A stretch of DNA of 64,000 bases from an uncultured Actinomycetes bacterium (GCA_963767005.1 CAVYCN010000004.1:192001-256000); one strand, 5' to 3'; positions 1-64,000 are shown, counted from the first letter of the stretch. Notes: a model not told the origin generated them from the letters alone. Made by a program: numbers and translations.

Positions 1-602
1 GCGACTTCCTGTCCGCCCTCTACGGCCGTTTTCCGTGGGTGATCCTGTTCGTGGTGTGCGTCACCTACGTCGTGCTCTTGCTGCTGCTGCGCAGCGCCTG
101 GCTGCCGCTCAAGGCGGTGCTCGTGAACAGCCTCTCGATCATGGCGAGCTTCGGGGCCCTCGTCTTCGTCTTCCAGCAGGGCCACCTCTCCGGCGTGCTT
201 TCGTTCGTGCCCGAGGGCTACGTCGACGCCACGCTGCCGGTGATCATGTTCTGTACGCTCTTCGGCGTGTCGATGGACTACGAGGTGTTCCTGCTCACGC
301 GCATGCGCGAGGCCTGGCTCGAGACGCACGACAATCGTCGGGCGGTCGCATTCGGCCTCGAGCGGACCGGCCGCATCATCACGAGCGCCGCCCTGATCAT
401 CGTGATCGTGGCCGGCTCGTTCGCCACGACCAGCATCCTCATCACCAAGGCGATCGGCGTCGGCCTCGCTGTGGCCATCGCCCTCGACGCGACCATCATC
501 CGTATCCTGCTCGTGCCGGCCACCATGCGCCTCGTGGGCGGGATCAACTGGTGGCTGCCCTCATCCCTCGACCGCGCGCTGCCGAAAATAGGAGAAGGGT
601 AG
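1..602 (+). CDS. MMPL/RND-family transporter, C-terminal part (5'-truncated by window edge)
   Basis: Motifs LFGVSMDYEVFLLTRMRE, TGRIITSAALI and DATIIRILLVPA..NWW; the frame is open to the window start. Confidence 0.92.
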   Translation, partial: DFLSALYGRFPWVILFVVCVTYVVLLLLLRSAWLPLKAVLVNSLSIMASFGALVFVFQQGHLSGVLSFVPEGYVDATLPVIMFCTLFGVSMDYEVFLLTRMREAWLETHDNRRAVAFGLERTGRIITSAALIIVIVAGSFATTSILITKAIGVGLAVAIALDATIIRILLVPATMRLVGGINWWLPSSLDRALPKIGEG

Positions 603-666
603 CGGCGCTGCCAGCGGCGCCGTGCGGGCTCGAGGGAGGATCGTCGTAGGCGCGTCACGGACGGAG

Positions 667-2064
667 ATGTTCGAAGCCCTGCGCGAGCGGGACTTTCGCC
701 TGCTGTTCACCGGCCAGGCGGTCTCGCTGATCGGCAGCGCGATCACGACGGTCGCGCTCGCCTTCGCGGTGCTCGACATCAGCCACCACTACAACGTCGA
801 CTATGGCCTTGTGATGGCCGCGGGGCTCGTGCCGCTGCTCGCGTTCCTGCTGGTGGGCGGGGTATGGGCCGACCGCCTGCCGCGCCAGTGGGTCATGCTC
901 GTCTCCGACGTCGTGCGCTTCGTCTGCCAGGCGATCATGGCCTGGCTGCTCATCACGCATCGGGCGACCATCTGGGAGCTCGTCGTGCTGCAGTTCGTGC
1001 GTGGCTCCGCCGAGGCCTTCTTCCGCCCTGCCCAGACCGGCCTCGTGCCGCAGACCGTGAGCCCCGGCCGCCTCCAGCAGGCCAACGCGCTGCGCGGCCT
1101 CACCGACAGCATGGGCGTGACGCTCGGCGCCGCCCTGGGCGGCGTGCTCGTCGCGGCCATCGGATCGGGCTGGGCGATCGGTCTCGACAGCGCGTCCTAC
1201 CTGGTGAGCGCCGCCTTCCTGTGGGGCCTGCGCGGCCTCGCACCGGTCGGCCGCGGCCAGACGGCCGCGACGCCGGCCGTCGGGGCCGCCGACTTCGCCG
1301 AGGCCACGTTCGAGAGCGCCGGGAGCGCCGCGGCCGCGTTCGCCGCGCAGAAGCCGGCCGCGACGCCGGCGGGTGGTTTCCTGGGCGAGCTGCTCGACGG
1401 CTGGCAGGAGTTCCGCTCACGGACCTGGCTGTGGGTCATGGTCTCCGAGGCCGCCGTGTTCCACATGCTGATCATCGCCCCCCTCATGGTGCTCGGCCCG
1501 TCGATCGCCAAGCACGCCCTGGGCGGCGCGATGGCGTGGGGCGCCATCCTTGCGGCCTTCGGCGTCGGGCAGATCGCCGGCGGGGCGGCGGGCCTGCGGC
1601 TGCGCCCCGCCCGCCCGCTGCTGCTCTGCGGCTGGCTCACCCTGCTCGAAGCGCCGTTCTTCGCCTTCTTCGCCCTCGGCTACGGCCTCAGGCCGCTCGT
1701 CGTCGCGGGCGCCGTCTGCGGCGTCTCCGCCGCCCTGGTCAACGTGCTCTGGGAGACGACACTGCAGGAGCAGATCCCGCCCGAGGTGCTGTCGCGGGTC
1801 TCGGCCTTCGACCTGATGGGCTCGCTCGCCTTCTACCCGCTCGGCACGCTGATCGTGGCGCCGATCGCCTTCGTCATCGGCGTCGGCGGATCGTTTGCGG
1901 TGGCCTGCGGGACGACTATCGGCTCGGGCTTGCTGCAGATCGCGCTGCCCGACATCAGGGGTGTGCGCTGCTGGCCGCACCCACCTGTGCACCGCGCGCC
2001 GCGCGCCGCCGCGCAGCCCGCTCCCGGCACCGCCGCCGGCTCCTCGGGCGCGCCGCTCGCCTGA
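667..2064 (+). CDS. MFS transporter (DHA3/EntS-like)
   Basis: DFRLLFTGQAVS, GGVWADRLPR and LQQANAL motifs, about 12 TM segments; GGAG immediately before ATG 667. Confidence 0.88.
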   Translation: MFEALRERDFRLLFTGQAVSLIGSAITTVALAFAVLDISHHYNVDYGLVMAAGLVPLLAFLLVGGVWADRLPRQWVMLVSDVVRFVCQAIMAWLLITHRATIWELVVLQFVRGSAEAFFRPAQTGLVPQTVSPGRLQQANALRGLTDSMGVTLGAALGGVLVAAIGSGWAIGLDSASYLVSAAFLWGLRGLAPVGRGQTAATPAVGAADFAEATFESAGSAAAAFAAQKPAATPAGGFLGELLDGWQEFRSRTWLWVMVSEAAVFHMLIIAPLMVLGPSIAKHALGGAMAWGAILAAFGVGQIAGGAAGLRLRPARPLLLCGWLTLLEAPFFAFFALGYGLRPLVVAGAVCGVSAALVNVLWETTLQEQIPPEVLSRVSAFDLMGSLAFYPLGTLIVAPIAFVIGVGGSFAVACGTTIGSGLLQIALPDIRGVRCWPHPPVHRAPRAAAQPAPGTAAGSSGAPLA

Positions 2065-2068
2065 CGGC

Positions 2069-3892
2069 CTATACCGGCCGGCCGGTCTCCTCCCACTCGC
2101 GATACAGCGCCGAGTAGCGCCCCCCGGCGAGCACGAGCTCGTCGTGACTGCCGCGCTCGACGATGCGCCCGTCCTCGATCACCAGGATCTGGTCGGCGTA
2201 GCGCACGGTGCTCAGGCGGTGCGCGACGACAACCGATGTGCGCCCGCTGAAGAGCACGTCCATGGCTCGCGCGATGCGCTGCTCGCTCTCGGCGTCGACG
2301 CTCGAGGTCGCCTCGTCCAGGATCAGCACGCGTGGGTCGGCGAGCAGGGCGCGCGCGAACGAAAGGAGCTGGCGCTGTCCGGTCGAGAGTGCGCTGCCGC
2401 CCTCCTGGACGTCGGTGTCGTAGCCGTCGGGCAGGCTCTCGACGAAGTCGTGCACGCCGACGATGCGAGCGATGCGCTGCACCTCTTCGAGGCTCGCGCT
2501 GGGGCGCCCGAAGCGGATGTTGTCGAGGATCGAGCCGGTGAACAGGAACGCTTCCTGGGGCACCACCGCGAGCTGCTCGCGCAGCGAGCGGGTCGTCACC
2601 TTGCGCAGGTCGTGGCCGTCGATGCGCACGGCGCCCCGGCCGGGGTCGTAAAAGCGCGCCAGCAGCTTGATGATGGTCGACTTGCCGGCGCCGGTCGTGC
2701 CGACCAGGGCGACGGTGCCGCCCGGCGCGATCTCGAAGTCGATGTCGTGCAGCACGTCGCCGGCGCCGTAGCCGAAGCTCACGTGATCGAACTCGACGCG
2801 GCCGTGGACGTCGGGCAGCGGCCGCGCGTCGGGCGCGTCGGAGAGGTCGGGCTCGGTGTCGAGCACGGCGTAGATCTTCTGCACGGCCGCCATCGACGAC
2901 TGGAACGTGTTGTAGAGCTGCGAGAGCTGCTGGACCGGGTCGAAGAAGCTCGCCAGATAGCCGATGAAGGCGACCAGCACGCCCACCTGGATGGCACCCC
3001 CGGTGACCAGGGTGCCGCCGTACCAGAGCACGATCACGATGCCCACCGCCGACATGAGCTCGACGAACGGGAAGTAGAGGCCGCTCTGCACCACCGTCTG
3101 CATGTTGGCGTCGCGGTAGGCGGCGTTCACGGCGACCTGGGTCGTGGTGTCGCGCCCCTCGGCGCGGAAAGCCTTGAGCACGCGCATGCCCGAGATCGAT
3201 TCCTGCAGGTGGGCCGAGACGTCGCCGATGCGGTTGCGCACGAGGGCGTACGACCGTGCCGACCGGGTGCGGAACATGAGCGTGGCGACCAGCAACAGCG
3301 GCATGATGGCGAGGGTGGCGAGCGCCAGGCGCCAGTCGAGCACGAACAGCAGGACGGCGGCCCCCACGATCGTCAGGCCGTTGGTGACGAGCGAGGTGAC
3401 GCCGTCGGTGACGAGCTGGTCGAGGGCGTCGATGTCGTTGGTCATGCGCGAGACGATCCAGCCGGTGCGCTGCCGGCTGAAGAAGTCGAGCGAGAGCTTC
3501 TGGATGTGGGCGAAGACGCTGCGCCGCAGATCGAGGATCAGGCGCTCGCCGACCCAGCTCACCAGGTAGGTCTGCACGTAGCTGGCTCCCAGGTTGACAA
3601 GGTTGACGGCGAGAAAGGCGACGATCACGAGGTCGAGGACGTGCAGGTCGTGCTTCGAGATGCCGGAGTCGATGGCGATCGCGACGAGATAGGGCGTCGC
3701 CAGGCCGGTGACCGTGACTACGATCATGGCAACGATCGACAGCGCCGCCCGCCAGCGGTAGGGGTAGGCGAGGCGCGCGAGGCGGGCGAGCTTGAGCTCG
3801 CGCGCCAGGTGCACGAACGCCCTCCAGCCACGGAACTCGTGCAGGTCCGCGCCGCTGCCGTGAGGACCCGACTGTCGCGACGTCCAGGCCAT
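2069..3892 (-). CDS. ABC exporter, fused permease/ATPase (heterodimer subunit with degenerate signature)
   Basis: TM domain plus GTTGAGKS, LSTGQRQ, ILDEATS, AHRLST; real start about 3892 (MAWTSRQ) inside the 1282-aa track ORF. Confidence 0.9.
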   Translation of the reverse strand: MAWTSRQSGPHGSGADLHEFRGWRAFVHLARELKLARLARLAYPYRWRAALSIVAMIVVTVTGLATPYLVAIAIDSGISKHDLHVLDLVIVAFLAVNLVNLGASYVQTYLVSWVGERLILDLRRSVFAHIQKLSLDFFSRQRTGWIVSRMTNDIDALDQLVTDGVTSLVTNGLTIVGAAVLLFVLDWRLALATLAIMPLLLVATLMFRTRSARSYALVRNRIGDVSAHLQESISGMRVLKAFRAEGRDTTTQVAVNAAYRDANMQTVVQSGLYFPFVELMSAVGIVIVLWYGGTLVTGGAIQVGVLVAFIGYLASFFDPVQQLSQLYNTFQSSMAAVQKIYAVLDTEPDLSDAPDARPLPDVHGRVEFDHVSFGYGAGDVLHDIDFEIAPGGTVALVGTTGAGKSTIIKLLARFYDPGRGAVRIDGHDLRKVTTRSLREQLAVVPQEAFLFTGSILDNIRFGRPSASLEEVQRIARIVGVHDFVESLPDGYDTDVQEGGSALSTGQRQLLSFARALLADPRVLILDEATSSVDAESEQRIARAMDVLFSGRTSVVVAHRLSTVRYADQILVIEDGRIVERGSHDELVLAGGRYSALYREWEETGRPV

Positions 3893-3894
3893 GG

Positions 3895-5730
3895 TCAGCT
3901 CACCCCGTCGGGTCGCGTCGTCGAGGCGCCGCGACGGCGGTCGGCGGGGGCGGGCCGGCGGAGCTCCGCCGGCCCGCCCCCGCCGACCGCCTCGACGTCG
4001 TCCAGGGTGGTGCCCTCGAGCTCGGCGGCGCCGAACATGCGCCGGTAGAGCGTGTCGGCGGCGATCAGCTCGCGATGCACGCCGCGCTCGACGATGCGCC
4101 CGTCGGCCAGCACCACGATCTCCTCGGCCAGCGAGATGGTCGAGGGGCGATGAGCGATGATGAACGTGGTGCGGCCCTTCATGACTTCCACGAGCGCCCG
4201 CCTGATCTTGAACTCCGTCTCCGAGTCGACGCTCGAGGTGGCGTCGTCGAGGATCAGGATCTGAGGGTCGACGACCAGCGCCCGGGCGATCGCGATGCGC
4301 TGGCGCTGCCCGCCCGACAGGGTCAGGCCGCGCTCGCCGACGACGGTCTCGTAGCCTTCGGGCAGGGCCTCGATGAACGAGGCGGCCTGGGCCCGCTCGG
4401 CCGCGTCGCGGACCCGCTCGTCGCTCGCGCCGGGGCGGCCGAAGCGGATGTTGTCGGCGACCGTGGTCGAGAACAGGAACGGATCCTGCGTGACGACCCC
4501 GATGTGACCGCGCAGGTCGGCCAGGCGCACGTCGCGCACGTCGTGGCCGTCGATCAGCACGCGGCCGGAGCCGGCGTCGTAGAAGCGCGGCACGAGATTG
4601 GTGAGCGTGGTCTTGCCGCAGCCGGTGTGGCCCACGAGGGCGACGGTGCGGCCGGCGGGCACCTCGAGGTCGATGTGCTCGAGCACCGGCCGGTCGACGT
4701 ACGAGAACGACACGTCCTCGAAACGCACCTCGCCCTTTGCGCTCGGCAGGGGCGCCGCGTCGGGGCGCTCGGTCATCTCGATCGGGGCATCGAGGATCTC
4801 GTAGACACGGGCGCCCGAGGCGATGGCCCGCTGCGCCAGGCCGGTGAGCCAGCCGATCACCTGGGCCGGGTAGATCAGCAGGATCAGATAGCTGTAGAAG
4901 GCGACGAGCGAACCGAGGCTGAGGCTGCCGTCGATCACTTGGCGGCCGCCGACGTAGAGCAGCACGACGATCGCCAGGCTGGGCAGGAAGCCGATCAGCG
5001 GGATGTAGAGCGCCCTGATGCGGGCGGCGCTCACCTCGGCCTCGAAGACGCGCGTGCTGCGGTCGGAGAACTTGGCGAGCTCGTCGTCTTCGCGGGCGAA
5101 GATGCGCACGATGCGCGAGCCCGTGACGTTCTCCTCGGCGGTCTCTGTGACGTCGGCGATCTTCTGCTGCACGTCGCGCAGGATGGGCTGCAGGCGCCGG
5201 CTGAAGCGCACGGTCGCGATCAGCAGCAGGGGCAGGAACGCGAGGCTGATCAGGGCGAGCTGCCAGTTCAGCACGAACATCAGCACCGTCACCGCCGCCA
5301 TCGAGAAGATGTTGGTGGTGAAGAAGATGAGGCCGTAGCCCAGGAACATGCGCACGTTCTGGATGTCGGCCATGGCGCGCGACATGAGCTGACCGGTGGG
5401 CCAGCGGTCGAAGTAGCCGAAGGGCTGCCGCAACAGGTGCGCCCACATCCGGTTGCGCAGCTCGTACTCGATGTCGAGGCTGATCTTGCCGGTCGAGAGG
5501 CGGCGCGCGACGGCGAAGCCGAAGCGCACGGCGCCTACGCCGAGCAGGGCGAGGCCGTACCACACGAGCAGGCCGGTCTTGCCGGGGACGATCGCCTTGT
5601 TGATGACGCCGCGCGTGAGCCAGGGGATGGTGAGCGTCGCGAGCGTCTGCAGCAGCGCCGTGGCGAAGCCCACGAACACGAGCCAGGGGTAGTCGGCGAG
5701 CAGCCGCGAGATGCGCCAGAAGGTCTTCAT
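3895..5730 (-). CDS. ABC exporter, fused permease/ATPase (heterodimer partner)
   Basis: GHTGCGKT, LSGGQRQR, ILDDATS (Asp in place of the catalytic Glu, typical of heterodimeric exporters). Confidence 0.9.
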   Translation of the reverse strand: MKTFWRISRLLADYPWLVFVGFATALLQTLATLTIPWLTRGVINKAIVPGKTGLLVWYGLALLGVGAVRFGFAVARRLSTGKISLDIEYELRNRMWAHLLRQPFGYFDRWPTGQLMSRAMADIQNVRMFLGYGLIFFTTNIFSMAAVTVLMFVLNWQLALISLAFLPLLLIATVRFSRRLQPILRDVQQKIADVTETAEENVTGSRIVRIFAREDDELAKFSDRSTRVFEAEVSAARIRALYIPLIGFLPSLAIVVLLYVGGRQVIDGSLSLGSLVAFYSYLILLIYPAQVIGWLTGLAQRAIASGARVYEILDAPIEMTERPDAAPLPSAKGEVRFEDVSFSYVDRPVLEHIDLEVPAGRTVALVGHTGCGKTTLTNLVPRFYDAGSGRVLIDGHDVRDVRLADLRGHIGVVTQDPFLFSTTVADNIRFGRPGASDERVRDAAERAQAASFIEALPEGYETVVGERGLTLSGGQRQRIAIARALVVDPQILILDDATSSVDSETEFKIRRALVEVMKGRTTFIIAHRPSTISLAEEIVVLADGRIVERGVHRELIAADTLYRRMFGAAELEGTTLDDVEAVGGGGPAELRRPAPADRRRGASTTRPDGVS

Positions 5731-5978
5731 CGGTAGGGGAAGCATACCCGGCGACAAACCGGGCCTGGGGGCGGGGCGGCTGCTCGAGTGCGGCCGGACG
5801 GGGCTCCGGCGGTGCGCTCCGCCGGTCGCCGGCCCCGGGTCTGGAGCGGAGCGGCGAGGCCATGGCTCTTGCCATCCGCCCTCTCGTCACGATCGAGCAG
5901 CTCGGGGCGCTCGGCATCGGCGTAACGCTTTGCCGGCGCTCGCCGTCAAGGGCTGATTAGGCCGCGTCTGGGAGGCAG

Positions 5979-6007
5979 TTGCAATCGATTCGCGCTTGCG
6001 ATAGCGT
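5979..6007 (+). promoter_or_regulatory. Putative sigma70 promoter (TTGCAA-17-TAGCGT, leaderless) overlapped by a Fur-like box
   Basis: The -10 ends 6 nt before the fur ATG; imperfect 7-1-7 TGCAATC-G-ATTCGCG at 5980-5994. Confidence 0.45.
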
Positions 6008-6013
6008 CGCGCT

Positions 6014-6448
6014 ATGCACCACGCCCGCGAGACCCTTCGCAACGCCGGCTATCGCCTGACGCCGCAACGTGTGGCCGTCTGGGAGGCCGTGCGCCGCGGC
6101 GGTCGGCACCGCACCGCCGAAGAGATCGCCGCCGAGATCCAGCAGACCCTGCCCGAGGTCAACGTCTCCACCGTGTATCGCACGCTCGAGCTGCTCGTCG
6201 GTCTCGATCTCGTGCAGGAGACCCGCCTCGCGGGCCTGGCCACCTACTACGAGGTCGCCCCCGAGCCGGTGCATCACCACTACGTGTGCACGCGCTGCGG
6301 CAAGGTGGGCCACTTCGCCGATGCTCTGCTCGAGCCGGTGAGAAGGGAGCTGCTCGAAGCGGCCGACTTCAGCGTCAGCGAGGTCCGTCTCACTGTCTTC
6401 GGGCTGTGCCGTGAGTGTCAGGAGCAGGTCTCGGCGCCGCTCAACTAG
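6014..6448 (+). CDS. Fur-family transcriptional regulator (Zur/Nur-like)
   Basis: RLTPQR, H.TAEEI, STVYRTLELL, HHHYVCTRCG and GLCRECQ motifs. Confidence 0.93.
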   Translation: MHHARETLRNAGYRLTPQRVAVWEAVRRGGRHRTAEEIAAEIQQTLPEVNVSTVYRTLELLVGLDLVQETRLAGLATYYEVAPEPVHHHYVCTRCGKVGHFADALLEPVRRELLEAADFSVSEVRLTVFGLCRECQEQVSAPLN

Positions 6449-6463
6449 GAGGAGAGAGGATCT

Positions 6464-7519
6464 GTGCACATCCCCGACGGCTACCTGGGTCCGGAGACGC
6501 TGGCCGCCGGCTGGGCGGTCACTCTGCCAGTCTGGTACCGCGCCAATCGGGCCACGAAGAAGCTCCTTTCGCAGCCCAAGATGATCCCCGTGCTGGCCTT
6601 CGGCGCCGCCTTTTCGTTTCTGGTCATGATGCTCAACGTGCCGGTCGCCGGGGGCACCACGGCGCACGCCGTGGGGGCGGTCCTGATAGCGGTGATCGCG
6701 GGACCCGAGATCGCCTGTCTCGCGGTCAGTGCGGCCCTCGTCATCCAGGCGTTCTTCTTCGGCGACGGCGGCATTCTCACGCTGGGTATCAACGTCTTCA
6801 ACATGGCGATCGTCATGCCCTACGTGGGGTATGCGATCTACTCCCTGGTGAGCGCTCGGTCCGACCTGCAGTCCCCGCGGCGTCTCTACGCGGCCGCCAT
6901 CGGCGCCTACTGTGGCCTCGTGGTGGCGGCCTTCTGCAACTCCATCGAGCTCGGCATCCAGCCCCTGCTGCACACCGTGAATGGTGTTGCCCAGTACGCT
7001 CCCTACGGCCTGAAAGTGACGATCCCGGCAATGGTCGGCTCGCACGCCCTCGTCGTCGGCCCCATCGAGGCCGCCTTCACCGTCGGTGTCTTCGCCGTCC
7101 TGCGTCGCCAGAACCCGGAGCTCTTCACTGCCGGCGGGACTGCCGCGGCGCCGGTGCGACGCCGTTGGCTTATCGGCCTGCTGGCCGTATTCGTCGCCGC
7201 CGTGCCGCTGGGCCTGCTGGCAAGCGGCGGCGCCTTCGGCGAGTGGGACGCCGGCGAGATCGCCACGCGCATCGGCTACGTGCCCCACGGCCTGGCTTAT
7301 CTGGGAGGCCACTGGGGCGGCCTGCTGCCCGACTATGGCTGGAGCGGAGCCAGCGGCATCTGGCTGGTCGTCTCCTACGTCGTGAGCGCCCTGGTCGGCG
7401 TGGCCGTGCTCACCGCGATCGTCTGGCTCGTGGTCAGGCTGCGGCGGCGCGCGGCGCGCGCGCCGGTCGCAACGACCGGGCAGGACGGCGGGCCGGCTGC
7501 GCAGAGCGGCCCCTCCTGA
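6464..7519 (+). CDS. cbiM: Ni/Co ECF transporter S component, CbiM/NikM(N) fusion
   Basis: N-terminal MHIPDG metal-binding motif, GGTTAHAVG, QAFFFGDGG, C-terminal EW..LLPDY segment; GGAGGAG RBS, GTG start. Confidence 0.92.
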   Translation: MHIPDGYLGPETLAAGWAVTLPVWYRANRATKKLLSQPKMIPVLAFGAAFSFLVMMLNVPVAGGTTAHAVGAVLIAVIAGPEIACLAVSAALVIQAFFFGDGGILTLGINVFNMAIVMPYVGYAIYSLVSARSDLQSPRRLYAAAIGAYCGLVVAAFCNSIELGIQPLLHTVNGVAQYAPYGLKVTIPAMVGSHALVVGPIEAAFTVGVFAVLRRQNPELFTAGGTAAAPVRRRWLIGLLAVFVAAVPLGLLASGGAFGEWDAGEIATRIGYVPHGLAYLGGHWGGLLPDYGWSGASGIWLVVSYVVSALVGVAVLTAIVWLVVRLRRRAARAPVATTGQDGGPAAQSGPS

Positions 7520-7537
7520 GCCTGCTGAGAGCCGCCG

Positions 7538-8527
7538 GTGCCCGACGCCCCGCGACCTTCGACGCCGCCTGCTCAGCCCCCTGAGGGGATCGGTCGTCCG
7601 CCTGCGTGGCTGCTCGCGGTGCCGGTCGCGGCCCAGCCCCCGGGGGCGAGTGGATCCCACCGCTCGCGGAGGGCCTTCAGCGATCGCCTGCTGAGATCGC
7701 TGGCCGCCTGGCTCGAGCGGGCGATGAGCGCCGACGAGCTGGCTCGCCGGCGCGGCCTGCTGCAGCGCCTCGATCCGCGCGTCAAGCTCGTCACCCTGCT
7801 GGCGCTCATCGTCACTGCGGCCGTGGCCACGAGGACAACGGTGCTCGCTGTGCTGTTTGTCGTCGCAGTCGCCCTGGTGCTGGCCTCGCGGATCGACCTG
7901 GGCCGCTTCGCCCTGAGGGCCTGGACGTTCATCCCCTTCTTCACCGCGCTGATCATGCTCCCGGCGGTATTCGACGTCGTCACTCCCGGGCGACCCCTGT
8001 TCACGTTGTGGTCCCATGGCACGCCGTTCTGGCCGCTGCCCGGCCGGCTGGCTGTCACGGCGGCCGGTGTGTTCGAGTTCGCGCGCCTCGTCCTGCGGGT
8101 GACGGTCGTCGTCTCCTACGGCGTGCTGCTCACCGTCACGACCCCCTGGTCCGACCTGCTCAGAGCCCTGCGGGCGGTCGGCGTGCCGCGCAGCCTGGTC
8201 TTCGTGCTCGCCGTCGCCTATCGCTACATCTTCACGCTCGTGCGGCTCGTGCAGGACATGGCCGTCGCGCGCACGAGCCGCCTGGTCGGGCCCGTCTCAG
8301 CCGCCGAGGATCGCCGCTTCCTGGGTGGTGCTGTAGCCGCGCTGTTCGGCAAGTCGCAGGCGGTCAGCGAGCAGGTCTACCAGGCCATGGTCGCGCGCGG
8401 CTACACTGGCGAGGTGCACACGCTCGATACGTGGAGCTTTCGTCGGCGCGACGTGGTGTGGGTCGTCGCGGTGACCGCCGGCTTGGCCGCGCTGCTGATC
8501 GGCGCGCCCCTCCTGGGAGCACGTTGA
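7538..8527 (+). CDS. cbiQ: Ni/Co ECF transporter T component
   Basis: LQRLDPRVKL, AYRYIF, AMVARGY motifs. Confidence 0.9.
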   Translation: MPDAPRPSTPPAQPPEGIGRPPAWLLAVPVAAQPPGASGSHRSRRAFSDRLLRSLAAWLERAMSADELARRRGLLQRLDPRVKLVTLLALIVTAAVATRTTVLAVLFVVAVALVLASRIDLGRFALRAWTFIPFFTALIMLPAVFDVVTPGRPLFTLWSHGTPFWPLPGRLAVTAAGVFEFARLVLRVTVVVSYGVLLTVTTPWSDLLRALRAVGVPRSLVFVLAVAYRYIFTLVRLVQDMAVARTSRLVGPVSAAEDRRFLGGAVAALFGKSQAVSEQVYQAMVARGYTGEVHTLDTWSFRRRDVVWVVAVTAGLAALLIGAPLLGAR

Positions 8528-9462
8528 TGGTGCCGTCCGAGTCGGGCTCCGGTGGCGCCGTGTTCCTCCTGGCCGGCGTGGGCTACGCCTACGCGGCCGG
8601 GGTCGAGGCGCTCGCCGCGGTCGACCTGCAGGTCGACCGCGGCGAGCGCCTCGCCGTCCTCGGCGCCAACGGCTCGGGCAAGTCGACCCTCCTCAAGGTA
8701 CTGGCTGGCCTCGTCGAGCCGACCGGCGGCACGGTCGAGGCCTTCGGGGCGCGCATCGACGGCGGCGCCCTCGGCGACGAGGCGGTCGCCCAGGGCTTCC
8801 GGCGACGCGTGGGCATGGTGTTCCAGAGCGCCGACGCCCAGCTCTTCAGCCCCACCGTGCGCGACGAGGTCGCCTTCGGGCCGCTGCACCTCGGCCTGCC
8901 GCGCGACGAGGTAGCCGGGCGGGTCGACGACACGCTGGGCATGCTCGGCCTGCGCGACCTCGCCGAACGGCCGCCCTACAACCTGAGCGGCGGCGAGAAG
9001 AAGAAGGTGGCGCTCGCCTGCGTGCTGTCGATCAACCCCGAGGTCCTGCTGCTCGACGAGCCCACGAACGGGCTCGACCCGCGCACGCAGGAGTGGCTGA
9101 TCGAGCTGCTCGGACAGCTTCACCTCGCCGGCAAGACCATCGTCCTCGCGACCCATCAGCTCGACGTCCTCGGCCGCCTCGCCGACCGCGCCCTCGTCCT
9201 CGGCGAGGACCACCGGCCGGCCGCCGACGGCCCCCTCGCCGCCGTGCTGGCCGATCGCGAGCTGCTGCTCTCGGTCAATCTGATCCACGAGCATGCCCAC
9301 CATCACGGCGCACTGCTGCACTCGCATCCACACGCCCACCCGCCCGGCCACGAGCATCACGACGGCGCGGCCCCCGAGCATCGCCATCGGCACGGCGCCG
9401 GGACCGCGGCCGACGTCCTGCCCGACGCCGGCGCGGCCGACCACGAGCACCCGCATGGCTGA
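8527..9462 (+). CDS. cbiO: Ni/Co ECF transporter ATPase with His-rich C-terminal tail
   Basis: GANGSGKS, LSGGEKKK, LLLDEPT; tail IHEHAHHHG..HSHPHAH; ATG overlaps the cbiQ stop. Confidence 0.9.
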   Translation: MVPSESGSGGAVFLLAGVGYAYAAGVEALAAVDLQVDRGERLAVLGANGSGKSTLLKVLAGLVEPTGGTVEAFGARIDGGALGDEAVAQGFRRRVGMVFQSADAQLFSPTVRDEVAFGPLHLGLPRDEVAGRVDDTLGMLGLRDLAERPPYNLSGGEKKKVALACVLSINPEVLLLDEPTNGLDPRTQEWLIELLGQLHLAGKTIVLATHQLDVLGRLADRALVLGEDHRPAADGPLAAVLADRELLLSVNLIHEHAHHHGALLHSHPHAHPPGHEHHDGAAPEHRHRHGAGTAADVLPDAGAADHEHPHG

Positions 9463-9940
9463 GACGCCGGTCGCCGTCCGAGAGGCTCGCGCCGGCGACG
9501 CGGCGGCGCTCGCCGGGCTCATGACCGAGCTCGGCTACCCGACCGCCAAGCCGCGCGCGGCCGAGCGGCTCGCGGCGCTCTTCGCGAGCGCCGACGACGT
9601 CGTGTTCGTGGCGGTGGCCGCCGACGGGGCCGTGGTGGGCTTCGTGCACGCCGCCGAGCGGCGGCTGCTGGTGAGCGAACGCTTCGTCGAGATGGAGGCG
9701 CTGATCGTCACGGCGGCGGCACGGCGTCACGGCGTCGCCGCCGGCCTGGTCGACGCGGTCGAGGCCTGGACACGCGCCCGCGGCGTCGCCGAGCTGCGCG
9801 TGCGAGCGCGCATCGAGCGAGACGCGGCCCACCGCTTCTACCAGGAGCGCGGCTTCGCGCTCGCCAAGCAGCAGCGCCTGTTCGTCAAGGCGCTGGGCGA
9901 GCCGGGCGGCGGTCGCGGTCCGACGGACCGGCCGGACTGA
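9455..9940 (+). CDS. GNAT N-acetyltransferase
   Basis: LMTELGYP, ARRHGVAAGL, AHRFYQERGF; overlaps the cbiO stop. Confidence 0.85.
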   Translation: MAETPVAVREARAGDAAALAGLMTELGYPTAKPRAAERLAALFASADDVVFVAVAADGAVVGFVHAAERRLLVSERFVEMEALIVTAAARRHGVAAGLVDAVEAWTRARGVAELRVRARIERDAAHRFYQERGFALAKQQRLFVKALGEPGGGRGPTDRPD

Positions 9941-10119
9941 AGACGAGCCGGCCCGGCGTGCTCGCGCTCGCCGGCCGCGGCTCGGAAGGGCGGAGCGGCA
10001 AACGCCACGCGGCGTCGGCGGTCGCGGCGCGGTGTACACTCAGGCCCCGCCTCGCGGCGCGCCGCACGAACGGACTCGATCGCCGCGGGGACGTCTGAAC
10101 GACCATCCGGGGGCAGCCC

Positions 10120-10182
10120 TGCAACCTTTTGCCGCCTGCAGCCGTCTAACGTGCAACCTTCTCGCTCATGACACCGTCTAAC
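10120..10182 (+). promoter_or_regulatory. Two tandem ECF-type promoters (TGCAAC-N17-CGTCTAAC x2)
   Basis: Copies at 10120-10150 and 10152-10182 with identical -35 and -10 elements and different spacers. Confidence 0.7.
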
Positions 10183-10746
10183 CTCGCGGACCATACCGAT
10201 CTGCCCGAGCCTAGCCCTCACGACGTGGCGGCTGCGGCGGCGGGCGATCGTGATGCGTTCCGCAGGATCGTCGAAAGGTATCAGGGCATGGTCTACACGA
10301 TGGCCTACAACCTGCTCGGCAACCACACCGACGCCGAGGACGCCTCGCAGGAGGCGTTCCTGCGGCTGCACCAGAAGCTGAGCGGGTTCCGCGGCTACTC
10401 CACGTTCACGACGTGGTTCTTCCGGCTCGCCCTGAACGCGATCATCGACTACCAGCGCCGCGACCGGAAGTACGGCGCCCTGCCCGACGTGCCCGAGCCG
10501 GTCGTCGACCCCGAGGCCGACGTCCTGCGGCGCGACGGCTACGCGAGGGTCATGCGCGCCCTCGGCGACCTGCCGCCCGACTACCGCCTGCCGCTCGTCC
10601 TGCGTGACCTGTACGGGCTGCGCTACGGCGAGATCTCCGACGCCCTCGACCGGCCGCTCGGCACGATCAAGGCCTGCGTGCATCGCGGCCGCACGTCGCT
10701 GCGCCTGCGGCTGCGGGCGAGCGGCGCGCTCGACGGAGACGACTGA
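10168..10746 (+). CDS. ECF sigma-70 factor (SigW/SigE-like); start codon uncertain
   Basis: GDRDAF, DAEDASQEAF, FTTWFFR, LRYGEIS..GTIKACVHRGR. Confidence 0.92.
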   Translation: MTPSNLADHTDLPEPSPHDVAAAAAGDRDAFRRIVERYQGMVYTMAYNLLGNHTDAEDASQEAFLRLHQKLSGFRGYSTFTTWFFRLALNAIIDYQRRDRKYGALPDVPEPVVDPEADVLRRDGYARVMRALGDLPPDYRLPLVLRDLYGLRYGEISDALDRPLGTIKACVHRGRTSLRLRLRASGALDGDD

Positions 10747-10807
10747 TGGACCGCGCCGCACGAGCCGATCAGGTCGACCGCGTCGCGGATCGTCCCGTGG
10801 AGGATCG

Positions 10808-11206
10808 ATGGACTGCGTAGCCTGTCGCGAGGTGGTGCAGCGCTTCATAGACGGCGAGCTCGGCGACGAGCAGGTCGTCGAGTTCCAGCGCCACCTGAGC
10901 TTCTGTCCCGAGTGCGCGGCCGAGCTGCGCGGCGTGTCGGCCGCGCGCGCCGTGCTGCAGGCCACCCGCGAGGTCACGGTCGAGGTGCCGGCGGGCTTTG
11001 CCGAGCGCGTCATGACCGCCCTCGACGAGCAGCCCGAGCCCACGTCGTTCGAGCGGCTCCTGTCGGCCGCGACCGGCGGCGTGCTGCCCGGACGGCTGCC
11101 CCGTCGCCTGCGGCTCTACACCTACTACGGCCTCGCCGCGACCGCCGCGATCGTCGGCCTGCAGTACGCGCTCGGCCGCAAGCCCGAGGGCGAGGCCAAG
11201 ATATGA
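10808..11206 (+). CDS. Zinc-binding anti-sigma factor (zf-HC2) with one C-terminal TM helix
   Basis: MDC..C..IDGEL..HLSFCPEC (HxxxCxxC); GGAGG RBS. Confidence 0.85.
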   Translation: MDCVACREVVQRFIDGELGDEQVVEFQRHLSFCPECAAELRGVSAARAVLQATREVTVEVPAGFAERVMTALDEQPEPTSFERLLSAATGGVLPGRLPRRLRLYTYYGLAATAAIVGLQYALGRKPEGEAKI

Positions 11207-11691
11207 GCGGCCTCACGCGCGAGCAGATCGAGGAGCTCATCCCCCATCGTCCGCCGTTCCTGCTGCTCGACGAGGTGGTCGAGCTCGAGCCCGGCGAGCG
11301 CTGCCACGCCCGCCGCCTGGTGCGCCCCGACGACTGGTGGTTCGCCGGGCACTTCCCCGACAACCCGGTCATGCCCGGCGTGCTGATCGTCGAGGCGCTC
11401 GCCCAGGCGGGTGTCGTCACGGCACTCTCGCACCCCGCCAACCGCGGCAAGCTGATCCTCTTCGCCGGCATCGACAAGGTGCGCTTCAAGCGGGTGGTCG
11501 TGCCGGGCGACACGCTCGACCTCAGGGTCGAGGTCACCATGGCGCGCAGCGCGGTCGGCCGCGGCAAGGTGAGCGCCAGCGTGCAGGGCGAGACGGCGTG
11601 TCGCGGCGAGCTCATGTTCGCGATGGCCGACGCCGCCGAGACGGCAGCCGGCCACGCCCGCCTGAGCCCGGGCGCCGGAGAGGACCGGTGA
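11203..11691 (+). CDS. fabZ: 3-hydroxyacyl-ACP dehydratase
   Basis: IPHRPPFLLLD, FAGHFP..PVMPGVLIVEALAQ. Confidence 0.95.
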   Translation: MSGLTREQIEELIPHRPPFLLLDEVVELEPGERCHARRLVRPDDWWFAGHFPDNPVMPGVLIVEALAQAGVVTALSHPANRGKLILFAGIDKVRFKRVVVPGDTLDLRVEVTMARSAVGRGKVSASVQGETACRGELMFAMADAAETAAGHARLSPGAGEDR

Positions 11692-12695
11692 TCGGGCTCC
11701 GTCGCGGACTCGTTCACGGGGCCAAGATCGCGGCGCTCGGCGTGTCGGTGCCCGAGCGGGTCCTCACCAACGACGAGCTGTCGCTCACCATCGACACCTC
11801 CGACGAGTGGATCTCGTCGCGCACCGGCATCCGCGAACGCCGCGTGTGCCGGGCCGACCAGGCCACGTCGGACCTCGCCGTCGAGGCGGCGACCGACCTG
11901 CTGGCGAGCAACGGCCACCGGGCCGAGGACATCGACCTCGTGATCAGCACCTCGCTCGTGCCCGACATGGTGTTCCCGGCGACGGCCTCGGTCGTGGCCG
12001 AGCGCATCGGCGCGGTCAACGCCGGGGCTTTCGATGTGCAGTCGGGCTGCACCGGCTTCGTGTACGGCCTGGCGACCGCCACGGCCTTCGTGTCGGCCGG
12101 CATCTACGACAACGTGCTGGTCACGGGGGCCGAGGCCGTGTCCAAGGCGCTCGACTGGCAGGACCGCGAGACGTGCGTGCTGTTCGGCGACGGCGCCGGC
12201 GCGGTGCTCGTGCGACCCAGCGACAACGGCTCGATCTTCGCGTTCGACCTCGGCAACGACGGCACCGGCGCGCCGTTCCTGAACATGCCGGCCGGGGGCA
12301 CGGCGCAGCCGGCGACGCACCAGACGGTCGACGAGCGCCAGCACTTCCTGCGCATGAACGGCCGCGAGGTCTACCGCTTTGCCACCCGCCGTGTGGTCGA
12401 GTCGTGCCGCAAGACCTTGGACGACGCCGGCGTGACCCCCGCCGAGGTCGACCTGTTCGTGCCGCACCAGGCCAACCTGCGCATCATCGAGAAGGTGGCG
12501 GCGCAGCTCGGCTTCGCCGAGGAGCAGGTGTTCTCGAACCTCGAGCGCTTCGGCAACACCTCGTGCGCGTCGATCCCCCTCTGCCTGCACGACGCCATGG
12601 CCCAGGGTCGTTTGAAGAAGGGCGACCGGCTGCTGATCGTGGGCTTCGGCGCCGGCCTCACCTGGGGCTCGTGCCTGACCAGGTGGGAGCTGTGA
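11688..12695 (+). CDS. fabH: Beta-ketoacyl-ACP synthase III
   Basis: DTSDEWI..RTGIRERR, SGCTGF, LFGDGAGA, PHQAN, GNTS, GFGAGLTWG. Confidence 0.95.
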   Translation: MIGLRRGLVHGAKIAALGVSVPERVLTNDELSLTIDTSDEWISSRTGIRERRVCRADQATSDLAVEAATDLLASNGHRAEDIDLVISTSLVPDMVFPATASVVAERIGAVNAGAFDVQSGCTGFVYGLATATAFVSAGIYDNVLVTGAEAVSKALDWQDRETCVLFGDGAGAVLVRPSDNGSIFAFDLGNDGTGAPFLNMPAGGTAQPATHQTVDERQHFLRMNGREVYRFATRRVVESCRKTLDDAGVTPAEVDLFVPHQANLRIIEKVAAQLGFAEEQVFSNLERFGNTSCASIPLCLHDAMAQGRLKKGDRLLIVGFGAGLTWGSCLTRWEL

Positions 12696-12720
12696 GCCCG
12701 ATCGGGAGCGCTGCGGGCCT

Positions 12721-13647
12721 GTGATCGCGCTGCTGTTCCCCGGCCAGGGTTCGCAGGCCGCCGGCATGGGCTGCGACCTCTACGACTCCTACCCGGTCGC
12801 CCGCGACGCCTTCGACGAGGCGAGCGAGGTGCTGGGCTACGACCTCACGGGCGTCTGCCGCATCGGCGATCCAGACCGCCTCGGACAGACCGAGATCACC
12901 CAGCCCGCCCTGCTGGCCCACTCGGTGGCCGCGCTGCGCGTCCTGCGCGAGGGCGGCCTGTCGTTCGACGCCGCGCTCGGCCACAGCCTCGGTGAGTACA
13001 GCGCGCTCGTCGCCACCGGGGCGCTCGGCTTTCGCCAGGCCGTCGCGCTCGTCAAGGCGCGTGGCGAGGCCATGGCCGCGGCGGCTGCGCGCAACCCCGG
13101 CGCCATGCTGGCCGTGATCGGCCTCGACGCCGGCGTCGTCGACGAGCTCTGCGCGGGCCTCGCCGAGACCTGGCCGGCGAACTACAACTGCCCTGGGCAG
13201 GTCGTCGTGAGCTGCGCCGAGGGCGCCGCGGCGAGGTTCGAGGAGGCGTCCCGGGCGGCCGGCGCACGGCGCGTCGTGCGCCTGGCGGTGAGCGGCGCCT
13301 TCCATTCGCCGCTCGTGGCGCCGGCCGCGGCCGCGCTGCGCGAGCGGCTTTCGGCGGCCTCCTGGGCGGCCCCGGACCCCGCCTTCTTCTCCACCTGTAG
13401 CGCGGCGTTCGAGACCGGCGGCTTCGCCGCGCTCCTCGAACGTCAGCTCGTGTCGCCCGTGCGCTTCGAGCAGTCGGTCCGCGGCCTGTCCGCGGCGGGA
13501 TACAATGCGTATCTCGAGGTCGGCCCGGGGGCCGTGCTCACCGGCCTCGTGAAGCGTATCGACGGAGCGGCCGTCACGGCGACCGCGGGCGACGTGGGTT
13601 CGCTCGTGCGCGTGCTCGAGGGCGGCCTCGCCAGCCAGGGAGGCTGA
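12721..13647 (+). CDS. fabD: Malonyl-CoA:ACP transacylase
   Basis: FPGQGSQ, GHSLGEY, VSGAFHS. Confidence 0.95.
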   Translation: MIALLFPGQGSQAAGMGCDLYDSYPVARDAFDEASEVLGYDLTGVCRIGDPDRLGQTEITQPALLAHSVAALRVLREGGLSFDAALGHSLGEYSALVATGALGFRQAVALVKARGEAMAAAAARNPGAMLAVIGLDAGVVDELCAGLAETWPANYNCPGQVVVSCAEGAAARFEEASRAAGARRVVRLAVSGAFHSPLVAPAAAALRERLSAASWAAPDPAFFSTCSAAFETGGFAALLERQLVSPVRFEQSVRGLSAAGYNAYLEVGPGAVLTGLVKRIDGAAVTATAGDVGSLVRVLEGGLASQGG

Positions 13648-13650
13648 CCG

Positions 13651-14406
13651 ATGACGACGACCATCGACCTGAGCGGCAGCGTGGCGCTCGTGACCGGCGC
13701 CGGCCGCGGGATCGGCCGTGAGATCGCCCTGACGCTGGCCGCGGCCGGCGCCGCCGTCGCCGTCAACGACTTCGCCGGCGAGGACGCCTGCCGGGCGGCC
13801 GTCGCCGACATCGAGGCGCTCGGCGCGGCGGCGATGTACGTCATGGGCGACGTCGGCGACGACGAGGCGGTGTACGCGATGGTCGAGCGCGTCGAGGCCG
13901 AGCTCGGGCCGCTCGGCGTGGTCGTCAACAACGCCGGCATCACGCGCGACAACGTCGTGATGCTGATGAGCCCCGACGACTTCGACGCCGTCCTGCGCAC
14001 GCACCTGCGCGGCACCTTCCTCGTGTCCAAGGCGGCGTCGCGCAAGATGCTGCGCCGGCGCGACGGCGTGATCGTCAACGTTTCGAGCGTGGTCGGCCGG
14101 CGCGGCAACGCCGGCCAGGCCAACTACGCGGCCGCCAAGGCCGGCATCATCGGCCTGACCAAGTCGCTCGCCAAGGAGCTCGGCGCGCGCAACATCCGGG
14201 TGAACGCGGTGGCGCCCGGCTACATCGACACGCCCATGACCCAGGCCCTGTCCGACGACGTACGCGCGGCGATCGTGGCGGCCACGCCGCTCAAGGGCAT
14301 CGGCGCGGCCTCCGACGTCGCCAACGCCGTGCTGTTTCTCGCCTCGCCGCTCGCGCGTTACATTACCGGGTGCACACTCCCGGTCGACGGCGGCCTCGGC
14401 ACTTGA
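13651..14406 (+). CDS. fabG: 3-oxoacyl-ACP reductase
   Basis: TGAGRGIG, NNAGITRD, GQANYAAAKAG; fab operon context. Confidence 0.93.
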   Translation: MTTTIDLSGSVALVTGAGRGIGREIALTLAAAGAAVAVNDFAGEDACRAAVADIEALGAAAMYVMGDVGDDEAVYAMVERVEAELGPLGVVVNNAGITRDNVVMLMSPDDFDAVLRTHLRGTFLVSKAASRKMLRRRDGVIVNVSSVVGRRGNAGQANYAAAKAGIIGLTKSLAKELGARNIRVNAVAPGYIDTPMTQALSDDVRAAIVAATPLKGIGAASDVANAVLFLASPLARYITGCTLPVDGGLGT

Positions 14407-14459
14407 CGGTGAGCCCGCGAAAGGCCGCCGCCCGGCCGAGCCCGAAGGAGCGATCCCAC

Positions 14460-15707
<1,248 letters not shown>

Positions 15708-15741
15708 TGGGCGCGCCGGTCGACAGGCGCCGGGGCGAGCG

Positions 15742-16734
15742 ATGAGCGTCACGGTCGAGATCGAGCGTCGCGCGAACGGCCCTCAGGACCGCCGCTGGAT
15801 CTGCCCGGCCTGCCGCGCCGATCACGACCACGCCGAGGTGCGCCGCAACCTGTGGGTGTGTCCGGCGTGCGGCCATCACCAGCGCCTGGGCGCGCGTGAC
15901 CGGATCGCCCAGCTCGCCGACGAGGGCACCTTCGTCGAGTACTGGGCCCATCTGCGCACGCTCGACCCCCTCGAGTTCGTCGACCTCGAGCCGTACCCTG
16001 AGCGCGTCCGCGAGGCGCAGGCCTCGAGCGGCTCGACCGAGGCGATCGTGGCGGGCACGGCGGCGATCGACGGCACGCCCTGCGTGCTCGCCGTCCTCGA
16101 CTTCAGCTTCATGGGCGGCAGCATGGGCAGCGTCGTCGGCGAGAAGCTCTGGCGCGCCGCCACGTCGGCGGCCGACGAGGGCCGGCCGCTCGTCGCTGTG
16201 GCGAGCTCGGGTGGGGCCCGCATGCAGGAGGGCGCGATCTCGCTCATGCAGATGGCCAAGACGACCTGCGCGGTCGACGTGTTGAACGACGCCCGCGTCC
16301 CGTTCGTCGCCGTGATGGCCGACCCGTGCACGGGCGGCGTCGTGGCGAGCTTCGTGAGCCTGGCCGACATCTGCCTGGCCGAACCCGGCGCCCTGCTCTA
16401 CTTCTCGGGCCCGCGGGTGATCGCCCAGACCACGCGCGAGCGGCTGCCGGCCGACTTCGGCACCGCCGAGCGCAACCTCGAGCTCGGTCACCTCGACGCC
16501 GTCGTGCCGCGTGCCGAGCTCAAAGGCAAGGTCGGCAACTACCTTCGTCTGTTGAGAGGAGGTGGTCAGCATGACGGACCCGGGCGACGAGAATCGCGAC
16601 GCCGAGGAGGCCGCACGCGACGGCTGGCTCGTGCAGCGTCTGCAAGAGTTGCGGCGGCTTTCAAGGATTCCGGGAGTGAACCTGTCGGAGGAGGCGGAGA
16701 GGCTCCAGGACCTGCTGAAGAGCCGCCGGCATGA
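15742..16734 (+). CDS. accD: Acetyl-CoA carboxylase carboxyltransferase beta subunit
   Basis: Zn ribbon CPAC..CPAC, FMGGSMG, SSGGARMQEG; extended C-tail overlapping accA. Confidence 0.92.
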   Translation: MSVTVEIERRANGPQDRRWICPACRADHDHAEVRRNLWVCPACGHHQRLGARDRIAQLADEGTFVEYWAHLRTLDPLEFVDLEPYPERVREAQASSGSTEAIVAGTAAIDGTPCVLAVLDFSFMGGSMGSVVGEKLWRAATSAADEGRPLVAVASSGGARMQEGAISLMQMAKTTCAVDVLNDARVPFVAVMADPCTGGVVASFVSLADICLAEPGALLYFSGPRVIAQTTRERLPADFGTAERNLELGHLDAVVPRAELKGKVGNYLRLLRGGGQHDGPGRRESRRRGGRTRRLARAASARVAAAFKDSGSEPVGGGGEAPGPAEEPPA

Positions 16735-17554
16735 ACGGCGGCGCCACGACACCTGGCTCACCGTCCAGATCGCGCGCAACAAGGACCGGCCCCGCACCAG
16801 CGACTACATCGGCTACCTGATCGAGGGGTTCGAGGAGCTCAAGGGCGACCGCCTGAGAGCCGACGACCGCGCCGTAGTCGGCGGCCTCGGCTGGTTCGAC
16901 GGCCGCGCCGTCGTCGTGGTCGGCCACCAGAAGGGCCGCACCCTCGACGAGCAGACGCGCCACAGCTTCGGCATGGCGCGACCCGAGGGCTACCGCAAGG
17001 CGCAACGGCTGTTCGCTCTGGCCGAGCGCCATCGCCTCGCCGTGCTGACCTTTGTCGACACGCCGGGCGCGTTCCCCGGCGTGGACGCCGAGGAGGGCGG
17101 ACAGGCGCGGGCCATCGCCGAGACGATGCTCACCATGGCGCGCCTGAGCGTGCCGGTGGTGGCCACATTGATCGGCGAAGGCGGCTCGGGCGGAGCGCTC
17201 GCCTTTGCCGTCGCCGACCGTGTCCTCATGCAGGAGAACGCGACCTACTCGGTCATCTCGCCCGAGGGCTGCGCCGCCATCCTGTGGCGCGACGCCGAGT
17301 TCGCCCCCCAGGCGGCCGAGGCGATGCGCCCCACCGCCTCGCAGCTCCTGCCACTCGGCGTCATCGACCGCGTCGTCGAGGAGCCCCGCGGCGGCGCCCA
17401 TCAGAACCCCGAGGCCGCCGCGCGGCGCGTGCACGAGGCGATCGGCGAGGCCCTGACCGAGCTCGAGGAGCTCACGCCGCGCGAGCGTCGCCTGCTGCGC
17501 CGCGAGCGCTTCCGCAAGCTCGGCGTGTGGGGCGGCGAGGGCGCGCCGGCCTGA
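16571..17554 (+). CDS. accA: Acetyl-CoA carboxylase carboxyltransferase alpha subunit
   Basis: GHQKG, PEGYRKA, DTPGAFPG, GEGGSGGA, YSVISPEGCAAILW; AGGAGGT RBS. Confidence 0.93.
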   Translation: MTDPGDENRDAEEAARDGWLVQRLQELRRLSRIPGVNLSEEAERLQDLLKSRRHERRRHDTWLTVQIARNKDRPRTSDYIGYLIEGFEELKGDRLRADDRAVVGGLGWFDGRAVVVVGHQKGRTLDEQTRHSFGMARPEGYRKAQRLFALAERHRLAVLTFVDTPGAFPGVDAEEGGQARAIAETMLTMARLSVPVVATLIGEGGSGGALAFAVADRVLMQENATYSVISPEGCAAILWRDAEFAPQAAEAMRPTASQLLPLGVIDRVVEEPRGGAHQNPEAAARRVHEAIGEALTELEELTPRERRLLRRERFRKLGVWGGEGAPA

Positions 17555-17585
17555 GCGAGCGGCCCCAGGCCGGCCTCGTGCTACC

Positions 17586-18539
17586 ATGGCGGGCGGTATG
17601 GACGCCGTTCCCGATCCCGCCGGCCCGGACGGCCGCGAGGCCGTCATCGTCGTCTCCCACCTGCGCAAGGACTACGCCGGCTTCACAGCGGTCGGCGACG
17701 CCTCGTTCGCGGTGGCGCGCGGCGAGATCTTCGGCCTGCTCGGCCCCAACGGCGCCGGCAAGACGACCACCGTCGAGTGCCTGCAGGGCCTGCGCGAGGC
17801 GAGCGGCGGCGCTATCTCCGTGCTCGGCCTCGACCCCATGCGCCAGGCGCGCGAGCTGCGACGGCGCATCGGCTGCCAGCTCCAGGAGGCCGCCCTGCCC
17901 GACCACATCCGGGTGTGGGAGGCGCTCGAGCTGTTCGCCTCGCTCACGCCGGGTGGCCGCGACTGGCGCGATGTGATGGCCGAATGGGGCCTCGCCGACA
18001 AGGCCAGGTCCGCCTTTCATACGCTCTCGGGTGGCCAGCGCCAGCGCCTCTTCGTGGCCCTGGCCGTGGTCAACGGCCCCGAGGTCGTGTTCCTCGACGA
18101 GATGACGACCGGGCTCGACCCCGCCGCCCGGCGCGTCGCCTGGAGCCTCATCCGCGAGATCCGCGAGCACGGCACGACCGTCGTGCTCGTGACTCACTTC
18201 ATGGAGGAGGCCGAGCGCCTGTGCGACCGCATCGCGGTCATGGACCGCGGCCGCGTCGTGGCGCTCGACAGCCCGCGCGGGCTCATCGCCGCCCATGCGG
18301 CGACCCTGCGCGTCGTGTTCACGACCGACGCCGACGTCGCCTTTCTGGCAGACGTGCCCGCGGTGCAGGCGGTGCGGCGTGAGGGGCCGCGGGTCACGGT
18401 CGAAGGTCGCGACGCCGTCCTCGCCCACGTGGCCGCCGCGCTCGTCGAGCGCGGCCTCGCGCCGCCCGACCTGCACCTCGAGGCGCCGACGCTCGAGGAC
18501 GTCTTCCTGGCGCTCACCGGACACGAGATGGCCGAATGA
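17586..18539 (+). CDS. ABC-2 type transporter ATP-binding protein
   Basis: GPNGAGKT, LSGGQRQR, FLDEMTTGLDP, LEDVFL. Confidence 0.9.
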   Translation: MAGGMDAVPDPAGPDGREAVIVVSHLRKDYAGFTAVGDASFAVARGEIFGLLGPNGAGKTTTVECLQGLREASGGAISVLGLDPMRQARELRRRIGCQLQEAALPDHIRVWEALELFASLTPGGRDWRDVMAEWGLADKARSAFHTLSGGQRQRLFVALAVVNGPEVVFLDEMTTGLDPAARRVAWSLIREIREHGTTVVLVTHFMEEAERLCDRIAVMDRGRVVALDSPRGLIAAHAATLRVVFTTDADVAFLADVPAVQAVRREGPRVTVEGRDAVLAHVAAALVERGLAPPDLHLEAPTLEDVFLALTGHEMAE

Positions 18540-19414
18540 ACGACGCGCCCGCACCGTCGTCGCAGCGCCCGCGCGGCCGACCCCGGCCCGCCGCCCCGGC
18601 ATCGCGGACGGCCGAGGTCGTCGCGGCGGGACCGGTCGCGGCCGGTCGCGGCCGCTGGGCGCTCGCCTCGCTCAGGGTCCTGCTGCGCATGACCTGGATC
18701 GAGACCAAGCTGCTCGTCCGCGAGCCCGTCACGCTGGTCTTCTCGTTCGCCTTCCCGGTGCTCGTCCTCGTGCTGCTCGGCGGCATCTTCGGGGGCCAGC
18801 GCATGGACGGCGGCGACTACGCCGGCCTGAAGATGATGGACTGGTACGTGCCCGGCTACATCGCCCTGGTCATCGCCGCGATCGGCACGGTCTCGATCCC
18901 GGTCCACGTGTCGACGTACCGCGAGCGCGGCGTGCTGCGCCGGTTCCGCGCCTCGGGGGTGTCGGAATGGATCCTGCTCGGCTCGCAGTTCCTGGTCGGC
19001 CTCGGCACCTGCCTGGTCGGCGGCGTGGTCATCGGCGTGCTCGGCGTGTTCGCCTACGGCGCCGCCGCGCCGGCCGACCCCGCCGGGGTCGCGCTCGGCT
19101 TCGTCGTGGCCGTGTTCGCCTTCTCGGCGATCGGCGTGCTGATCGCGTCGCTCGCGCCCACGGCGCGCGCCGCCCAGGGCGTCGGCCTGCTGATCTGGTT
19201 CATCATGATGTTCGTCTCGGGCACGAGCGCCCCGCCCGACATCCTGCCCGACTGGATGCTCGCCCTCGGCAAGTCGCTGCCGCTGTACCACACCGTGGTC
19301 GCGCTGGTCGATCCCTGGAACGGCTACGGCGTGAACTTGCTGCGCATCGTCATCGTGGGCGGCATCGGCGTGGCCACGACCCTCATGGCGGCCGGCCTCT
19401 TCCGCTGGGACTAG
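18536..19414 (+). CDS. ABC-2 type permease
   Basis: YRERGVLRR, six TM segments, C-terminal FRWD. Confidence 0.88.
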   Translation: MNDAPAPSSQRPRGRPRPAAPASRTAEVVAAGPVAAGRGRWALASLRVLLRMTWIETKLLVREPVTLVFSFAFPVLVLVLLGGIFGGQRMDGGDYAGLKMMDWYVPGYIALVIAAIGTVSIPVHVSTYRERGVLRRFRASGVSEWILLGSQFLVGLGTCLVGGVVIGVLGVFAYGAAAPADPAGVALGFVVAVFAFSAIGVLIASLAPTARAAQGVGLLIWFIMMFVSGTSAPPDILPDWMLALGKSLPLYHTVVALVDPWNGYGVNLLRIVIVGGIGVATTLMAAGLFRWD

Positions 19415-19478
19415 CGGGCGCCGACGCCCGGGACCGGTGCCGGGCCCCCCGCATGGGCGCGGTCGGCGCCGGTCGCGC

Positions 19479-20114
19479 TCAGAGCCGCTCGAGCGCCTCG
19501 TACAGGCGTTGCGTCACCGCGCGGGTGAGCTCGCTGAGCGCGGCGTCGCCGTAGACCCAGGCCTCGGCGAAGGGCCGCGTCACGGCGATCGCGCTGCCCC
19601 CTTCGTAAGGGAACACGGCGAGCGAGAAGCTCGCCGCCGCCGGTATGGTCGGTTCGATGGCGACAGCCTGCTCGACGGCGGACGGCAGGGCCACCTGCAC
19701 GAGGACGTAGTCGTCGGGCAGGCTCTCGAGTCCGAGGTCGAAAGAGCGAGTCTCGGCCAGGATGCGAAAGTCTTCCTCGGCGAACGTGCGGCGCAACAGG
19801 TCGAGCGTCTCGTCGGGGGACTCGTCGAACCGCAGGACGACGCGGAACAGGCCGACTTCGGCGTGGTCGTCGGCGTCGTCCGGCGGCGGGTACGTCGAGC
19901 GCAGGTGCGAGATGATCGCGTCGGAGCCGACGATCGCCTTGCGGCCGTCCTTGAGGACCGGCACCGCCTCCTGACCCGACACCCCGCGCACCTGCTCGCG
20001 CCGATCACGCCGCAGGGGCACGTTCACGCAGGTGTAGGTCAGCTCGAGCTCGGTCAGCACCTGGCGCACCCGATGGCAGTAGGGGCACCACTCGGTCTGG
20101 TAGAGCGTGAGCAT
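19479..20114 (-). CDS. Glutaredoxin/GST-N domain fused to a DUF302-like domain
   Basis: LYQTEWCPYC, VPVL.D, SDAII; C-terminal half resembles DUF302; AAGGAAGG RBS. Confidence 0.75.
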   Translation of the reverse strand: MLTLYQTEWCPYCHRVRQVLTELELTYTCVNVPLRRDRREQVRGVSGQEAVPVLKDGRKAIVGSDAIISHLRSTYPPPDDADDHAEVGLFRVVLRFDESPDETLDLLRRTFAEEDFRILAETRSFDLGLESLPDDYVLVQVALPSAVEQAVAIEPTIPAAASFSLAVFPYEGGSAIAVTRPFAEAWVYGDAALSELTRAVTQRLYEALERL

Positions 20115-20256
20115 GCGGCCTTCCTTGGTCGACGCTGCCGGTCGCGCCGGCGGCGTTCGCGCGCCGCCGGCGGCGCGCACGCCGCGAACGGGCGGTCGCG
20201 ACGCGCACAGCATACCTTCCCGGCGGCAAACCCGGGAGGGCCGCGCGGGTCGTGGG

Positions 20257-22077
20257 TCAGGCGCCGCCGGACCGCTCCGCCAGGCCGGCGACGGCCGCCG
20301 GGTCGCTCGTCGGCTCCAGACAGACGCCGGCGAGGCAGACGAAGGCTGCGGCGCCTCCTGATCCGACGGCGTAGCCCGCGCGTGCGATCGCTTCGGCGTC
20401 GGCGTCGGGGTCCAGCAGCTGGACCGAGCGCAGCGGCTCGGCGACGCGCAGGCCGGCGCGGAGCAGCGCGCCGGCCTGCGCGTCGCCGCGGCGGCCTACC
20501 ACGACGATGTGCACCGGGTGATGGGCGAGGCGCAGGGCGGCGAGCGCCCAAGGCGCGGCGAGGGGCCCCGCGCCGGCGGCCTCCGGCGCGTACGCGGCGA
20601 GGGCGGTGGCCGCGGCCTCACGGTAGGCGGGGACACCGCTGAACGCGGCGAGGCGCGTGAGGCCGTCGGCCATCTCGGCGCCGCCGTCGAGCACCGGCAG
20701 CGGTCCCCCGGCCGCCGGCCCCTCGCCCGCCGAGCGCGGCCGGTCGACGAAGCGGCCGGCGCCGTCGCGCAGGTGCTCGAGCGCCCAGTCGGCGAGCAGG
20801 CGGGCGCGGGCGAGGTAGGCGCGGTCGCCGGTGGCCTCGTGGGCGTCGAGGAGCGCGGCCGTCATATGAGCCTGATCGCCCAGCAGGCCGGCGACCGGCC
20901 CGCCGAGGTAGTGCACCATGGCGCGACGCCCGTGGCCCGCGTCCCACAGCAGGTCGACCGCCGCGAGCGCTTCATCGAGGAGGTCGGGGCGGTCGAGCAG
21001 GATCGCGGCTCGCGTAAGCGCCCGTGCCGCGAGGGCGTTGGCGTCGACGTATACGGTGCGGTCGACCCCCGGGCGCGGCTCGACGGCTCGTCCGGCCGCG
21101 TCCAGGACGGCGTAGCCCTCGTCGGCGTCCTCGCTGCCGAAGAAGACCGGCCGTCCCGGATCGCGCAGCACGGCGGCGAGGTAGGCGAGCGTGCCGCCGG
21201 CGACCTTGGCGTACGCGGGGCGACCGCTGAGCGCGAACGCGTCGAGGTAGGCGAGCGTCAGGCGAGCGTTGTCGTCGAGCAGCTTCTCGTAGTGCGGCGC
21301 CGTCCAGTCGCGTTGTGTGGCGTAGCGGTAGAAGCCCTGCTCGATGGGGTCGCGCAGCCCGTCGGCCACGGCGTCGAGGGAGTGCAGGGCCATCGCGACG
21401 AGGTCGCGGTCACCGCCCTGCCCGCCGGCGACGAGCAGCAGGCGCACGGCGTCGGGCTGAGGGAACTTGGGCGCCGTGCCGAAGCCGCCGCAGCGCGGGT
21501 CGTAGAGATCGGCGACAGTCCGGCAGACGGCGCCTGCACGCGCTCCGAGGTCGTCGTCGGTGGGCGGGGCGGCGGGCAGCGGCGCGGTCGCGCCGCTGCC
21601 CGCCGCCCCGCCGCCCCCGGTCTGGGCGGCGAGCTCGCCGCCGTGGTCGGCGTGGTAGGCGCGCACGCGGGAGAGGAGGTCGAGCAGCCGGTCGGGCGGC
21701 AGGTAGGTGGCGCCGGCCAGCACGTCGCCGGCCGGCGTGAGGAAGGCGATCGTGGGCCAGCCGCCCATGTTGTAGCGCCGGTTCAGGTCGGGGCGGCGAT
21801 CGTTGTCGATGCGCACGGCGACGAAGCCGTCGGCGATCGTCGCGATCACACGGGGGTCGGAGTAGCTCGTCTCGTCCAGGACGTGGCACCAGTGGCACCA
21901 GACCGCGGAGATCGACAGCAGGATGGGCTTGGCCTCGCGCTGCGCCTGCGCGAAGGCCGCCTCGTCCCACGGCCGCCAGGCGATCTCATGGGCGCGGTTG
22001 GGCCGCGGCGAGAAGCGCAGATCGCCGCTGGGGTCTGCATCGGCGCCGCGCGGGGCGCCTCGCTCTTCCGCAGTCAT
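20257..22077 (-). CDS. YyaL/SSP411-like thioredoxin-domain protein (DUF255)
   Basis: WCHWCH, RPDL, GGWP, GGFG.APKFP, PHYEKLLDDNA. Confidence 0.88.
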   Translation of the reverse strand: MTAEERGAPRGADADPSGDLRFSPRPNRAHEIAWRPWDEAAFAQAQREAKPILLSISAVWCHWCHVLDETSYSDPRVIATIADGFVAVRIDNDRRPDLNRRYNMGGWPTIAFLTPAGDVLAGATYLPPDRLLDLLSRVRAYHADHGGELAAQTGGGGAAGSGATAPLPAAPPTDDDLGARAGAVCRTVADLYDPRCGGFGTAPKFPQPDAVRLLLVAGGQGGDRDLVAMALHSLDAVADGLRDPIEQGFYRYATQRDWTAPHYEKLLDDNARLTLAYLDAFALSGRPAYAKVAGGTLAYLAAVLRDPGRPVFFGSEDADEGYAVLDAAGRAVEPRPGVDRTVYVDANALAARALTRAAILLDRPDLLDEALAAVDLLWDAGHGRRAMVHYLGGPVAGLLGDQAHMTAALLDAHEATGDRAYLARARLLADWALEHLRDGAGRFVDRPRSAGEGPAAGGPLPVLDGGAEMADGLTRLAAFSGVPAYREAAATALAAYAPEAAGAGPLAAPWALAALRLAHHPVHIVVVGRRGDAQAGALLRAGLRVAEPLRSVQLLDPDADAEAIARAGYAVGSGGAAAFVCLAGVCLEPTSDPAAVAGLAERSGGA

Positions 22078-22099
22078 GCGGGTGCTTGTACCCGCGATC

Positions 22100-22139
22100 G
22101 ACTTCGTCGTCGCCGCTCAGGCAGGCGTAACTACGTCGC
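22100..22139. repeat. Dispersed REP-like repeat, copy 1
   Basis: GACTTCGTCGTCGCCGCTCAGGCAGGCGTAACTACGTCGC, 38/40 identical to 34309-34348. Confidence 0.8.
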
Positions 22140-22224
22140 ACCAACGCGGGCGGCCTTTACGCGGGGGTCCGCCGGGTGTAAGACAGGGGTTCTCGTCGGT
22201 CGGGGGAGACCGGGAGGGGGGGAC

Positions 22225-22440
22225 ATGCTGCCACCAGACGCACGAAGGGTCGTCCGCGAGACGTTCAGAGACCGTCGCTATGTGGTGCGCGAGGAGCTCA
22301 TCGCGCGCGCCAGGACGCGATGTCTCGGCGATCGGGAGCTCGCCGTGTTCCACGACCTGCCCGAGGGCAGGCTCGACGAGATCGAGGTGCTGCGCTGCCT
22401 CATGGGCGCCGACCACCGGCGCGTGGTCGCCGGCATCTAG
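22225..22440 (+). CDS. Small hypothetical protein (71 aa)
   Basis: Strong G-rich RBS (GGGAGGGGGGGAC-ATG), GC3-biased codons, fills an intergenic gap. Confidence 0.6.
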   Translation: MLPPDARRVVRETFRDRRYVVREELIARARTRCLGDRELAVFHDLPEGRLDEIEVLRCLMGADHRRVVAGI

Positions 22441-22494
22441 CGCCGGCGGCCTGCGCCTTCGCGACGCGACCGCCGGCCCGACCGTGACGCGGCT

Positions 22495-23091
22495 CTAGGC
22501 GAAGTCGTCGGCCAGGCTGTAGCGCAGGCGTTGCACCTCGGTGCGCACCTCGCTCGTCGAATAGACCACGATATCGGTGAGCGGCGGCGCGTAGAGGTGC
22601 ACCGTGACGAGGCCGGCGTCCGCCCCGTTGCCGAGCTGATGGATCTCGCCGCGGTCCACGGCGGCGACGCCGGAGCCCGCGAGCACCTGCTCGTCGACCA
22701 GGTCGACCGGCCCGCGGGGCAGCTCCTCCGACTCGGCGCCGCCCGCGGCGGCGACGCCCGACCCGCCGTCGCGGCGGCGGAACACTCGGCTGGTGAGCTC
22801 GCCCGAGTAGACCCGGGTCACGTTCAGGCAGCCGGCGTGGTCATGAATGGTCGATGCCTGCCCGGGCTTCCAGCACAGCACGAGCAGCTCGAAGGCAGTG
22901 GTGCGGCAGACCAGGTTGCGGGCGTAGCGCTCGTCGCAGTAGCGCACGTGGGCGCCGATCAGCGCGTCGTCCAGGTCGAGACGCAGGGCGAGCGCGGCGA
23001 ACTCCGCCTGCGCCATGGTAGCCGTGTCCGCCCGGCTCGTCTCGAGGATGAACCGCTCGAAGGAGAGCGGCGTGCTGGCGTGAGCGGTCAT
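22495..23091 (-). CDS. Cysteine dioxygenase family (cupin)
   Basis: YARNLV, LCWKPGQ.STIHDH, third His in IHQL, VHLYAPP; GAGGAGG RBS. Confidence 0.88.
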   Translation of the reverse strand: MTAHASTPLSFERFILETSRADTATMAQAEFAALALRLDLDDALIGAHVRYCDERYARNLVCRTTAFELLVLCWKPGQASTIHDHAGCLNVTRVYSGELTSRVFRRRDGGSGVAAAGGAESEELPRGPVDLVDEQVLAGSGVAAVDRGEIHQLGNGADAGLVTVHLYAPPLTDIVVYSTSEVRTEVQRLRYSLADDFA

Positions 23092-23189
23092 CGGCGTCCT
23101 CCTCGCTGTCGCGTCGTCCCCGAGGCCGTCATCGTGCCCTGCTCGAGGGACCGACCGCAACGTTGGCGGTCGCCGGCGCCACGGCCCGC

Positions 23190-23564
23190 GCACGTCGAGC
23201 GCGACACCGGCATCGGCACCGTCCGCCTGCTCGATCGCGCCGGCGTCGACTTCGCCCACTTTGATGAGGAGGATCTCTGTTGCGCGACGCCCACGTCGGT
23301 CGCCGGCAAATGGGCGCAGTTGCCGAGAAGATCGCGGCGGGTGAGCTCGCCTTCCCTCAAAGCGGCAACGGGGGCGGCAAGAAGAGCGGCAAGATCGCGG
23401 CCGTGGCGGGCACCGCCGTCAAGCGACGGGCGATGATGCCCGGCATCATGGACAACCTCATGCCGCACATGGTGCGCGACGTAGTGCCGCTCGTCAGCCA
23501 GCCGCTCGTCGACTACCTGCAGGGCAGGGCGACCACCTCGGCGGCTGGCCTCCCGGCCTCGTAA
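23190..23564 (+). pseudogene. Remnant of a CCG-domain (GlpC/HdrD-like) Fe-S oxidoreductase with a Met/Pro-rich tail
   Basis: Fragment TVRLLDRAGVDFAHFDEEDLCCATP..VAGKW, then in another frame MMPGIMDNLMPHMVRDVVPLVSQPLVDYLQG*; no N-terminus. Confidence 0.55.
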
Positions 23565-23881
23565 GCCGCCTCCGCCCCGCGGTCGTGCTGGGCAGACGAC
23601 CGGCCTTCGCCTGCGGCCGCGCTGGACAGGTGGCTGCGCGACGGTTCTTGGCGGGGCCGGCGGTTCGTGGCAGGGACCGGCGGGCACAAAGGCGAACAAG
23701 AGAGCGCATTTCACCGCTGCATCAGGAAGCGACGAGGGGCGGGGCCGAACGGCCCCGCCCCTGCCACGCCGGCAGCCGACAGCGCTGCCGGACACACCCC
23801 GCGAACGGTCCGACCGACCGGGGACAAGACCCGGGTGGGGTCCCTTACGGCTAGCGGTTCACGACCCGAGGGAGGGCAGGA

Positions 23882-24025
23882 TCGACGACGAGCCTGTTCG
23901 CCAGCAACTCGCTGAGCCAGGGGCAGACGTTCAGCTTCACCTTTACCAAGAAGGGCACGTACTTCTACGAGTGCTCCATCCATAAGGTCCTGCCGGCCAT
24001 GCACGCGGAGATCGTCGTGAAGTGG
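23882..24025 (+). pseudogene. C-terminal fragment of a plastocyanin/cupredoxin
   Basis: SLFASNSLSQGQTFSFTFTKKGTYFYECSIHKVLPAMHAEIVVK with Cys/His/Met Cu ligands; in-frame TAG at 23852 and no start codon. Confidence 0.72.
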
Positions 24026-24029
24026 ACGC

Positions 24030-24110
24030 TTGACAGCGCGCGACCACCGGCTCTACAGTGAACGCCGTTCACCACAGTGGACGGCGTTCTCCCGTGAGAT
24101 CGGTGTTCAC
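24030..24110 (+). promoter_or_regulatory. sigma70 promoter TTGACA-18-TACAGT with TetR-type operators
   Basis: Perfect palindrome GTGAAC-GCC-GTTCAC at 24058-24072; degenerate copies at 24077-24091 and about 24094-24110. Confidence 0.7.
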
Positions 24111-24158
24111 TTCAGTCAGGATTCAGTGCCGCCAGCGGCGGTCGGACGGGAGGGCCGG

Positions 24159-24857
24159 GTGAGGTCGGAGCATCATCGCGCACGCAGGCTCCGGCGCCAC
24201 GAGGCGGCGGGCGACGCCGGCGCCGGCGTTGCCGCGCCCGACCACATCGTCGAGCGGCGTGCGCGCCGTCGCCGTGAGACGCGCGACGACATCCTGCTGG
24301 CGGCGCGCGAGGTGCTGCTCGAACGGGGCGCGGCCGACCTGTCGCTGCGCGAGATCGCGCGGCGCGCGGGCTTCTCGCCGGGCGCGCTCTACAAGTACTT
24401 CGACAGCAAGGACGACCTCGTGAAGGCGCTCGCCGACCGCGCCATGGCCGCGCTGCTCGACGCCCTCGCCCACGTGCGCGCCGAGCTGCCGCCCGACGAG
24501 CGCGCCGTCGAGATCGGCCTGGCCTACCTCGAGTTCGCCCGGCACAACCCCGAGGACGTGGCCGTAATCACCATGCACGAGTCGGTCGCCGTCGGGCCGC
24601 ACTCGCCCGAGCACGACGAGCTCGAGGAGACCGTCCTCGGCGTGTTCCGCCAGGGGGCGGCGGCGGGCCTGTTCGCCATGCCCACCCCCGACGACGCCGA
24701 GTACATGACCTACGGGGCCTGGGCGCTGGCGCTGGGGCTCGCCACGCTCGAGCAGCGCCAGCGCCCCACGACGGCGGCCCGGCTGCGCGCCCAGCAGGGG
24801 CGCCTGCTTCAGGCGTTCGTCAACGGACTCAAGAGCGAGCGGCCGTCCGCTCCCTGA
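24159..24857 (+). CDS. TetR/AcrR-family regulator
   Basis: ILLAAREVL..LSLREIARRAGFSPGALYKYFDSKDDL; GTG start downstream of the promoter. Confidence 0.9.
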   Translation: MRSEHHRARRLRRHEAAGDAGAGVAAPDHIVERRARRRRETRDDILLAAREVLLERGAADLSLREIARRAGFSPGALYKYFDSKDDLVKALADRAMAALLDALAHVRAELPPDERAVEIGLAYLEFARHNPEDVAVITMHESVAVGPHSPEHDELEETVLGVFRQGAAAGLFAMPTPDDAEYMTYGAWALALGLATLEQRQRPTTAARLRAQQGRLLQAFVNGLKSERPSAP

Positions 24858-24891
24858 GGGGAGCGCCGCGCCCCGCCCACACGGAGGGACC

Positions 24892-26472
24892 ATGACCGAC
24901 ACCGTCCGCCGCAGACAGCGACTCACCCTCGCGTGCATGTGCTTCGCGCTGTTCATGGCGATGCTGGACAGCACCGTCGTTAACCTCGCGCTCAAGACCA
25001 TCCAGCTCAAGATGGGCGCGACGTTCTCGGAGGTGCAGTGGATCGTCGATGCCTTCGTGCTCGCGCTGGCCAGCCTGCTGCTCACGGGCGGTACGCTGGG
25101 CGACCTCTACGGCCGCCGCCGGGTGTTCATCGCCGGCCTCGCGCTGTTCACCGGCGGGTCCGTCCTGTGCGCCCTGGCGCCCTCGACCTCGTTCCTGATC
25201 GCCGCGCGCGTGGTACAGGGGATCGGCGGCGCGCTCATGATGCCGAGCACTCTCTCGATCATCACGAACACGTTCCAGGAGCCGCGTGAGCGCGCCCGGG
25301 CGATCGGCACCTGGGCCGGCGTCTCGGGCCTCGCCCTCGCCATCGGCCCGCTGATCGGCGGCACTCTGGTCGACCGCTTCGACTGGCAGAGCATCTTCTG
25401 GATCAACGTGCCGATCGGCGCCGTCGCCCTGGTCATGGCGCTCCTGTTCGTGCCCGAGTCGTCGGACCGCGCCGGCCGCAGCCTCGACTTGCCGGGCCAG
25501 GTCACCGCCGTAATCGGCCTGGTCGCTCTGACCTATGCGTTCATCGAGGCCAACACCTACGGCTGGACCTCGGCCCGCATCCTGTCGTGCTTCGCCGCCG
25601 CCGCTCTCGCGCTCTCGCTGTTCGTCGTCGTCGAGTTGCGCGGCAGGACGCCGCTGCTGCAGCTCAAGTTCTTCCGCAGCGGCATCTTCAGCGGCGCCAA
25701 CCTGGTCGGCGTGATCCTGAGCTTCGGCTTCTTCGGCGTCATCTTCTTCCTGTCGCTGTTCATGCAGGAGGTGCAGGGCTACTCGCCGACGCAGGCCGGC
25801 GCCCTGCAGCTGCCGGCCACCCTGGGGGTAGCGACCGCGGCGATAGTGTCGGGGCGCATCGTGGGCCGCATCGGGGCGCGCCTGCCGATTACGATCGGCC
25901 TGCTCCTGACGGGCACCGGCCTGCTGTTCCTGACGACGGTGCAGGCCCACAGCGGCTACCTCTCGTTCTGGTACTGGCTGCTCGTCATGGGGGTCGGCTG
26001 CGGTCTGATCATGAGCCCGATGACGACGGCGATCATGGGCACGGTGCCGGCCGCCCGCGCCGGCATGGCGTCGGCGACCTCCAACACGATGCGCCAGATC
26101 GGCAGCGTGTTCGGCATCGCCGTGCTCGGCAACCTGGTGACGCGGCGCTTCATCGACGGCATCTCGTCGGCCCTGCGTCCACTCCATCTGCCGGCAGCGC
26201 TCCAGGCCGGTCTCATCAGTACGGCGAAAGAGGGCAGGATCGGCGGTACGGGGCACCTGCCGCCGGGGGTCGACGCGGCGGCTCTGCGGCGCACCGTCGG
26301 CGCCGCCTTCCAGAACGGCTTCACCTCGGGCATGCACCTGGCCCTGTGGGTGAGCGGCATCATGCTCCTGATCGCCGCGCCGATCGCACTCGCCACGATC
26401 CGCGGCACGGCGCCGCAGCACGTCGCCGTCAGGCAGGCGCAGCTCGCCGCCGAGCCAACCGAGGTCCGCTGA
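24892..26472 (+). CDS. DHA2 (EmrB/QacA) MFS efflux pump
   Basis: LDSTVVNLAL, GDLYGRRR, WQSIFWINVPIG, about 14 TM segments. Confidence 0.92.
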   Translation: MTDTVRRRQRLTLACMCFALFMAMLDSTVVNLALKTIQLKMGATFSEVQWIVDAFVLALASLLLTGGTLGDLYGRRRVFIAGLALFTGGSVLCALAPSTSFLIAARVVQGIGGALMMPSTLSIITNTFQEPRERARAIGTWAGVSGLALAIGPLIGGTLVDRFDWQSIFWINVPIGAVALVMALLFVPESSDRAGRSLDLPGQVTAVIGLVALTYAFIEANTYGWTSARILSCFAAAALALSLFVVVELRGRTPLLQLKFFRSGIFSGANLVGVILSFGFFGVIFFLSLFMQEVQGYSPTQAGALQLPATLGVATAAIVSGRIVGRIGARLPITIGLLLTGTGLLFLTTVQAHSGYLSFWYWLLVMGVGCGLIMSPMTTAIMGTVPAARAGMASATSNTMRQIGSVFGIAVLGNLVTRRFIDGISSALRPLHLPAALQAGLISTAKEGRIGGTGHLPPGVDAAALRRTVGAAFQNGFTSGMHLALWVSGIMLLIAAPIALATIRGTAPQHVAVRQAQLAAEPTEVR

Positions 26473-27080
26473 TGGCCGGGCCCGACGCGGCGGAGCGACC
26501 ACCGGAGTCACTCGCGCCCGGCGCCGAACCGGGCGGCGGGCGGCTCTGCTCGGCCGAGCACGCCGGATTCCTCGCGACGCCGCTGCGCCGGCTCGTCCAC
26601 GACCCGCGCCGCGTGCTGGCCGGCCTCGCCGGGCCCGGCGACACCGTGATCGACGTCGGCTGCGGACCGGGCTACTTCACCTTGCCGCTGGCCGAGATGG
26701 TGGGTCCCGCCGGCCGCGTGATCGCGGTCGACCTGCAGCCGGCGATGCTCGAGCGGGTCCGGCGGCGGGCCGTGCGGGCGGGTCTCGTCGACCGCATCGA
26801 GTTGTGCCCCTGCTCGGCCGGCGGGTTGGGCGAACTGCCGATCGCCGACGCCGTGCTCGCCTTCGCCGTGGTCCACGAGCTGCCCGACGTCGCCCGGTTC
26901 TGCTCCGAGGTGGCCGCGGCACTGCGTCCCGGCGGCCGCCTCCTGCTCGTCGAGCCGCGCGGCCACGTGTCGGTCGTCGCTTTCCAAGCGACCGTCGACC
27001 TGGCCGCGGCGGCCGGGTTGCGCCGGGTGGCCACGCCCCGGGTGAGGCTCAGCCGGGCGGCGCTGCTCGACCGCGCCTGA
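26472..27080 (+). CDS. Class I SAM-dependent methyltransferase
   Basis: VIDVGCGPG, AVDLQPAML, LRPGGRL; ATG overlaps the MFS stop. Confidence 0.87.
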   Translation: MAGPDAAERPPESLAPGAEPGGGRLCSAEHAGFLATPLRRLVHDPRRVLAGLAGPGDTVIDVGCGPGYFTLPLAEMVGPAGRVIAVDLQPAMLERVRRRAVRAGLVDRIELCPCSAGGLGELPIADAVLAFAVVHELPDVARFCSEVAAALRPGGRLLLVEPRGHVSVVAFQATVDLAAAAGLRRVATPRVRLSRAALLDRA

Positions 27081-27207
27081 GGCGCGCGCGGTCGCGCCGC
27101 CCGGCGCGGATGGGCGGCGTCGCCGGGCCGACGACGGCGTCCGCCCGCACGTTGTTCGGGCTGGGAGCGGCCGGGTACAACCCCCTCATGGATCCTGGCG
27201 GCGTGCC

Positions 27208-28155
27208 ATGAGCGCAGCGCTCAGCGACCGCGTCCTGGTGACCGGCGCCGCAGGCACCGTCGGTCGCGAGCTCGTCGGCATGCTCGTCGCGGCCGGCGCG
27301 CTCGTGCGGGCCGGCCACCATCGCCGTGACGACCTGGTCCCGGAAGAGGACCTCGAGGTCGATCGCGTGTTCCTCGACTTCGACGATCCCGACAGCCTGC
27401 GCGCGGCCATGCGCGACGTCGAGGTCGTCTACCTGCTCACGCCGCAGGTGCCCCAGATGGTGGCGCAGGTGCGAGCCGCCGCGGCGGCGGCCGGCGCCTG
27501 CGGCGTGCGGCGCATCGTGCGCCAGTCCATGGAGCCCGCCGCTACCGGGACCGACCGGCTCAGCCGCTGGCACCGCGAGGCCGAGGCGGTCATCGCCGCG
27601 TCGGGGCTCGCGACTACGACGCTGCGTCCCACCTCGTTCATGCAGAACTTCGTCACGATCTACGGGCCCTCGATCCGCGCCGACGACCGCTTTCACCTGC
27701 CGCTCGATCACGCCGCCCAGAGCAGCGTCGACGCCCGCGACGTGGCCGCCGCCGCGACCGCCGTGCTTATGGACGAGGTCGACGAGGCGGTCTACACGTT
27801 GACGGGGCCCGCCGCCCTCACCGGCGCGGAAATGGCGGTCGTGCTGAGCGGGGCAGCGGGTCGAGCCATCGCCTGGGTCGACGAACCGGAGGACGCCGGG
27901 CGGCCGCCGCGCGACGACATCGAGCGGGAGGTCGACCTCGCCCTGCGGGAGTTCGCCGGTGAGATGCGGTGCGGGCGGCTCGCCCTGGTCACGGGCGACG
28001 TCGAGCGGCTCACCGGCAGACCGGCCACCACGTTCGCGCAGTTCGCGTGCGACCACGCCTGGGCCTTCGCCCGGCGCGACCGGCAGGGCCGACCGCGGTC
28101 GGCCCTGCCGGTCGCGCCGGGCCACCGCCGGCGACGACACGAAAAGGACGGCTGA
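27208..28155 (+). CDS. NmrA/SDR-family NAD(P)-binding oxidoreductase
   Basis: VTGAAGTVG, LRPTSFMQN, VDARDVA; C-terminal tail encoded by a palindrome. Confidence 0.87.
   Translation: MSAALSDRVLVTGAAGTVGRELVGMLVAAGALVRAGHHRRDDLVPEEDLEVDRVFLDFDDPDSLRAAMRDVEVVYLLTPQVPQMVAQVRAAAAAAGACGVRRIVRQSMEPAATGTDRLSRWHREAEAVIAASGLATTTLRPTSFMQNFVTIYGPSIRADDRFHLPLDHAAQSSVDARDVAAAATAVLMDEVDEAVYTLTGPAALTGAEMAVVLSGAAGRAIAWVDEPEDAGRPPRDDIEREVDLALREFAGEMRCGRLALVTGDVERLTGRPATTFAQFACDHAWAFARRDRQGRPRSALPVAPGHRRRRHEKDG
28069..28122. repeat. Perfect 54-bp palindrome with no spacer
   Basis: GCCCGGCGCGACCGGCAGGGCCGACCG|CGGTCGGCCCTGCCGGTCGCGCCGGGC. Confidence 0.95.
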
Positions 28156-28156
28156 C

Positions 28157-29020
28157 ATGACGGAGCTCGCCAAGGCCGCCGGGACGATCCGGATCGGCGG
28201 CAACCTCAGCGTGACGCGTCTCGGCTTCGGCGCGATGCGCATCACCGGACCGGGGATCCTGGGTGACCCGCCCGATCGCGCCGAGGCGCGGCGCGTGCTG
28301 CGCCGCGCCGTCGGGCTCGGCATCGACTTCATCGACACCGCCGACAGCTACGGCCCGCGGGTGAGCGAGGAGCTGATCGCCGAGGCCCTCTACCCCTATC
28401 CAGCCGGCCTCGTGATCGCGACCAAGGGTGGCCTGCTGCGCCCGGGCGCGGGGGAATGGCCGCCCGACGGCCGCCCGGAGCACCTGCGGGCCGCCCTCGA
28501 GGGCAGCCTGCGTACGCTGCGCCTCGAGCGCATCGATCTCTACCAGCTCCATCGCCCCGACCCGCGCGTCCCCTACGAGGAGTCCGTCGGCGCGCTCGCC
28601 GAGCTGCAGCGCGAGGGCAAGATCCGGCACATCGGCGTGTCCAACGTCGGCCGCGACGAGCTGGAGCGCGCCCGGCGAGTGGCGACGATCGTGTCGGTAC
28701 AGAACCGCTACAACCCGCTCGAGCGGGGCGACGACGCGCTGATCGACCTCTGCGAGCGTGAGGGCATCGCGTACCTGCCGTGGGCACCGGTCGGACAGGG
28801 ACGGGTGGCCGACCGCGTGCTCGACGCGGTCGCCCGTCGCAACGGCGTCACGCCCTACCAGGTCGTGATCGCCTGGCTGCTGGCTCGCTCGCCGGCGGTG
28901 CTGCCGATCCCCGGTACCGGCTCGATCGCTCACCTCGAGCAGAACGTGGCCGCGGCGCGCGTGCGGCTCACCCCGACCGACGTGGCCGCGATCGACGACC
29001 TTGAGGCAAAGGCCGCCTAA
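28157..29020 (+). CDS. Aldo/keto reductase
   Basis: LGFGAMR, IDTADSYG, ATKGG, IDLYQLH, GVSN, PIPGT. Confidence 0.93.
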   Translation: MTELAKAAGTIRIGGNLSVTRLGFGAMRITGPGILGDPPDRAEARRVLRRAVGLGIDFIDTADSYGPRVSEELIAEALYPYPAGLVIATKGGLLRPGAGEWPPDGRPEHLRAALEGSLRTLRLERIDLYQLHRPDPRVPYEESVGALAELQREGKIRHIGVSNVGRDELERARRVATIVSVQNRYNPLERGDDALIDLCEREGIAYLPWAPVGQGRVADRVLDAVARRNGVTPYQVVIAWLLARSPAVLPIPGTGSIAHLEQNVAAARVRLTPTDVAAIDDLEAKAA

Positions 29021-30504
29021 CGCGTGTGGGCGACGGCCGGCCGTCGCGCGACGGCCGGGTCAGAGAGATGATGGGCGGCGTAGGCGCGCCACGGCCGCCA
29101 GCCCTCGGCCCGGCGGAGCGCCGCGAACCGGTCGTCGGGCAGGCCGCGCGCGGCGAGGGCGCGGCGCACGCCGAGGTCGGTCGCGGGGAACGCGTCGCAG
29201 TCGCCGAGCCGCATGAGGAGCGTCTCGACCGTCCACTCGCCGATGCCCGGCAGCGCGCGCAGCCGAACGCGCAGCTCCTCGTGGTCCGCGCCGGCGTCGA
29301 CTACGACCCGGCGCTCGGCGATCGCGCAGGCCAGCGCCTGGAGCGCGCGGCGGCGGGCATCGGGCAGCGGCAGCAGAGCCGCGCCGGCCGCGCCGACCGT
29401 CGCGGCGTCGGGGAACGTCGTGGTGAGGCCGCCGTCGGGCTCGGTCAGTGGGCGGCCGAGGGCGGCCGCGATGCGAGCCACGAGCCGGCGCGCCCCGGCG
29501 ACCGACACCTGCTGGCCGACGACCGTGCGCAGGGCGACCTCGGCGCCGTCGACCGTCCCCGGCACGCGCCGTCCCGGAGCGGCCGTGACCAGGGGCCCGA
29601 GCAGCGGGTCGCGTCCGAGGGCGGCGTCGACGGCGCCCGGGTCGGCGTCGAGGTCGCAGAGCGCGCGGCAGCGTCCGACCGCGGCCGCGAGGTCGGCGAG
29701 GTCGGCCAGCGCCAGGCGGCACTCGACGTGGTCGAGCCGCGGCGTGAGCTCGACCACGGCCGTGCCGCGCGGCAGCGCGAGGGTGCGCCGGTAAGTGTCC
29801 CCGTCGAGTTCCTCGACGCCGGGTGCGGCACGGGCCGCAAGAAAGCGCAGCAGCGCGCCGCCGTCGAAGGGCTCGCGACAGGGCAGGCGCAGCGCGAGGC
29901 GGCCGGCCTGGGGGGCGGCGGGCGCGCCGGCGCCGCGGCGCCGGCGCGCCCGCCGCCGGATCTCCGTCGGAGCGAGGGCGTAGACGCGGCGCACGGTGTC
30001 GTTGAACTGGCGCACGCTCGAGAAGCCGGCCGCGAAGGCGACCTCGGCGAGTGGCACCGTCGTGGTCTCGATCAGCAGACGCGCGGTCTGGGCGCGCTGC
30101 GCCCGCGCCAGCTCGAGCGGTCCGGCGCCGAGCTGGTCGACGAGCACCCGGCGCAGGTGGCGGGGGCTGTAGGCGAGCTGCCGGGCGAGCCCGTCGACGC
30201 CGTCACGGTCGACGACACCGTCGGCGATCAGCCGCATCGCCCTGCCGGCAAGGTCGGCGGCCTGGTTCCAGCGTGGCGAGCCCGGCACCGCGTCGGGGCG
30301 ACAGCGCAGGCAGGCGCGAAAGCCCGCCGCCTGGGCGGCCGCGGCGGTGGGATAGAAGCGCACGTGCTCGCGGCGCGGGGTCATGGCCGGGCAGCTCGGC
30401 CGGCAGTAGACGCCGGTCGAGGTCACGGCGACGAAGAACCAGCCGTCGAAACGCGCGTCGCGGCTCTGCAGGGCGCGGTAGGCGATCTCGGCATCGGGCA
30501 GCAC
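29017..30504 (-). CDS. alkA: Ada Zn-domain/AraC/AlkA DNA-3-methyladenine glycosylase fusion
   Basis: TGVYCRPSC, GFRACLRC, AraC HTH (GFSSVRQFN), LPGIGEWT, WRPWRAYA; probably leaderless (TACAGT 6 nt upstream). Confidence 0.9.
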   Translation of the reverse strand: MLPDAEIAYRALQSRDARFDGWFFVAVTSTGVYCRPSCPAMTPRREHVRFYPTAAAAQAAGFRACLRCRPDAVPGSPRWNQAADLAGRAMRLIADGVVDRDGVDGLARQLAYSPRHLRRVLVDQLGAGPLELARAQRAQTARLLIETTTVPLAEVAFAAGFSSVRQFNDTVRRVYALAPTEIRRRARRRRGAGAPAAPQAGRLALRLPCREPFDGGALLRFLAARAAPGVEELDGDTYRRTLALPRGTAVVELTPRLDHVECRLALADLADLAAAVGRCRALCDLDADPGAVDAALGRDPLLGPLVTAAPGRRVPGTVDGAEVALRTVVGQQVSVAGARRLVARIAAALGRPLTEPDGGLTTTFPDAATVGAAGAALLPLPDARRRALQALACAIAERRVVVDAGADHEELRVRLRALPGIGEWTVETLLMRLGDCDAFPATDLGVRRALAARGLPDDRFAALRRAEGWRPWRAYAAHHLSDPAVARRPAVAHTR

Positions 30505-30672
30505 GACCTCACTGTACCCTCTCGCCAAGGCTGGGCCAGCGGGAATCGGCCGGCCACTTGCCGGACCGGCCCGCCGCGGCCGAAACCCGCCGGGCCGCGG
30601 CCGGCGGCGTGGCATCATGACGGCAGCGGATGCACGGCGGCCCGCCGGAGGGGCAGCCGGAAAGGAGGCGAC

Positions 30673-31191
30673 ATGCACGCGATGGTCAGTGATACGCCGA
30701 TCGGCCGCCTGGAGCTCATCGCCGGCGATGGTGCCCTGCGCGAGATCCGTCTGCTGGACACGGCCGGCGACCCCGCCGGGGCGCACGGCGCGGAAGCGGC
30801 GGCGCCTGCCGCCGGCAGGTCGTCGGGCGCCGGCCTCGCCGGCGGCGACCAGGTTGTTCTGGACAGGGCGTACCGGCAGCTCGCGGAGTACTTCGCCGGC
30901 GCCAGACGCACGTTCGATCTGCCGCTGGCCCCCGTGGGCACGGCCTTCCAACTGCGCGTCTGGGAGTGTCTGCGGGCGGTCGGGTACGGCGAGACGGTGA
31001 GCTACGGCGCGCTCGCGGCCGCGCTCGGCGCGCCGCGCGCGGCGCGTGCCGTCGGCGCGGCGCTCGGTCGCAACCCCCTGCCCGTCGTCGTGCCGTGTCA
31101 CCGGGTGATCGGCGTGGCCGGGGACCTGCGCGGCTTCGGTCTGGGGATCGACGTCAAGCGGCGGCTGCTCGACCTCGAGGCGCGGGCCTGA
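30673..31191 (+). CDS. ogt: Methylated-DNA-protein-cysteine methyltransferase
   Basis: GTAFQ, ARAVG, NPLPVVVPCHRV; AAGGAGG RBS. Confidence 0.93.
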   Translation: MHAMVSDTPIGRLELIAGDGALREIRLLDTAGDPAGAHGAEAAAPAAGRSSGAGLAGGDQVVLDRAYRQLAEYFAGARRTFDLPLAPVGTAFQLRVWECLRAVGYGETVSYGALAAALGAPRAARAVGAALGRNPLPVVVPCHRVIGVAGDLRGFGLGIDVKRRLLDLEARA

Positions 31192-31276
31192 GCGGCTCCT
31201 CGCTCGCGCGGCCAGCCGGCGATGGCCGGGCGGCAAACGGGAGAGAGCCGGGTACGCCGCCGGGAATGGTGCCGGC

Positions 31277-32176
31277 ATGTCCTCACACTCCACCGACCGC
31301 CCGGCCGGACGTTCGCCGGCGGGCTCCGTACCGGGGCGCGCCGAGGACGACACCGGCGACCTCGAGGAGGCCCGCCGGCGGTCGGCCCTGACCGCGCTTG
31401 TCGTCCACGAGGCCATCCGTCTCGAGGGCCAGGAAGAGCTCGCGCGTCCGCTCGAGGCCGTCGCCTTCTCGGCTCTCGCGGCAGGCCTGTCGATGGGTTT
31501 CTCGTTCGTCGCCGAGGGGCTGCTGAACGCCTATCTGCCGGACGCGGCCTGGGCGCCGCTCGTCATCAAGCTCGGCTATCCGATCGGCTTCCTCATCGTG
31601 ATCCTGGGGCGGCAGCAGCTCTTCACCGAGACTACGGTCACCGTCGTGCTGCCGCTGCTGTCCCGGCGCACGTGGGCGACACTGGTGCGCGTGCTCGAGT
31701 TCTGGGCGGTCGTGCTCGGCTCGAACCTGCTCGGGACGCTCGCCATCGCCGGCATCCTCGGGGCCACCAACGCGTACGGGCCCGTCGTGAAGGGGCAGTT
31801 CGCGCAACTCGGCTACGCCGCGCTCAGCCCGGATTTCGGTGGTACGGTGGTGCGCGCCGTTTTCGCCGGCTGGATCGTGGCGACCGTGGTGTGGCTGCAG
31901 CCGGCCGCCTCCGGCGGCGGACGAGTCGCCGTGATCGTGGCGCTGACGTACCTGGTCGGCCTGGCCAACCTGAGCCACATCATCGCCGGATCCGTCGAGA
32001 CGCTCTTCCTGGTGACCACCGGTCGTCTGGACTGGCTCACCTGGCTGGGCCGGTTCATGGTGCCGACACTGCTCGGCAACACGCTCGGCGGGGTCGCCTT
32101 CGTGGCTGCCCTGAACCACGCCCAGGTCACCGCTGGGCGGCGACGACGGGCGACCCGCGACTCCGGGGAGTCGTGA
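31277..32176 (+). CDS. Formate/nitrite transporter family (YfdC-like)
   Basis: SALAAGLSMG, RQQLFTE, HIIAGS, LGNTLGG. Confidence 0.85.
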   Translation: MSSHSTDRPAGRSPAGSVPGRAEDDTGDLEEARRRSALTALVVHEAIRLEGQEELARPLEAVAFSALAAGLSMGFSFVAEGLLNAYLPDAAWAPLVIKLGYPIGFLIVILGRQQLFTETTVTVVLPLLSRRTWATLVRVLEFWAVVLGSNLLGTLAIAGILGATNAYGPVVKGQFAQLGYAALSPDFGGTVVRAVFAGWIVATVVWLQPAASGGGRVAVIVALTYLVGLANLSHIIAGSVETLFLVTTGRLDWLTWLGRFMVPTLLGNTLGGVAFVAALNHAQVTAGRRRRATRDSGES

Positions 32177-32232
32177 CGCGGCGCCCTGCCGGGTAGAAGA
32201 CCGGACGTCCGGGACGACGAAGGGAAGGTCGG

Positions 32233-32544
32233 GTGAGCGACGTGACGGGCGGCAAGCGGCGGGACGGGGTGACGGTGCGCGACGAGCCGGCAAGCGCGCG
32301 CTACGAGCTCTTCGTGGACGGGGAGCTCGCCGGTTTTGCGACCTATTGTCGCGAGAACGGCGTCATGACGATCCCGCACACCGAGGTCGAGCTGCGCTTC
32401 GAGGGCCGCGGGCTGGGCGCGCGTCTGGCGCGCTTCGCGCTCGACGACGCGCGCCGCCACGGCTGGCGTGTCGTGCCGCGCTGCCCGTTCGTGGCGTCGT
32501 ACATCGAGCGCCATCCCGAGTACGCCGACCTCGTGGCCGGTTGA
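32233..32544 (+). CDS. YjdJ-like GNAT protein
   Basis: HTEV..GRGLG..VPRCPFV..RHPEYADL. Confidence 0.85.
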   Translation: MSDVTGGKRRDGVTVRDEPASARYELFVDGELAGFATYCRENGVMTIPHTEVELRFEGRGLGARLARFALDDARRHGWRVVPRCPFVASYIERHPEYADLVAG

Positions 32545-32578
32545 GGCCGCGCCACTCCTCGCGGCCGGCAGCGGCCGG

Positions 32579-33496
32579 TCAGGCCGCCCGCGGCGTGGAC
32601 GGGCGGCGCTCGAGGCCGGCGCGGTCCCAGCCGGCGAGGCGCGCGCCGGCGGCGTAGGCCGACTCGCAGAAGTCGAGCAGCAAGGCGGCCGGATCGGCCG
32701 CGCTCCGCACGGTCTCGTAGGGCAGGACGAACTCGCCGACCTCGTCGCTCCAGCCAGCGCCCGGCGGTGAGACGGAGGCCGCCTCGAGGCCCGGCGGCTT
32801 GGGGTACGTGTAGGCGAAGAACACGGGCGCCGGCGAGGTCTCGTCGCCCGGCCAGAAACCGACCAGCGACTGCTCGGCGCCCATGGCGACCCGTTCGATC
32901 TGGCCGCTGTCGAACGGCGGGCTGGCCGGTCGGCCCGAGAAGCGCGTGACCGAGAGATCGAACGTGCCCCACCACAGCCAGACCGGCGTCTGCTTGCCGC
33001 GGAAGCCCGAGCGGTAGCGGTCGAAGACGGCCGCCACCCGCATCCAGGTCTGGTGCAGGGCGCCGGCGCAGCGCTGATCGTAGGCGCGGGGTGTGGCGTC
33101 GGTCGACAGCGGCACCGGGGTGCGTGTTTCGACCGAGGTCGGCTCCACCGCGACGTGCGCGCCGAGCTCACCGAGGGTGCGCAGGACATCGGCGTAGAAC
33201 CGCGCGATCGGGCCCGGCGCGAGCGCCACCGCGCGTCGTTCGCCGGCGCTCGACTCGACCTGCAGCTCGTGGTCGACGAGGTCAAGGCGCAGGGACAGGC
33301 CGCGATCGTCGGGCCAGAGCAGCTGGCTCTCCAGGCCGCGCGCCGTCACGCGCAGGGGCGCCTGCGCCCACTCGGCCTGCGAGGGGGTGAGGGCGAGCTG
33401 TACCTTGCCGATCACCTGCGTCATGAGGTGGAGCGTGGTGAGAGTGTCGCGGCAGGCCGCCGCGTCGAGGTCGGGCCACCTCGTCTGCTGCGCCAT
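32579..33496 (-). CDS. DUF5996-like protein
   Basis: TLHLMTQVIGK, FRGKQTPV..WGTFDLSVTRFSG, GFWPG, YAYTYP-like, GEFVLPYE. Confidence 0.75.
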   Translation of the reverse strand: MAQQTRWPDLDAAACRDTLTTLHLMTQVIGKVQLALTPSQAEWAQAPLRVTARGLESQLLWPDDRGLSLRLDLVDHELQVESSAGERRAVALAPGPIARFYADVLRTLGELGAHVAVEPTSVETRTPVPLSTDATPRAYDQRCAGALHQTWMRVAAVFDRYRSGFRGKQTPVWLWWGTFDLSVTRFSGRPASPPFDSGQIERVAMGAEQSLVGFWPGDETSPAPVFFAYTYPKPPGLEAASVSPPGAGWSDEVGEFVLPYETVRSAADPAALLLDFCESAYAAGARLAGWDRAGLERRPSTPRAA

Positions 33497-33630
33497 GAGG
33501 GCCTCCTTCGGACCGGGCCTTTGCGCGAAGGCCGCGTCGGACGCGCTTTGCGGGTAGAACCTCCTGGAAGCTACCCCGGCGCGGCGGGCGGCAAGCCGCC
33601 GCGTCACGGATCGGAAGAGGTGGTGGGTAC

Positions 33631-34098
33631 ATGACGGGATTCGAGAAGCCAAGCGACGAGGAGCTGCGCGGCCGGCTCACCCCGCGGCAGTATCAAGTCA
33701 CGCAGCACGAGGGCACCGAACCGGCCTTCGACAACGAGTACTGGGATGAGCACCGCGACGGCATCTACGTTGACGTCGTCTCCGGCGAGCCCCTGTTCAG
33801 CTCGCGCGACAAGTACGACTCGGGCACCGGCTGGCCGAGCTTCACCCGACCGATCGACCAGGCCGCGGTCGAGACGAAGCGCGACTTCAAGGTCCTCGTA
33901 CCGCGCACCGAGGCGCACAGCACGAGCAGCGGCGCGCACCTGGGTCACGTCTTCGAGGACGGCCCGGCGCCGACCGGCACGCGTTACTGTATGAACTCGG
34001 CTGCGCTGCGCTTCGTGCCCCGCGAGCGCATGGCGGCGGAGGGCTACGGGCGCTATCTCGGCCTGTTCGACGAGGCCGCGGCCGCCAGCGGCGGCTGA
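33631..34098 (+). CDS. msrB: Peptide-methionine (R)-S-oxide reductase
   Basis: [26 protein letters not shown]. Confidence 0.95.
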
Positions 34099-34115
34099 GC
34101 GACCGGAAGGACCCC

Positions 34116-34187
34116 CAAAAGGGGACGAGCCCCGCGGGGGACGGGGCTCGTCGAAGGGCTTGGGGTCGCCCTTGAGGGGGGTCGCCC
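34116..34187 (-). ncRNA. Candidate sRNA with C-rich loops (6C-like), ending in a hairpin plus U-tract
   Basis: Minus strand GGGCGACCCCCCUC, AAGGGC(GACCCCAA)GCCCUU, GACGAGCCCCG(UCCCCCG)CGGGGCUCGUC, CCCUUUU; -10-like GATACT and phased CTTAA repeats upstream. Confidence 0.5.
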
Positions 34188-34190
34188 GTA

Positions 34191-34244
34191 AGTATCGGCG
34201 CAGTCGTTTAAGTCTGTGTTAAGCCGGGGCGAAGGCGGGTTAAG
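34191..34244 (-). promoter_or_regulatory. Helically phased CTTAA direct repeats plus a -10 element
   Basis: TTAAG on the plus strand at 34208, 34219, 34230 (degenerate) and 34240; GCCGATACT on the minus strand at 34199-34191. Confidence 0.5.
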
Positions 34245-34254
34245 GCTGCCGGTC

Positions 34255-34354
34255 GACTCGTCGCCGCGCAGGCAGGAGCGACATCGTCGCGCGCCTCGTC
34301 CGTCGAAGGACTTCGTCGTCGCCGCTCAGGCAGGCGTGACTTCGTCGCGCGCCT
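34255..34354. repeat. REP-like repeat, tandem pair (degenerate copy plus full copy)
   Basis: 34255-34296 degenerate; 34309-34354 GACTTCGTCGTCGCCGCTCAGGCAGGCGTGACTTCGTCGCGCGCCT. Confidence 0.8.
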
Positions 34355-34356
34355 GG

Positions 34357-35574
34357 TCAGCCCTGGCCTTTAGGCAGCAGCGGCTCGTCCGGCGGCGAGA
34401 CCTGTGGCACCTGGCTGCGCAGCTCGATCAGCTTCTGGCGCAGCTCGCCCTGGAGCTGGACGATCTCGCCCTCGGCCTGCAGGCGGCGCTGCCGGCCCTC
34501 GTCCTGGATGCGGATCGTCTCCTCGAGGGTCGCGATCAGCTCGGTGTTGACCTTGCGCAGCGTCTCGACCTCGACGACCCCGCGTTCGACCTCGCGGCCG
34601 ACCTTGGCCTGGCCCTCGCGCAGCAGCTCGGCGTTCTTGGCGAGCAGCTCGTTGGTCGTCTCGGCGACCTGGTGCTGCAGGGCGAGCGCCTTCTGCTGGC
34701 GGTACAGGCTGATGGCGATCACGATCTGATTCTTCCAGAGCGGCACGGTGGTAAGAATGGAGCTCTGGATCTTCTCGACCAGGTCGTGATCGGCACCCTG
34801 GATGAGGCGGATCTGGGGGGCCGTCTGCACCGCGATCGTGCGCGTGAGCCGCAGGTCGTGGAGGCGCCGTTCGAAACGGGTCACCGCCTGCTGGAAGTCG
34901 GCCAGGCGTTGGGCGGCCATGGGGTCGTCCGAGGTGCGCGCCTCGACCTCGAGCGCGGGCAGCCGCGTGGTGTTGAGCTCCTCGAGGACCTGCTCGCCGG
35001 CCGCGATGTAGACGTCGAGCTGCTTCAGATACTCGAGGTTGAGCTCGTACATCTTGTCGAGCACCGTGATGTCCTTGAGCAGCCCCATGCGCGAGCGCTC
35101 GAGGGCGTCGACGATGCGGTCGATGCTGCCGGCCACCTTCTGGTACTTGGCGGCGAAGCGGTTGAAGACGTTGCCGAAGCGCCCGACGATCGGGATGTGC
35201 GGCTTGCCCGACGGGCTCAGGGCGTCGATGTCGAGCTCGCGCACCTTCTTGAGCAGGTCGTTCAACGCCACGCCGCCGGCGCCGGCGTCCTTGTTGCGCA
35301 CGTCGCCGAGCAGCGAGTCGGCGAACGTGGCGATGCGGCTCTGGGCCGGCAGACCGTACGAGATCACGGCCGCCGAGTCGCGGACGTCGACCCCGTGGGC
35401 GATCTCGGCCGCCTTCGCCAGGTCGGTCGGGCTCAGCGGTCCGGCGACCGGTCCGCCCGGCGTCGGTCCAGCGCCGGCCGCGGGGGGCGACGGCACCGCC
35501 GGCACCGACAGCGCGCCGGGCGCCTCGACGGACGGTTCGCGCCTGGTCGGGTCGTGCTCGAGCTCGTCGGTCAT
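34357..35574 (-). CDS. telA: Toxic anion resistance protein (TelA/YaaN)
   Basis: LLKDITVLDKMY..N..Y, QTAPQIRLIQ, TTVPLWKNQ, TNELL..NAELL. Confidence 0.9.
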   Translation of the reverse strand: MTDELEHDPTRREPSVEAPGALSVPAVPSPPAAGAGPTPGGPVAGPLSPTDLAKAAEIAHGVDVRDSAAVISYGLPAQSRIATFADSLLGDVRNKDAGAGGVALNDLLKKVRELDIDALSPSGKPHIPIVGRFGNVFNRFAAKYQKVAGSIDRIVDALERSRMGLLKDITVLDKMYELNLEYLKQLDVYIAAGEQVLEELNTTRLPALEVEARTSDDPMAAQRLADFQQAVTRFERRLHDLRLTRTIAVQTAPQIRLIQGADHDLVEKIQSSILTTVPLWKNQIVIAISLYRQQKALALQHQVAETTNELLAKNAELLREGQAKVGREVERGVVEVETLRKVNTELIATLEETIRIQDEGRQRRLQAEGEIVQLQGELRQKLIELRSQVPQVSPPDEPLLPKGQG

Positions 35575-35584
35575 CAGCGTCTCC

Positions 35585-36571
35585 TTACGTGTCGAGGCCG
35601 CCGGCCTGGCTGTAGTAGTCGTCCATGCGGACCGTCTTCTCGAGCAGCTCGATCTCGCTCTCGAGGTCGAGCACGCGGTCCTCGAGGACGCTCCCGAGCT
35701 GCCCGTCGAAGGCGGTCTGCACGCTGTCGAGCGACGCCTCGGCGCGGCTCAGCGCGGCGGCGACGTCGGGCGACGTCGTGGGCCGCGCGGCGAGCTGTGC
35801 GTAGCCGTCGACGATACGGCGCGCCGCCTCGAGGTAGTAGGTCAGAAAGCCACGTGCCGCGCCGACCTTGGCCGGCCGCGCCACGAGCTCGTTCAGGATG
35901 TCGTCGGCGCAGGCGCAGAGGTGCACGATCTTGTCCTGCACGGCGCGTTTGCCGATCGCGCCGGCCGTCGCGCGGATGGCGTCGACCTCGCGGCGGGCGG
36001 CCTCGATCACCTCGGCCGCCGCCCCGTCGACGTCGTGCGACAGGACGGGACGCTCGGCGGGCGGCAGCAGGCGCGGGTCCTGCGGCGGCGCCGGAACCGA
36101 GCGGCGCGGCGCGTCGCCGAACATGACCGCGCGGTAGTAGGGCCGGATGTAGAGGGCGTGCGCGACCGACACGGCCGACACGAAGACCTGCAGCGCCGCG
36201 AAGCCCAGGAAGAACGACGAATGGATGGCGGCGATGGTGAGGATGAGCGGCACGAGGTAGGCGAAGCCGGCGATCGTCCAGGCCGCGTGGCGCGCGCGGA
36301 TGCCGACGTACACGAAGGCGAGCCAGTTGAAGAAGCCCAGGGTGAAAGTCCAGCCGATCCACAGCGAGTGGCGCCACCAGAAGCGCAGGCGGGCCTTGCC
36401 CGGCGAGAACGGCGCGTACTCGCCCTCGTAGGGCACGACCCCGAGCGACGCGCTCGGCTTGAGCTGCTGCACGTCGCGCACGGCCGTGGCCGGGTGACCG
36501 TTCTCGCAGGCGCCGTAGGGCGTGAGCCACACCCAGCGGTCGCAGACTTCGCAGAATCCTCCGAGCGGCAT
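35585..36571 (-). CDS. XpaC-like protein with N-terminal Zn-ribbon and TM segments
   Basis: C-terminal ARGFLTYYL..Y..L..LDLESEIELL; immediately upstream of telA; N-terminal CEVC..CENGH. Confidence 0.75.
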   Translation of the reverse strand: MPLGGFCEVCDRWVWLTPYGACENGHPATAVRDVQQLKPSASLGVVPYEGEYAPFSPGKARLRFWWRHSLWIGWTFTLGFFNWLAFVYVGIRARHAAWTIAGFAYLVPLILTIAAIHSSFFLGFAALQVFVSAVSVAHALYIRPYYRAVMFGDAPRRSVPAPPQDPRLLPPAERPVLSHDVDGAAAEVIEAARREVDAIRATAGAIGKRAVQDKIVHLCACADDILNELVARPAKVGAARGFLTYYLEAARRIVDGYAQLAARPTTSPDVAAALSRAEASLDSVQTAFDGQLGSVLEDRVLDLESEIELLEKTVRMDDYYSQAGGLDT

Positions 36572-36832
36572 GTCGTCTCGTCCGTCGTCGCGTAGGGCGG
36601 CGGCCGGCGCGGCGCGCCGGCCGCCGCCCACCCGCTCATTAGCATAGCCCCAGCCCGCGCCTCGTACACTTTCCGGGGCATGGCGACGGCGGGCCTTGGG
36701 CCGGCGCGCACGACGACGGGGGGCGAGGCGCTCGACCCCGGCGAGCGGCCGTCGCACTCGGCCCCGGCGAACGACCGGAAGAGCTCGTCGTCCGCGCGTG
36801 ACGGACGACCGGCGGGCGACTAGCATAGCGTC

Positions 36833-37567
36833 ATGGACAGCGGTGACGAGGTCGCCCGGCAGCTCGTCGACGCGTTGAGCGAGGCGCTCGAGCGCGGCGA
36901 CGCCGCGGGCATCGACTACGCCCGCGAGGAGCTCGAGGACTTCATCGACGAGACCGACGACGCGACGCCGGTGGCGGTCCTCGTCGCGCTCCTCGACCTG
37001 CCCCTCGAGGCGGGCACCCTGACACTGGTCGACGCCGTGTCGGCCAGGCTGCGGCGCCGCGGCCGCGCCGTGATCGAGCCGCTCCTCGACGCCGTGGCCG
37101 GCGAGGCGCCGCCGTCGCTGACGCTCCGCGACCTGGTGTCGGTGGCCGGCGCCGTGGGCGCGCTGCTCGAAGCGGTCACGCGGCGCCCGGGGCTGCCGCC
37201 GGCCATGGAGAACGCGCTGTCGGTCCTGGCCGCGCTCGATCGCGACGTGCTCGTGGACGGGCTGATCGACGCGCTCGAGGGGTCGGCCGACGAGCAGGTG
37301 AAAGAGGTCGCCGCGGCGCTGCTCCTCGATGTCGGCGAGCCGGCCGTCGGCCGGCTCGAAGCGAGCCTGGAGCGCCGCGGCGGGACCGACCCCTGGATGG
37401 TCGACGTCCTCGTCGACCTCAGGGAGCGGCGCACGCTCGGCGCCGGCGAGGCCGGCGCGCCGGCCGGCGCCGACGACATCGAGCGCGAGCTCGCCGACTA
37501 CCTGGAGCGGCGCGGGCGCGAAAGCGGGGAGAGCCCGTCCTCGCCGGACGGAGCCGGGCGCCGCTAG
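36833..37567 (+). CDS. Hypothetical acidic helical (HEAT-repeat-like) protein
   Basis: Repeats like GRAVIEPLL and AAALLLDVGEPAVGRL; TAGCAT -10 directly before the ATG. Confidence 0.6.
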   Translation: MDSGDEVARQLVDALSEALERGDAAGIDYAREELEDFIDETDDATPVAVLVALLDLPLEAGTLTLVDAVSARLRRRGRAVIEPLLDAVAGEAPPSLTLRDLVSVAGAVGALLEAVTRRPGLPPAMENALSVLAALDRDVLVDGLIDALEGSADEQVKEVAAALLLDVGEPAVGRLEASLERRGGTDPWMVDVLVDLRERRTLGAGEAGAPAGADDIERELADYLERRGRESGESPSSPDGAGRR

Positions 37568-37574
37568 CCGGTTT

Positions 37575-37602
37575 TCAAGGACGGCGACCCCCCGTCCGAT
37601 AT
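37575..37602 (+). promoter_or_regulatory. sigma28/WhiG-like promoter TCAA-N16-TCCGATAT
   Basis: Resembles TAAA-N15-GCCGATAA; about 40 nt upstream of the 37645 ATG. Confidence 0.4.
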
Positions 37603-37644
37603 CTGCCTACGGTATCCATCGTCTGGGAGAGCGGGAGGTCATCC

Positions 37645-38313
37645 ATGGCTTCGTGTGCCGTCTGTGGCACCGGCGTGCGCGACGGCGCGACGCACTGCAC
37701 GACCTGCGGCACGCCGACCGGCTTCACGCTGGCGCCGCCCGATGCCGGGCTGCCGCCGGCGCCGGTCGTCTCACCGCCCTCGCCGTTCGAGGACCACGAG
37801 CGCTGGCTCGACCCGGCGCCGGCCATGCCCGCGGGCGAGAGCTGGGCGCCGGCGACGGCGCAGTCCCCCCGCCAGCCGGCCACACGGGCGCCGCGCTCGA
37901 AGACGAACATCATCGTACTGGTCGTGCTCGCGGCGGCGGTCGTCGCCGTGCTCGCCGTCGTCGCCGTGCCGCGCCTCTTCCCGTCCTTCGACCCCCAGAA
38001 GTTCGTCGGTGCGTGGACCTACGCCAGCGACTCCACGAGCGGCGTGACGATCACCCGCGACGGCAAGGACTTCACCCTCGATCTCGTGGGCTCGACCGGC
38101 TCTCATCAGACGCTGCCGGGGGTGCTCAAGGGCAAGCAGCTCGAGATCGACTACGGGCGGCTGGGGCCGCAGGGCGCGGTCGTCAAGAAGTTGAGCGAGA
38201 AGATCGGCGTGGACCTGTCGTTCACCTATCGAGCGAGCGACGACCGTCTCCTGCTCACCGGCTCGAACCCCGAGCAGGGCTCGTTCACGCTCGTCCTCAA
38301 GCGTTCCTCGTGA
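37645..38313 (+). CDS. Zinc-ribbon, Pro-rich, single-TM membrane protein
   Basis: CAVCG..CTTCG, TM helix, C-terminal beta-rich domain; GGAGGT RBS. Confidence 0.75.
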   Translation: MASCAVCGTGVRDGATHCTTCGTPTGFTLAPPDAGLPPAPVVSPPSPFEDHERWLDPAPAMPAGESWAPATAQSPRQPATRAPRSKTNIIVLVVLAAAVVAVLAVVAVPRLFPSFDPQKFVGAWTYASDSTSGVTITRDGKDFTLDLVGSTGSHQTLPGVLKGKQLEIDYGRLGPQGAVVKKLSEKIGVDLSFTYRASDDRLLLTGSNPEQGSFTLVLKRSS

Positions 38314-38442
38314 CGGTGGCGAGGGTGGGAGCGAGCGCGTACACTTAACAGCAAGTTCGCGAGTCGTTCACGCCGTCTTTCGACTCCTCTGCCACCATTG
38401 GTGCGAGACGGCGTGCCGTACACCATCCAGGAGGTTCGTCTT

Positions 38443-38637
38443 TTGAGTCCTACACGCATGTTCGCCTGCCTGTCGTGCGGGCAGCAGTTCGAGATCTCCC
38501 GCGTCGTCGCCGACAGCGCGGTGAGCATGACGCTGTGCCCCGCCTGCGGCGGCCACGAGGTCGAGACGCTGGGCGACGCAAGCCGGCCGGCGAGCGGCCC
38601 GACCGGCGACGAGGCAGCCGCGGCGCACGTCGCCTGA
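38443..38637 (+). CDS. FmdB-like zinc-ribbon small protein
   Basis: CLSCG..FE..CPACGG; AGGAGGT RBS 7 nt before TTG. Confidence 0.7.
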   Translation: MSPTRMFACLSCGQQFEISRVVADSAVSMTLCPACGGHEVETLGDASRPASGPTGDEAAAAHVA

Positions 38638-38706
38638 CCGCGGCGCAGATCGCCTGATCTCGACGCCGGCACACGCTGCCTGACCGCGGCGCCGGCGTCG
38701 CGGAGG

Positions 38707-39468
38707 TCAGGAACCCCACAACGTCGGCTGCGAGCCCGGCTCGCCGGTGGCGTGGCGCGCCGCCGCGAGCGCGGCAGGCTCCCCGTCCCAGAGGCGCCCG
38801 TCGAGCGTGCTGCCGAGGGCGCCCTGCACGCGCCCGCCCCACCCCTTGAACGTGAACGGCACACCGGCCGCGCGGCAGCGGTCGCGCAGGCCGCGCAGCC
38901 ACTCGACGCGCGGCGGCCGGCGCGACGGCCCCGACTCGCCGCCGGCGATGACCCAGCCGACGCCCGAGAGGTCGAGCCCGTCGAGCGGCCCGAGCAGCGG
39001 CTCCGCGCTCACGTGCCGCAGCGCCGCCGGCACGGCGCGCAGCGCGTCGAGGCGCCGCGCCGTCGCCATCTCCTCGACCGTCACACCCATGTGCACGTTG
39101 GCCGGCCACGGCAGGTCGCCGGCCAGGGCCAGCAGGCGCCGCTCACGCTTGGTGAGGACGTGGAAGACGTGCCGCGGCGACCGCTCCATGACGTCGAACA
39201 CGCGGCGCACGTACTCGTCGGGGACGTCTTCGTGGAAGAGGTCGCCCATCGACGTCACGAACACGTGCCGCGGCGCGCGCCAGTGCAGCGGCAACTCGAG
39301 GCGCTCGGGCCGCAGCATGAGCGCGAAGCCGCGCTCGTAGGGGTGACCGGGGATGCCGCGCCAGCGCTCGGCGAAGCGCTCCGCGTAGCAGTGGGCGCAG
39401 CCGGCCGAGACGTGCGTGCAGCCGGTCACGGGGTTCCATGACTCCCAGGGAAGGGCGACGGCGCACAT
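38707..39468 (-). CDS. DUF5131 (phage Gp37/Gp68-like) radical-SAM-like protein
   Basis: WNPVTGCTHVSAGCAHCYA, SMGDLFH, LTKR, SAEPLLG, WVIAGGESG, FKGWGG. Confidence 0.9.
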   Translation of the reverse strand: MCAVALPWESWNPVTGCTHVSAGCAHCYAERFAERWRGIPGHPYERGFALMLRPERLELPLHWRAPRHVFVTSMGDLFHEDVPDEYVRRVFDVMERSPRHVFHVLTKRERRLLALAGDLPWPANVHMGVTVEEMATARRLDALRAVPAALRHVSAEPLLGPLDGLDLSGVGWVIAGGESGPSRRPPRVEWLRGLRDRCRAAGVPFTFKGWGGRVQGALGSTLDGRLWDGEPAALAAARHATGEPGSQPTLWGS

Positions 39469-39498
39469 GACGCTCCCAGTGTAGCGCGGCCGGGGACC

Positions 39499-39552
39499 GC
39501 GCGGCACGGCGGGCGGCGGGGACTCGTGTCCCCGCCGCCCGCCGTGCCGCGC
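39499..39552 (-). terminator. 25-bp perfect GC stem-loop after the GDSL gene
   Basis: Arms 39499-39523 and 39528-39552, directly after the stop; no U-tract. Confidence 0.6.
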
Positions 39553-40215
39553 CTACGCGCCGCCCGCCCGCTTGCGCAGGCGCTCGACGAGCTCGCGGAC
39601 AGCGGCGGCGACCACGTCGGCGCCGTGCGCGTTCAGGTGCACGCCGTCGAGTGTGAAGCCGCCGCCGTCCGGACTGGCCTGGCCGGCCGCCGCGAAGGCC
39701 GGCGCCAGGTCGAGCACCAGCGTGCGCGGCGCTCGCGCTGCCGCGGCCGCCGCGACCATCGCCGCGATGGCGGCCACGCGTTCGGCCACCTCTCCTTCGA
39801 AGGGGTCGGGCAGCACCGGCGGCACGCAGACGGCGAGCGGGCCGGCGGCCAGCGCGAGGTCGAGGATCGCGTCGTAGCCGGGCCGCAGCCGCCGTGCGTC
39901 GTACGCGCCGGCGCCGGCCGCGCCGACCGCCTCGTCGTCGGGCGCCGCGCCCGTCGCCCACAGCTCGCGGTCGTCGACGAGCGGCGGCAGGTACCAGTCG
40001 CCCAGGAACGCGTCGTTGGTACCGATCCACAGGACCGCGGCGTCGGCCGGCGGCACGCCGCCGGCACGCAGGCGCGCGAGCAACGCGGGGACGGTGTCGC
40101 CGGCCCGTCCGAGGTTGAGGAGCTCGTCACCGGGCAGCAGCCGGGCGAGGCGGCGCAGGAACGACTCGCCCGGACGGCCCTCGGTCAGGCTGTCGCCCAG
40201 GAACGCGAGCCTCAC
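39553..40215 (-). CDS. SGNH/GDSL hydrolase
   Basis: FLGDSLTEG, GRAG, IGTNDA, DGVHLN; GTG overlaps the MFS stop. Confidence 0.88.
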   Translation of the reverse strand: MRLAFLGDSLTEGRPGESFLRRLARLLPGDELLNLGRAGDTVPALLARLRAGGVPPADAAVLWIGTNDAFLGDWYLPPLVDDRELWATGAAPDDEAVGAAGAGAYDARRLRPGYDAILDLALAAGPLAVCVPPVLPDPFEGEVAERVAAIAAMVAAAAAARAPRTLVLDLAPAFAAAGQASPDGGGFTLDGVHLNAHGADVVAAAVRELVERLRKRAGGA

Positions 40216-41465
40216 GGCGCTGCCTCCTCGGGCGAGAACGTGGCGGGCGATGGACCTCGCAGGCTCCAGACGTCCCTGACGAACAGCACCCAGACCGAGA
40301 AAGCGAGGCCCACCGCGCCCGACAGCCAGAGTGCCGACGTGATGCCGACGAGCTGGGCGATCGGCCCGGCGAGCACGAGGCCGAGCGGCCAGAGGCCGGT
40401 CGACGTCATCCAGTCCCAGCTGCTCACGCGCGCCATCGACTCGGGGGCGATCAGGCGCTGCAGGGTGGCGTCCCAGACGGCGGTGAGCAGGCCGATGGCG
40501 ACGCCGCGCAGGAACCAGACCGCCATGAGCTCGGCCGGCGAGAGATGGAGCGCGAGGGCGACCATGGGCACCGAGGCCGTCGTGCCGCAGAGGGCGACGA
40601 CGACCATGGGGCGCGCCGGCCGGTAGTACAGGGCGACGACGCCGCCGGCCAGCATGCCCAGGCTGAAGAGGCCGACGAGCAGGCCCCACACGGTGGAGCT
40701 GTGGAAGCGAGCGTTCACCTCGAGCGGACCGAGGATCTGCAGCGGGGCGATCGTCGCGAACAGCACGAGCATGGCGCGCAGCATCATGACCCAAAGCCAG
40801 CGCCGCGAGCGCACCTCGTGCCAGCCGTGACGCAGCTCGGCGCCGAACGACTGCACGGCGCGGGTGCGAAGCAGCGCGGGGACGCGCAGGCTGAGCAGGA
40901 AGACCACGCTGACGAGGAAGGTCGCGGCGTCGATGGCGAGCGTGCCGCCCGTGCCGATCAGGCCGACGAGCAGGCCCGAGATCGACGGCCCCACGAACCA
41001 GCCGAAGCCGTCGGCCATGCCGCGCAGGGCGTTGGCCTCTTGCAGGCGCTCCTCCGGCACGATCTGCTGGATGAGCGCGGTGTAGGCCGGAAAGAAGAAC
41101 GCGTCGCCGCAGCCGTAGGCGAAGCCGAGCACGGCGAGGCTCCAGACGTGGGCGTGACCCGCAAGGAGCAGGCCGGCGATCAGCCCGAGCGTGACCAGAC
41201 GCACCAGGTCCGAGGCGATCATGACGAGCTCGCGCCGCAGCCGGTCGGCCCACACGCCGCCGATCAGGGTGAACAGCACGAGCGGGAGCGAGAAGGCGGC
41301 CAGCACGAGGCCGAGAGCGCTGGCCGAGGCGTGGAGGTCCTCGAGGACCGCCCAGGTGAGGGCGACCGGGAAGAGCCCGTCGCCGAGCAGCGAGGCGGCC
41401 TCGCCGAGGAACAGGTTGCGGAAGTTGCGCAGGCGGAGCACGTCGAGGCGCGCGGGCAGGCTCAT
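40212..41465 (-). CDS. MFS transporter (paralog of 667-2064)
   Basis: NFRNLFLG, GGVWADRL, LQEANALRG, WLWVM, RVSSWD. Confidence 0.88.
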   Translation of the reverse strand: MSLPARLDVLRLRNFRNLFLGEAASLLGDGLFPVALTWAVLEDLHASASALGLVLAAFSLPLVLFTLIGGVWADRLRRELVMIASDLVRLVTLGLIAGLLLAGHAHVWSLAVLGFAYGCGDAFFFPAYTALIQQIVPEERLQEANALRGMADGFGWFVGPSISGLLVGLIGTGGTLAIDAATFLVSVVFLLSLRVPALLRTRAVQSFGAELRHGWHEVRSRRWLWVMMLRAMLVLFATIAPLQILGPLEVNARFHSSTVWGLLVGLFSLGMLAGGVVALYYRPARPMVVVALCGTTASVPMVALALHLSPAELMAVWFLRGVAIGLLTAVWDATLQRLIAPESMARVSSWDWMTSTGLWPLGLVLAGPIAQLVGITSALWLSGAVGLAFSVWVLFVRDVWSLRGPSPATFSPEEAAP

Positions 41466-41603
41466 GGCGGGAGTCTATCGGATACCAGGCCGGGCCCATC
41501 AGGGTGCCGGCGCCGGGGCACGTGGCCGCCGTTGCGTCGCCTGCGCGCCGCGGCGACCGCCGCCGCCGCGTCGCCCGCGGGCCGAGCGGCGCCGCGCAGC
41601 CGG

Positions 41604-42683
41604 TCAGCCGCGCCGGCGCCCGCCGGGGCCGCTGCCGATCTCGCGGCCGATCGCTTCGATGCGGCCCTGCAGGCAGCCGCGGCACATCTCGGCCGTCTCG
41701 CCGACGCAGGCCTTGTCGGGGTAGATCTCGTAGCGCACGCGGTACTCGGGCGGCGTCAGGTTGGGCATCACGATGTTGGCGCCGCGCTGCAGGCCGATCT
41801 CGCGGCCGTCGACCTGGTTGATCGTCGCGAGGGCCGTGGTGCTGGGCAGGTTGGCCTCGGGGCAGACGAGCCGCGTGAGGGCGACCACCTTGTACACGGT
41901 GAGCTCGTCGCTGGGGATCTGCTCGCCCGCGGGCAGCGGTCGCGCCCACGAGCGGTCGCCGAGCGGCGTCGCGGGGTGCGCGATGTAGGGCCCGATGCCG
42001 ATCATGTCGAGGTCCATGCCGCGAAACGCGGCGATGTCGTCGGCGACGCTCGCGTACGTCTGGCCGGGGATACCCACCATGATGCCGCTGCCGGCTTCGT
42101 AGCCGAGCTCCTGCAGGGTCCGCAGGATGGCGAAGCGGTCGGACAGGCGCCCGGGGAGAGCGGGGTGGATGAGATGGTAGAGCTCCTCATCCGAGGTTTC
42201 GAAGCGCAGCAGGTAGCGGTCGGCACCGGCCGCGCGCCACACCCGCAGGTCGGCGTCGGGTCGCTCGCCGAGGCTGAGCGTGACGGCCAGCGGCGTCTCG
42301 GCCTTGATGCGGCGCACGATCGCCGCCAGCCACTCCGTCTTCAAGCCGTAATCCTCGCCCGACTGCATGACCACTGTGCCGTAGCCGAAGTCGACGGCGA
42401 GATGGGCGCAGGCGACGATCTCGTCCTCGCTCATGCGGTAGCGCTCGATCGCGCGGTTGCCGGCCCGCAGGCCGCAGTAGCCGCAGGCGCGCACGCAGTG
42501 ATTGGAGATCTCGATGAGGCCGCGCAGGTGGACCTCGTCGCCGACGGTGCGCCGGCGCGCGTCGTCGGCCGCCCGCCACAGCTCTTCGAGGCGCGCGACG
42601 TCGGTCTCGCGCAGCCAGGCGAGGATGGCGTCGCGATCGAGGAAGGCCTCGGTGCCGGCCTCCGGCAGGGCGGGTGCTCTCAT
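41604..42683 (-). CDS. hydE: HydE-like radical SAM protein ([FeFe]-hydrogenase maturase family)
   Basis: HLRGLIEISNHCVRACGYCGLR, VMQSGED, RYLLRFET, GANIVMPNLTP, YEIY, C-x7-C-x2-C tail. Confidence 0.88.
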   Translation of the reverse strand: MRAPALPEAGTEAFLDRDAILAWLRETDVARLEELWRAADDARRRTVGDEVHLRGLIEISNHCVRACGYCGLRAGNRAIERYRMSEDEIVACAHLAVDFGYGTVVMQSGEDYGLKTEWLAAIVRRIKAETPLAVTLSLGERPDADLRVWRAAGADRYLLRFETSDEELYHLIHPALPGRLSDRFAILRTLQELGYEAGSGIMVGIPGQTYASVADDIAAFRGMDLDMIGIGPYIAHPATPLGDRSWARPLPAGEQIPSDELTVYKVVALTRLVCPEANLPSTTALATINQVDGREIGLQRGANIVMPNLTPPEYRVRYEIYPDKACVGETAEMCRGCLQGRIEAIGREIGSGPGGRRRG

Positions 42684-42801
42684 GTCGGTCTCCACCGTCG
42701 GGTCGCGGGCGGGCACGCGGCCCTCGTCGTCGTAAGCGCAGAGCGGACCGCCGCGCCGCGCCCACGGGACGTCTGCCGCTACGGTCCCGTCGGGAGTGTA
42801 C

Positions 42802-42845
42802 CCGGCGGGCCGGCCGGTCGCATCCGCGACCGGCCGGCCCGCCGG
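42802..42845 (-). terminator. 20-bp perfect stem-loop between cysK and hydE
   Basis: CCGGCGGGCCGGCCGGTCGC-ATCC-GCGACCGGCCGGCCCGCCGG; followed on the minus strand by TACACT. Confidence 0.55.
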
Positions 42846-42924
42846 TCGAGCTACCGCTTCGGAAAGGGCCCTCCGCCGCGGCCGCACCACCCTTGCGTGG
42901 CTGCTTGCCGGGGCCGCGACGGTC

Positions 42925-43884
42925 TCAGATCCGGGCCGCGTCGGCCGTCTGCACCTCGGGCTCGGCGAAGAGCACGCTCGACAGGTACCGCTCGCCCGTG
43001 TCGCAGAGCACGGTCACGATGAGCTTGCCGCGGTTCTCGGGCCGCCGTCCGACGTCCCACGCCGCCCAGGCGTTGGCGCCGGCGGAGATGCCCACGAGGA
43101 TGCCCTCATCGCGCGCGAGACGGCGCGCCGTCTCGACCGCGTCGTCGTTGGTGACTTTGATGACGTCGTCGTAGATCTTCGTGTTCAGGACCTCGGGCAC
43201 GAAGCCGGCGCCGGTGCCCTGGATCTTGTGGGGGCCCGGCTGGCCGCCCGACAGGACGGGCGAGTCGGCCGGCTCGGCCGCGTAGATCTTCACGTCGGGC
43301 TTGCGCTGCCGCAGGATCTCGCCCACGCCGGTGACCGTGCCGCCGGTTCCGACCGCGGCGAGGAAGATGTCGATCTTGCCATCGGTGTCGCGCCAGACCT
43401 CTTCGGCCGTGGTCTCACGGTGGATCCGCGGGTTCGCCGGGTTCTCGAACTGCTGCGGGATGAAGGCGCCCGGATGCTCGGCCAGGAGCTCCTTGGCCCG
43501 CGTGATCGCGCCGGTCATGCCCTTGGCCCCGGGCGTGAGCACGAGCTCGGCGCCGTAGGCCTTGAGCAGCGCGCGCCGCTCGAGCGTCATCGTGTCGGGC
43601 ATGGTGAGGATCAGGTGGTAGCCGCGCGCGGCGGCCACCATGGCGAGCGCGATGCCGGTGTTGCCGCTGGTCGGCTCGATCAGGGTCGACTGGCCGGGCG
43701 TGATCTGGCCGGCCGCCTCCGCCGCCGCGATCATGGACAGGCCGATCCTGTCTTTCACGCTGCCGCCCGGGTTGAACGATTCGAGCTTGCCGAGGATCGT
43801 CGCGCCGGAATCCTTCGAGAGCGCCTGCAGCTTGATGAGCGGTGTGCCCCCGATCAGGTCCGAGATGTTCTCAGCGTAGGCCAT
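42925..43884 (-). CDS. cysK: Cysteine synthase A
   Basis: [45 protein letters not shown]. Confidence 0.95.
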
Positions 43885-43935
43885 GTCAGCGTCTTCTCCT
43901 GTGAGTGGTGTGCCGTTTTCGTCTTGCCGCCGACA

Positions 43936-43962
43936 TTATAACCAAGTAAACATATCAAAAAA
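43936..43962 (-). promoter_or_regulatory. cysK promoter (TATAAT -10) with an AT-rich Rrf2/IscR/CymR-like operator
   Basis: ATAACCAAGTAAACATATCAAAAAA, 16/25 identical to the site at 48089-48113. Confidence 0.6.
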
Positions 43963-43990
43963 CAAGAGTTTACGTCGAGAGCACGTGGAC

Positions 43991-44860
43991 CTAGCCGATC
44001 CAGAGCCCTTCGATGCGCACCTGCAGGCCGTCGTCGCCCCGGTTCAGAAAGTTCACGAGGCCGCTGTGGCGCCACTGCATCATGCACATGCGCGGCTGGA
44101 ACCAGTAGCGGCGTCCGATCTCGACCGGCGCGCGCGCCTTGTTGATGAGCCCCTCGTAGGCCTGTGCCGAGTAGTAGCCGATGTCCTTGAAGCCGTGCTG
44201 ACGCGGGTGCAGAGGGCCGGTCACGCACCACACCATGGCGCCGGTGAAACGGTCGACGGTCTGCACGATGCCGCAATGGGTGATGGGGCAGCCGCACGAG
44301 ATGCCCAGCGGGCGGCCGATCAGGATCTCGCCGGGCTCGATCTCGAGCTCGCGCGTGATCAGCGGGTTGTGCGGGACGATCTGCTCGCGCGGTCCGGGCT
44401 CCTCGGGGAAATGCTCGAGGACGAAGTCGAACTCGCGCCCGAGGTGGTCGCACCACTCGCGGTCGACGGCGGACGCCGCCACGGCGACCGGAGCGTCGGA
44501 CGGTCGCAGGCCGGCCGCCGCCGAGGTGGCGAACACCGCCGGTGCGGCCGCGGCGGGGGTCTCGAGGCCGGCCGCCGCGCAGCCGCCCGCCGGCGTACAC
44601 GAGGCGCACGAGGCCGCATTGGCCGCCTGCGCCGCGCCGGCGCCGCTCGTCGGGGCCGCCGTGCCGAAGACGGCGCCGGCGTCGGGCACGCCGGCCGGCG
44701 CCGCCTGGACGTTCACGAAATCGGCCGCCAGCGGGATACAGCGCTTGAGCAGCTCGGGCTTGTCGGTCAGACGGGCCGCCATGTCGGCACAGGTGCGAAA
44801 GCCGCACAGGCCACAGTCGAGGCCGGGCAGCTCGACCTCACTCAGGTTCACGTTCGTCAC
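43991..44860 (-). CDS. Fe-S-binding protein (RnfB/CdhE-type N-terminal FeS domain plus Cys-containing C-terminal domain)
   Basis: LPGLDCGLCGFRTC..C; Ala-rich linker with SCASC..C; CGCPITHCG, CMMQWRHSG; AAGGAG RBS, GTG start. Confidence 0.8.
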   Translation of the reverse strand: MTNVNLSEVELPGLDCGLCGFRTCADMAARLTDKPELLKRCIPLAADFVNVQAAPAGVPDAGAVFGTAAPTSGAGAAQAANAASCASCTPAGGCAAAGLETPAAAAPAVFATSAAAGLRPSDAPVAVAASAVDREWCDHLGREFDFVLEHFPEEPGPREQIVPHNPLITRELEIEPGEILIGRPLGISCGCPITHCGIVQTVDRFTGAMVWCVTGPLHPRQHGFKDIGYYSAQAYEGLINKARAPVEIGRRYWFQPRMCMMQWRHSGLVNFLNRGDDGLQVRIEGLWIG

Positions 44861-44891
44861 GGGACGCTCCTTGGGGTCGTCGCTGTCACGG

Positions 44892-46082
44892 TCAAACGGT
44901 ACGGGCGCGCGCACCGAAGCAGGCGTGCGAGGCGATCGAGGTCAGGGATGCCGCTGCGCGCGGCAGGGTCGCGAGCAGACGATCGACGTCGTCGTCGCTC
45001 GTGAAGCGGCCCATGGTGAGGCGCAGCGAGCCGCGCGCGCGGATGGTGTCGAAGCCCATCGCCGTGAGCACGTACGAGGGCTCGCCGGCGTTGTGGGCGC
45101 TGCAGGCGCTGCCCGACGAGACCGCGATGCCGGCGTCGTCGAGCGCGAACAGCAGGCGGATGGCGTCGGCCTCCTGGCCCGAGAAGCCCAGGCAGAGGTG
45201 GCCGGGCAGCCGCAGGTACGGGTGGCCGATGAGGTAGACGTTGCCGATCTCCTCGCTCAGCGCGTCGAGCACACGATCGCGGAGCCCCACGAGACGGGCC
45301 GACTCCTCGGCCATCTCGACCCGGGCGAGCAGAGCTGCCTGGCCGAAGCCGACGACGCCCGCCACGTTCTCGGTCGCCGAGCGCAGGCCGCGCTCCTGGC
45401 CGCCGCCCAGGATGAGCGGAGCCAGTTCGACGCCGTCGCGCACGTACAGTGCGCCCACACCCTTGGGCCCGTGGACCTTGTGGGCCGACAGCGACAGCAG
45501 GTCGACCGGCAAGCGGCCGACGTCGAGCGGCACCTTGCCGGCGCCCTGCACGGCGTCGGTGTGGAAGAGCGCGCCGGCGCCGCGGGCGAGCGCCGCAAGC
45601 TCGGCGATGGGCTGCACGGTGCCGACCACGTTGTTGGCGGCCATCACCGACACGAGGCGGGTGGTCGGTCGCAGCACGGCGGCGAGCGACTCGGGCTCGA
45701 CGAGGCCGTCGGCCGTGATCGGCAGATAGGTCACCTCGACGCCGCGGCGCTCGAGGGCCCGGCACGGCTCGAGGACGGCCGGGTGCTCGAAGGCGCTCAC
45801 CACGACGTGGACGGGCGTCGGCGCCTCGCCGACCGCGCCGAAGATCGCCAGGTTGTCGGCCTCGGTGCCGCTGCCCGTGAAGACGATCTCGGCCGGCCGG
45901 GCGCCGATCAGCGCGGCGACCTCGGCGCGCCCGGCCTCGAGCGCGTCGTGGGCGGCGCGGCCCGGACCGTGCAGGCTCGAGGGGTTGCCGAACGAAGCGG
46001 CTAGGAAGGGCTCCATGGCGTGGCGCACCCTCGGGTCGAGCGGGGTCGTGGCCGCGTGGTCGAAGTAGGCGCAGGCAGCCAC
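44892..46082 (-). CDS. iscS: Group I (IscS/NifS-type) cysteine desulfurase
   Basis: YFDHAATTP, FGNPSS.H, HTDAVQ, SAHKVHGPKG, SSGSACS. Confidence 0.92.
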   Translation of the reverse strand: MAACAYFDHAATTPLDPRVRHAMEPFLAASFGNPSSLHGPGRAAHDALEAGRAEVAALIGARPAEIVFTGSGTEADNLAIFGAVGEAPTPVHVVVSAFEHPAVLEPCRALERRGVEVTYLPITADGLVEPESLAAVLRPTTRLVSVMAANNVVGTVQPIAELAALARGAGALFHTDAVQGAGKVPLDVGRLPVDLLSLSAHKVHGPKGVGALYVRDGVELAPLILGGGQERGLRSATENVAGVVGFGQAALLARVEMAEESARLVGLRDRVLDALSEEIGNVYLIGHPYLRLPGHLCLGFSGQEADAIRLLFALDDAGIAVSSGSACSAHNAGEPSYVLTAMGFDTIRARGSLRLTMGRFTSDDDVDRLLATLPRAAASLTSIASHACFGARARTV

Positions 46083-46085
46083 GGT

Positions 46086-46787
46086 TCACTGCCCCCGGTA
46101 GAAGTTCAGGTTGTCGAGGGCGCGCACGACGCCGAAGTGGGACTGCCAGCCCACCTCGCGTTTGCCGACGCAGATCGTGCAGGTGCCGACGGGCGGGCTG
46201 CCCCGCAGCATGAGGTGGTCGCCCGCCTCGGGCGTCTCGAGGATGCTCGTCACGAGTGGGTCGACGCCGATGCCGTACAGGGCGTTGGCCTCGCGAATCT
46301 GCACCTCCGGCGCGACGTCCTGGATGCGCGCCCGGAACACCTCGCGCTCGGCCTGCGACACCAGGTCGCCCTTGGTCACGACGCAGACGTCGGAGAGCGA
46401 GAGGATGGGACCCACCTTGAGCGGCAGGTTCATGCCGCTCGTGGCCTCGAGCACGCACACGCCCAGGCCGCCGTCGACGTAGGGCGCGCAGCGCAGGCAG
46501 AGGCCCGCGGTCTCCACGAGCAGGATGTTGCAGTCCCGCTTGTCGGCCCACTCCATGGCGTCGCCCAGCACCATCACGCTGCAGTGGTCCGGACACAGCT
46601 CGCCCGAGTAGAGCTTGCGCGTGGGGATGCCGAACTCGGCGGCGAGCAGCTCGTCCTCCTCGGCGAACTGCACGTCGATCTTGAGGAACGCGACGCGTTC
46701 GCCGCGCTCGATCAGCTTGCGGATGGCGTGACGCAGGACGGAGGTCTTGCCGGTCGTAGCGGGGCCGGCCGCGATCGCGAGTCTCAT
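46086..46787 (-). CDS. Cys-rich SIMIBI/G3E GTPase (HypB/UreG-like)
   Basis: GPATTGKT, LKID, LCPDHC, VETAGLCLRC, TKGD, CTIC. Confidence 0.82.
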   Translation of the reverse strand: MRLAIAAGPATTGKTSVLRHAIRKLIERGERVAFLKIDVQFAEEDELLAAEFGIPTRKLYSGELCPDHCSVMVLGDAMEWADKRDCNILLVETAGLCLRCAPYVDGGLGVCVLEATSGMNLPLKVGPILSLSDVCVVTKGDLVSQAEREVFRARIQDVAPEVQIREANALYGIGVDPLVTSILETPEAGDHLMLRGSPPVGTCTICVGKREVGWQSHFGVVRALDNLNFYRGQ

Positions 46788-47572
46788 GAGAACGCCCCCT
46801 GGAGCTCGTCGCCGGTGAGTGACGCGCCCAGGCGCAGCTTCTCGCGCAGGCTCGACAACACGTCGTCGAGGCGCGTGACCTTGGTCGCCAGGGCGCGCTC
46901 CTGCTCGCTCGTGCCGAGGACCTTCATCATGCGGCCCTCGCTGATCACGATGCGAAAGTCCGACAGCAGCGCGATGCGCGGGTCGTGCGTGACGAAGATG
47001 AAGATCTTGCGCTGCCGGCGCAGCAGCTCGAGACATCGGGACCGGTCTATGCCGGCGTTCTCGACCTCGTCGAGCAGCACGATCGGCGTGTCGCAGATGC
47101 TCGTGGCGTCGGCGATCAGCAACGCGCGCGTCTGACCGCCCGACAGCTCCGTCATGCGCACCGAGAGGCCGATCGCCTCGCCGGTGAGCTGGTTGGCGAA
47201 GTCGATCGTGTCGGCGATCATGCTCTCGGCGTGCTTGCCGCCCACCGATCGCACCCTGGCGTGGATTTCGAGAAACTCGCCGACCGGCAGGTCGGACAGG
47301 AACGTGGTGTGTTGCGTGATGAGGGCGATCGGGTTGCGCGACGGGTCGTCGCGATACTCCTGCGGCGCGGGCTCGCCGTTGATCAGGATGGTGCGTCCCG
47401 ACGGCGTGTCGCGCGCGGCGAACATCTCGATGTCGTTGATCAGGGTCGTCTTGCCGGAGCCGGTCGGTCCGACGATGCTCGCGACGTTGCCCATGCGCAG
47501 CTCGAGCCGCTCGACGGGCTCGGGCTCACCGCTCTTGCCGTGGCCCCCCAGGATCACGATGGTGTCGATCAC
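46784..47572 (-). CDS. Stand-alone ABC-family ATPase (no permease)
   Basis: GPTGSGKT, LSGGQ, LLDEVENAGID, VTHD; no TM segment; stop overlaps the GTPase start. Confidence 0.85.
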   Translation of the reverse strand: MIDTIVILGGHGKSGEPEPVERLELRMGNVASIVGPTGSGKTTLINDIEMFAARDTPSGRTILINGEPAPQEYRDDPSRNPIALITQHTTFLSDLPVGEFLEIHARVRSVGGKHAESMIADTIDFANQLTGEAIGLSVRMTELSGGQTRALLIADATSICDTPIVLLDEVENAGIDRSRCLELLRRQRKIFIFVTHDPRIALLSDFRIVISEGRMMKVLGTSEQERALATKVTRLDDVLSSLREKLRLGASLTGDELQGAFS

Positions 47573-47784
47573 TCGGCTCTCCTTCTCTCGCTCGATTGGA
47601 GGGACGAGCCCCGGGGTGAGTCGGCGTCCGCCTCGGACGACGATCGGCTCGCGCCTCGACGGGTGCGGAGCCGGGCGCGTCGTTCCTCGCGAGCCCCATG
47701 GGTCTCCCTCGCTTTGTCTGGAACGACCGCCGGTGGTCCGGTGGGTCGCGGTGGGGATGGCGCGCGGCGCGCGCCGGTCGATCG

Positions 47785-48084
47785 TTACGGGCGGTTCCCG
47801 CTCGACCGCGGCGCCGGAGGAGGCTCGCCGGGGCGCCCCGGCCGCCCGGCCGCCGCCGGTCTGTCGAACCGCAGCTTCTCGCGGCGCTCGATCTGCACCA
47901 CGCGTGCGTCGTGCACCGTGATCTCGACGGAGCCGTAGTCGAGGCTCCTCACGGCCTGCAGGATGCGACGCTCGACCTCGGGGTCGCCGCGCTCGGCGGG
48001 ACGAGCTGCGTCGTCTCGCCCGGCGCGAGCGGCTGGGTCGCCGGCGGTGTCGCGCTTCCCTCCGAGCACCTGCGCCTTCCTCAC
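47785..48084 (-). CDS. YezD/DUF2292 (OscA-like) small protein
   Basis: ILQAVRSLDYGSVEITVHDARVVQIERREKLR. Confidence 0.82.
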   Translation of the reverse strand: MRKAQVLGGKRDTAGDPAARAGRDDAARPAERGDPEVERRILQAVRSLDYGSVEITVHDARVVQIERREKLRFDRPAAAGRPGRPGEPPPAPRSSGNRP

Positions 48085-48088
48085 GGCA

Positions 48089-48113
48089 TTATCTGACTGA
48101 ACAGGTCAACAAA
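48089..48113 (-). promoter_or_regulatory. Rrf2/IscR type-1-like operator
   Basis: TTATCTGACTGAACAGGTCAACAAA with TGAC-N7-GTCA dyad. Confidence 0.6.
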
Positions 48114-48258
48114 TGGGATAAACGTGTCGCGCCATTATCGTCGGCGGCGTGCGCCGGCGCAACCCTCGGGCCCGTTCAGGCTGCGCCGGCGGTCGGACTC
48201 GCCCGACGGGGCGATCCGACCGCGCGCGGCAGACCGTCAGGGGGCCCGGCCGGCTGCC

Positions 48259-48738
48259 TCAGAAGACGAAGCGGGCGCGGCGGTTCTTCTCGTTGTAGCG
48301 CTGGTGGTACTCCTCGGCCCGGTAGAAGGGCGCGGCCGGCACGATCTCCGTGACGATCGCGGGGCGGCCGTCGCGCTCGCGCTCGGCCTGCAGGCTGTCG
48401 CGGACCGCGGTCGCGGCGCGCTCCTGCTTGGGCGTCTCGGCGAAGACCGCCGAACGATACTGCCGGCCGACGTCAGGGCCCTGGCGGTCGCGCGTCGTCG
48501 GGTCGTGCATCGCAAAGAAGGCCGCGACGAGCTGCTCGTATGAGATGACGGCGGGGTCAAACGTCACCCGCACGGCCTCGGCGTGCCCGGTCTTGTCGGT
48601 GCAGACGTCGTGGTACGTCGGATCGACCGTCCGGCCGCCGGTGTAGCCGACCTCGGCGTCGATGACGCCGGGCATCTTGCGGAAGCGCTCCTCGACTCCC
48701 CAGAAGCACCCTGCGGCGAAGGTGGCGGTCTCTGTCAT
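48259..48738 (-). CDS. msrA: Peptide-methionine (S)-S-oxide reductase
   Basis: AGCFWG, GYTGG, TGHAEAV, QYRS, AEEYHQ. Confidence 0.95.
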
Positions 48739-48960
48739 GGCGTCGGGCCTCACTTGTCGTCGTCGACGGGCGCGGCGCGGCGGCGCCTGCCCGGTCGTTG
48801 TCGCTGTTCTGCCCCATGCTTCCCGCTCACCGGCCGCGCCACGCCCGCGGGACGGGCGCGGCCTGTCGCGCGGCCGCACCGGCGCTGCCGCCGCGGGTGA
48901 TGAGCGGCCCGCCGACGGGGTAGAACGCTCTGCGACCGGATCCGACACGGGAGGCACCCG

Positions 48961-50337
48961 ATGCCCGTCTTCGAGTGGCGCAGCACCGTCCCGTTCCCCG
49001 CCGCCGACGTCTACGCGTGGCACACGCGCCCGGGCGCCTTCGAGCGGCTCTCGCCGCCGTGGCAGGAAGCCCGTGTGGTGGAGCGGAGCGGCGGTGTCGA
49101 GGACCACGGCACGCTGGTCTTCGAGTTCGGCGCCGGCCCGCTCCGCGGCCGCTGGGTGGCCGCCCACGGCGACGCCGAGCCCGGCCGGCGGTTCAGCGAC
49201 CGGCAGCTTCACGGGCCGTTCCGCGCCTGGGAGCACACCCACACCTTCGTCCCCGACGGTCTCGACCGCACGGTGATAGAAGACCACGTCGAGTACGAGC
49301 TGCCGCTCGGCGCGGCCGGCGGCGTCGTCGCCGGCCTGCCGGCGCGGCGTTTTCTCGAGCGGGTGTTCCGGTTCCGCCACGAGCGCACGCTCGCCGACCT
49401 CACGCGCCACGCGGCCCACGCCGGCGAGCCCCGCCTGCGGGTGGGCGTGACCGGCGCGAGCGGCCTGATCGGCCGGCAGCTCGTCGCGTTCCTCGAGAGC
49501 GGCGGTCACACGGTGCGACGCATCGGTCGCGGCGCCCCGCGCCGGCCCGGCGACGTGGTCTGGGACCCCGGGGCGGGCCGTCTCGCCGCGGCCTCGCTCG
49601 ACGAGCTCGATGCGGTCGTCCATCTCGCCGGCGAGAACATCGGGCGCCGCTGGACGGCCGGTCGCAGAGAGCGCATCGTGACGAGTCGGCGGCAGGGCAC
49701 CGCTTTGCTCGCGCAGACGTTGGCCACCATGCAAGAGCCGCCCGCGACACTGCTGTCGGCCTCGGCCGTGGGCTACTACGGCGCCGACCGCGGCGATGCC
49801 GTGCTCACCGAGGCGAGCCCGGCCGGTCGCGACTTCCTCGCCGAGGTCTGTACGGCCTGGGAGGACGCGCTCGCGCCAGCGGCGCGAGCGGGCCTGCGCG
49901 TCGCGCCGCTGCGTTTCGGCGTCGTGCTGACCGCCGCCGGCGGCGTGCTCAGAAGCCTGTCGCCGGCCATCCGCGCCGGCGCCGGCGGACGCATCGGGGC
50001 CGGCACGCAATGGCTGAGCTGGGTCGCGCTCGACGACCTGATCGGCGTGATCGACGACCTGCTGTTCAGCCCCACGGTCGACGGTCCCGTCAACGTCACG
50101 AGCCCCCGGCCGGTCACGAACGCGCGGTTCGTTGACACCCTGGGTCGTGTGCTGCGCCGTCCCACGCTCGTGCCGCTGCCCGCGGCGGCGGTGCGGGCAG
50201 CCTTCGGCGAGATGGGCGACGTCATGCTGCTCGGCGGCCAGCGGGTCGTCCCCGAACGGCTCACCAAGGGCGGCTTCGGCTTTCGCTACCCGGCGCTCGA
50301 GGACGCGCTGCGGCTCGAGCTCGGACGCCTCGCCTGA
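48961..50337 (+). CDS. SRPBCC domain plus TIGR01777-type NAD-dependent epimerase
   Basis: [10 protein letters not shown]; [31 protein letters not shown]. Confidence 0.88.
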
Positions 50338-50341
50338 TCGA

Positions 50342-51703
50342 TCAGCTCTGCCCCGCCGCCGGGTCGTCGGCGGGCGACGGCTGCTCCGGACCGGCGCCGC
50401 CGGCCACGTCCCGCGGCGGCGCGGCTGCGGGCGCGGCCCCAGCGAACGGCTGAGGCTGCGGCGGCGCGCTTGCGGGCGCGCCTGCCTGAGGGCGTGCGGC
50501 CCACCAGGGGGGCGGGCCCGGCATCCATCCGCCGGGCGTGCCGTATGGCGGCGTCCAGGCCATGGGCCTTGGCTGCGGCGCGGTCCAGCTCGGCGGCGGC
50601 GATTGCGGCGCCCAGCCGGCCGGTGGCGTCGACGGCCAGCCCGGCCCGGGCATCGGGCCCGGCGCGGGCATCGGACCGTACGGCGGTCCGGCGTTCGGGT
50701 CGTACGGCGGCCCGGGCGTCGGGCCGTACGGTGGTGTGGGGCCGGGGCCCGGCGGTGGCGTCGCCGGGCTCGCCGGCCCGCCGACGGGAGCCGCGGCCAC
50801 GTGACGGGCGGCGCGCCACTCGTTCAGCAGGGTCAGCGCCGCGCCGAAGCCGGCGACGGTCGCTAGGAAGAGTACGGCGCCACCCAGGACCGGCACGAGC
50901 GACACGAGGCTCACCAGGAAGGCGCCCACGACGGCGGCCGCGATCACGTTGTCGCGGTAGCGCGCCGACGACGACAGCACGAGGCGGCCGAGCGCCGCGG
51001 CGACGCAGGCCACGCAGAACAGCAGACCGGCGACCAGCACGAAGAGGGCGGGCACGACCACGAGCAGCCCGACGATCGTGACGGCGAGCACGACGAGCAG
51101 GAGGATGGTCGCGAAGAGCCCGACGAAGCCCCAGCCCAGCGAGGGCCAGAAGCCGGCGCTGACGCGCCGGCCGACCCGCTGCGTCGTCTGGGGGAACAGG
51201 GCCACCACGACGAGAGCGACGATCGGCAGGAACAGGAGCTGCCACCAGCCGGCGACCACGCCGACGGGCCGCAGGACCATGCCGGCCGCGACCGTCCTGG
51301 CGAGGCCGCCGGCGTGCAGGCCGCCGACCTGGGTCGTCTTGCCGTAGACCGTGGCGCCCGGCTCGACCGTGAGGTGGCCGTCGACCACGACCACACTCGA
51401 CGACTGGCCGGGTTGTCCGGCGCCGACCACGGCGGTGGACTCGATCGTGGCGTCGCCGTCGAGCACCACGACGTCGCGCGTCACAGTGCCGCCGATCACG
51501 GCGTCGCCGTGGATCACGACGACGCTCTCGGCCGTGTGGCCCTGGGGCAGCGTGTAGTCCTGGAACCTGACGACCGAGCTCGACGCGGCCGCGGCCGGCG
51601 TGGCGGTCGCCGGTGCGGCGAGCGACAGGGCGAGCAGCAGGAGCGCACCCAGGGCGAGCAGCCCCGCGACGGCGGTGCGGTGCGCGTGGCGCGACGATCT
51701 CAT
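50342..51703 (-). CDS. Membrane protein with signal peptide, bactofilin-like beta repeats, TM block and Pro-rich tail
   Basis: [22 protein letters not shown] repeats; GGAGGA RBS; start overlaps the upstream stop. Confidence 0.75.
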
Positions 51704-52950
51704 GACGGATCCTCCTCGGCAGCTGATGACGATGGCGCATCCGGCTTCTCGTCGGGTGTGCCGGCACGGTCGTTCTGCGGCGACTCCTGCGGCGTCGCGC
51801 CGCCGGCGAGATCCTCCGGCGCGGCCGCCGGAGGCTGCGCCGGCGGCCCGTAGCCCCCCGGCCACTGCGGCCACTGTCCCGCCCAGGGATCGCCCTGCCA
51901 AGGCTGGGCCGGCCACTGTTGCGGTGGTCGCTGGTCGGGCGCCGGGGCCTGGCCCGGGTAGGCCGGCTGGCCCGGATAGGCGCCCTGGCCCGGATAGGCG
52001 CCCTGGCCCGGATAGGCGCCCTGGCCCGGATAGGGCGAAGGCCAGGTCGGCGCCGGCGGCGGCCAGTCGTAGGGCGACGGCGCGTGGGCCGGCGGCGGCC
52101 AGTCGTAGGGCGACGGTTGCCTGGCGGGCCATTGCGTGGCGGTCCCGGCGGCCATGTCCGGCGCCGGCGCCACGTCGGCGTCGGCCGGGCCGGCGGACCG
52201 GCTCCCCCCGGCGGGCGGGGCGCCGGCGGCTGCGAGCGTCGCGGCCTGGGGCGAGGTGTCGCGCTGGAGGAGCCCGGTGGCCACAGCCCGCCACATGGCG
52301 GCGAGGCCGTTGAACGCGTGGAACGAGACGAAGAGGAGCAGGACCCCGAGGGGCACGAGGAGGAGCGCCTGCCAGAGGCGATCGATGGTCCACACGCCGA
52401 AGTCCAAGCCGTGGTGGACGACCCCATGAGCTCCGGTCCAGCTTGCGAAGCGGTAGTAGAACGGCGCTCCCATCAGCGCGAGCGACGTCGCCCCCAGCGT
52501 CACCACGACCACGAACGACAGGACGCCGAGCGGGAACTTGACGAACAGGAAGGCGAGGTCCTTCCAGGTCGTGGCCGCGCTGAAGTGGGCCTTCAGACGC
52601 GGCAGCGTCCCCTCGACCGCGCGCCAGGGCCGCGGCGACGGCCCCAGCTTGGTCCCCAGGAGATTGTCCGCCAGCGAGCGCTCGAACGAGGCGAAGGCCC
52701 ACCAGCCGGCGGCGGTCAGGGCCAGCACGAAGAGGCCCACCCAGACGATCACGAGACCGATGCCCACGCTCAGGCACACCACGAGAAAGACGAAGTAGAA
52801 CAGGCCGAGCGGGAACGCGAGCGCCAGGTAGACGAGGTTGAGCCAGCTCTGCCGGCGGGCGACGACCCCGAAGAAGCCGGTCCGCGGCGGCCGCGGCGTG
52901 TGCTCCGCCGGCGTCGCCTCGTGCGTCGTGCTGTCGTCGCTCTCCGTCAC
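51700..52950 (-). CDS. Putative sensor-domain membrane protein with Pro/Gln/Tyr-rich tail
   Basis: SWLNLVYLALAFPLG, FERSLA..LLG, TWKDLAFL.VKFPLG. Confidence 0.75.
   Translation of the reverse strand: MTESDDSTTHEATPAEHTPRPPRTGFFGVVARRQSWLNLVYLALAFPLGLFYFVFLVVCLSVGIGLVIVWVGLFVLALTAAGWWAFASFERSLADNLLGTKLGPSPRPWRAVEGTLPRLKAHFSAATTWKDLAFLFVKFPLGVLSFVVVVTLGATSLALMGAPFYYRFASWTGAHGVVHHGLDFGVWTIDRLWQALLLVPLGVLLLFVSFHAFNGLAAMWRAVATGLLQRDTSPQAATLAAAGAPPAGGSRSAGPADADVAPAPDMAAGTATQWPARQPSPYDWPPPAHAPSPYDWPPPAPTWPSPYPGQGAYPGQGAYPGQGAYPGQPAYPGQAPAPDQRPPQQWPAQPWQGDPWAGQWPQWPGGYGPPAQPPAAAPEDLAGGATPQESPQNDRAGTPDEKPDAPSSSAAEEDPS
51949..52116. repeat. Coding tandem repeats: 18-bp (YPGQGA)n and 36-bp (PSPYDWPPPA)x2
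   Basis: CTGGCCCGGATAGGCGCC x3 perfect at 51967-52020 plus partial flanks; 29-bp identity 52052-52080 / 52088-52116. Confidence 0.9.
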
Positions 52951-53128
52951 CGTCCGTCCGTCCCGACCGCCGTGCCTTCCGCGGCTGTGGCCGCAACCCT
53001 ACTCGTCTTCTCAGGTACGGTCGTCGCCCCGCGGGGGGAATCTGCCGTCAACTGCGGGGGGACACGCCCGTCGCCTCGCTTCCGGCTCGAGTTGCCGCCC
53101 GGCCCGCCGCCCGGCCCGCCGCGCGCCG

Positions 53129-54004
53129 TCACAGCATGCCCTCGTCGGCGCGCCTGTCCCGGCTCTCCAGCCGCTTGATGGCGTCGAGCACGCCGTCGCG
53201 GCTCATGTGGTCGCGGTCGTGCACGATCTCGCCGTCGCCGAGGAACACCACCCGATCGGCGATCGCCGCTGCGCCGGGGTCGTGCGTGACCATGACCACG
53301 GTCTGGCCGAACTCGTCGACCGAGCGCCGCAGCAGAGCCAGCATCTCGCCGCCGCTGGCTGAGTCGAGGTTCCCGGTCGGCTCGTCGGCGAACAGCACCG
53401 CCGGACGCGTGAGCACAGCCCGCGCCACCGCGACACGCTGCTGCTGCCCGCCCGAGAGCTCGGCCGGACGATGCTCGAGCCGTCCGGCCAGGCCGATGCG
53501 CTCGACGAGCGCGGCCAGAAAACCGCGGTCGGGCCGGCGGCCGCCGATGTCGAGCGGCAGGGTGAGGTTCTCGGCGGCGGTGAGCATGGGCAGCAGGTTG
53601 AAGGACTGGAAGACGAAGCCGATCTTGTCACGGCGCAACCTGGTGAGCTGGCGCTCCTTCAGGCTGGTGATCTCGACGCCGTCGATCCACACGGAGCCGG
53701 CGCTCGGTGCGTCGAGGCCCGCCAGGAGGTGCAGGAGGGTCGACTTGCCGGAGCTCGACGGGCCCATGATCGCCGTGAGCGCGCCGCGCTCGAGCTCGAC
53801 CGTCACGCCGCGCAAGGCGTCGACGGCCGCGGCGCCCGTGCCGAAGCGGCGCGTCAGCGCGGTCGCCCGCACGACGGCGTCGCGCACGTGACGCGGGCGC
53901 GGCTTGGGCAGCCGGCCGGTGGCGATCGCAAGGGCGCGGTCGACGTCCTCGATCGTGAACGGCAGATCGGGCGCCGTCCGCGCCCCCTGGCCGGCCGTGT
54001 CCAT
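53129..54004 (-). CDS. LolD/MacB-type ABC ATP-binding protein
   Basis: GPSSSGKS, IGFVFQSFNL, LSGGQQQR, ADEPTGNLD, VTHD. Confidence 0.9.
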   Translation of the reverse strand: MDTAGQGARTAPDLPFTIEDVDRALAIATGRLPKPRPRHVRDAVVRATALTRRFGTGAAAVDALRGVTVELERGALTAIMGPSSSGKSTLLHLLAGLDAPSAGSVWIDGVEITSLKERQLTRLRRDKIGFVFQSFNLLPMLTAAENLTLPLDIGGRRPDRGFLAALVERIGLAGRLEHRPAELSGGQQQRVAVARAVLTRPAVLFADEPTGNLDSASGGEMLALLRRSVDEFGQTVVMVTHDPGAAAIADRVVFLGDGEIVHDRDHMSRDGVLDAIKRLESRDRRADEGML

Positions 54005-54149
54005 GGCGTCCTCCTCGTCCGACGGCATCAAGGAGGACGGTAGCCGCGCGTCCGGCCACCGGCGTCCCGCCGCGGCGGGAACCGGGCGTCAACGCTGGGG
54101 GGAGCTTCGCGGCGCGAGCGTCTCCCCGGCGAGGGGTGGCGCTCACCCC

Positions 54150-54194
54150 GGCGGGGGCGGGGCTCCCTCGCACGAAGGAGCCCCGCCCCGCCGA
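54150..54194 (-). terminator. GC stem-loop after the response regulator
   Basis: CGGCGGGGGCGGGGCTCC..GGAGCCCCGCCCCGCCG directly after the stop. Confidence 0.5.
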
Positions 54195-54872
54195 TCAGGG
54201 CCCCGCCGGGGCGACGAGGCCGACGTCGTAGGCGAGGATGACGGCCTGGGTGCGGTCGCGCAGGTCGAGCTTGAAGAAGATGCGCTTGATGTGCGTCTTG
54301 ACCGTGCCCTCGCTCAGGAACAGCTTCTCCGCGATCTCGCGGTTGGAGAGGCCGTGAGCTATCAGGCCGAGCACCTCGCGCTCGCGGTCGGTGAGCTCGT
54401 CGAGCATCGCCGGCGACGGCCGGTCGCCGGCCGGCCGGCGCGCGAACTCGCCGATCAGCCGCTTGGTGACCGAGGGCGACAGCAACGCCTCGCCGGCCGC
54501 GACGACGCGTACACCGGCCACCAGGTCGGCCGCCGGCGTGCGCTTGAGCAAGAAGCCGCTCGCGCCGGCGCGCAGCGCCTCGTAGACGTACTCGTCGAGG
54601 TCGAACGTGGTGAGGACGAGCACCCGCGACGAGTCGTCGCGGCCGAGGGCCACGATCGCACGGGTCGCGTCGAGCCCGTTCATGCCGGGCATCTGGATGT
54701 CCATGAGCACGACGTCGGGGTCGAGCCGCCCTACGAGCTCGACCGCCGTCGCGCCGTCCCCGGCCTCGGCCACGACGTCGAGATCGTCCTCGCTCTCGAG
54801 GATCATGCGCAAACCCTGCCGTACCATCTGTTCGTCGTCGACCAGCACGATGCGGATCGTCCCCTCAGCCAT
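54195..54872 (-). CDS. NarL/LuxR-family response regulator
   Basis: LVDD, DVVLMDIQMP, LTTFD, GFLLK, LTDREREVL..SN.EIA..TVKTH. Confidence 0.95.
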   Translation of the reverse strand: MAEGTIRIVLVDDEQMVRQGLRMILESEDDLDVVAEAGDGATAVELVGRLDPDVVLMDIQMPGMNGLDATRAIVALGRDDSSRVLVLTTFDLDEYVYEALRAGASGFLLKRTPAADLVAGVRVVAAGEALLSPSVTKRLIGEFARRPAGDRPSPAMLDELTDREREVLGLIAHGLSNREIAEKLFLSEGTVKTHIKRIFFKLDLRDRTQAVILAYDVGLVAPAGP

Positions 54873-56184
54873 CGCTACCCCCCGTGGTCGCCAGGCCGTC
54901 GAGCGGCCGGGCACCGCCTTGTACGTTTCCCGCGCCCTCGAGCGGCAGGCGCGCCCGCACGCGAAAGCCGCCCGCCGGCAGCGGCCCGACCTCGAGCTCG
55001 CCGCCGAAGAGGGCGACCCGCTCGCGCATGCCGAGCAGACCGCGCCCGCCGCTCAGGCGCCGGTTGAACTGTCCCGCCGCCGGCCGGCCGCCGCCGTCGT
55101 CCGAGCACTCGATGTCGAACCAGCCGCCCGCGCAGCGCAGCCGGACGCTGGCGCGCGCCCCCTGTCCCGCGTGCTTGAGCGTGTTGGTGAGCGCCTCCTG
55201 CACGATCCGGTAGCCCGACCGGTCGAGACTCGACGGCAGGACCGTGTGGCCGCAGGCGCTGTCGAGGTCGACGGCGATGCCGGCCTCGCGCACCTGGGCG
55301 ACGAGGGCGGGCACGTCGGCCATGCCGGGCAGCGTGCCGAGGTCCTCGCGGTCGCCAGCCTCGGCCCGCAGGATGCCGAGCAGGCGTTCGATATCGGTGA
55401 GCGCCTGCCGGCCGGTCGCCTCGATCGCGCCCAGCGCCTCGCGCGCCGTGTCCGGCCGCTTGTCGAAGACGCGTTGCGCGGCGCCGGCCTGCAGGACGAC
55501 GACGTTCAGCGCGTGGCCGACCACGTCGTGCAGCTCGCGGGCAAGGCGGCCGCGCTCGAGGGTGACCGCCTCCTGGGCGCGCATCTCGAGGTCGTGCAGG
55601 TAGAGCTCGGCGCGCTCGCGCTCGGCGTGCGCGCTCTCGCGCGCCTCGCGCACCGTCTCGCGGTAGCCGCGCAGGACGACGCCGCCCAGCCAGACCGCCG
55701 AGAACACGAACCAGGCGGCGACCGCGACCCACACAGAGGCCGTGCCGCGCTCGTAGAGGAGCGCGAAGATCACGATCAGCGTGGCCGAGGCGAGCAGCCC
55801 GGCCCAGAGGCTGCGCCAGATGTCGCTCTGGGAGGCGACGAAGAACAGGGCGACGGCGCCGCAGACGTAGCCCGGGTCGAGCGCGGGCTGGTCGAAGACG
55901 GCGCAGAGGATCGCGGCGACGGCCACGACCGCGAACACGACGCGCGGGTAGTGGCGCACGGCGGAGAGCGGCAGCGTCATGGCGAGCAGCAGGACGGCCC
56001 CGACGGCGTTCAGCGGGTTGAACGACGACGACAGGCGCGGGACGGCCAGGACGAACACGAAGCCGGCCACGCACAGCGAGAAGGCAAGCGCGGCGTCCCA
56101 GACCTGGGCGTCGATGCCGCGCACGGCCCTGAGGAGAACCCCCTGGGCCTCGGGCGGAGTCTGTGGCGGCGCCGATGCGCCCAT
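54865..56184 (-). CDS. HisKA_3 sensor histidine kinase
   Basis: ERGRLARELHDVVGH, YRIVQEALTN..KHA, G.GLLGMRER; N-terminal TM segments. Confidence 0.93.
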   Translation of the reverse strand: MGASAPPQTPPEAQGVLLRAVRGIDAQVWDAALAFSLCVAGFVFVLAVPRLSSSFNPLNAVGAVLLLAMTLPLSAVRHYPRVVFAVVAVAAILCAVFDQPALDPGYVCGAVALFFVASQSDIWRSLWAGLLASATLIVIFALLYERGTASVWVAVAAWFVFSAVWLGGVVLRGYRETVREARESAHAERERAELYLHDLEMRAQEAVTLERGRLARELHDVVGHALNVVVLQAGAAQRVFDKRPDTAREALGAIEATGRQALTDIERLLGILRAEAGDREDLGTLPGMADVPALVAQVREAGIAVDLDSACGHTVLPSSLDRSGYRIVQEALTNTLKHAGQGARASVRLRCAGGWFDIECSDDGGGRPAAGQFNRRLSGGRGLLGMRERVALFGGELEVGPLPAGGFRVRARLPLEGAGNVQGGARPLDGLATTGGSDG

Positions 56185-56496
56185 GTCGCCTCCCTGGACG
56201 GACCGCAGCAATTGTAGAGGAGGCCGCCGCCACGCGGCGAATGCTACGCGCGACGGATGCGCATACCCACTGGCTCGTGGACGGGATCTGACCCCCCTCA
56301 TCACCGTCCTGGCCGAGGCGGTCCCCCCCACCTCGGCCGGCCATCCGTCGATGTCGAGTGGGCGGGGCGGTGGCCAGGCCGCCGCCCCGCCGTCGACCCC
56401 GCCGCGTCTGTGCCGCTAAGATGGCGTCATGATCGCCGCCCGCCCGCCCGCCCGCCCGCCGTCCATGACCGCCCTCCGTCCGGCGCTCGCCGGCTC

Positions 56497-57108
56497 ATGA
56501 TCGTGCGCACGCCAGGCCTGAGCGCCCGCACCATCAGGCTCCTCGACGTCGCGGTGGCGGCCTGGGCGGTCTTCTGGGTCGTGGTCGGCGTGCTGGCCGC
56601 CGTCGAGGTGAGCCACCTCGGCACCCTGGCCGACACCGTAGCGCGCACCGCCGACAGCCTGCGCAACACGGTCCAGGCTCTCGCCGGTCTGTCGCATGTG
56701 CCGCTGGTCGGCGCCTCGCTCGGCGCGGTCGTGGGCAAGGTGAGCGCCTCGGCCGCGGCGGCCCACGCCCAGGCCGCGGCCGCCCATACGACGATCGGCC
56801 ACCTGAGCCTGCTCGTCGGCGTCGCCCTCGCGGCCGGCCAGGCGACGCTCGCCCTCCTGCTCTACCTGCCGCTCCGTCTGCCGTGGCGGCGCGACGTGAG
56901 CGAGGTGCGGCGCGCCCTCGCTAGCGACCCCGACGACCCCGTGCTCGGGCTGTACCTGGCGCGCCGAGCGCTCGCCGGCATGAGCCTTGCACAGACGCAC
57001 GCGATGGGCGGCGACCCGTGGCGCGCGATCGCGGCCGGCGACGTGTGGCCGCTGGCCGAAGTCGAGCTGCGTCGCCTCGGCCTGCGACGGCGGTCGCGGC
57101 GGCGGTAG
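56497..57108 (+). CDS. Hypothetical membrane protein
   Basis: Two TM segments flanking a helical domain (L..VPLVG), C-terminal LA..ELRRLGL. Confidence 0.65.
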   Translation: MIVRTPGLSARTIRLLDVAVAAWAVFWVVVGVLAAVEVSHLGTLADTVARTADSLRNTVQALAGLSHVPLVGASLGAVVGKVSASAAAAHAQAAAAHTTIGHLSLLVGVALAAGQATLALLLYLPLRLPWRRDVSEVRRALASDPDDPVLGLYLARRALAGMSLAQTHAMGGDPWRAIAAGDVWPLAEVELRRLGLRRRSRRR

Positions 57109-57398
57109 GAGCCGGCGCCGAGAAGGCAAACGACGGCAGGTACAGCCAGACCAGGCCGACGACGATCACAACGGCGGCGAGGCAGGCCCCGCGGGCGAGC
57201 TTCCTCATGGCTCCCCTCCAAAACGAGCACGACGGACCTCAGAATATCGCGCCCCCCCTGCCCGGCGCGACCCGGCGTGCCCCGCCGCGGCGGGACTGTG
57301 CGGCGCAGCACGCCGCCGCCCCCGACCCGCGCCGCGCCGACGCGGACGGTCTAGAATCGACGGATCGGAGTCGAGCGCCGGCGAGTGGAGGGGGCCAG

Positions 57399-58655
57399 GT
57401 GAGTGAGTCGGTCGACATCGCCATCGTGGGCGGGGGGATCATCGGCGTCTGCGCGGCCTACTGTCTGGCGGGCGCGGGGCGGTCTGTCGCGATCATCGAG
57501 CGCGAGGACATCTGCGCGCGCGGCGGCTCGACACACTCCAACGCCGGCCTGATCACGCCGAGCGACGTCTACCCGCTGGCTTCGCCCGGCGCGCTCGGCG
57601 ACGGCCTGCGCTGGCTGCTCGACAGCTCGAGCCCCTTCTACATCGCGCCCCGCGCCAGGCCGCGACTGGCGCGCTGGCTCTACCTGTTCGCACGCGCGAG
57701 CGCCGCCGAGCGCGCCCGGCGCGCCATGCCAGTGCAGCGCGCGCTGCTGCGCCTGAGCGCCGACCTGTGGTCGGAGATCGCGGCGACGCCGGGCGTCGAC
57801 TTCGGCTACGAACGGCGTGGCTGGCTGTGGACCTATCACAACGAGGCCTCGCTGCGGACCGGCGCGGCCGAGGCGGCCGAGGCGGCGGCCTACGGCGCGA
57901 CCTCCGAGGTATGGGACGCCGGCCGCGTGCGCGAGGCCGTGCCGGGAGTGGCGCCCGAGGTCTGCGGCGGCGTGTACTTCAGCGAGGACGCCCACTGCGA
58001 CCCGCGCCGGGCCGTCGAGGAGATCGCGCGCCTGGCGGCGGGGCGCGGCGTGGAGCTGCGCACCGGCGTCGAGGTGCTCGACGTGGAGGCGCGCGGGAGG
58101 CGCGTCTCGACGCTGCGCACGACGGCCGGTGAGCTCGCGGCCGACGTCGTGGTGCTGGCCGCCGGCTCGTGGTCGCCGGCGCTCGCCGGCCGCCTGGGGA
58201 TCGACCTGCCGATCGAGCCGGCCAAGGGCTACGGCCTGACGGTGGCCCGGCCGGCCGCCCTGCCGGAGCTGCCGATCTACGAGGTCGCAAGCCACGTGGC
58301 CATCACGCCCATGGGCGACGGGCTGCGCCTGGCCGGCACCCTCGAGCTCGCCGGCCTCGACATGCGCGTGCGCTGGAACCGCGTCGCGGCGATCAGGCGC
58401 GGCGCCGGGCGCGCGCTGCGCGGCGCCGCCGAGCTCGAGCCGCGCGCCGTGTGGCGCGGTCTGCGACCCTGCACGCCGGACGGGCTGCCGATCGTCGGCC
58501 GCAGCCCGCGCCACGACAACCTGATCGTAGCGGCCGGCCACTGCATGCTGGGACTCGGCGCCGGACCGGCGACCGGCGCGCTCGTGGCGGCCCTCGTCGA
58601 CGGCCGCGAGCCGCAGATCGACCTCGCGCCCCTGCGCGTCGACCGCTTCGCCTGA
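57399..58655 (+). CDS. dadA: FAD-dependent D-amino acid dehydrogenase (DadA family)
   Basis: IVGGGIIG, NAGLI, PAKGY, GLRPCTPDGLP, GH.MLG. Confidence 0.87.
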   Translation: MSESVDIAIVGGGIIGVCAAYCLAGAGRSVAIIEREDICARGGSTHSNAGLITPSDVYPLASPGALGDGLRWLLDSSSPFYIAPRARPRLARWLYLFARASAAERARRAMPVQRALLRLSADLWSEIAATPGVDFGYERRGWLWTYHNEASLRTGAAEAAEAAAYGATSEVWDAGRVREAVPGVAPEVCGGVYFSEDAHCDPRRAVEEIARLAAGRGVELRTGVEVLDVEARGRRVSTLRTTAGELAADVVVLAAGSWSPALAGRLGIDLPIEPAKGYGLTVARPAALPELPIYEVASHVAITPMGDGLRLAGTLELAGLDMRVRWNRVAAIRRGAGRALRGAAELEPRAVWRGLRPCTPDGLPIVGRSPRHDNLIVAAGHCMLGLGAGPATGALVAALVDGREPQIDLAPLRVDRFA

Positions 58656-58768
58656 GCGGCTTCGCACCTCTCGCGGCGGGAGCGCCCCCGAGGGTGGTCG
58701 TAGCGGCGCACGCCGGGCGGCTATACAATAGGCGCCGCTCGAGCCAGCGACCTTCTGGAGGAGGGGCC

Positions 58769-60403
58769 ATGAAGGCCAAGCTCACCGTACTCGCCGTCGT
58801 GCTCACCGTGATCGCCGCGACGGCCGTCTTCGCCGCACCGGCCGGCGCCACCATGGTCACTGGGCGCTACGCGATCACCGCCGACAAGCCGGCCGAGGCG
58901 CAGCCCGACCTGTGCGGCGCCAACCTCGTGTGGCAGGTGCGCTCCGGCGGCGACTGGAACATCGCCTACGCGCCCAGCCCGACCTCGGCGGCGACCGTCA
59001 TCTGCTCCGACGCCGCCGACCAGATCCTGCCGCGCGTGAGCGTCGACGCCAACGGCCACGTCCTCGTCGTCTGGGAGGACCACCGCAACGGCAACGCCGA
59101 CATCTACGGCTACGACGTCACGAACCATCAGACGCTCGTGATCTGCAAGCAGGCGGCACAGCAGGTGGCGCCGCGCATCTCCGGCGACTGGGTCGTGTGG
59201 CAGGACGACCGCGACGGCAACTGGGACATCTACGGCGCCACGATCACCACGTCGGACACGCCCGACACCCCCGATACCGTGAGCGAGGCGCCGATCTGTA
59301 CCGAAGCCCACGACCAGATCGAGCCCGACGTGTCGGGCGACACGGTCGTGTGGGCCGACACGCGCTACGGCGACCACGACATCATGGGGTACAACCGGGT
59401 GGCCGACCAGACCTACGCCGTCTGCCTGAACGACGCCGTACAGGATCAGCCCGCCGTCTCGGGCGACACGGTGGTCTGGCGCGACTATCGCAATCAGGCG
59501 ACCGAGGGCGCTGACATCTACGGCTGCGACCTCGTGACCGGGCGTGAGTTCCCCGTCTGCACGGCGCCCGGCGACCAGGGCTCGCCGGCGATCGACCAGG
59601 ATCTCGTCGTCTGGGCCGACAGACGTTCTGCCACCTCGGGCCTCGACGTGCGCGCCTTCGACCTGGCGCTCCAGCAGGACGTGACGATCTGCAGCGCCGC
59701 CAAGTCGCAGTACCAGCCGACGGTGTCCGTCGACTCAGCCCGGCCCGCCGACCCCTACCAGGTGGCCTGGTGCGACCAGCGCACCGGCAGCGCCGAGCTG
59801 TGGGGAGCCGACCTCACACCGTGGACCCTGCGCCTGACGGTCGATGGCGGCAAGGCCTGGACACGCAGCCTGACCGCCCGCCTGCGCCTGTTCGCGCAGG
59901 GCAAGACCGGCATGATCACGCAGATGACGCTGGCCAACGTCTACCAGGGCGCGCCGACCGGCGTCGCCGAGCCCTACGCCACGGTCAAGTCGCCCTGGTA
60001 CCTGCTGCCCAAGGGGGACGGCCACAAGTGGGTCGGCGCGGTCTTCACCGACCTGAACGGCTACTCGTCACCGACGATCGAGCGCGAGATCACCCTCGAC
60101 ACCCACGGCCCGCAGTGCTACGTGCCGAAGGCGGTGACCGTGAAGCGCGCCGCGACCGCGTCGATCGGCGTGCGCGTCAAGGACAACCTCTCGCCGACCG
60201 TCGCCGCCGTCGTGCGCGTGTTGAACGCCCGGGGCGACGTCGTCAAGACCATACTGGCGCCCGCGCTCAGCAGGAACGCGCTGCACCACTTCACCTTCGT
60301 CTGCAACCTGGCCGCCGGCACGTACAAGGTGAGGGTCGTCGCGACCGACCTGGCCGGCAACAAGCAGTCGCTCGTGGGGTCCAACACCCTGACGGTGCAG
60401 TAG
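58769..60403 (+). CDS. Secreted beta-propeller repeat protein with C-terminal Ig-like domains
   Basis: Signal peptide; repeats IC..Q..P.vSG..VVW.D.R.G..DIYG; LDTHGP; ATDLAGN. Confidence 0.82.
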   Translation: MKAKLTVLAVVLTVIAATAVFAAPAGATMVTGRYAITADKPAEAQPDLCGANLVWQVRSGGDWNIAYAPSPTSAATVICSDAADQILPRVSVDANGHVLVVWEDHRNGNADIYGYDVTNHQTLVICKQAAQQVAPRISGDWVVWQDDRDGNWDIYGATITTSDTPDTPDTVSEAPICTEAHDQIEPDVSGDTVVWADTRYGDHDIMGYNRVADQTYAVCLNDAVQDQPAVSGDTVVWRDYRNQATEGADIYGCDLVTGREFPVCTAPGDQGSPAIDQDLVVWADRRSATSGLDVRAFDLALQQDVTICSAAKSQYQPTVSVDSARPADPYQVAWCDQRTGSAELWGADLTPWTLRLTVDGGKAWTRSLTARLRLFAQGKTGMITQMTLANVYQGAPTGVAEPYATVKSPWYLLPKGDGHKWVGAVFTDLNGYSSPTIEREITLDTHGPQCYVPKAVTVKRAATASIGVRVKDNLSPTVAAVVRVLNARGDVVKTILAPALSRNALHHFTFVCNLAAGTYKVRVVATDLAGNKQSLVGSNTLTVQ

Positions 60404-60647
60404 CCGGCGGGCGTACCGAGCCGCGATCGCCCTCTGGAACGGCGAAACGGCCGCCTTGCGGCGGCCGTCGCCTGTGGCGCCGGTCCGGCCAACCGGCGCG
60501 CACACCTTGGGGGTCCAAGGGCCCTCGCCGGTCGTGCGCCGTTTCTGGCGCCCGGCGCGGCGGGTCGGGCAAGCAGCGTGATGCCCCGAACGCGTCACCG
60601 CCACACCGTTGCCGGCCGGCGCGACGGGGCGGTCCGGCGTCACGACG

Positions 60648-60692
60648 AGAGCGGGGGCCGGCCTCGCAATGCGAGGCCGGCCCCCGCTCTTT
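60648..60692 (+). terminator. Intrinsic terminator-like 20-bp stem
   Basis: AGAGCGGGGGCCGGCCTCGC-AAT-GCGAGGCCGGCCCCCGCTCT followed by TT. Confidence 0.65.
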
Positions 60693-60738
60693 GAGCACTG
60701 CGCCGGTGGGCGCCGCCCGTCGCCGCACGCCGTCAGGC

Positions 60739-60784
60739 GACCGCGTCGCTGACGCTCAGGTTGGCGTGACTTCGTCGCGCGCCT
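60739..60784. repeat. REP-like repeat, diverged copy
   Basis: GACCGCGTCGCTGACGCTCAGGTTGGCGTGACTTCGTCGCGCGCCT; the 3' 22 nt are identical to the 34309-34354 copy. Confidence 0.75.
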
Positions 60785-62459
60785 ACCGAACGACGAGCCT
60801 GTTCGAACCCGCCTTTACCTGGTGGTTGCCGGCGAGATCGGTCGCGTACACGGTGAAGTGGTAGACGCCGCGATGCAGGTGGCCCAGGCTCGCGCGGAGC
60901 GCCCGGTTGGTCGCGCGGCGGCCCAGGCTGACCGTGCGTACGAGGCGGCCGCTGCGGGTGCGGACCTTGATGGTCACGCTCGCCCGCGGGCTGGTCGCGT
61001 CCTTCACCCTGAAGTGGACGAGAGCCCGCCGCCCGCAGGCTGCCACGGCGGCGCGCGCCGTCGTCGTCGGCCCGTGGGTGTCGAGGTGGACCGTGATCGT
61101 CACGGTCTGGGGCCAGACGTTGCCGTCGGCGTCCTCGAACTGCAGCGAGATCGTCTTGGTCCCGTCGCCGCTCGGCAGCTGGAGCTGGTCGATGCCAGAG
61201 AAGGACTGCCAGGCGCTCCAGTTCTGACCGCCGTCGAACGACACGCGGTAATCGCTGAAGATCCCGAGCTGGTTGAAGACCGACAGGAACAGGGTGATGA
61301 GGTCGTTCGAGGTCCACGTCGTCACGATCGGCGTGGGGTCGGTCGAGTCGCCGCCCGGCATCCAGGTCGCCGAGTAGACGGCCGGATCGGCTCCGCCGGC
61401 GCGGCCGTCGAGCCAGACGATCGTGCCGCCGTCGGTGACGTCGGGATGGGTCTGCGCGCCGTCGGCGGTGCAGACGGGGAACTCGCAGCCGTCCTCGAAG
61501 TCGTAGGCGTAGATGTCGCTCTTGTCGGCGCCGTCACGGGCATCGGTCCAGACGACGAGCGGGCCGTCGATGGACGGATCGGTCTGCTCGCCGCAGTCGG
61601 TCGCGATCGGGAACGTGCCGTCGTCGTAGCAGCCCAGGCGGGGAGCCCGCACGAGCTTGCCGTCGGTCAGATGATCGGCCACGTAGGCGCCCCAGATGTC
61701 GGCGTCGCAGTCGCGGCCATCCTGCCAGACGACGAGGCCGCTGTAGACGTCGGGGCTGATCTGGTCGCCGTCCGCGGTGCAGATCGGCGCCGACGTGCTC
61801 GCCGTGTCGGTCGTGCCGTCGATCGTCGCGCCGTAGATGTCCCAGTTGCCGTTACGGTCGTCCTGCCACACGACCACACCGTCCGACACGGCTGGGTGGA
61901 GCTGCGCACCGGCGCTGTCGCAGACGGTGAGCTCATGGCCGGTGGTGGTGTCGTAGGCCATGATGTCGGCGTCGTCGGCGGTGTCCGGCGTCGACCAGAC
62001 GATGTAGCGCCCGTCGGTCGCCGGGTGCTCGCCGGGCCCTGAGGACACGGCGAACGGCGAGCCGCCGCCGGTCTGCTCGGCCCAGATCATGGGCGCGCCG
62101 CTCGAATCGTCGACCCAGGCGAGCAGGCCGCCCGCGACGGCCGGGTCGTACTGGTTGCCGGCACCGCCCGCGACGGTCGTCTGCTGCAGCGTGGCGAGGT
62201 CGACCGCGTAGACGTCGAGCGTGCCCGAGCTGTCTTCGGCCCAGTAGGCCGTGCCGCCGGCCGTGACCGGCGCGCCGGGTACGCCGCCGGGCTGAGCGAC
62301 CTGCTGCACGTTCTGCACCCAGGATGCGTCGGGCACCGGGTGACAGCCGACGCGCGCGAGGGCGACGCCCGGCAGGAGCAGGAGGGTCGCGACGAGGACG
62401 GTGAACGCGGCGAGGGTGAAGCCAAGCGACCGCAGACGGGGAGAGAGATGCGGTTGCAC
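60783..62459 (-). CDS. Secreted beta-propeller repeat protein (paralog of 58769-60403)
   Basis: Same repeats, GNWDIYGATI, LDTHGP, ATDLAGN.Q..GSN.L.V; GGAGG RBS before GTG. Confidence 0.82.
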   Translation of the reverse strand: MQPHLSPRLRSLGFTLAAFTVLVATLLLLPGVALARVGCHPVPDASWVQNVQQVAQPGGVPGAPVTAGGTAYWAEDSSGTLDVYAVDLATLQQTTVAGGAGNQYDPAVAGGLLAWVDDSSGAPMIWAEQTGGGSPFAVSSGPGEHPATDGRYIVWSTPDTADDADIMAYDTTTGHELTVCDSAGAQLHPAVSDGVVVWQDDRNGNWDIYGATIDGTTDTASTSAPICTADGDQISPDVYSGLVVWQDGRDCDADIWGAYVADHLTDGKLVRAPRLGCYDDGTFPIATDCGEQTDPSIDGPLVVWTDARDGADKSDIYAYDFEDGCEFPVCTADGAQTHPDVTDGGTIVWLDGRAGGADPAVYSATWMPGGDSTDPTPIVTTWTSNDLITLFLSVFNQLGIFSDYRVSFDGGQNWSAWQSFSGIDQLQLPSGDGTKTISLQFEDADGNVWPQTVTITVHLDTHGPTTTARAAVAACGRRALVHFRVKDATSPRASVTIKVRTRSGRLVRTVSLGRRATNRALRASLGHLHRGVYHFTVYATDLAGNHQVKAGSNRLVVR

Positions 62460-62619
62460 GTGTGCCTCCATTCGTGTGCGCCGCCGCAGCGCAAGCACTC
62501 ACGGGGCAGTATCGGCGGCCGGGCGGCGGTAGGCTTAGCGCAATCCATAACCCGTTCTGTGAACGCCCGGCACGCGGCCGGGGCCGGCGGCCACGGCCCC
62601 GACGCGACGAAGGAGGATC

Positions 62620-63594
62620 GTGATGGCAGGGATCGCGCACTGGGACGACTGTCCGCGGCGGCGCGCGGACTGGGGTCAGATGGCTGCCGAGTGGGTCGAC
62701 CTCGGCCGCGGCGCCGGAGCGACGAAGTCGGGCATCCGTCGCGTGCGCATCGATCCCGGCAAGCGCGCCACGCCGGTCCATGCCCACGCCGTCGAGGAGG
62801 AGCTCGTCTACGTGCTCGACGGCTCCGGCCTCTCCTGGCAGGGCGGCGAGACGTTCACGATCGGGCCGGGCGACCTGGTCGACCACCGGCCCCACTCGCG
62901 GGCCCACACCCTGCTCGCCGGCAACAAGGGCCTCGACGTGCTGATCCTCGGCCCCGACGTGCACGCCGAGGTGTGCCATCTGCCTCGTGCCGACGTCGCC
63001 TGGCTGGGGGACACCTGGGCCACGGCCGGCAACGGGGAGCACCCGTGGGCGCGGGAGGTCGCCGCCGGCGACCTCCCGCTACCGGAGCGGCCGAACCCGC
63101 GTCCGGCGCACATCGTGAACGCGGCCGACGTCGCCGAGCAGGAGCGGTCGATCGGCGACACGGACCGCCGCCGGCGCGATCTCGGCACGGCCGCCGGTAC
63201 CGTGACCTGCGGCCTGCAGCGAGTCACGGTCGCGCCCGGCATGATCGGCTGCCCGCCGCACGTGCACAGCGCCGAGGAGGAGGTCTTCATCGTGCTCGCG
63301 GGCGACGGTGTCTGCCTGCTCTACGGCGAGGGGTACCACACGAACTTCCGCGACCGGCCCGAGCTCGTCGAAGAGCATCCGCTGCGGGTCGGCAGCGTCG
63401 TCGCGAGGCCGCCCGGGACCGGCGTGGCGCACGCGCTGCGGGCCGGCGCGGCGGGCCTGACCTACCTCGCCTACGGCGACCGGATCGCGGACGACCTGTG
63501 CTACTACCCGCGCTCGAACAAGATCAATTTCGGCTTCGCCGGCGTGATCGGCCGGCTCGAGCTGCTCGACTACTGGGACGGCGAGGGGCGGTAG
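62620..63594 (+). CDS. Bicupin protein
   Basis: Two cupin motifs, PVHAHAVEEE..HTL and PPHVHSAEEE..AHAL; C-terminal YYPRSNK..DYWDGE. Confidence 0.85.
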   Translation: MMAGIAHWDDCPRRRADWGQMAAEWVDLGRGAGATKSGIRRVRIDPGKRATPVHAHAVEEELVYVLDGSGLSWQGGETFTIGPGDLVDHRPHSRAHTLLAGNKGLDVLILGPDVHAEVCHLPRADVAWLGDTWATAGNGEHPWAREVAAGDLPLPERPNPRPAHIVNAADVAEQERSIGDTDRRRRDLGTAAGTVTCGLQRVTVAPGMIGCPPHVHSAEEEVFIVLAGDGVCLLYGEGYHTNFRDRPELVEEHPLRVGSVVARPPGTGVAHALRAGAAGLTYLAYGDRIADDLCYYPRSNKINFGFAGVIGRLELLDYWDGEGR

Positions 63595-63603
63595 GTCGGT
63601 CGA

Positions 63604-64000
63604 TCAGGCGACCCCTCGCTCCTGGTCGGCGCGCCGCACGAAGGCGCGCATCTCGGCCGCGACGTCGGCGTCGAGCGGCTCGGGCCGGTGGCCCTCGATG
63701 ATCTCGCGCGCCCGGGCGAGCGACCGCGTGTACAGGTCGGTCGCGCCGTCGCTCTGCCAGTCCTCGCGGACGCGGCGGTCGAGCAGGCGCGGCTGCGACT
63801 GCTCGCGCATGTGTCGGTAGGTGCTGTCGAGGCTGAGGAAGTCGCCGAAGGCGCCGACCTTGTGGATGTCGTCGACCATGAGCAGGTCGTCGTCGACGCG
63901 GATGCCGTTCACCACGAACTTGATCATGGCGGCGAACTCGTCGTCCATGACGAGCTGCGCGCAATCGAAAGTGACGCCCGACTCGATCATCCCCGCTCCG
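63604..64000 (-). CDS. Trimethylamine methyltransferase (MttB) family, C-terminal part
   Basis: GAGMIESGVTF..QLVMDDE, GIRVDDD, VG..GDFL..T, LDR..W..G; the frame runs off the window. Confidence 0.82.
   Translation of the reverse strand, partial: GAGMIESGVTFDCAQLVMDDEFAAMIKFVVNGIRVDDDLLMVDDIHKVGAFGDFLSLDSTYRHMREQSQPRLLDRRVREDWQSDGATDLYTRSLARAREIIEGHRPEPLDADVAAEMRAFVRRADQERGVA

Follow-up and report, generated by a model that had tools for sequence, protein, structure and literature searches.

The question raised by this locus is whether a soluble ABC-family ATPase, a cysteine-rich GTPase, a cysteine desulfurase and an Fe-S-motif protein, encoded together beside cysK in a 64,000-nucleotide stretch of DNA from an uncultured Actinomycetes bacterium (the window), form an undescribed Fe-S assembly or sulfur-relay system, as a first-pass annotation had suggested. 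All seven genes of the locus are on the minus strand: yezD (47785..48084; a lineage-specific, OscA-like DUF2292 small protein, PF10055, 62.6 bits), the ATPase gene (46784..47572; 262 aa), a G3E (HypB/UreG-like) GTPase gene (46086..46787; 233 aa), a class I desulfurase gene (44892..46082), the gene for a COG2000-like Fe-S-motif protein (43991..44860), cysK (42925..43884; cysteine synthase A, TIGR01139, 459.9 bits, over the cut-off) and hydE (41604..42683; [FeFe]-hydrogenase maturase, TIGR03956, 310 bits, over the cut-off). The packed core arrangement first reported was reproduced throughout, with the GTPase start sharing four nucleotides (ATGA) with the ATPase stop and gaps of 3 nt between the GTPase and desulfurase genes and 31 nt between the desulfurase and Fe-S genes. 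Spacing outside the core is much larger (yezD-ATPase 212 nt, Fe-S-cysK 106 nt, cysK-hydE 241 nt). A scan for sigma-70 promoters and terminators found nothing, and there is no phage match at E <= 1e-15.

Comparison across 74 loci separates the core from its neighbours. The ATPase gene is present in all 71 testable loci and the Fe-S gene in 68 of the 74, the remaining six being interrupted by contig ends, and linkage of the ATPase, GTPase and Fe-S genes is far above chance expectation; the co-occurrence that genome profiling had been proposed to check is thus borne out. The membership originally listed is upheld only in part: the ATPase, GTPase and Fe-S protein are core, but yezD (7 of 74 loci), hydE (8) and cysK (25, a frequent neighbour) are not, and the desulfurase, found between the GTPase and Fe-S genes in 54 of 68 loci but in only five of 27 in a sister clade, is dispensable for the module. 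Median identity to other phyla is 75% for the GTPase and 67% for the ATPase; the module, counting both subfamilies described below, occurs in 32 of 251 genomes in a Bacillota sample, and the trio in 11 of 50 genomes from the family of the source organism. The four linked genes (ATPase, GTPase, Fe-S-motif protein and optional desulfurase) are a widely conserved, still uncharacterised module. Ten long proteins, each from one contig, join neighbours in gene order; they are probably frameshifts and were not counted as evidence of fusion.

The same three gene types have been noted in methanogens, where a figure legend places an ATPase, a Ni2+-binding GTPase and a COG2000 Fe-S protein, of role unknown, alongside genes for coenzyme M (Chadwick et al. 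2025, bioRxiv 10.1101/2025.02.10.637553, PMC12068725, Fig. 2 legend). Together with the Bacillota loci, this agrees with the first-pass mention of similar uncharacterised ATPase/GTPase pairs in methanogens and anaerobic Firmicutes, and the module is indeed conserved, sulfur-linked and uncharacterised. The correspondence is one of gene type, and the locus described here differs in being bacterial, in the inserted desulfurase and adjacent cysK, and in that its genome lacks both ComA and cysteate synthase. Methanobacteriota is the commonest phylum of the Atlas clusters at 0.96 and 0.94. MA4556, labelled a 'GTP-binding protein' and showing a strong change in the Chadwick transcriptome table, lies between RubisCO and cobalamin protein genes, so it was not counted as part of the trio. 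That study was the only relevant mention of COG2000 found in a literature search conducted mostly outside subscription papers.

The ATPase (PF00005) has no transmembrane-like stretch and carries intact ABC ATPase motifs, with Walker A, Q-loop, LSGGQ, DExENAGI and H-loop (K41, Q87, SGGQ, D168/E169 and H196) invariant in 30 of 30 sequences. Its unusual D-loop, LLDEVENAGID at residue 166, proves to be a family trait, since all 30 of 30 sequences have D168, E169, E171, N172, A173, G174 and I175, although the last D is kept in only four. SufC is absent among the best 25 of 119 NCBIfam matches and the best 60 of 78 PDB matches. The GTPase belongs to the G3E family, scoring over the PF02492 cut-off and containing the G1, G3 and G4 motifs GxxxxGKT, VETAG and TKGD as well as CPDH, the metal motif, after G2; its three cysteine motifs (CPDHC at 65, CLRC at 97 and the C-terminal CTIC at 203) are as first described, and are kept in 35 of 35 sequences and in 30 of 30 across both subfamilies. 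One account gives metallocofactor assembly as the role of all characterised G3E members (PMC13202556). In the literature searched, which includes few subscription papers, we found no description of an obligate pairing between a G3E GTPase and a soluble ABC ATPase.

The Fe-S protein consists of an N-terminal PF04060 domain with four cysteines (C16, C19, C24 and C41), a flexible linker, and a beta-rich C-terminal domain holding C191, H195, C259 and H265, with CGCPITHC at 189, so that both annotated motifs (Cx2Cx4C..C and CGCxxxHC) are present. Among distant homologues, 20 of 20 keep the N-terminal cysteines, and 23 of 24 keep all four residues of the C-domain. The N-domain is similar to the electron-transfer clusters of AcsC and RnfB, with the same Cx2Cx4C...C motif on a mobile domain, but here it is joined to a beta-rich Cys2/His2 domain unmatched among the solved folds searched. 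Fold searches gave nothing clear (best Z 4.3 among 48,161 chains, and no Foldseek match at E <= 0.001), which is not proof of a new fold; an Atlas search with the C-domain gave no match, and neither the fold searches nor the Atlas yielded a functional homologue of that domain. Relatives carry the JGI label 'uncharacterized Fe-S cluster-containing protein', the title of COG2000. The Fe-S protein is core only to what we term subfamily I. Subfamily II keeps the ATPase-GTPase pair and its cysteines, but in place of the Fe-S protein it has a solute-binding protein that is cytoplasmic, having no signal-like N-terminus (10 of 16 loci). Because the pair is retained while its partner is exchanged, the pair appears to be the engine of the module, and the chemistry proposed below for the Fe-S protein therefore cannot be its universal job.

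Two predicted regulatory elements, both on the minus strand, accompany the locus. A conserved AT-rich element 5' of cysK (43938..43964), a candidate Rrf2-type operator and promoter, is kept in seven relatives and scores highest in the genome with a matrix whose training set was limited to six sites upstream of cysK in relatives. The element is shared with the region upstream of yezD, where a candidate Rrf2-type operator (48089..48115) ranks eighth among 6.87 million positions and has moderate support. The matrix fails in other phyla, where the medians of 6.65 upstream and 4.7 downstream are confounded by AT content. The yezD product scores 53.8 bits against NF033785, below the cut-off of 85, and its true start may be later than called. 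An Rrf2 gene lies upstream in 26 of 67 loci, and its products belong to the Rrf2 superfamily but score too low to pass as either CymR or IscR; for seven of eight locus regulators the best-matching equivalog is CymR, far under cut-off. In the presence of cysteine, CymR is described as repressing cysK and sulfonate genes (PMC3828012). The sensor segment contains no cysteine in 22 of 25 linked Rrf2 proteins, many of them close kin, which points to control by cysteine sensing rather than cluster sensing. These cysteine-free regulators, and the conserved element that cysK has of its own, also make it doubtful that CysK supplies cysteine to the system, as had been suggested.

The source genome encodes two CysK proteins and one MetY and gave no match to PAPS_reduct, NIR_SIR or Sat, so that it needs reduced sulfur. 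A siroheme sulfite/nitrite reductase domain is present in 26 of 50 carrier genomes, and we found no anti-correlation of the module with sulfite reductase or sulfate activation. At least one sulfur marker (cysK, metY, cysE or comA) occurs in 28 of 74 loci, with none of the four in the other 46 within the stretch examined; single loci contain a sulfonate monooxygenase, a cysteate sulfo-lyase, TauE, a sulfur transporter, a cysteine dioxygenase-like gene, nitrogenase-like NifB/H/D or a family 2A encapsulin. The passages searched in papers on nitrogenase-like sulfur enzymes contain no mention of the module. HydE lies outside the module, and its proposed role as a general client is unlikely because the adjacency is confined to close kin (all eight loci) and hydA, hydG and hydF, which complete the set in this genome, are on contig C18, with hydE displaced from the hyd locus.

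The reading that we prefer, tentatively and at somewhat less than an even chance, is that the module serves under sulfur limitation, maturing and driving a metallo-protein that supplies sulfur at the sulfide level; the broader proposition, that it helps anaerobes obtain usable sulfur under scarcity, is likely. The ATPase and GTPase would form a coupled cytoplasmic, nucleotide-driven engine that loads the Fe-S protein encoded next to them and then drives it. When sulfur is low, that protein would take up or give off sulfide-level sulfur, from which cysteine and homocysteine are made. From the observed linkage, motifs, folds, neighbours and distribution we infer five steps. First, low cysteine would release the cysteine-free Rrf2 repressor. 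Second, the dedicated desulfurase would supply the sulfur of the metal-sulfur centre within the module itself; this demand would be small and arise only once, so that the enzyme could be dispensed with where sulfide or a housekeeping system can serve. Third, the GTPase would hold a metal or cluster through CPDH and the two CxxC pairs and insert it into the C191/H195/C259/H265 site. Fourth, the tethered four-cysteine domain would pass low-potential electrons while ATP hydrolysis gates the cycle. Fifth, the product would go to CysK or MetY in bacteria and, in methanogens, to the thiol step of coenzyme M; the sulfur species that methanogen sulfurtransferases use for homocysteine and coenzyme M is stated to be unclear (Chadwick 2025, Fig. 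1 legend).

A general role in Fe-S assembly, the interpretation originally favoured, is not supported, and the module probably does not replace the ordinary cluster machinery. The source genome has its own Rrf2-IscS-IscU-mnmA locus separate from the operon, a U-type (NifU_N) or SufBD scaffold is retained in 49 of 50 carrier genomes, and 22 of 25 linked Rrf2 proteins are without cluster cysteines. The statement that the window contains no scaffold holds for U-type and SufBD genes: the only NifU_N in the genome is on contig C2 beside another IscS, and SufBD (PF01458) has no match genome-wide (control positive 14/14). The module resembles SUF and SMS in combining a soluble ABC ATPase, a desulfurase and a cysteine-rich partner, but it has no SufB/D, a class I rather than class II desulfurase and an obligate G3E GTPase, and it coexists with SUF or MIS. 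With MIS, ISC and NIF it shares an IscS/NifS-type desulfurase, although the operon has no U-type scaffold and MIS is a separate locus in this genome.

A client-specific version of this idea is the strongest of the rivals, if still unlikely: the desulfurase would feed the cysteine-rich GTPase or Fe-S protein as scaffold for an Fe-S or Fe-S-X cluster, and the ATPase would release it to sulfur-related enzymes (nitrogenase-like reductases, radical SAM enzymes, LarE or HydE). The position of the desulfurase gene in 54 loci, the parallel with SufS-SufC-scaffold, the nitrogenase-like neighbours in L035 and L054 and the adjoining hydE of close kin are consistent with it. Against it are the retention of known scaffolds by carriers (in the family, IscU in 50 of 50 genomes and the trio in 11), the lack of a constant client gene, the scarcity of the desulfurase in the sister clade and the mostly cysteine-free regulators. 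The desulfurase itself is class I, with the PLP lysine (SAHK) and SSGSAC, and its best NCBIfam match is TIGR03402 (436 bits; cut-off 530.75). It is 51% identical to the organism's own IscS and at a median of 61% to operon copies of other phyla, and a quick-method tree of 36 rows shows the operon copies neither as one clade nor as split. The MSPL tail of two IscU-linked enzymes, which has a role in IscU binding, is absent at the aligned position from all 51 operon desulfurases, a further point against an assembly line. Dedicated desulfurase-target pairs are known, and in the Bacillus subtilis pairs NifS-NadA, NifZ-ThiI and YrvO-MnmA, as described in one source (PMC13066941), a paralogous desulfurase is likewise encoded beside one target, whereas the presumed target here is an uncharacterised three-protein module.

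It is rather improbable that the module is a cytoplasmic thiol- or sulfide-sensing switch, in which the third partner would detect a ligand and the pair would translate this into regulation of CysK, MetY or the Rrf2 protein. The exchangeable third partner, including the solute-binding protein of subfamily II, and the frequent linkage to Rrf2 and cysK fit such a switch, but the dedicated desulfurase and the conserved Cys/His site suggest chemistry, and no output domain is seen.

Maturation of nickel or another metal cofactor, with a secondary sulfur link, is more doubtful still. The GTPase shares with HypB and UreG its fold (Foldseek top matches UreG, E 1.6e-10, and HypB, E 4.6e-10), G-motifs and the position of the CPDH metal motif, and a LarE-type gene sits between cysK2 and cysE in the source genome. 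However, the GTPase is only about 20% identical to them and far under their equivalog cut-offs (HypB 43.3 against 121.2 bits, UreG 22.4 against 204.2), has two extra CxxC pairs and a C-terminal tail, all of them conserved, and is paired with an ABC ATPase with no nickel enzyme nearby; urease and NiFe-hydrogenase genes number zero among 146 Pfam-annotated and 37 NCBIfam-annotated neighbours, and the recurrent neighbours are sulfur genes.

Production of sulfite for sulfonate synthesis by ComA or cysteate synthase, suggested by the methanogen coenzyme M neighbourhood, by comA adjoining two of 74 loci and by a sulfolactate-dehydrogenase-like gene in L073 and L083, has a low probability. Neither synthase is found in the source genome (100% complete estimate), and among other carriers, of which completeness is not given, ComA is present in seven of 50 and cysteate synthase in none, which refutes this as a general role in the clade. 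Within the family, ComA occurs in eight of 11 trio carriers and 34 of 39 non-carriers. The failure of the sulfonate-synthase link for this clade is new here. Least probable of all is that the ATPase energises a membrane transporter whose genes lie elsewhere. Its best matches are transporter ATPases, albeit weak (E about 1e-14), and in four related Bacillota loci a binding protein and a permease occur where no further ATPase is visible. However, no permease is encoded in the operon, as first noted, that permease family appears in only seven of 74 loci, three of them with their own ATPase, and the ATPase has a private D-loop and, in both subfamilies, accompanies the GTPase wherever the locus could be tested.

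The module is far from any characterised system, although its gene trio is already in print (Chadwick 2025, in the figure legend cited). Sulfur acquisition and routing in anaerobes unable to reduce sulfate are only partly known, and the module is a direct candidate for this gap because its GTPase is about 75% identical across phyla, it occurs in 32 of 251 Bacillota genomes, and it lies beside methanogen coenzyme M genes; its hosts include cultured organisms such as Heliobacterium mobile and Pararhodospirillum oryzae. A bolder extension, which we consider unlikely, is that the ATPase-GTPase pair represents a kind of maturation machine not yet described, using two nucleotides and serving client modules that can be exchanged. 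Subfamily I would then be a siroheme-independent, ATP- and GTP-driven enzyme of new fold, with a metal-sulfur site of Cys2/His2 type, that converts inorganic sulfur species into one another. If so, it would provide anaerobes and methanogens with the route that is missing between sulfide, sulfane sulfur and sulfite.

The module is centered on an ABC ATPase (46784-47572), a G3E-type GTPase (46086-46787), and a Fe-S-motif protein (43991-44860), with a cysteine desulfurase gene (44892-46082) between the latter two; yezD (47785-48084) lies upstream, and cysK (42925-43884) and hydE (41604-42683) downstream, all on the minus strand. The close packing of the middle four genes reported in the first-pass annotation is borne out (a 4-nt overlap, then 3-nt and 31-nt gaps), and the motifs it listed for the ATPase, GTPase, and Fe-S protein are all present; yezD, cysK, and hydE are set off by gaps of 106 to 241 nt. 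With the GTPase as query we recovered 74 GTDB loci from many phyla, a sample biased to the query's own clade. The ATPase gene is immediately upstream in 71/71 loci with enough flank, the Fe-S gene is downstream in 68/74 (the remaining six end within 1.2 kb), and the desulfurase lies between GTPase and Fe-S genes in 54 of those 68. The proposed co-occurrence of the whole set thus holds for the ATPase, GTPase, and Fe-S genes, but not for cysK (25/74), hydE (8/74), or yezD (7/74), the last two being confined to close kin, although distant copies of the short yezD may be missed. Median identities to non-kin loci are 75% for the GTPase, 67% for the ATPase, 61% for the desulfurase, and 52% for the Fe-S protein. 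Metagenomes supplied a sister clade (32 of its 43 loci were retained, 11 short, weak matches being excluded), in which the ATPase adjoins the GTPase in 22/22 testable loci and the desulfurase is present in just 5/27. We also note a close relative (L081:7482-8604) in which the module copy is broken and partly deleted with cysK and hydE retained, so that the module is dispensable there.

Such ATPase/GTPase pairs do occur in Firmicutes, as the first-pass annotation stated, with GTPase matches in 32/251 sampled Bacillota genomes. Of the 30 Bacillota loci recovered, 14 belong to subfamily I and each of these has both the ATPase and the Fe-S gene; the other 16 belong to a distant subfamily II (36% GTPase identity; gene order solute-binding protein, GTPase, ATPase), in which the ATPase adjoins in 15 and the remaining locus is at a contig end. 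No Fe-S gene lies within 1.5 kb of the GTPase in these 16, where flanks are short and one could lie past the ATPase, and seven Fe-S queries found none in two wider loci. In 10/16 the upstream gene encodes a solute-binding-like protein whose N-terminus is not hydrophobic; in L151:4823-7807, L152:4058-7005, and L153-L168 this cytoplasmic protein is DUF1858-capped, and many copies have a G-x-LPC motif. Because the ATPase is adjacent in both subfamilies, and CPDH, GLCxRC, and CxxCxG are retained in 30/30 Bacillota GTPases, what stays constant is the ATPase-GTPase pair, whereas its third partner varies. Across both subfamilies, GTPase clusters number at least 7,775 at E ≤ 1e-30.

The locus had been proposed as an undescribed Fe-S assembly system. 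The operon has neither a U-type nor a SufB-type scaffold and, by the features tested, the module fits none of the prokaryotic systems (ISC, NIF, SUF, MIS, and SMS), five in all, set out in a 2026 review (PMC13066941), but a general assembly role is not supported. An Rrf2-IscS-IscU-mnmA locus stands elsewhere in the genome (a genome-wide family search found no SufBD), and in its family NifU_N is present in 50/50 genomes and the trio in 11/50. In 50 carrier genomes drawn from other groups (62 loci less 12 that were near-duplicates or on short contigs; E ≤ 1e-20), 43 have NifU_N, 28 SufBD, and 49 at least one, so the module is added to housekeeping assembly and is not a substitute for it. Client-specific cluster assembly is somewhat unlikely. 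The desulfurase shares 51% identity with the genome's own IscS and resembles the operon copies found in other phyla more closely, and the MSPL tail of the two IscU-linked enzymes is absent from all 51 operon desulfurases. The Fe-S protein has an N-terminal four-cysteine PF04060 domain resembling those of AcsC and RnfB, a variable linker modelled at low confidence, and a confidently modelled beta-rich domain, in which distant homologues retain only C191, H195, C259, and H265 (23/24 each), a putative Cys2/His2 metal or redox site, and not C189, C196, or C212.

An Rrf2 gene is upstream of the module in 26/67 loci, although not at the locus under study, and the sensor segment is cysteine-free in 22/25 of these proteins, unlike the three-cysteine Rrf2 at the genome's own isc locus. 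Cysteine-free Rrf2 together with cysK recalls CymR, described in PMC3828012 as releasing repression without cysteine, although module-linked Rrf2 proteins score below the CymR cut-off. A role for the module itself as a sensor is unlikely. A 27-nt element upstream of cysK (43938-43964) is conserved in relatives; it also scores upstream of yezD (48089-48115; rank 8 of 6.87 million) and weakly (rank 63) upstream of a second rrf2-cysK operon. Support for an element shared by cysK and yezD is moderate, since with yezD sites in training shuffled matrices reached 22 bits, versus 27.3 for the yezD site. Seven relatives share the segment CCCACCGGACxACCGGCGGTC in the 212-nt yezD-ATPase gap (47573-47784), possibly an RNA element. 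Seven Chloroflexota loci (L023, L025, L026, L028, L029, L032, L079) have two tandem Rrf2 genes upstream of the ATPase, the second divergent and without the GGY motif.

The GTPase model (pTM 0.80) best matches UreG and HypB, and CPDH lines up with their metal motif, whereas CLRC, CTIC, and a very conserved C-terminal tail, for which the monomer model shows little order, are extra features. A nickel maturation system is quite unlikely.

The first-pass annotation also placed such pairs in methanogens, and Chadwick et al. 2025 do note an ATPase beside CoM genes there, together with a GTPase described as Ni-binding and a COG2000 protein, and give the role of the three as unknown. A tie of the trio to sulfite-using sulfonate synthases fails here: neither ComA nor cysteate synthase was found in this genome, and they occur in 7/50 and 0/50 other-group carriers. 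Within the family, ComA is present in 8/11 trio carriers versus 34/39 non-carriers. Since comA adjoins the module in 2/74 loci some link to sulfonate chemistry exists, although sulfite supply by the module is very unlikely. Family-wide, PAPS_reduct-family genes occur in 39/50 genomes, often as a cysH/cysD-like pair, ComA in 42/50, and a siroheme sulfite reductase domain in only 1/50; sulfate seems to be reduced just to sulfite for sulfonate synthesis, or via an unknown reductase.

In 30/30 sequences the ATPase retains every catalytic ABC motif, along with a D-loop of its own, DExENAGI. Among solved structures it has no close relative (E 1.4e-14 for the best ABC match), and it contains no membrane-like stretch. 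Service to a transporter is very unlikely.

Pfam annotated 146 of 213 selected neighboring ORFs, and NCBIfam 37 neighbors, the majority being unrelated one-offs. Rrf2, cysK, cysE, metY, and sulfonate-type transporters recur; SsuD, cysteate sulfo-lyase, nitrogenase-like genes, family 2A encapsulin, TauE, sulfate adenylyltransferase, and ThiF are single-locus neighbors. At L114:4076-10242 the trio is inserted within a phosphate-type ABC transporter operon with its own ATPase, adjoining sulfate adenylyltransferase. A cysteine dioxygenase-like cupin in the window (22549-22959, minus strand) is 34% identical to one adjoining a trio in L027. The genome has no match to PAPS_reduct, NIR_SIR, or Sat, and encodes two CysK and MetY. 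Its second rrf2-cysK operon (contig C2, 58064-61155) has an extra gene between cysK and cysE, and a third sulfur operon (contig C12, 111633-115307) contains a cysteine-free rrf2, a candidate trans-regulator, followed by metY and probable metX and metW.

We tentatively favor a sulfur-limitation module, inferring every functional step. In this scheme a metal or cluster would be put in place by the GTPase, and sulfur for the center that the module itself carries would come from the desulfurase. Once matured, the Fe-S protein would be powered by the ATPase and would provide CysK or MetY with sulfide-level sulfur, either captured or set free. We read the desulfurase as a maturation factor because supplying CysK from it in bulk would amount to a futile cycle, and its absence from many loci fits this.

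The closest relatives are labelled Thermoleophilia or Actinomycetes. The genome (estimated completeness 100%) encodes an [FeFe]-hydrogenase as well as hydG and hydF, so the host is likely an anaerobe. hydE lies apart from hydA, hydG, and hydF (contig C18, 113-7719) and behind cysK in close kin, an arrangement that could stem from the need of H-cluster synthesis for cysteine or could be due to chance. The system is real, widespread, and uncharacterised, with the gene trio already in print; the tests made on this locus discard two of the general roles put forward for it and reveal a division into two subfamilies.
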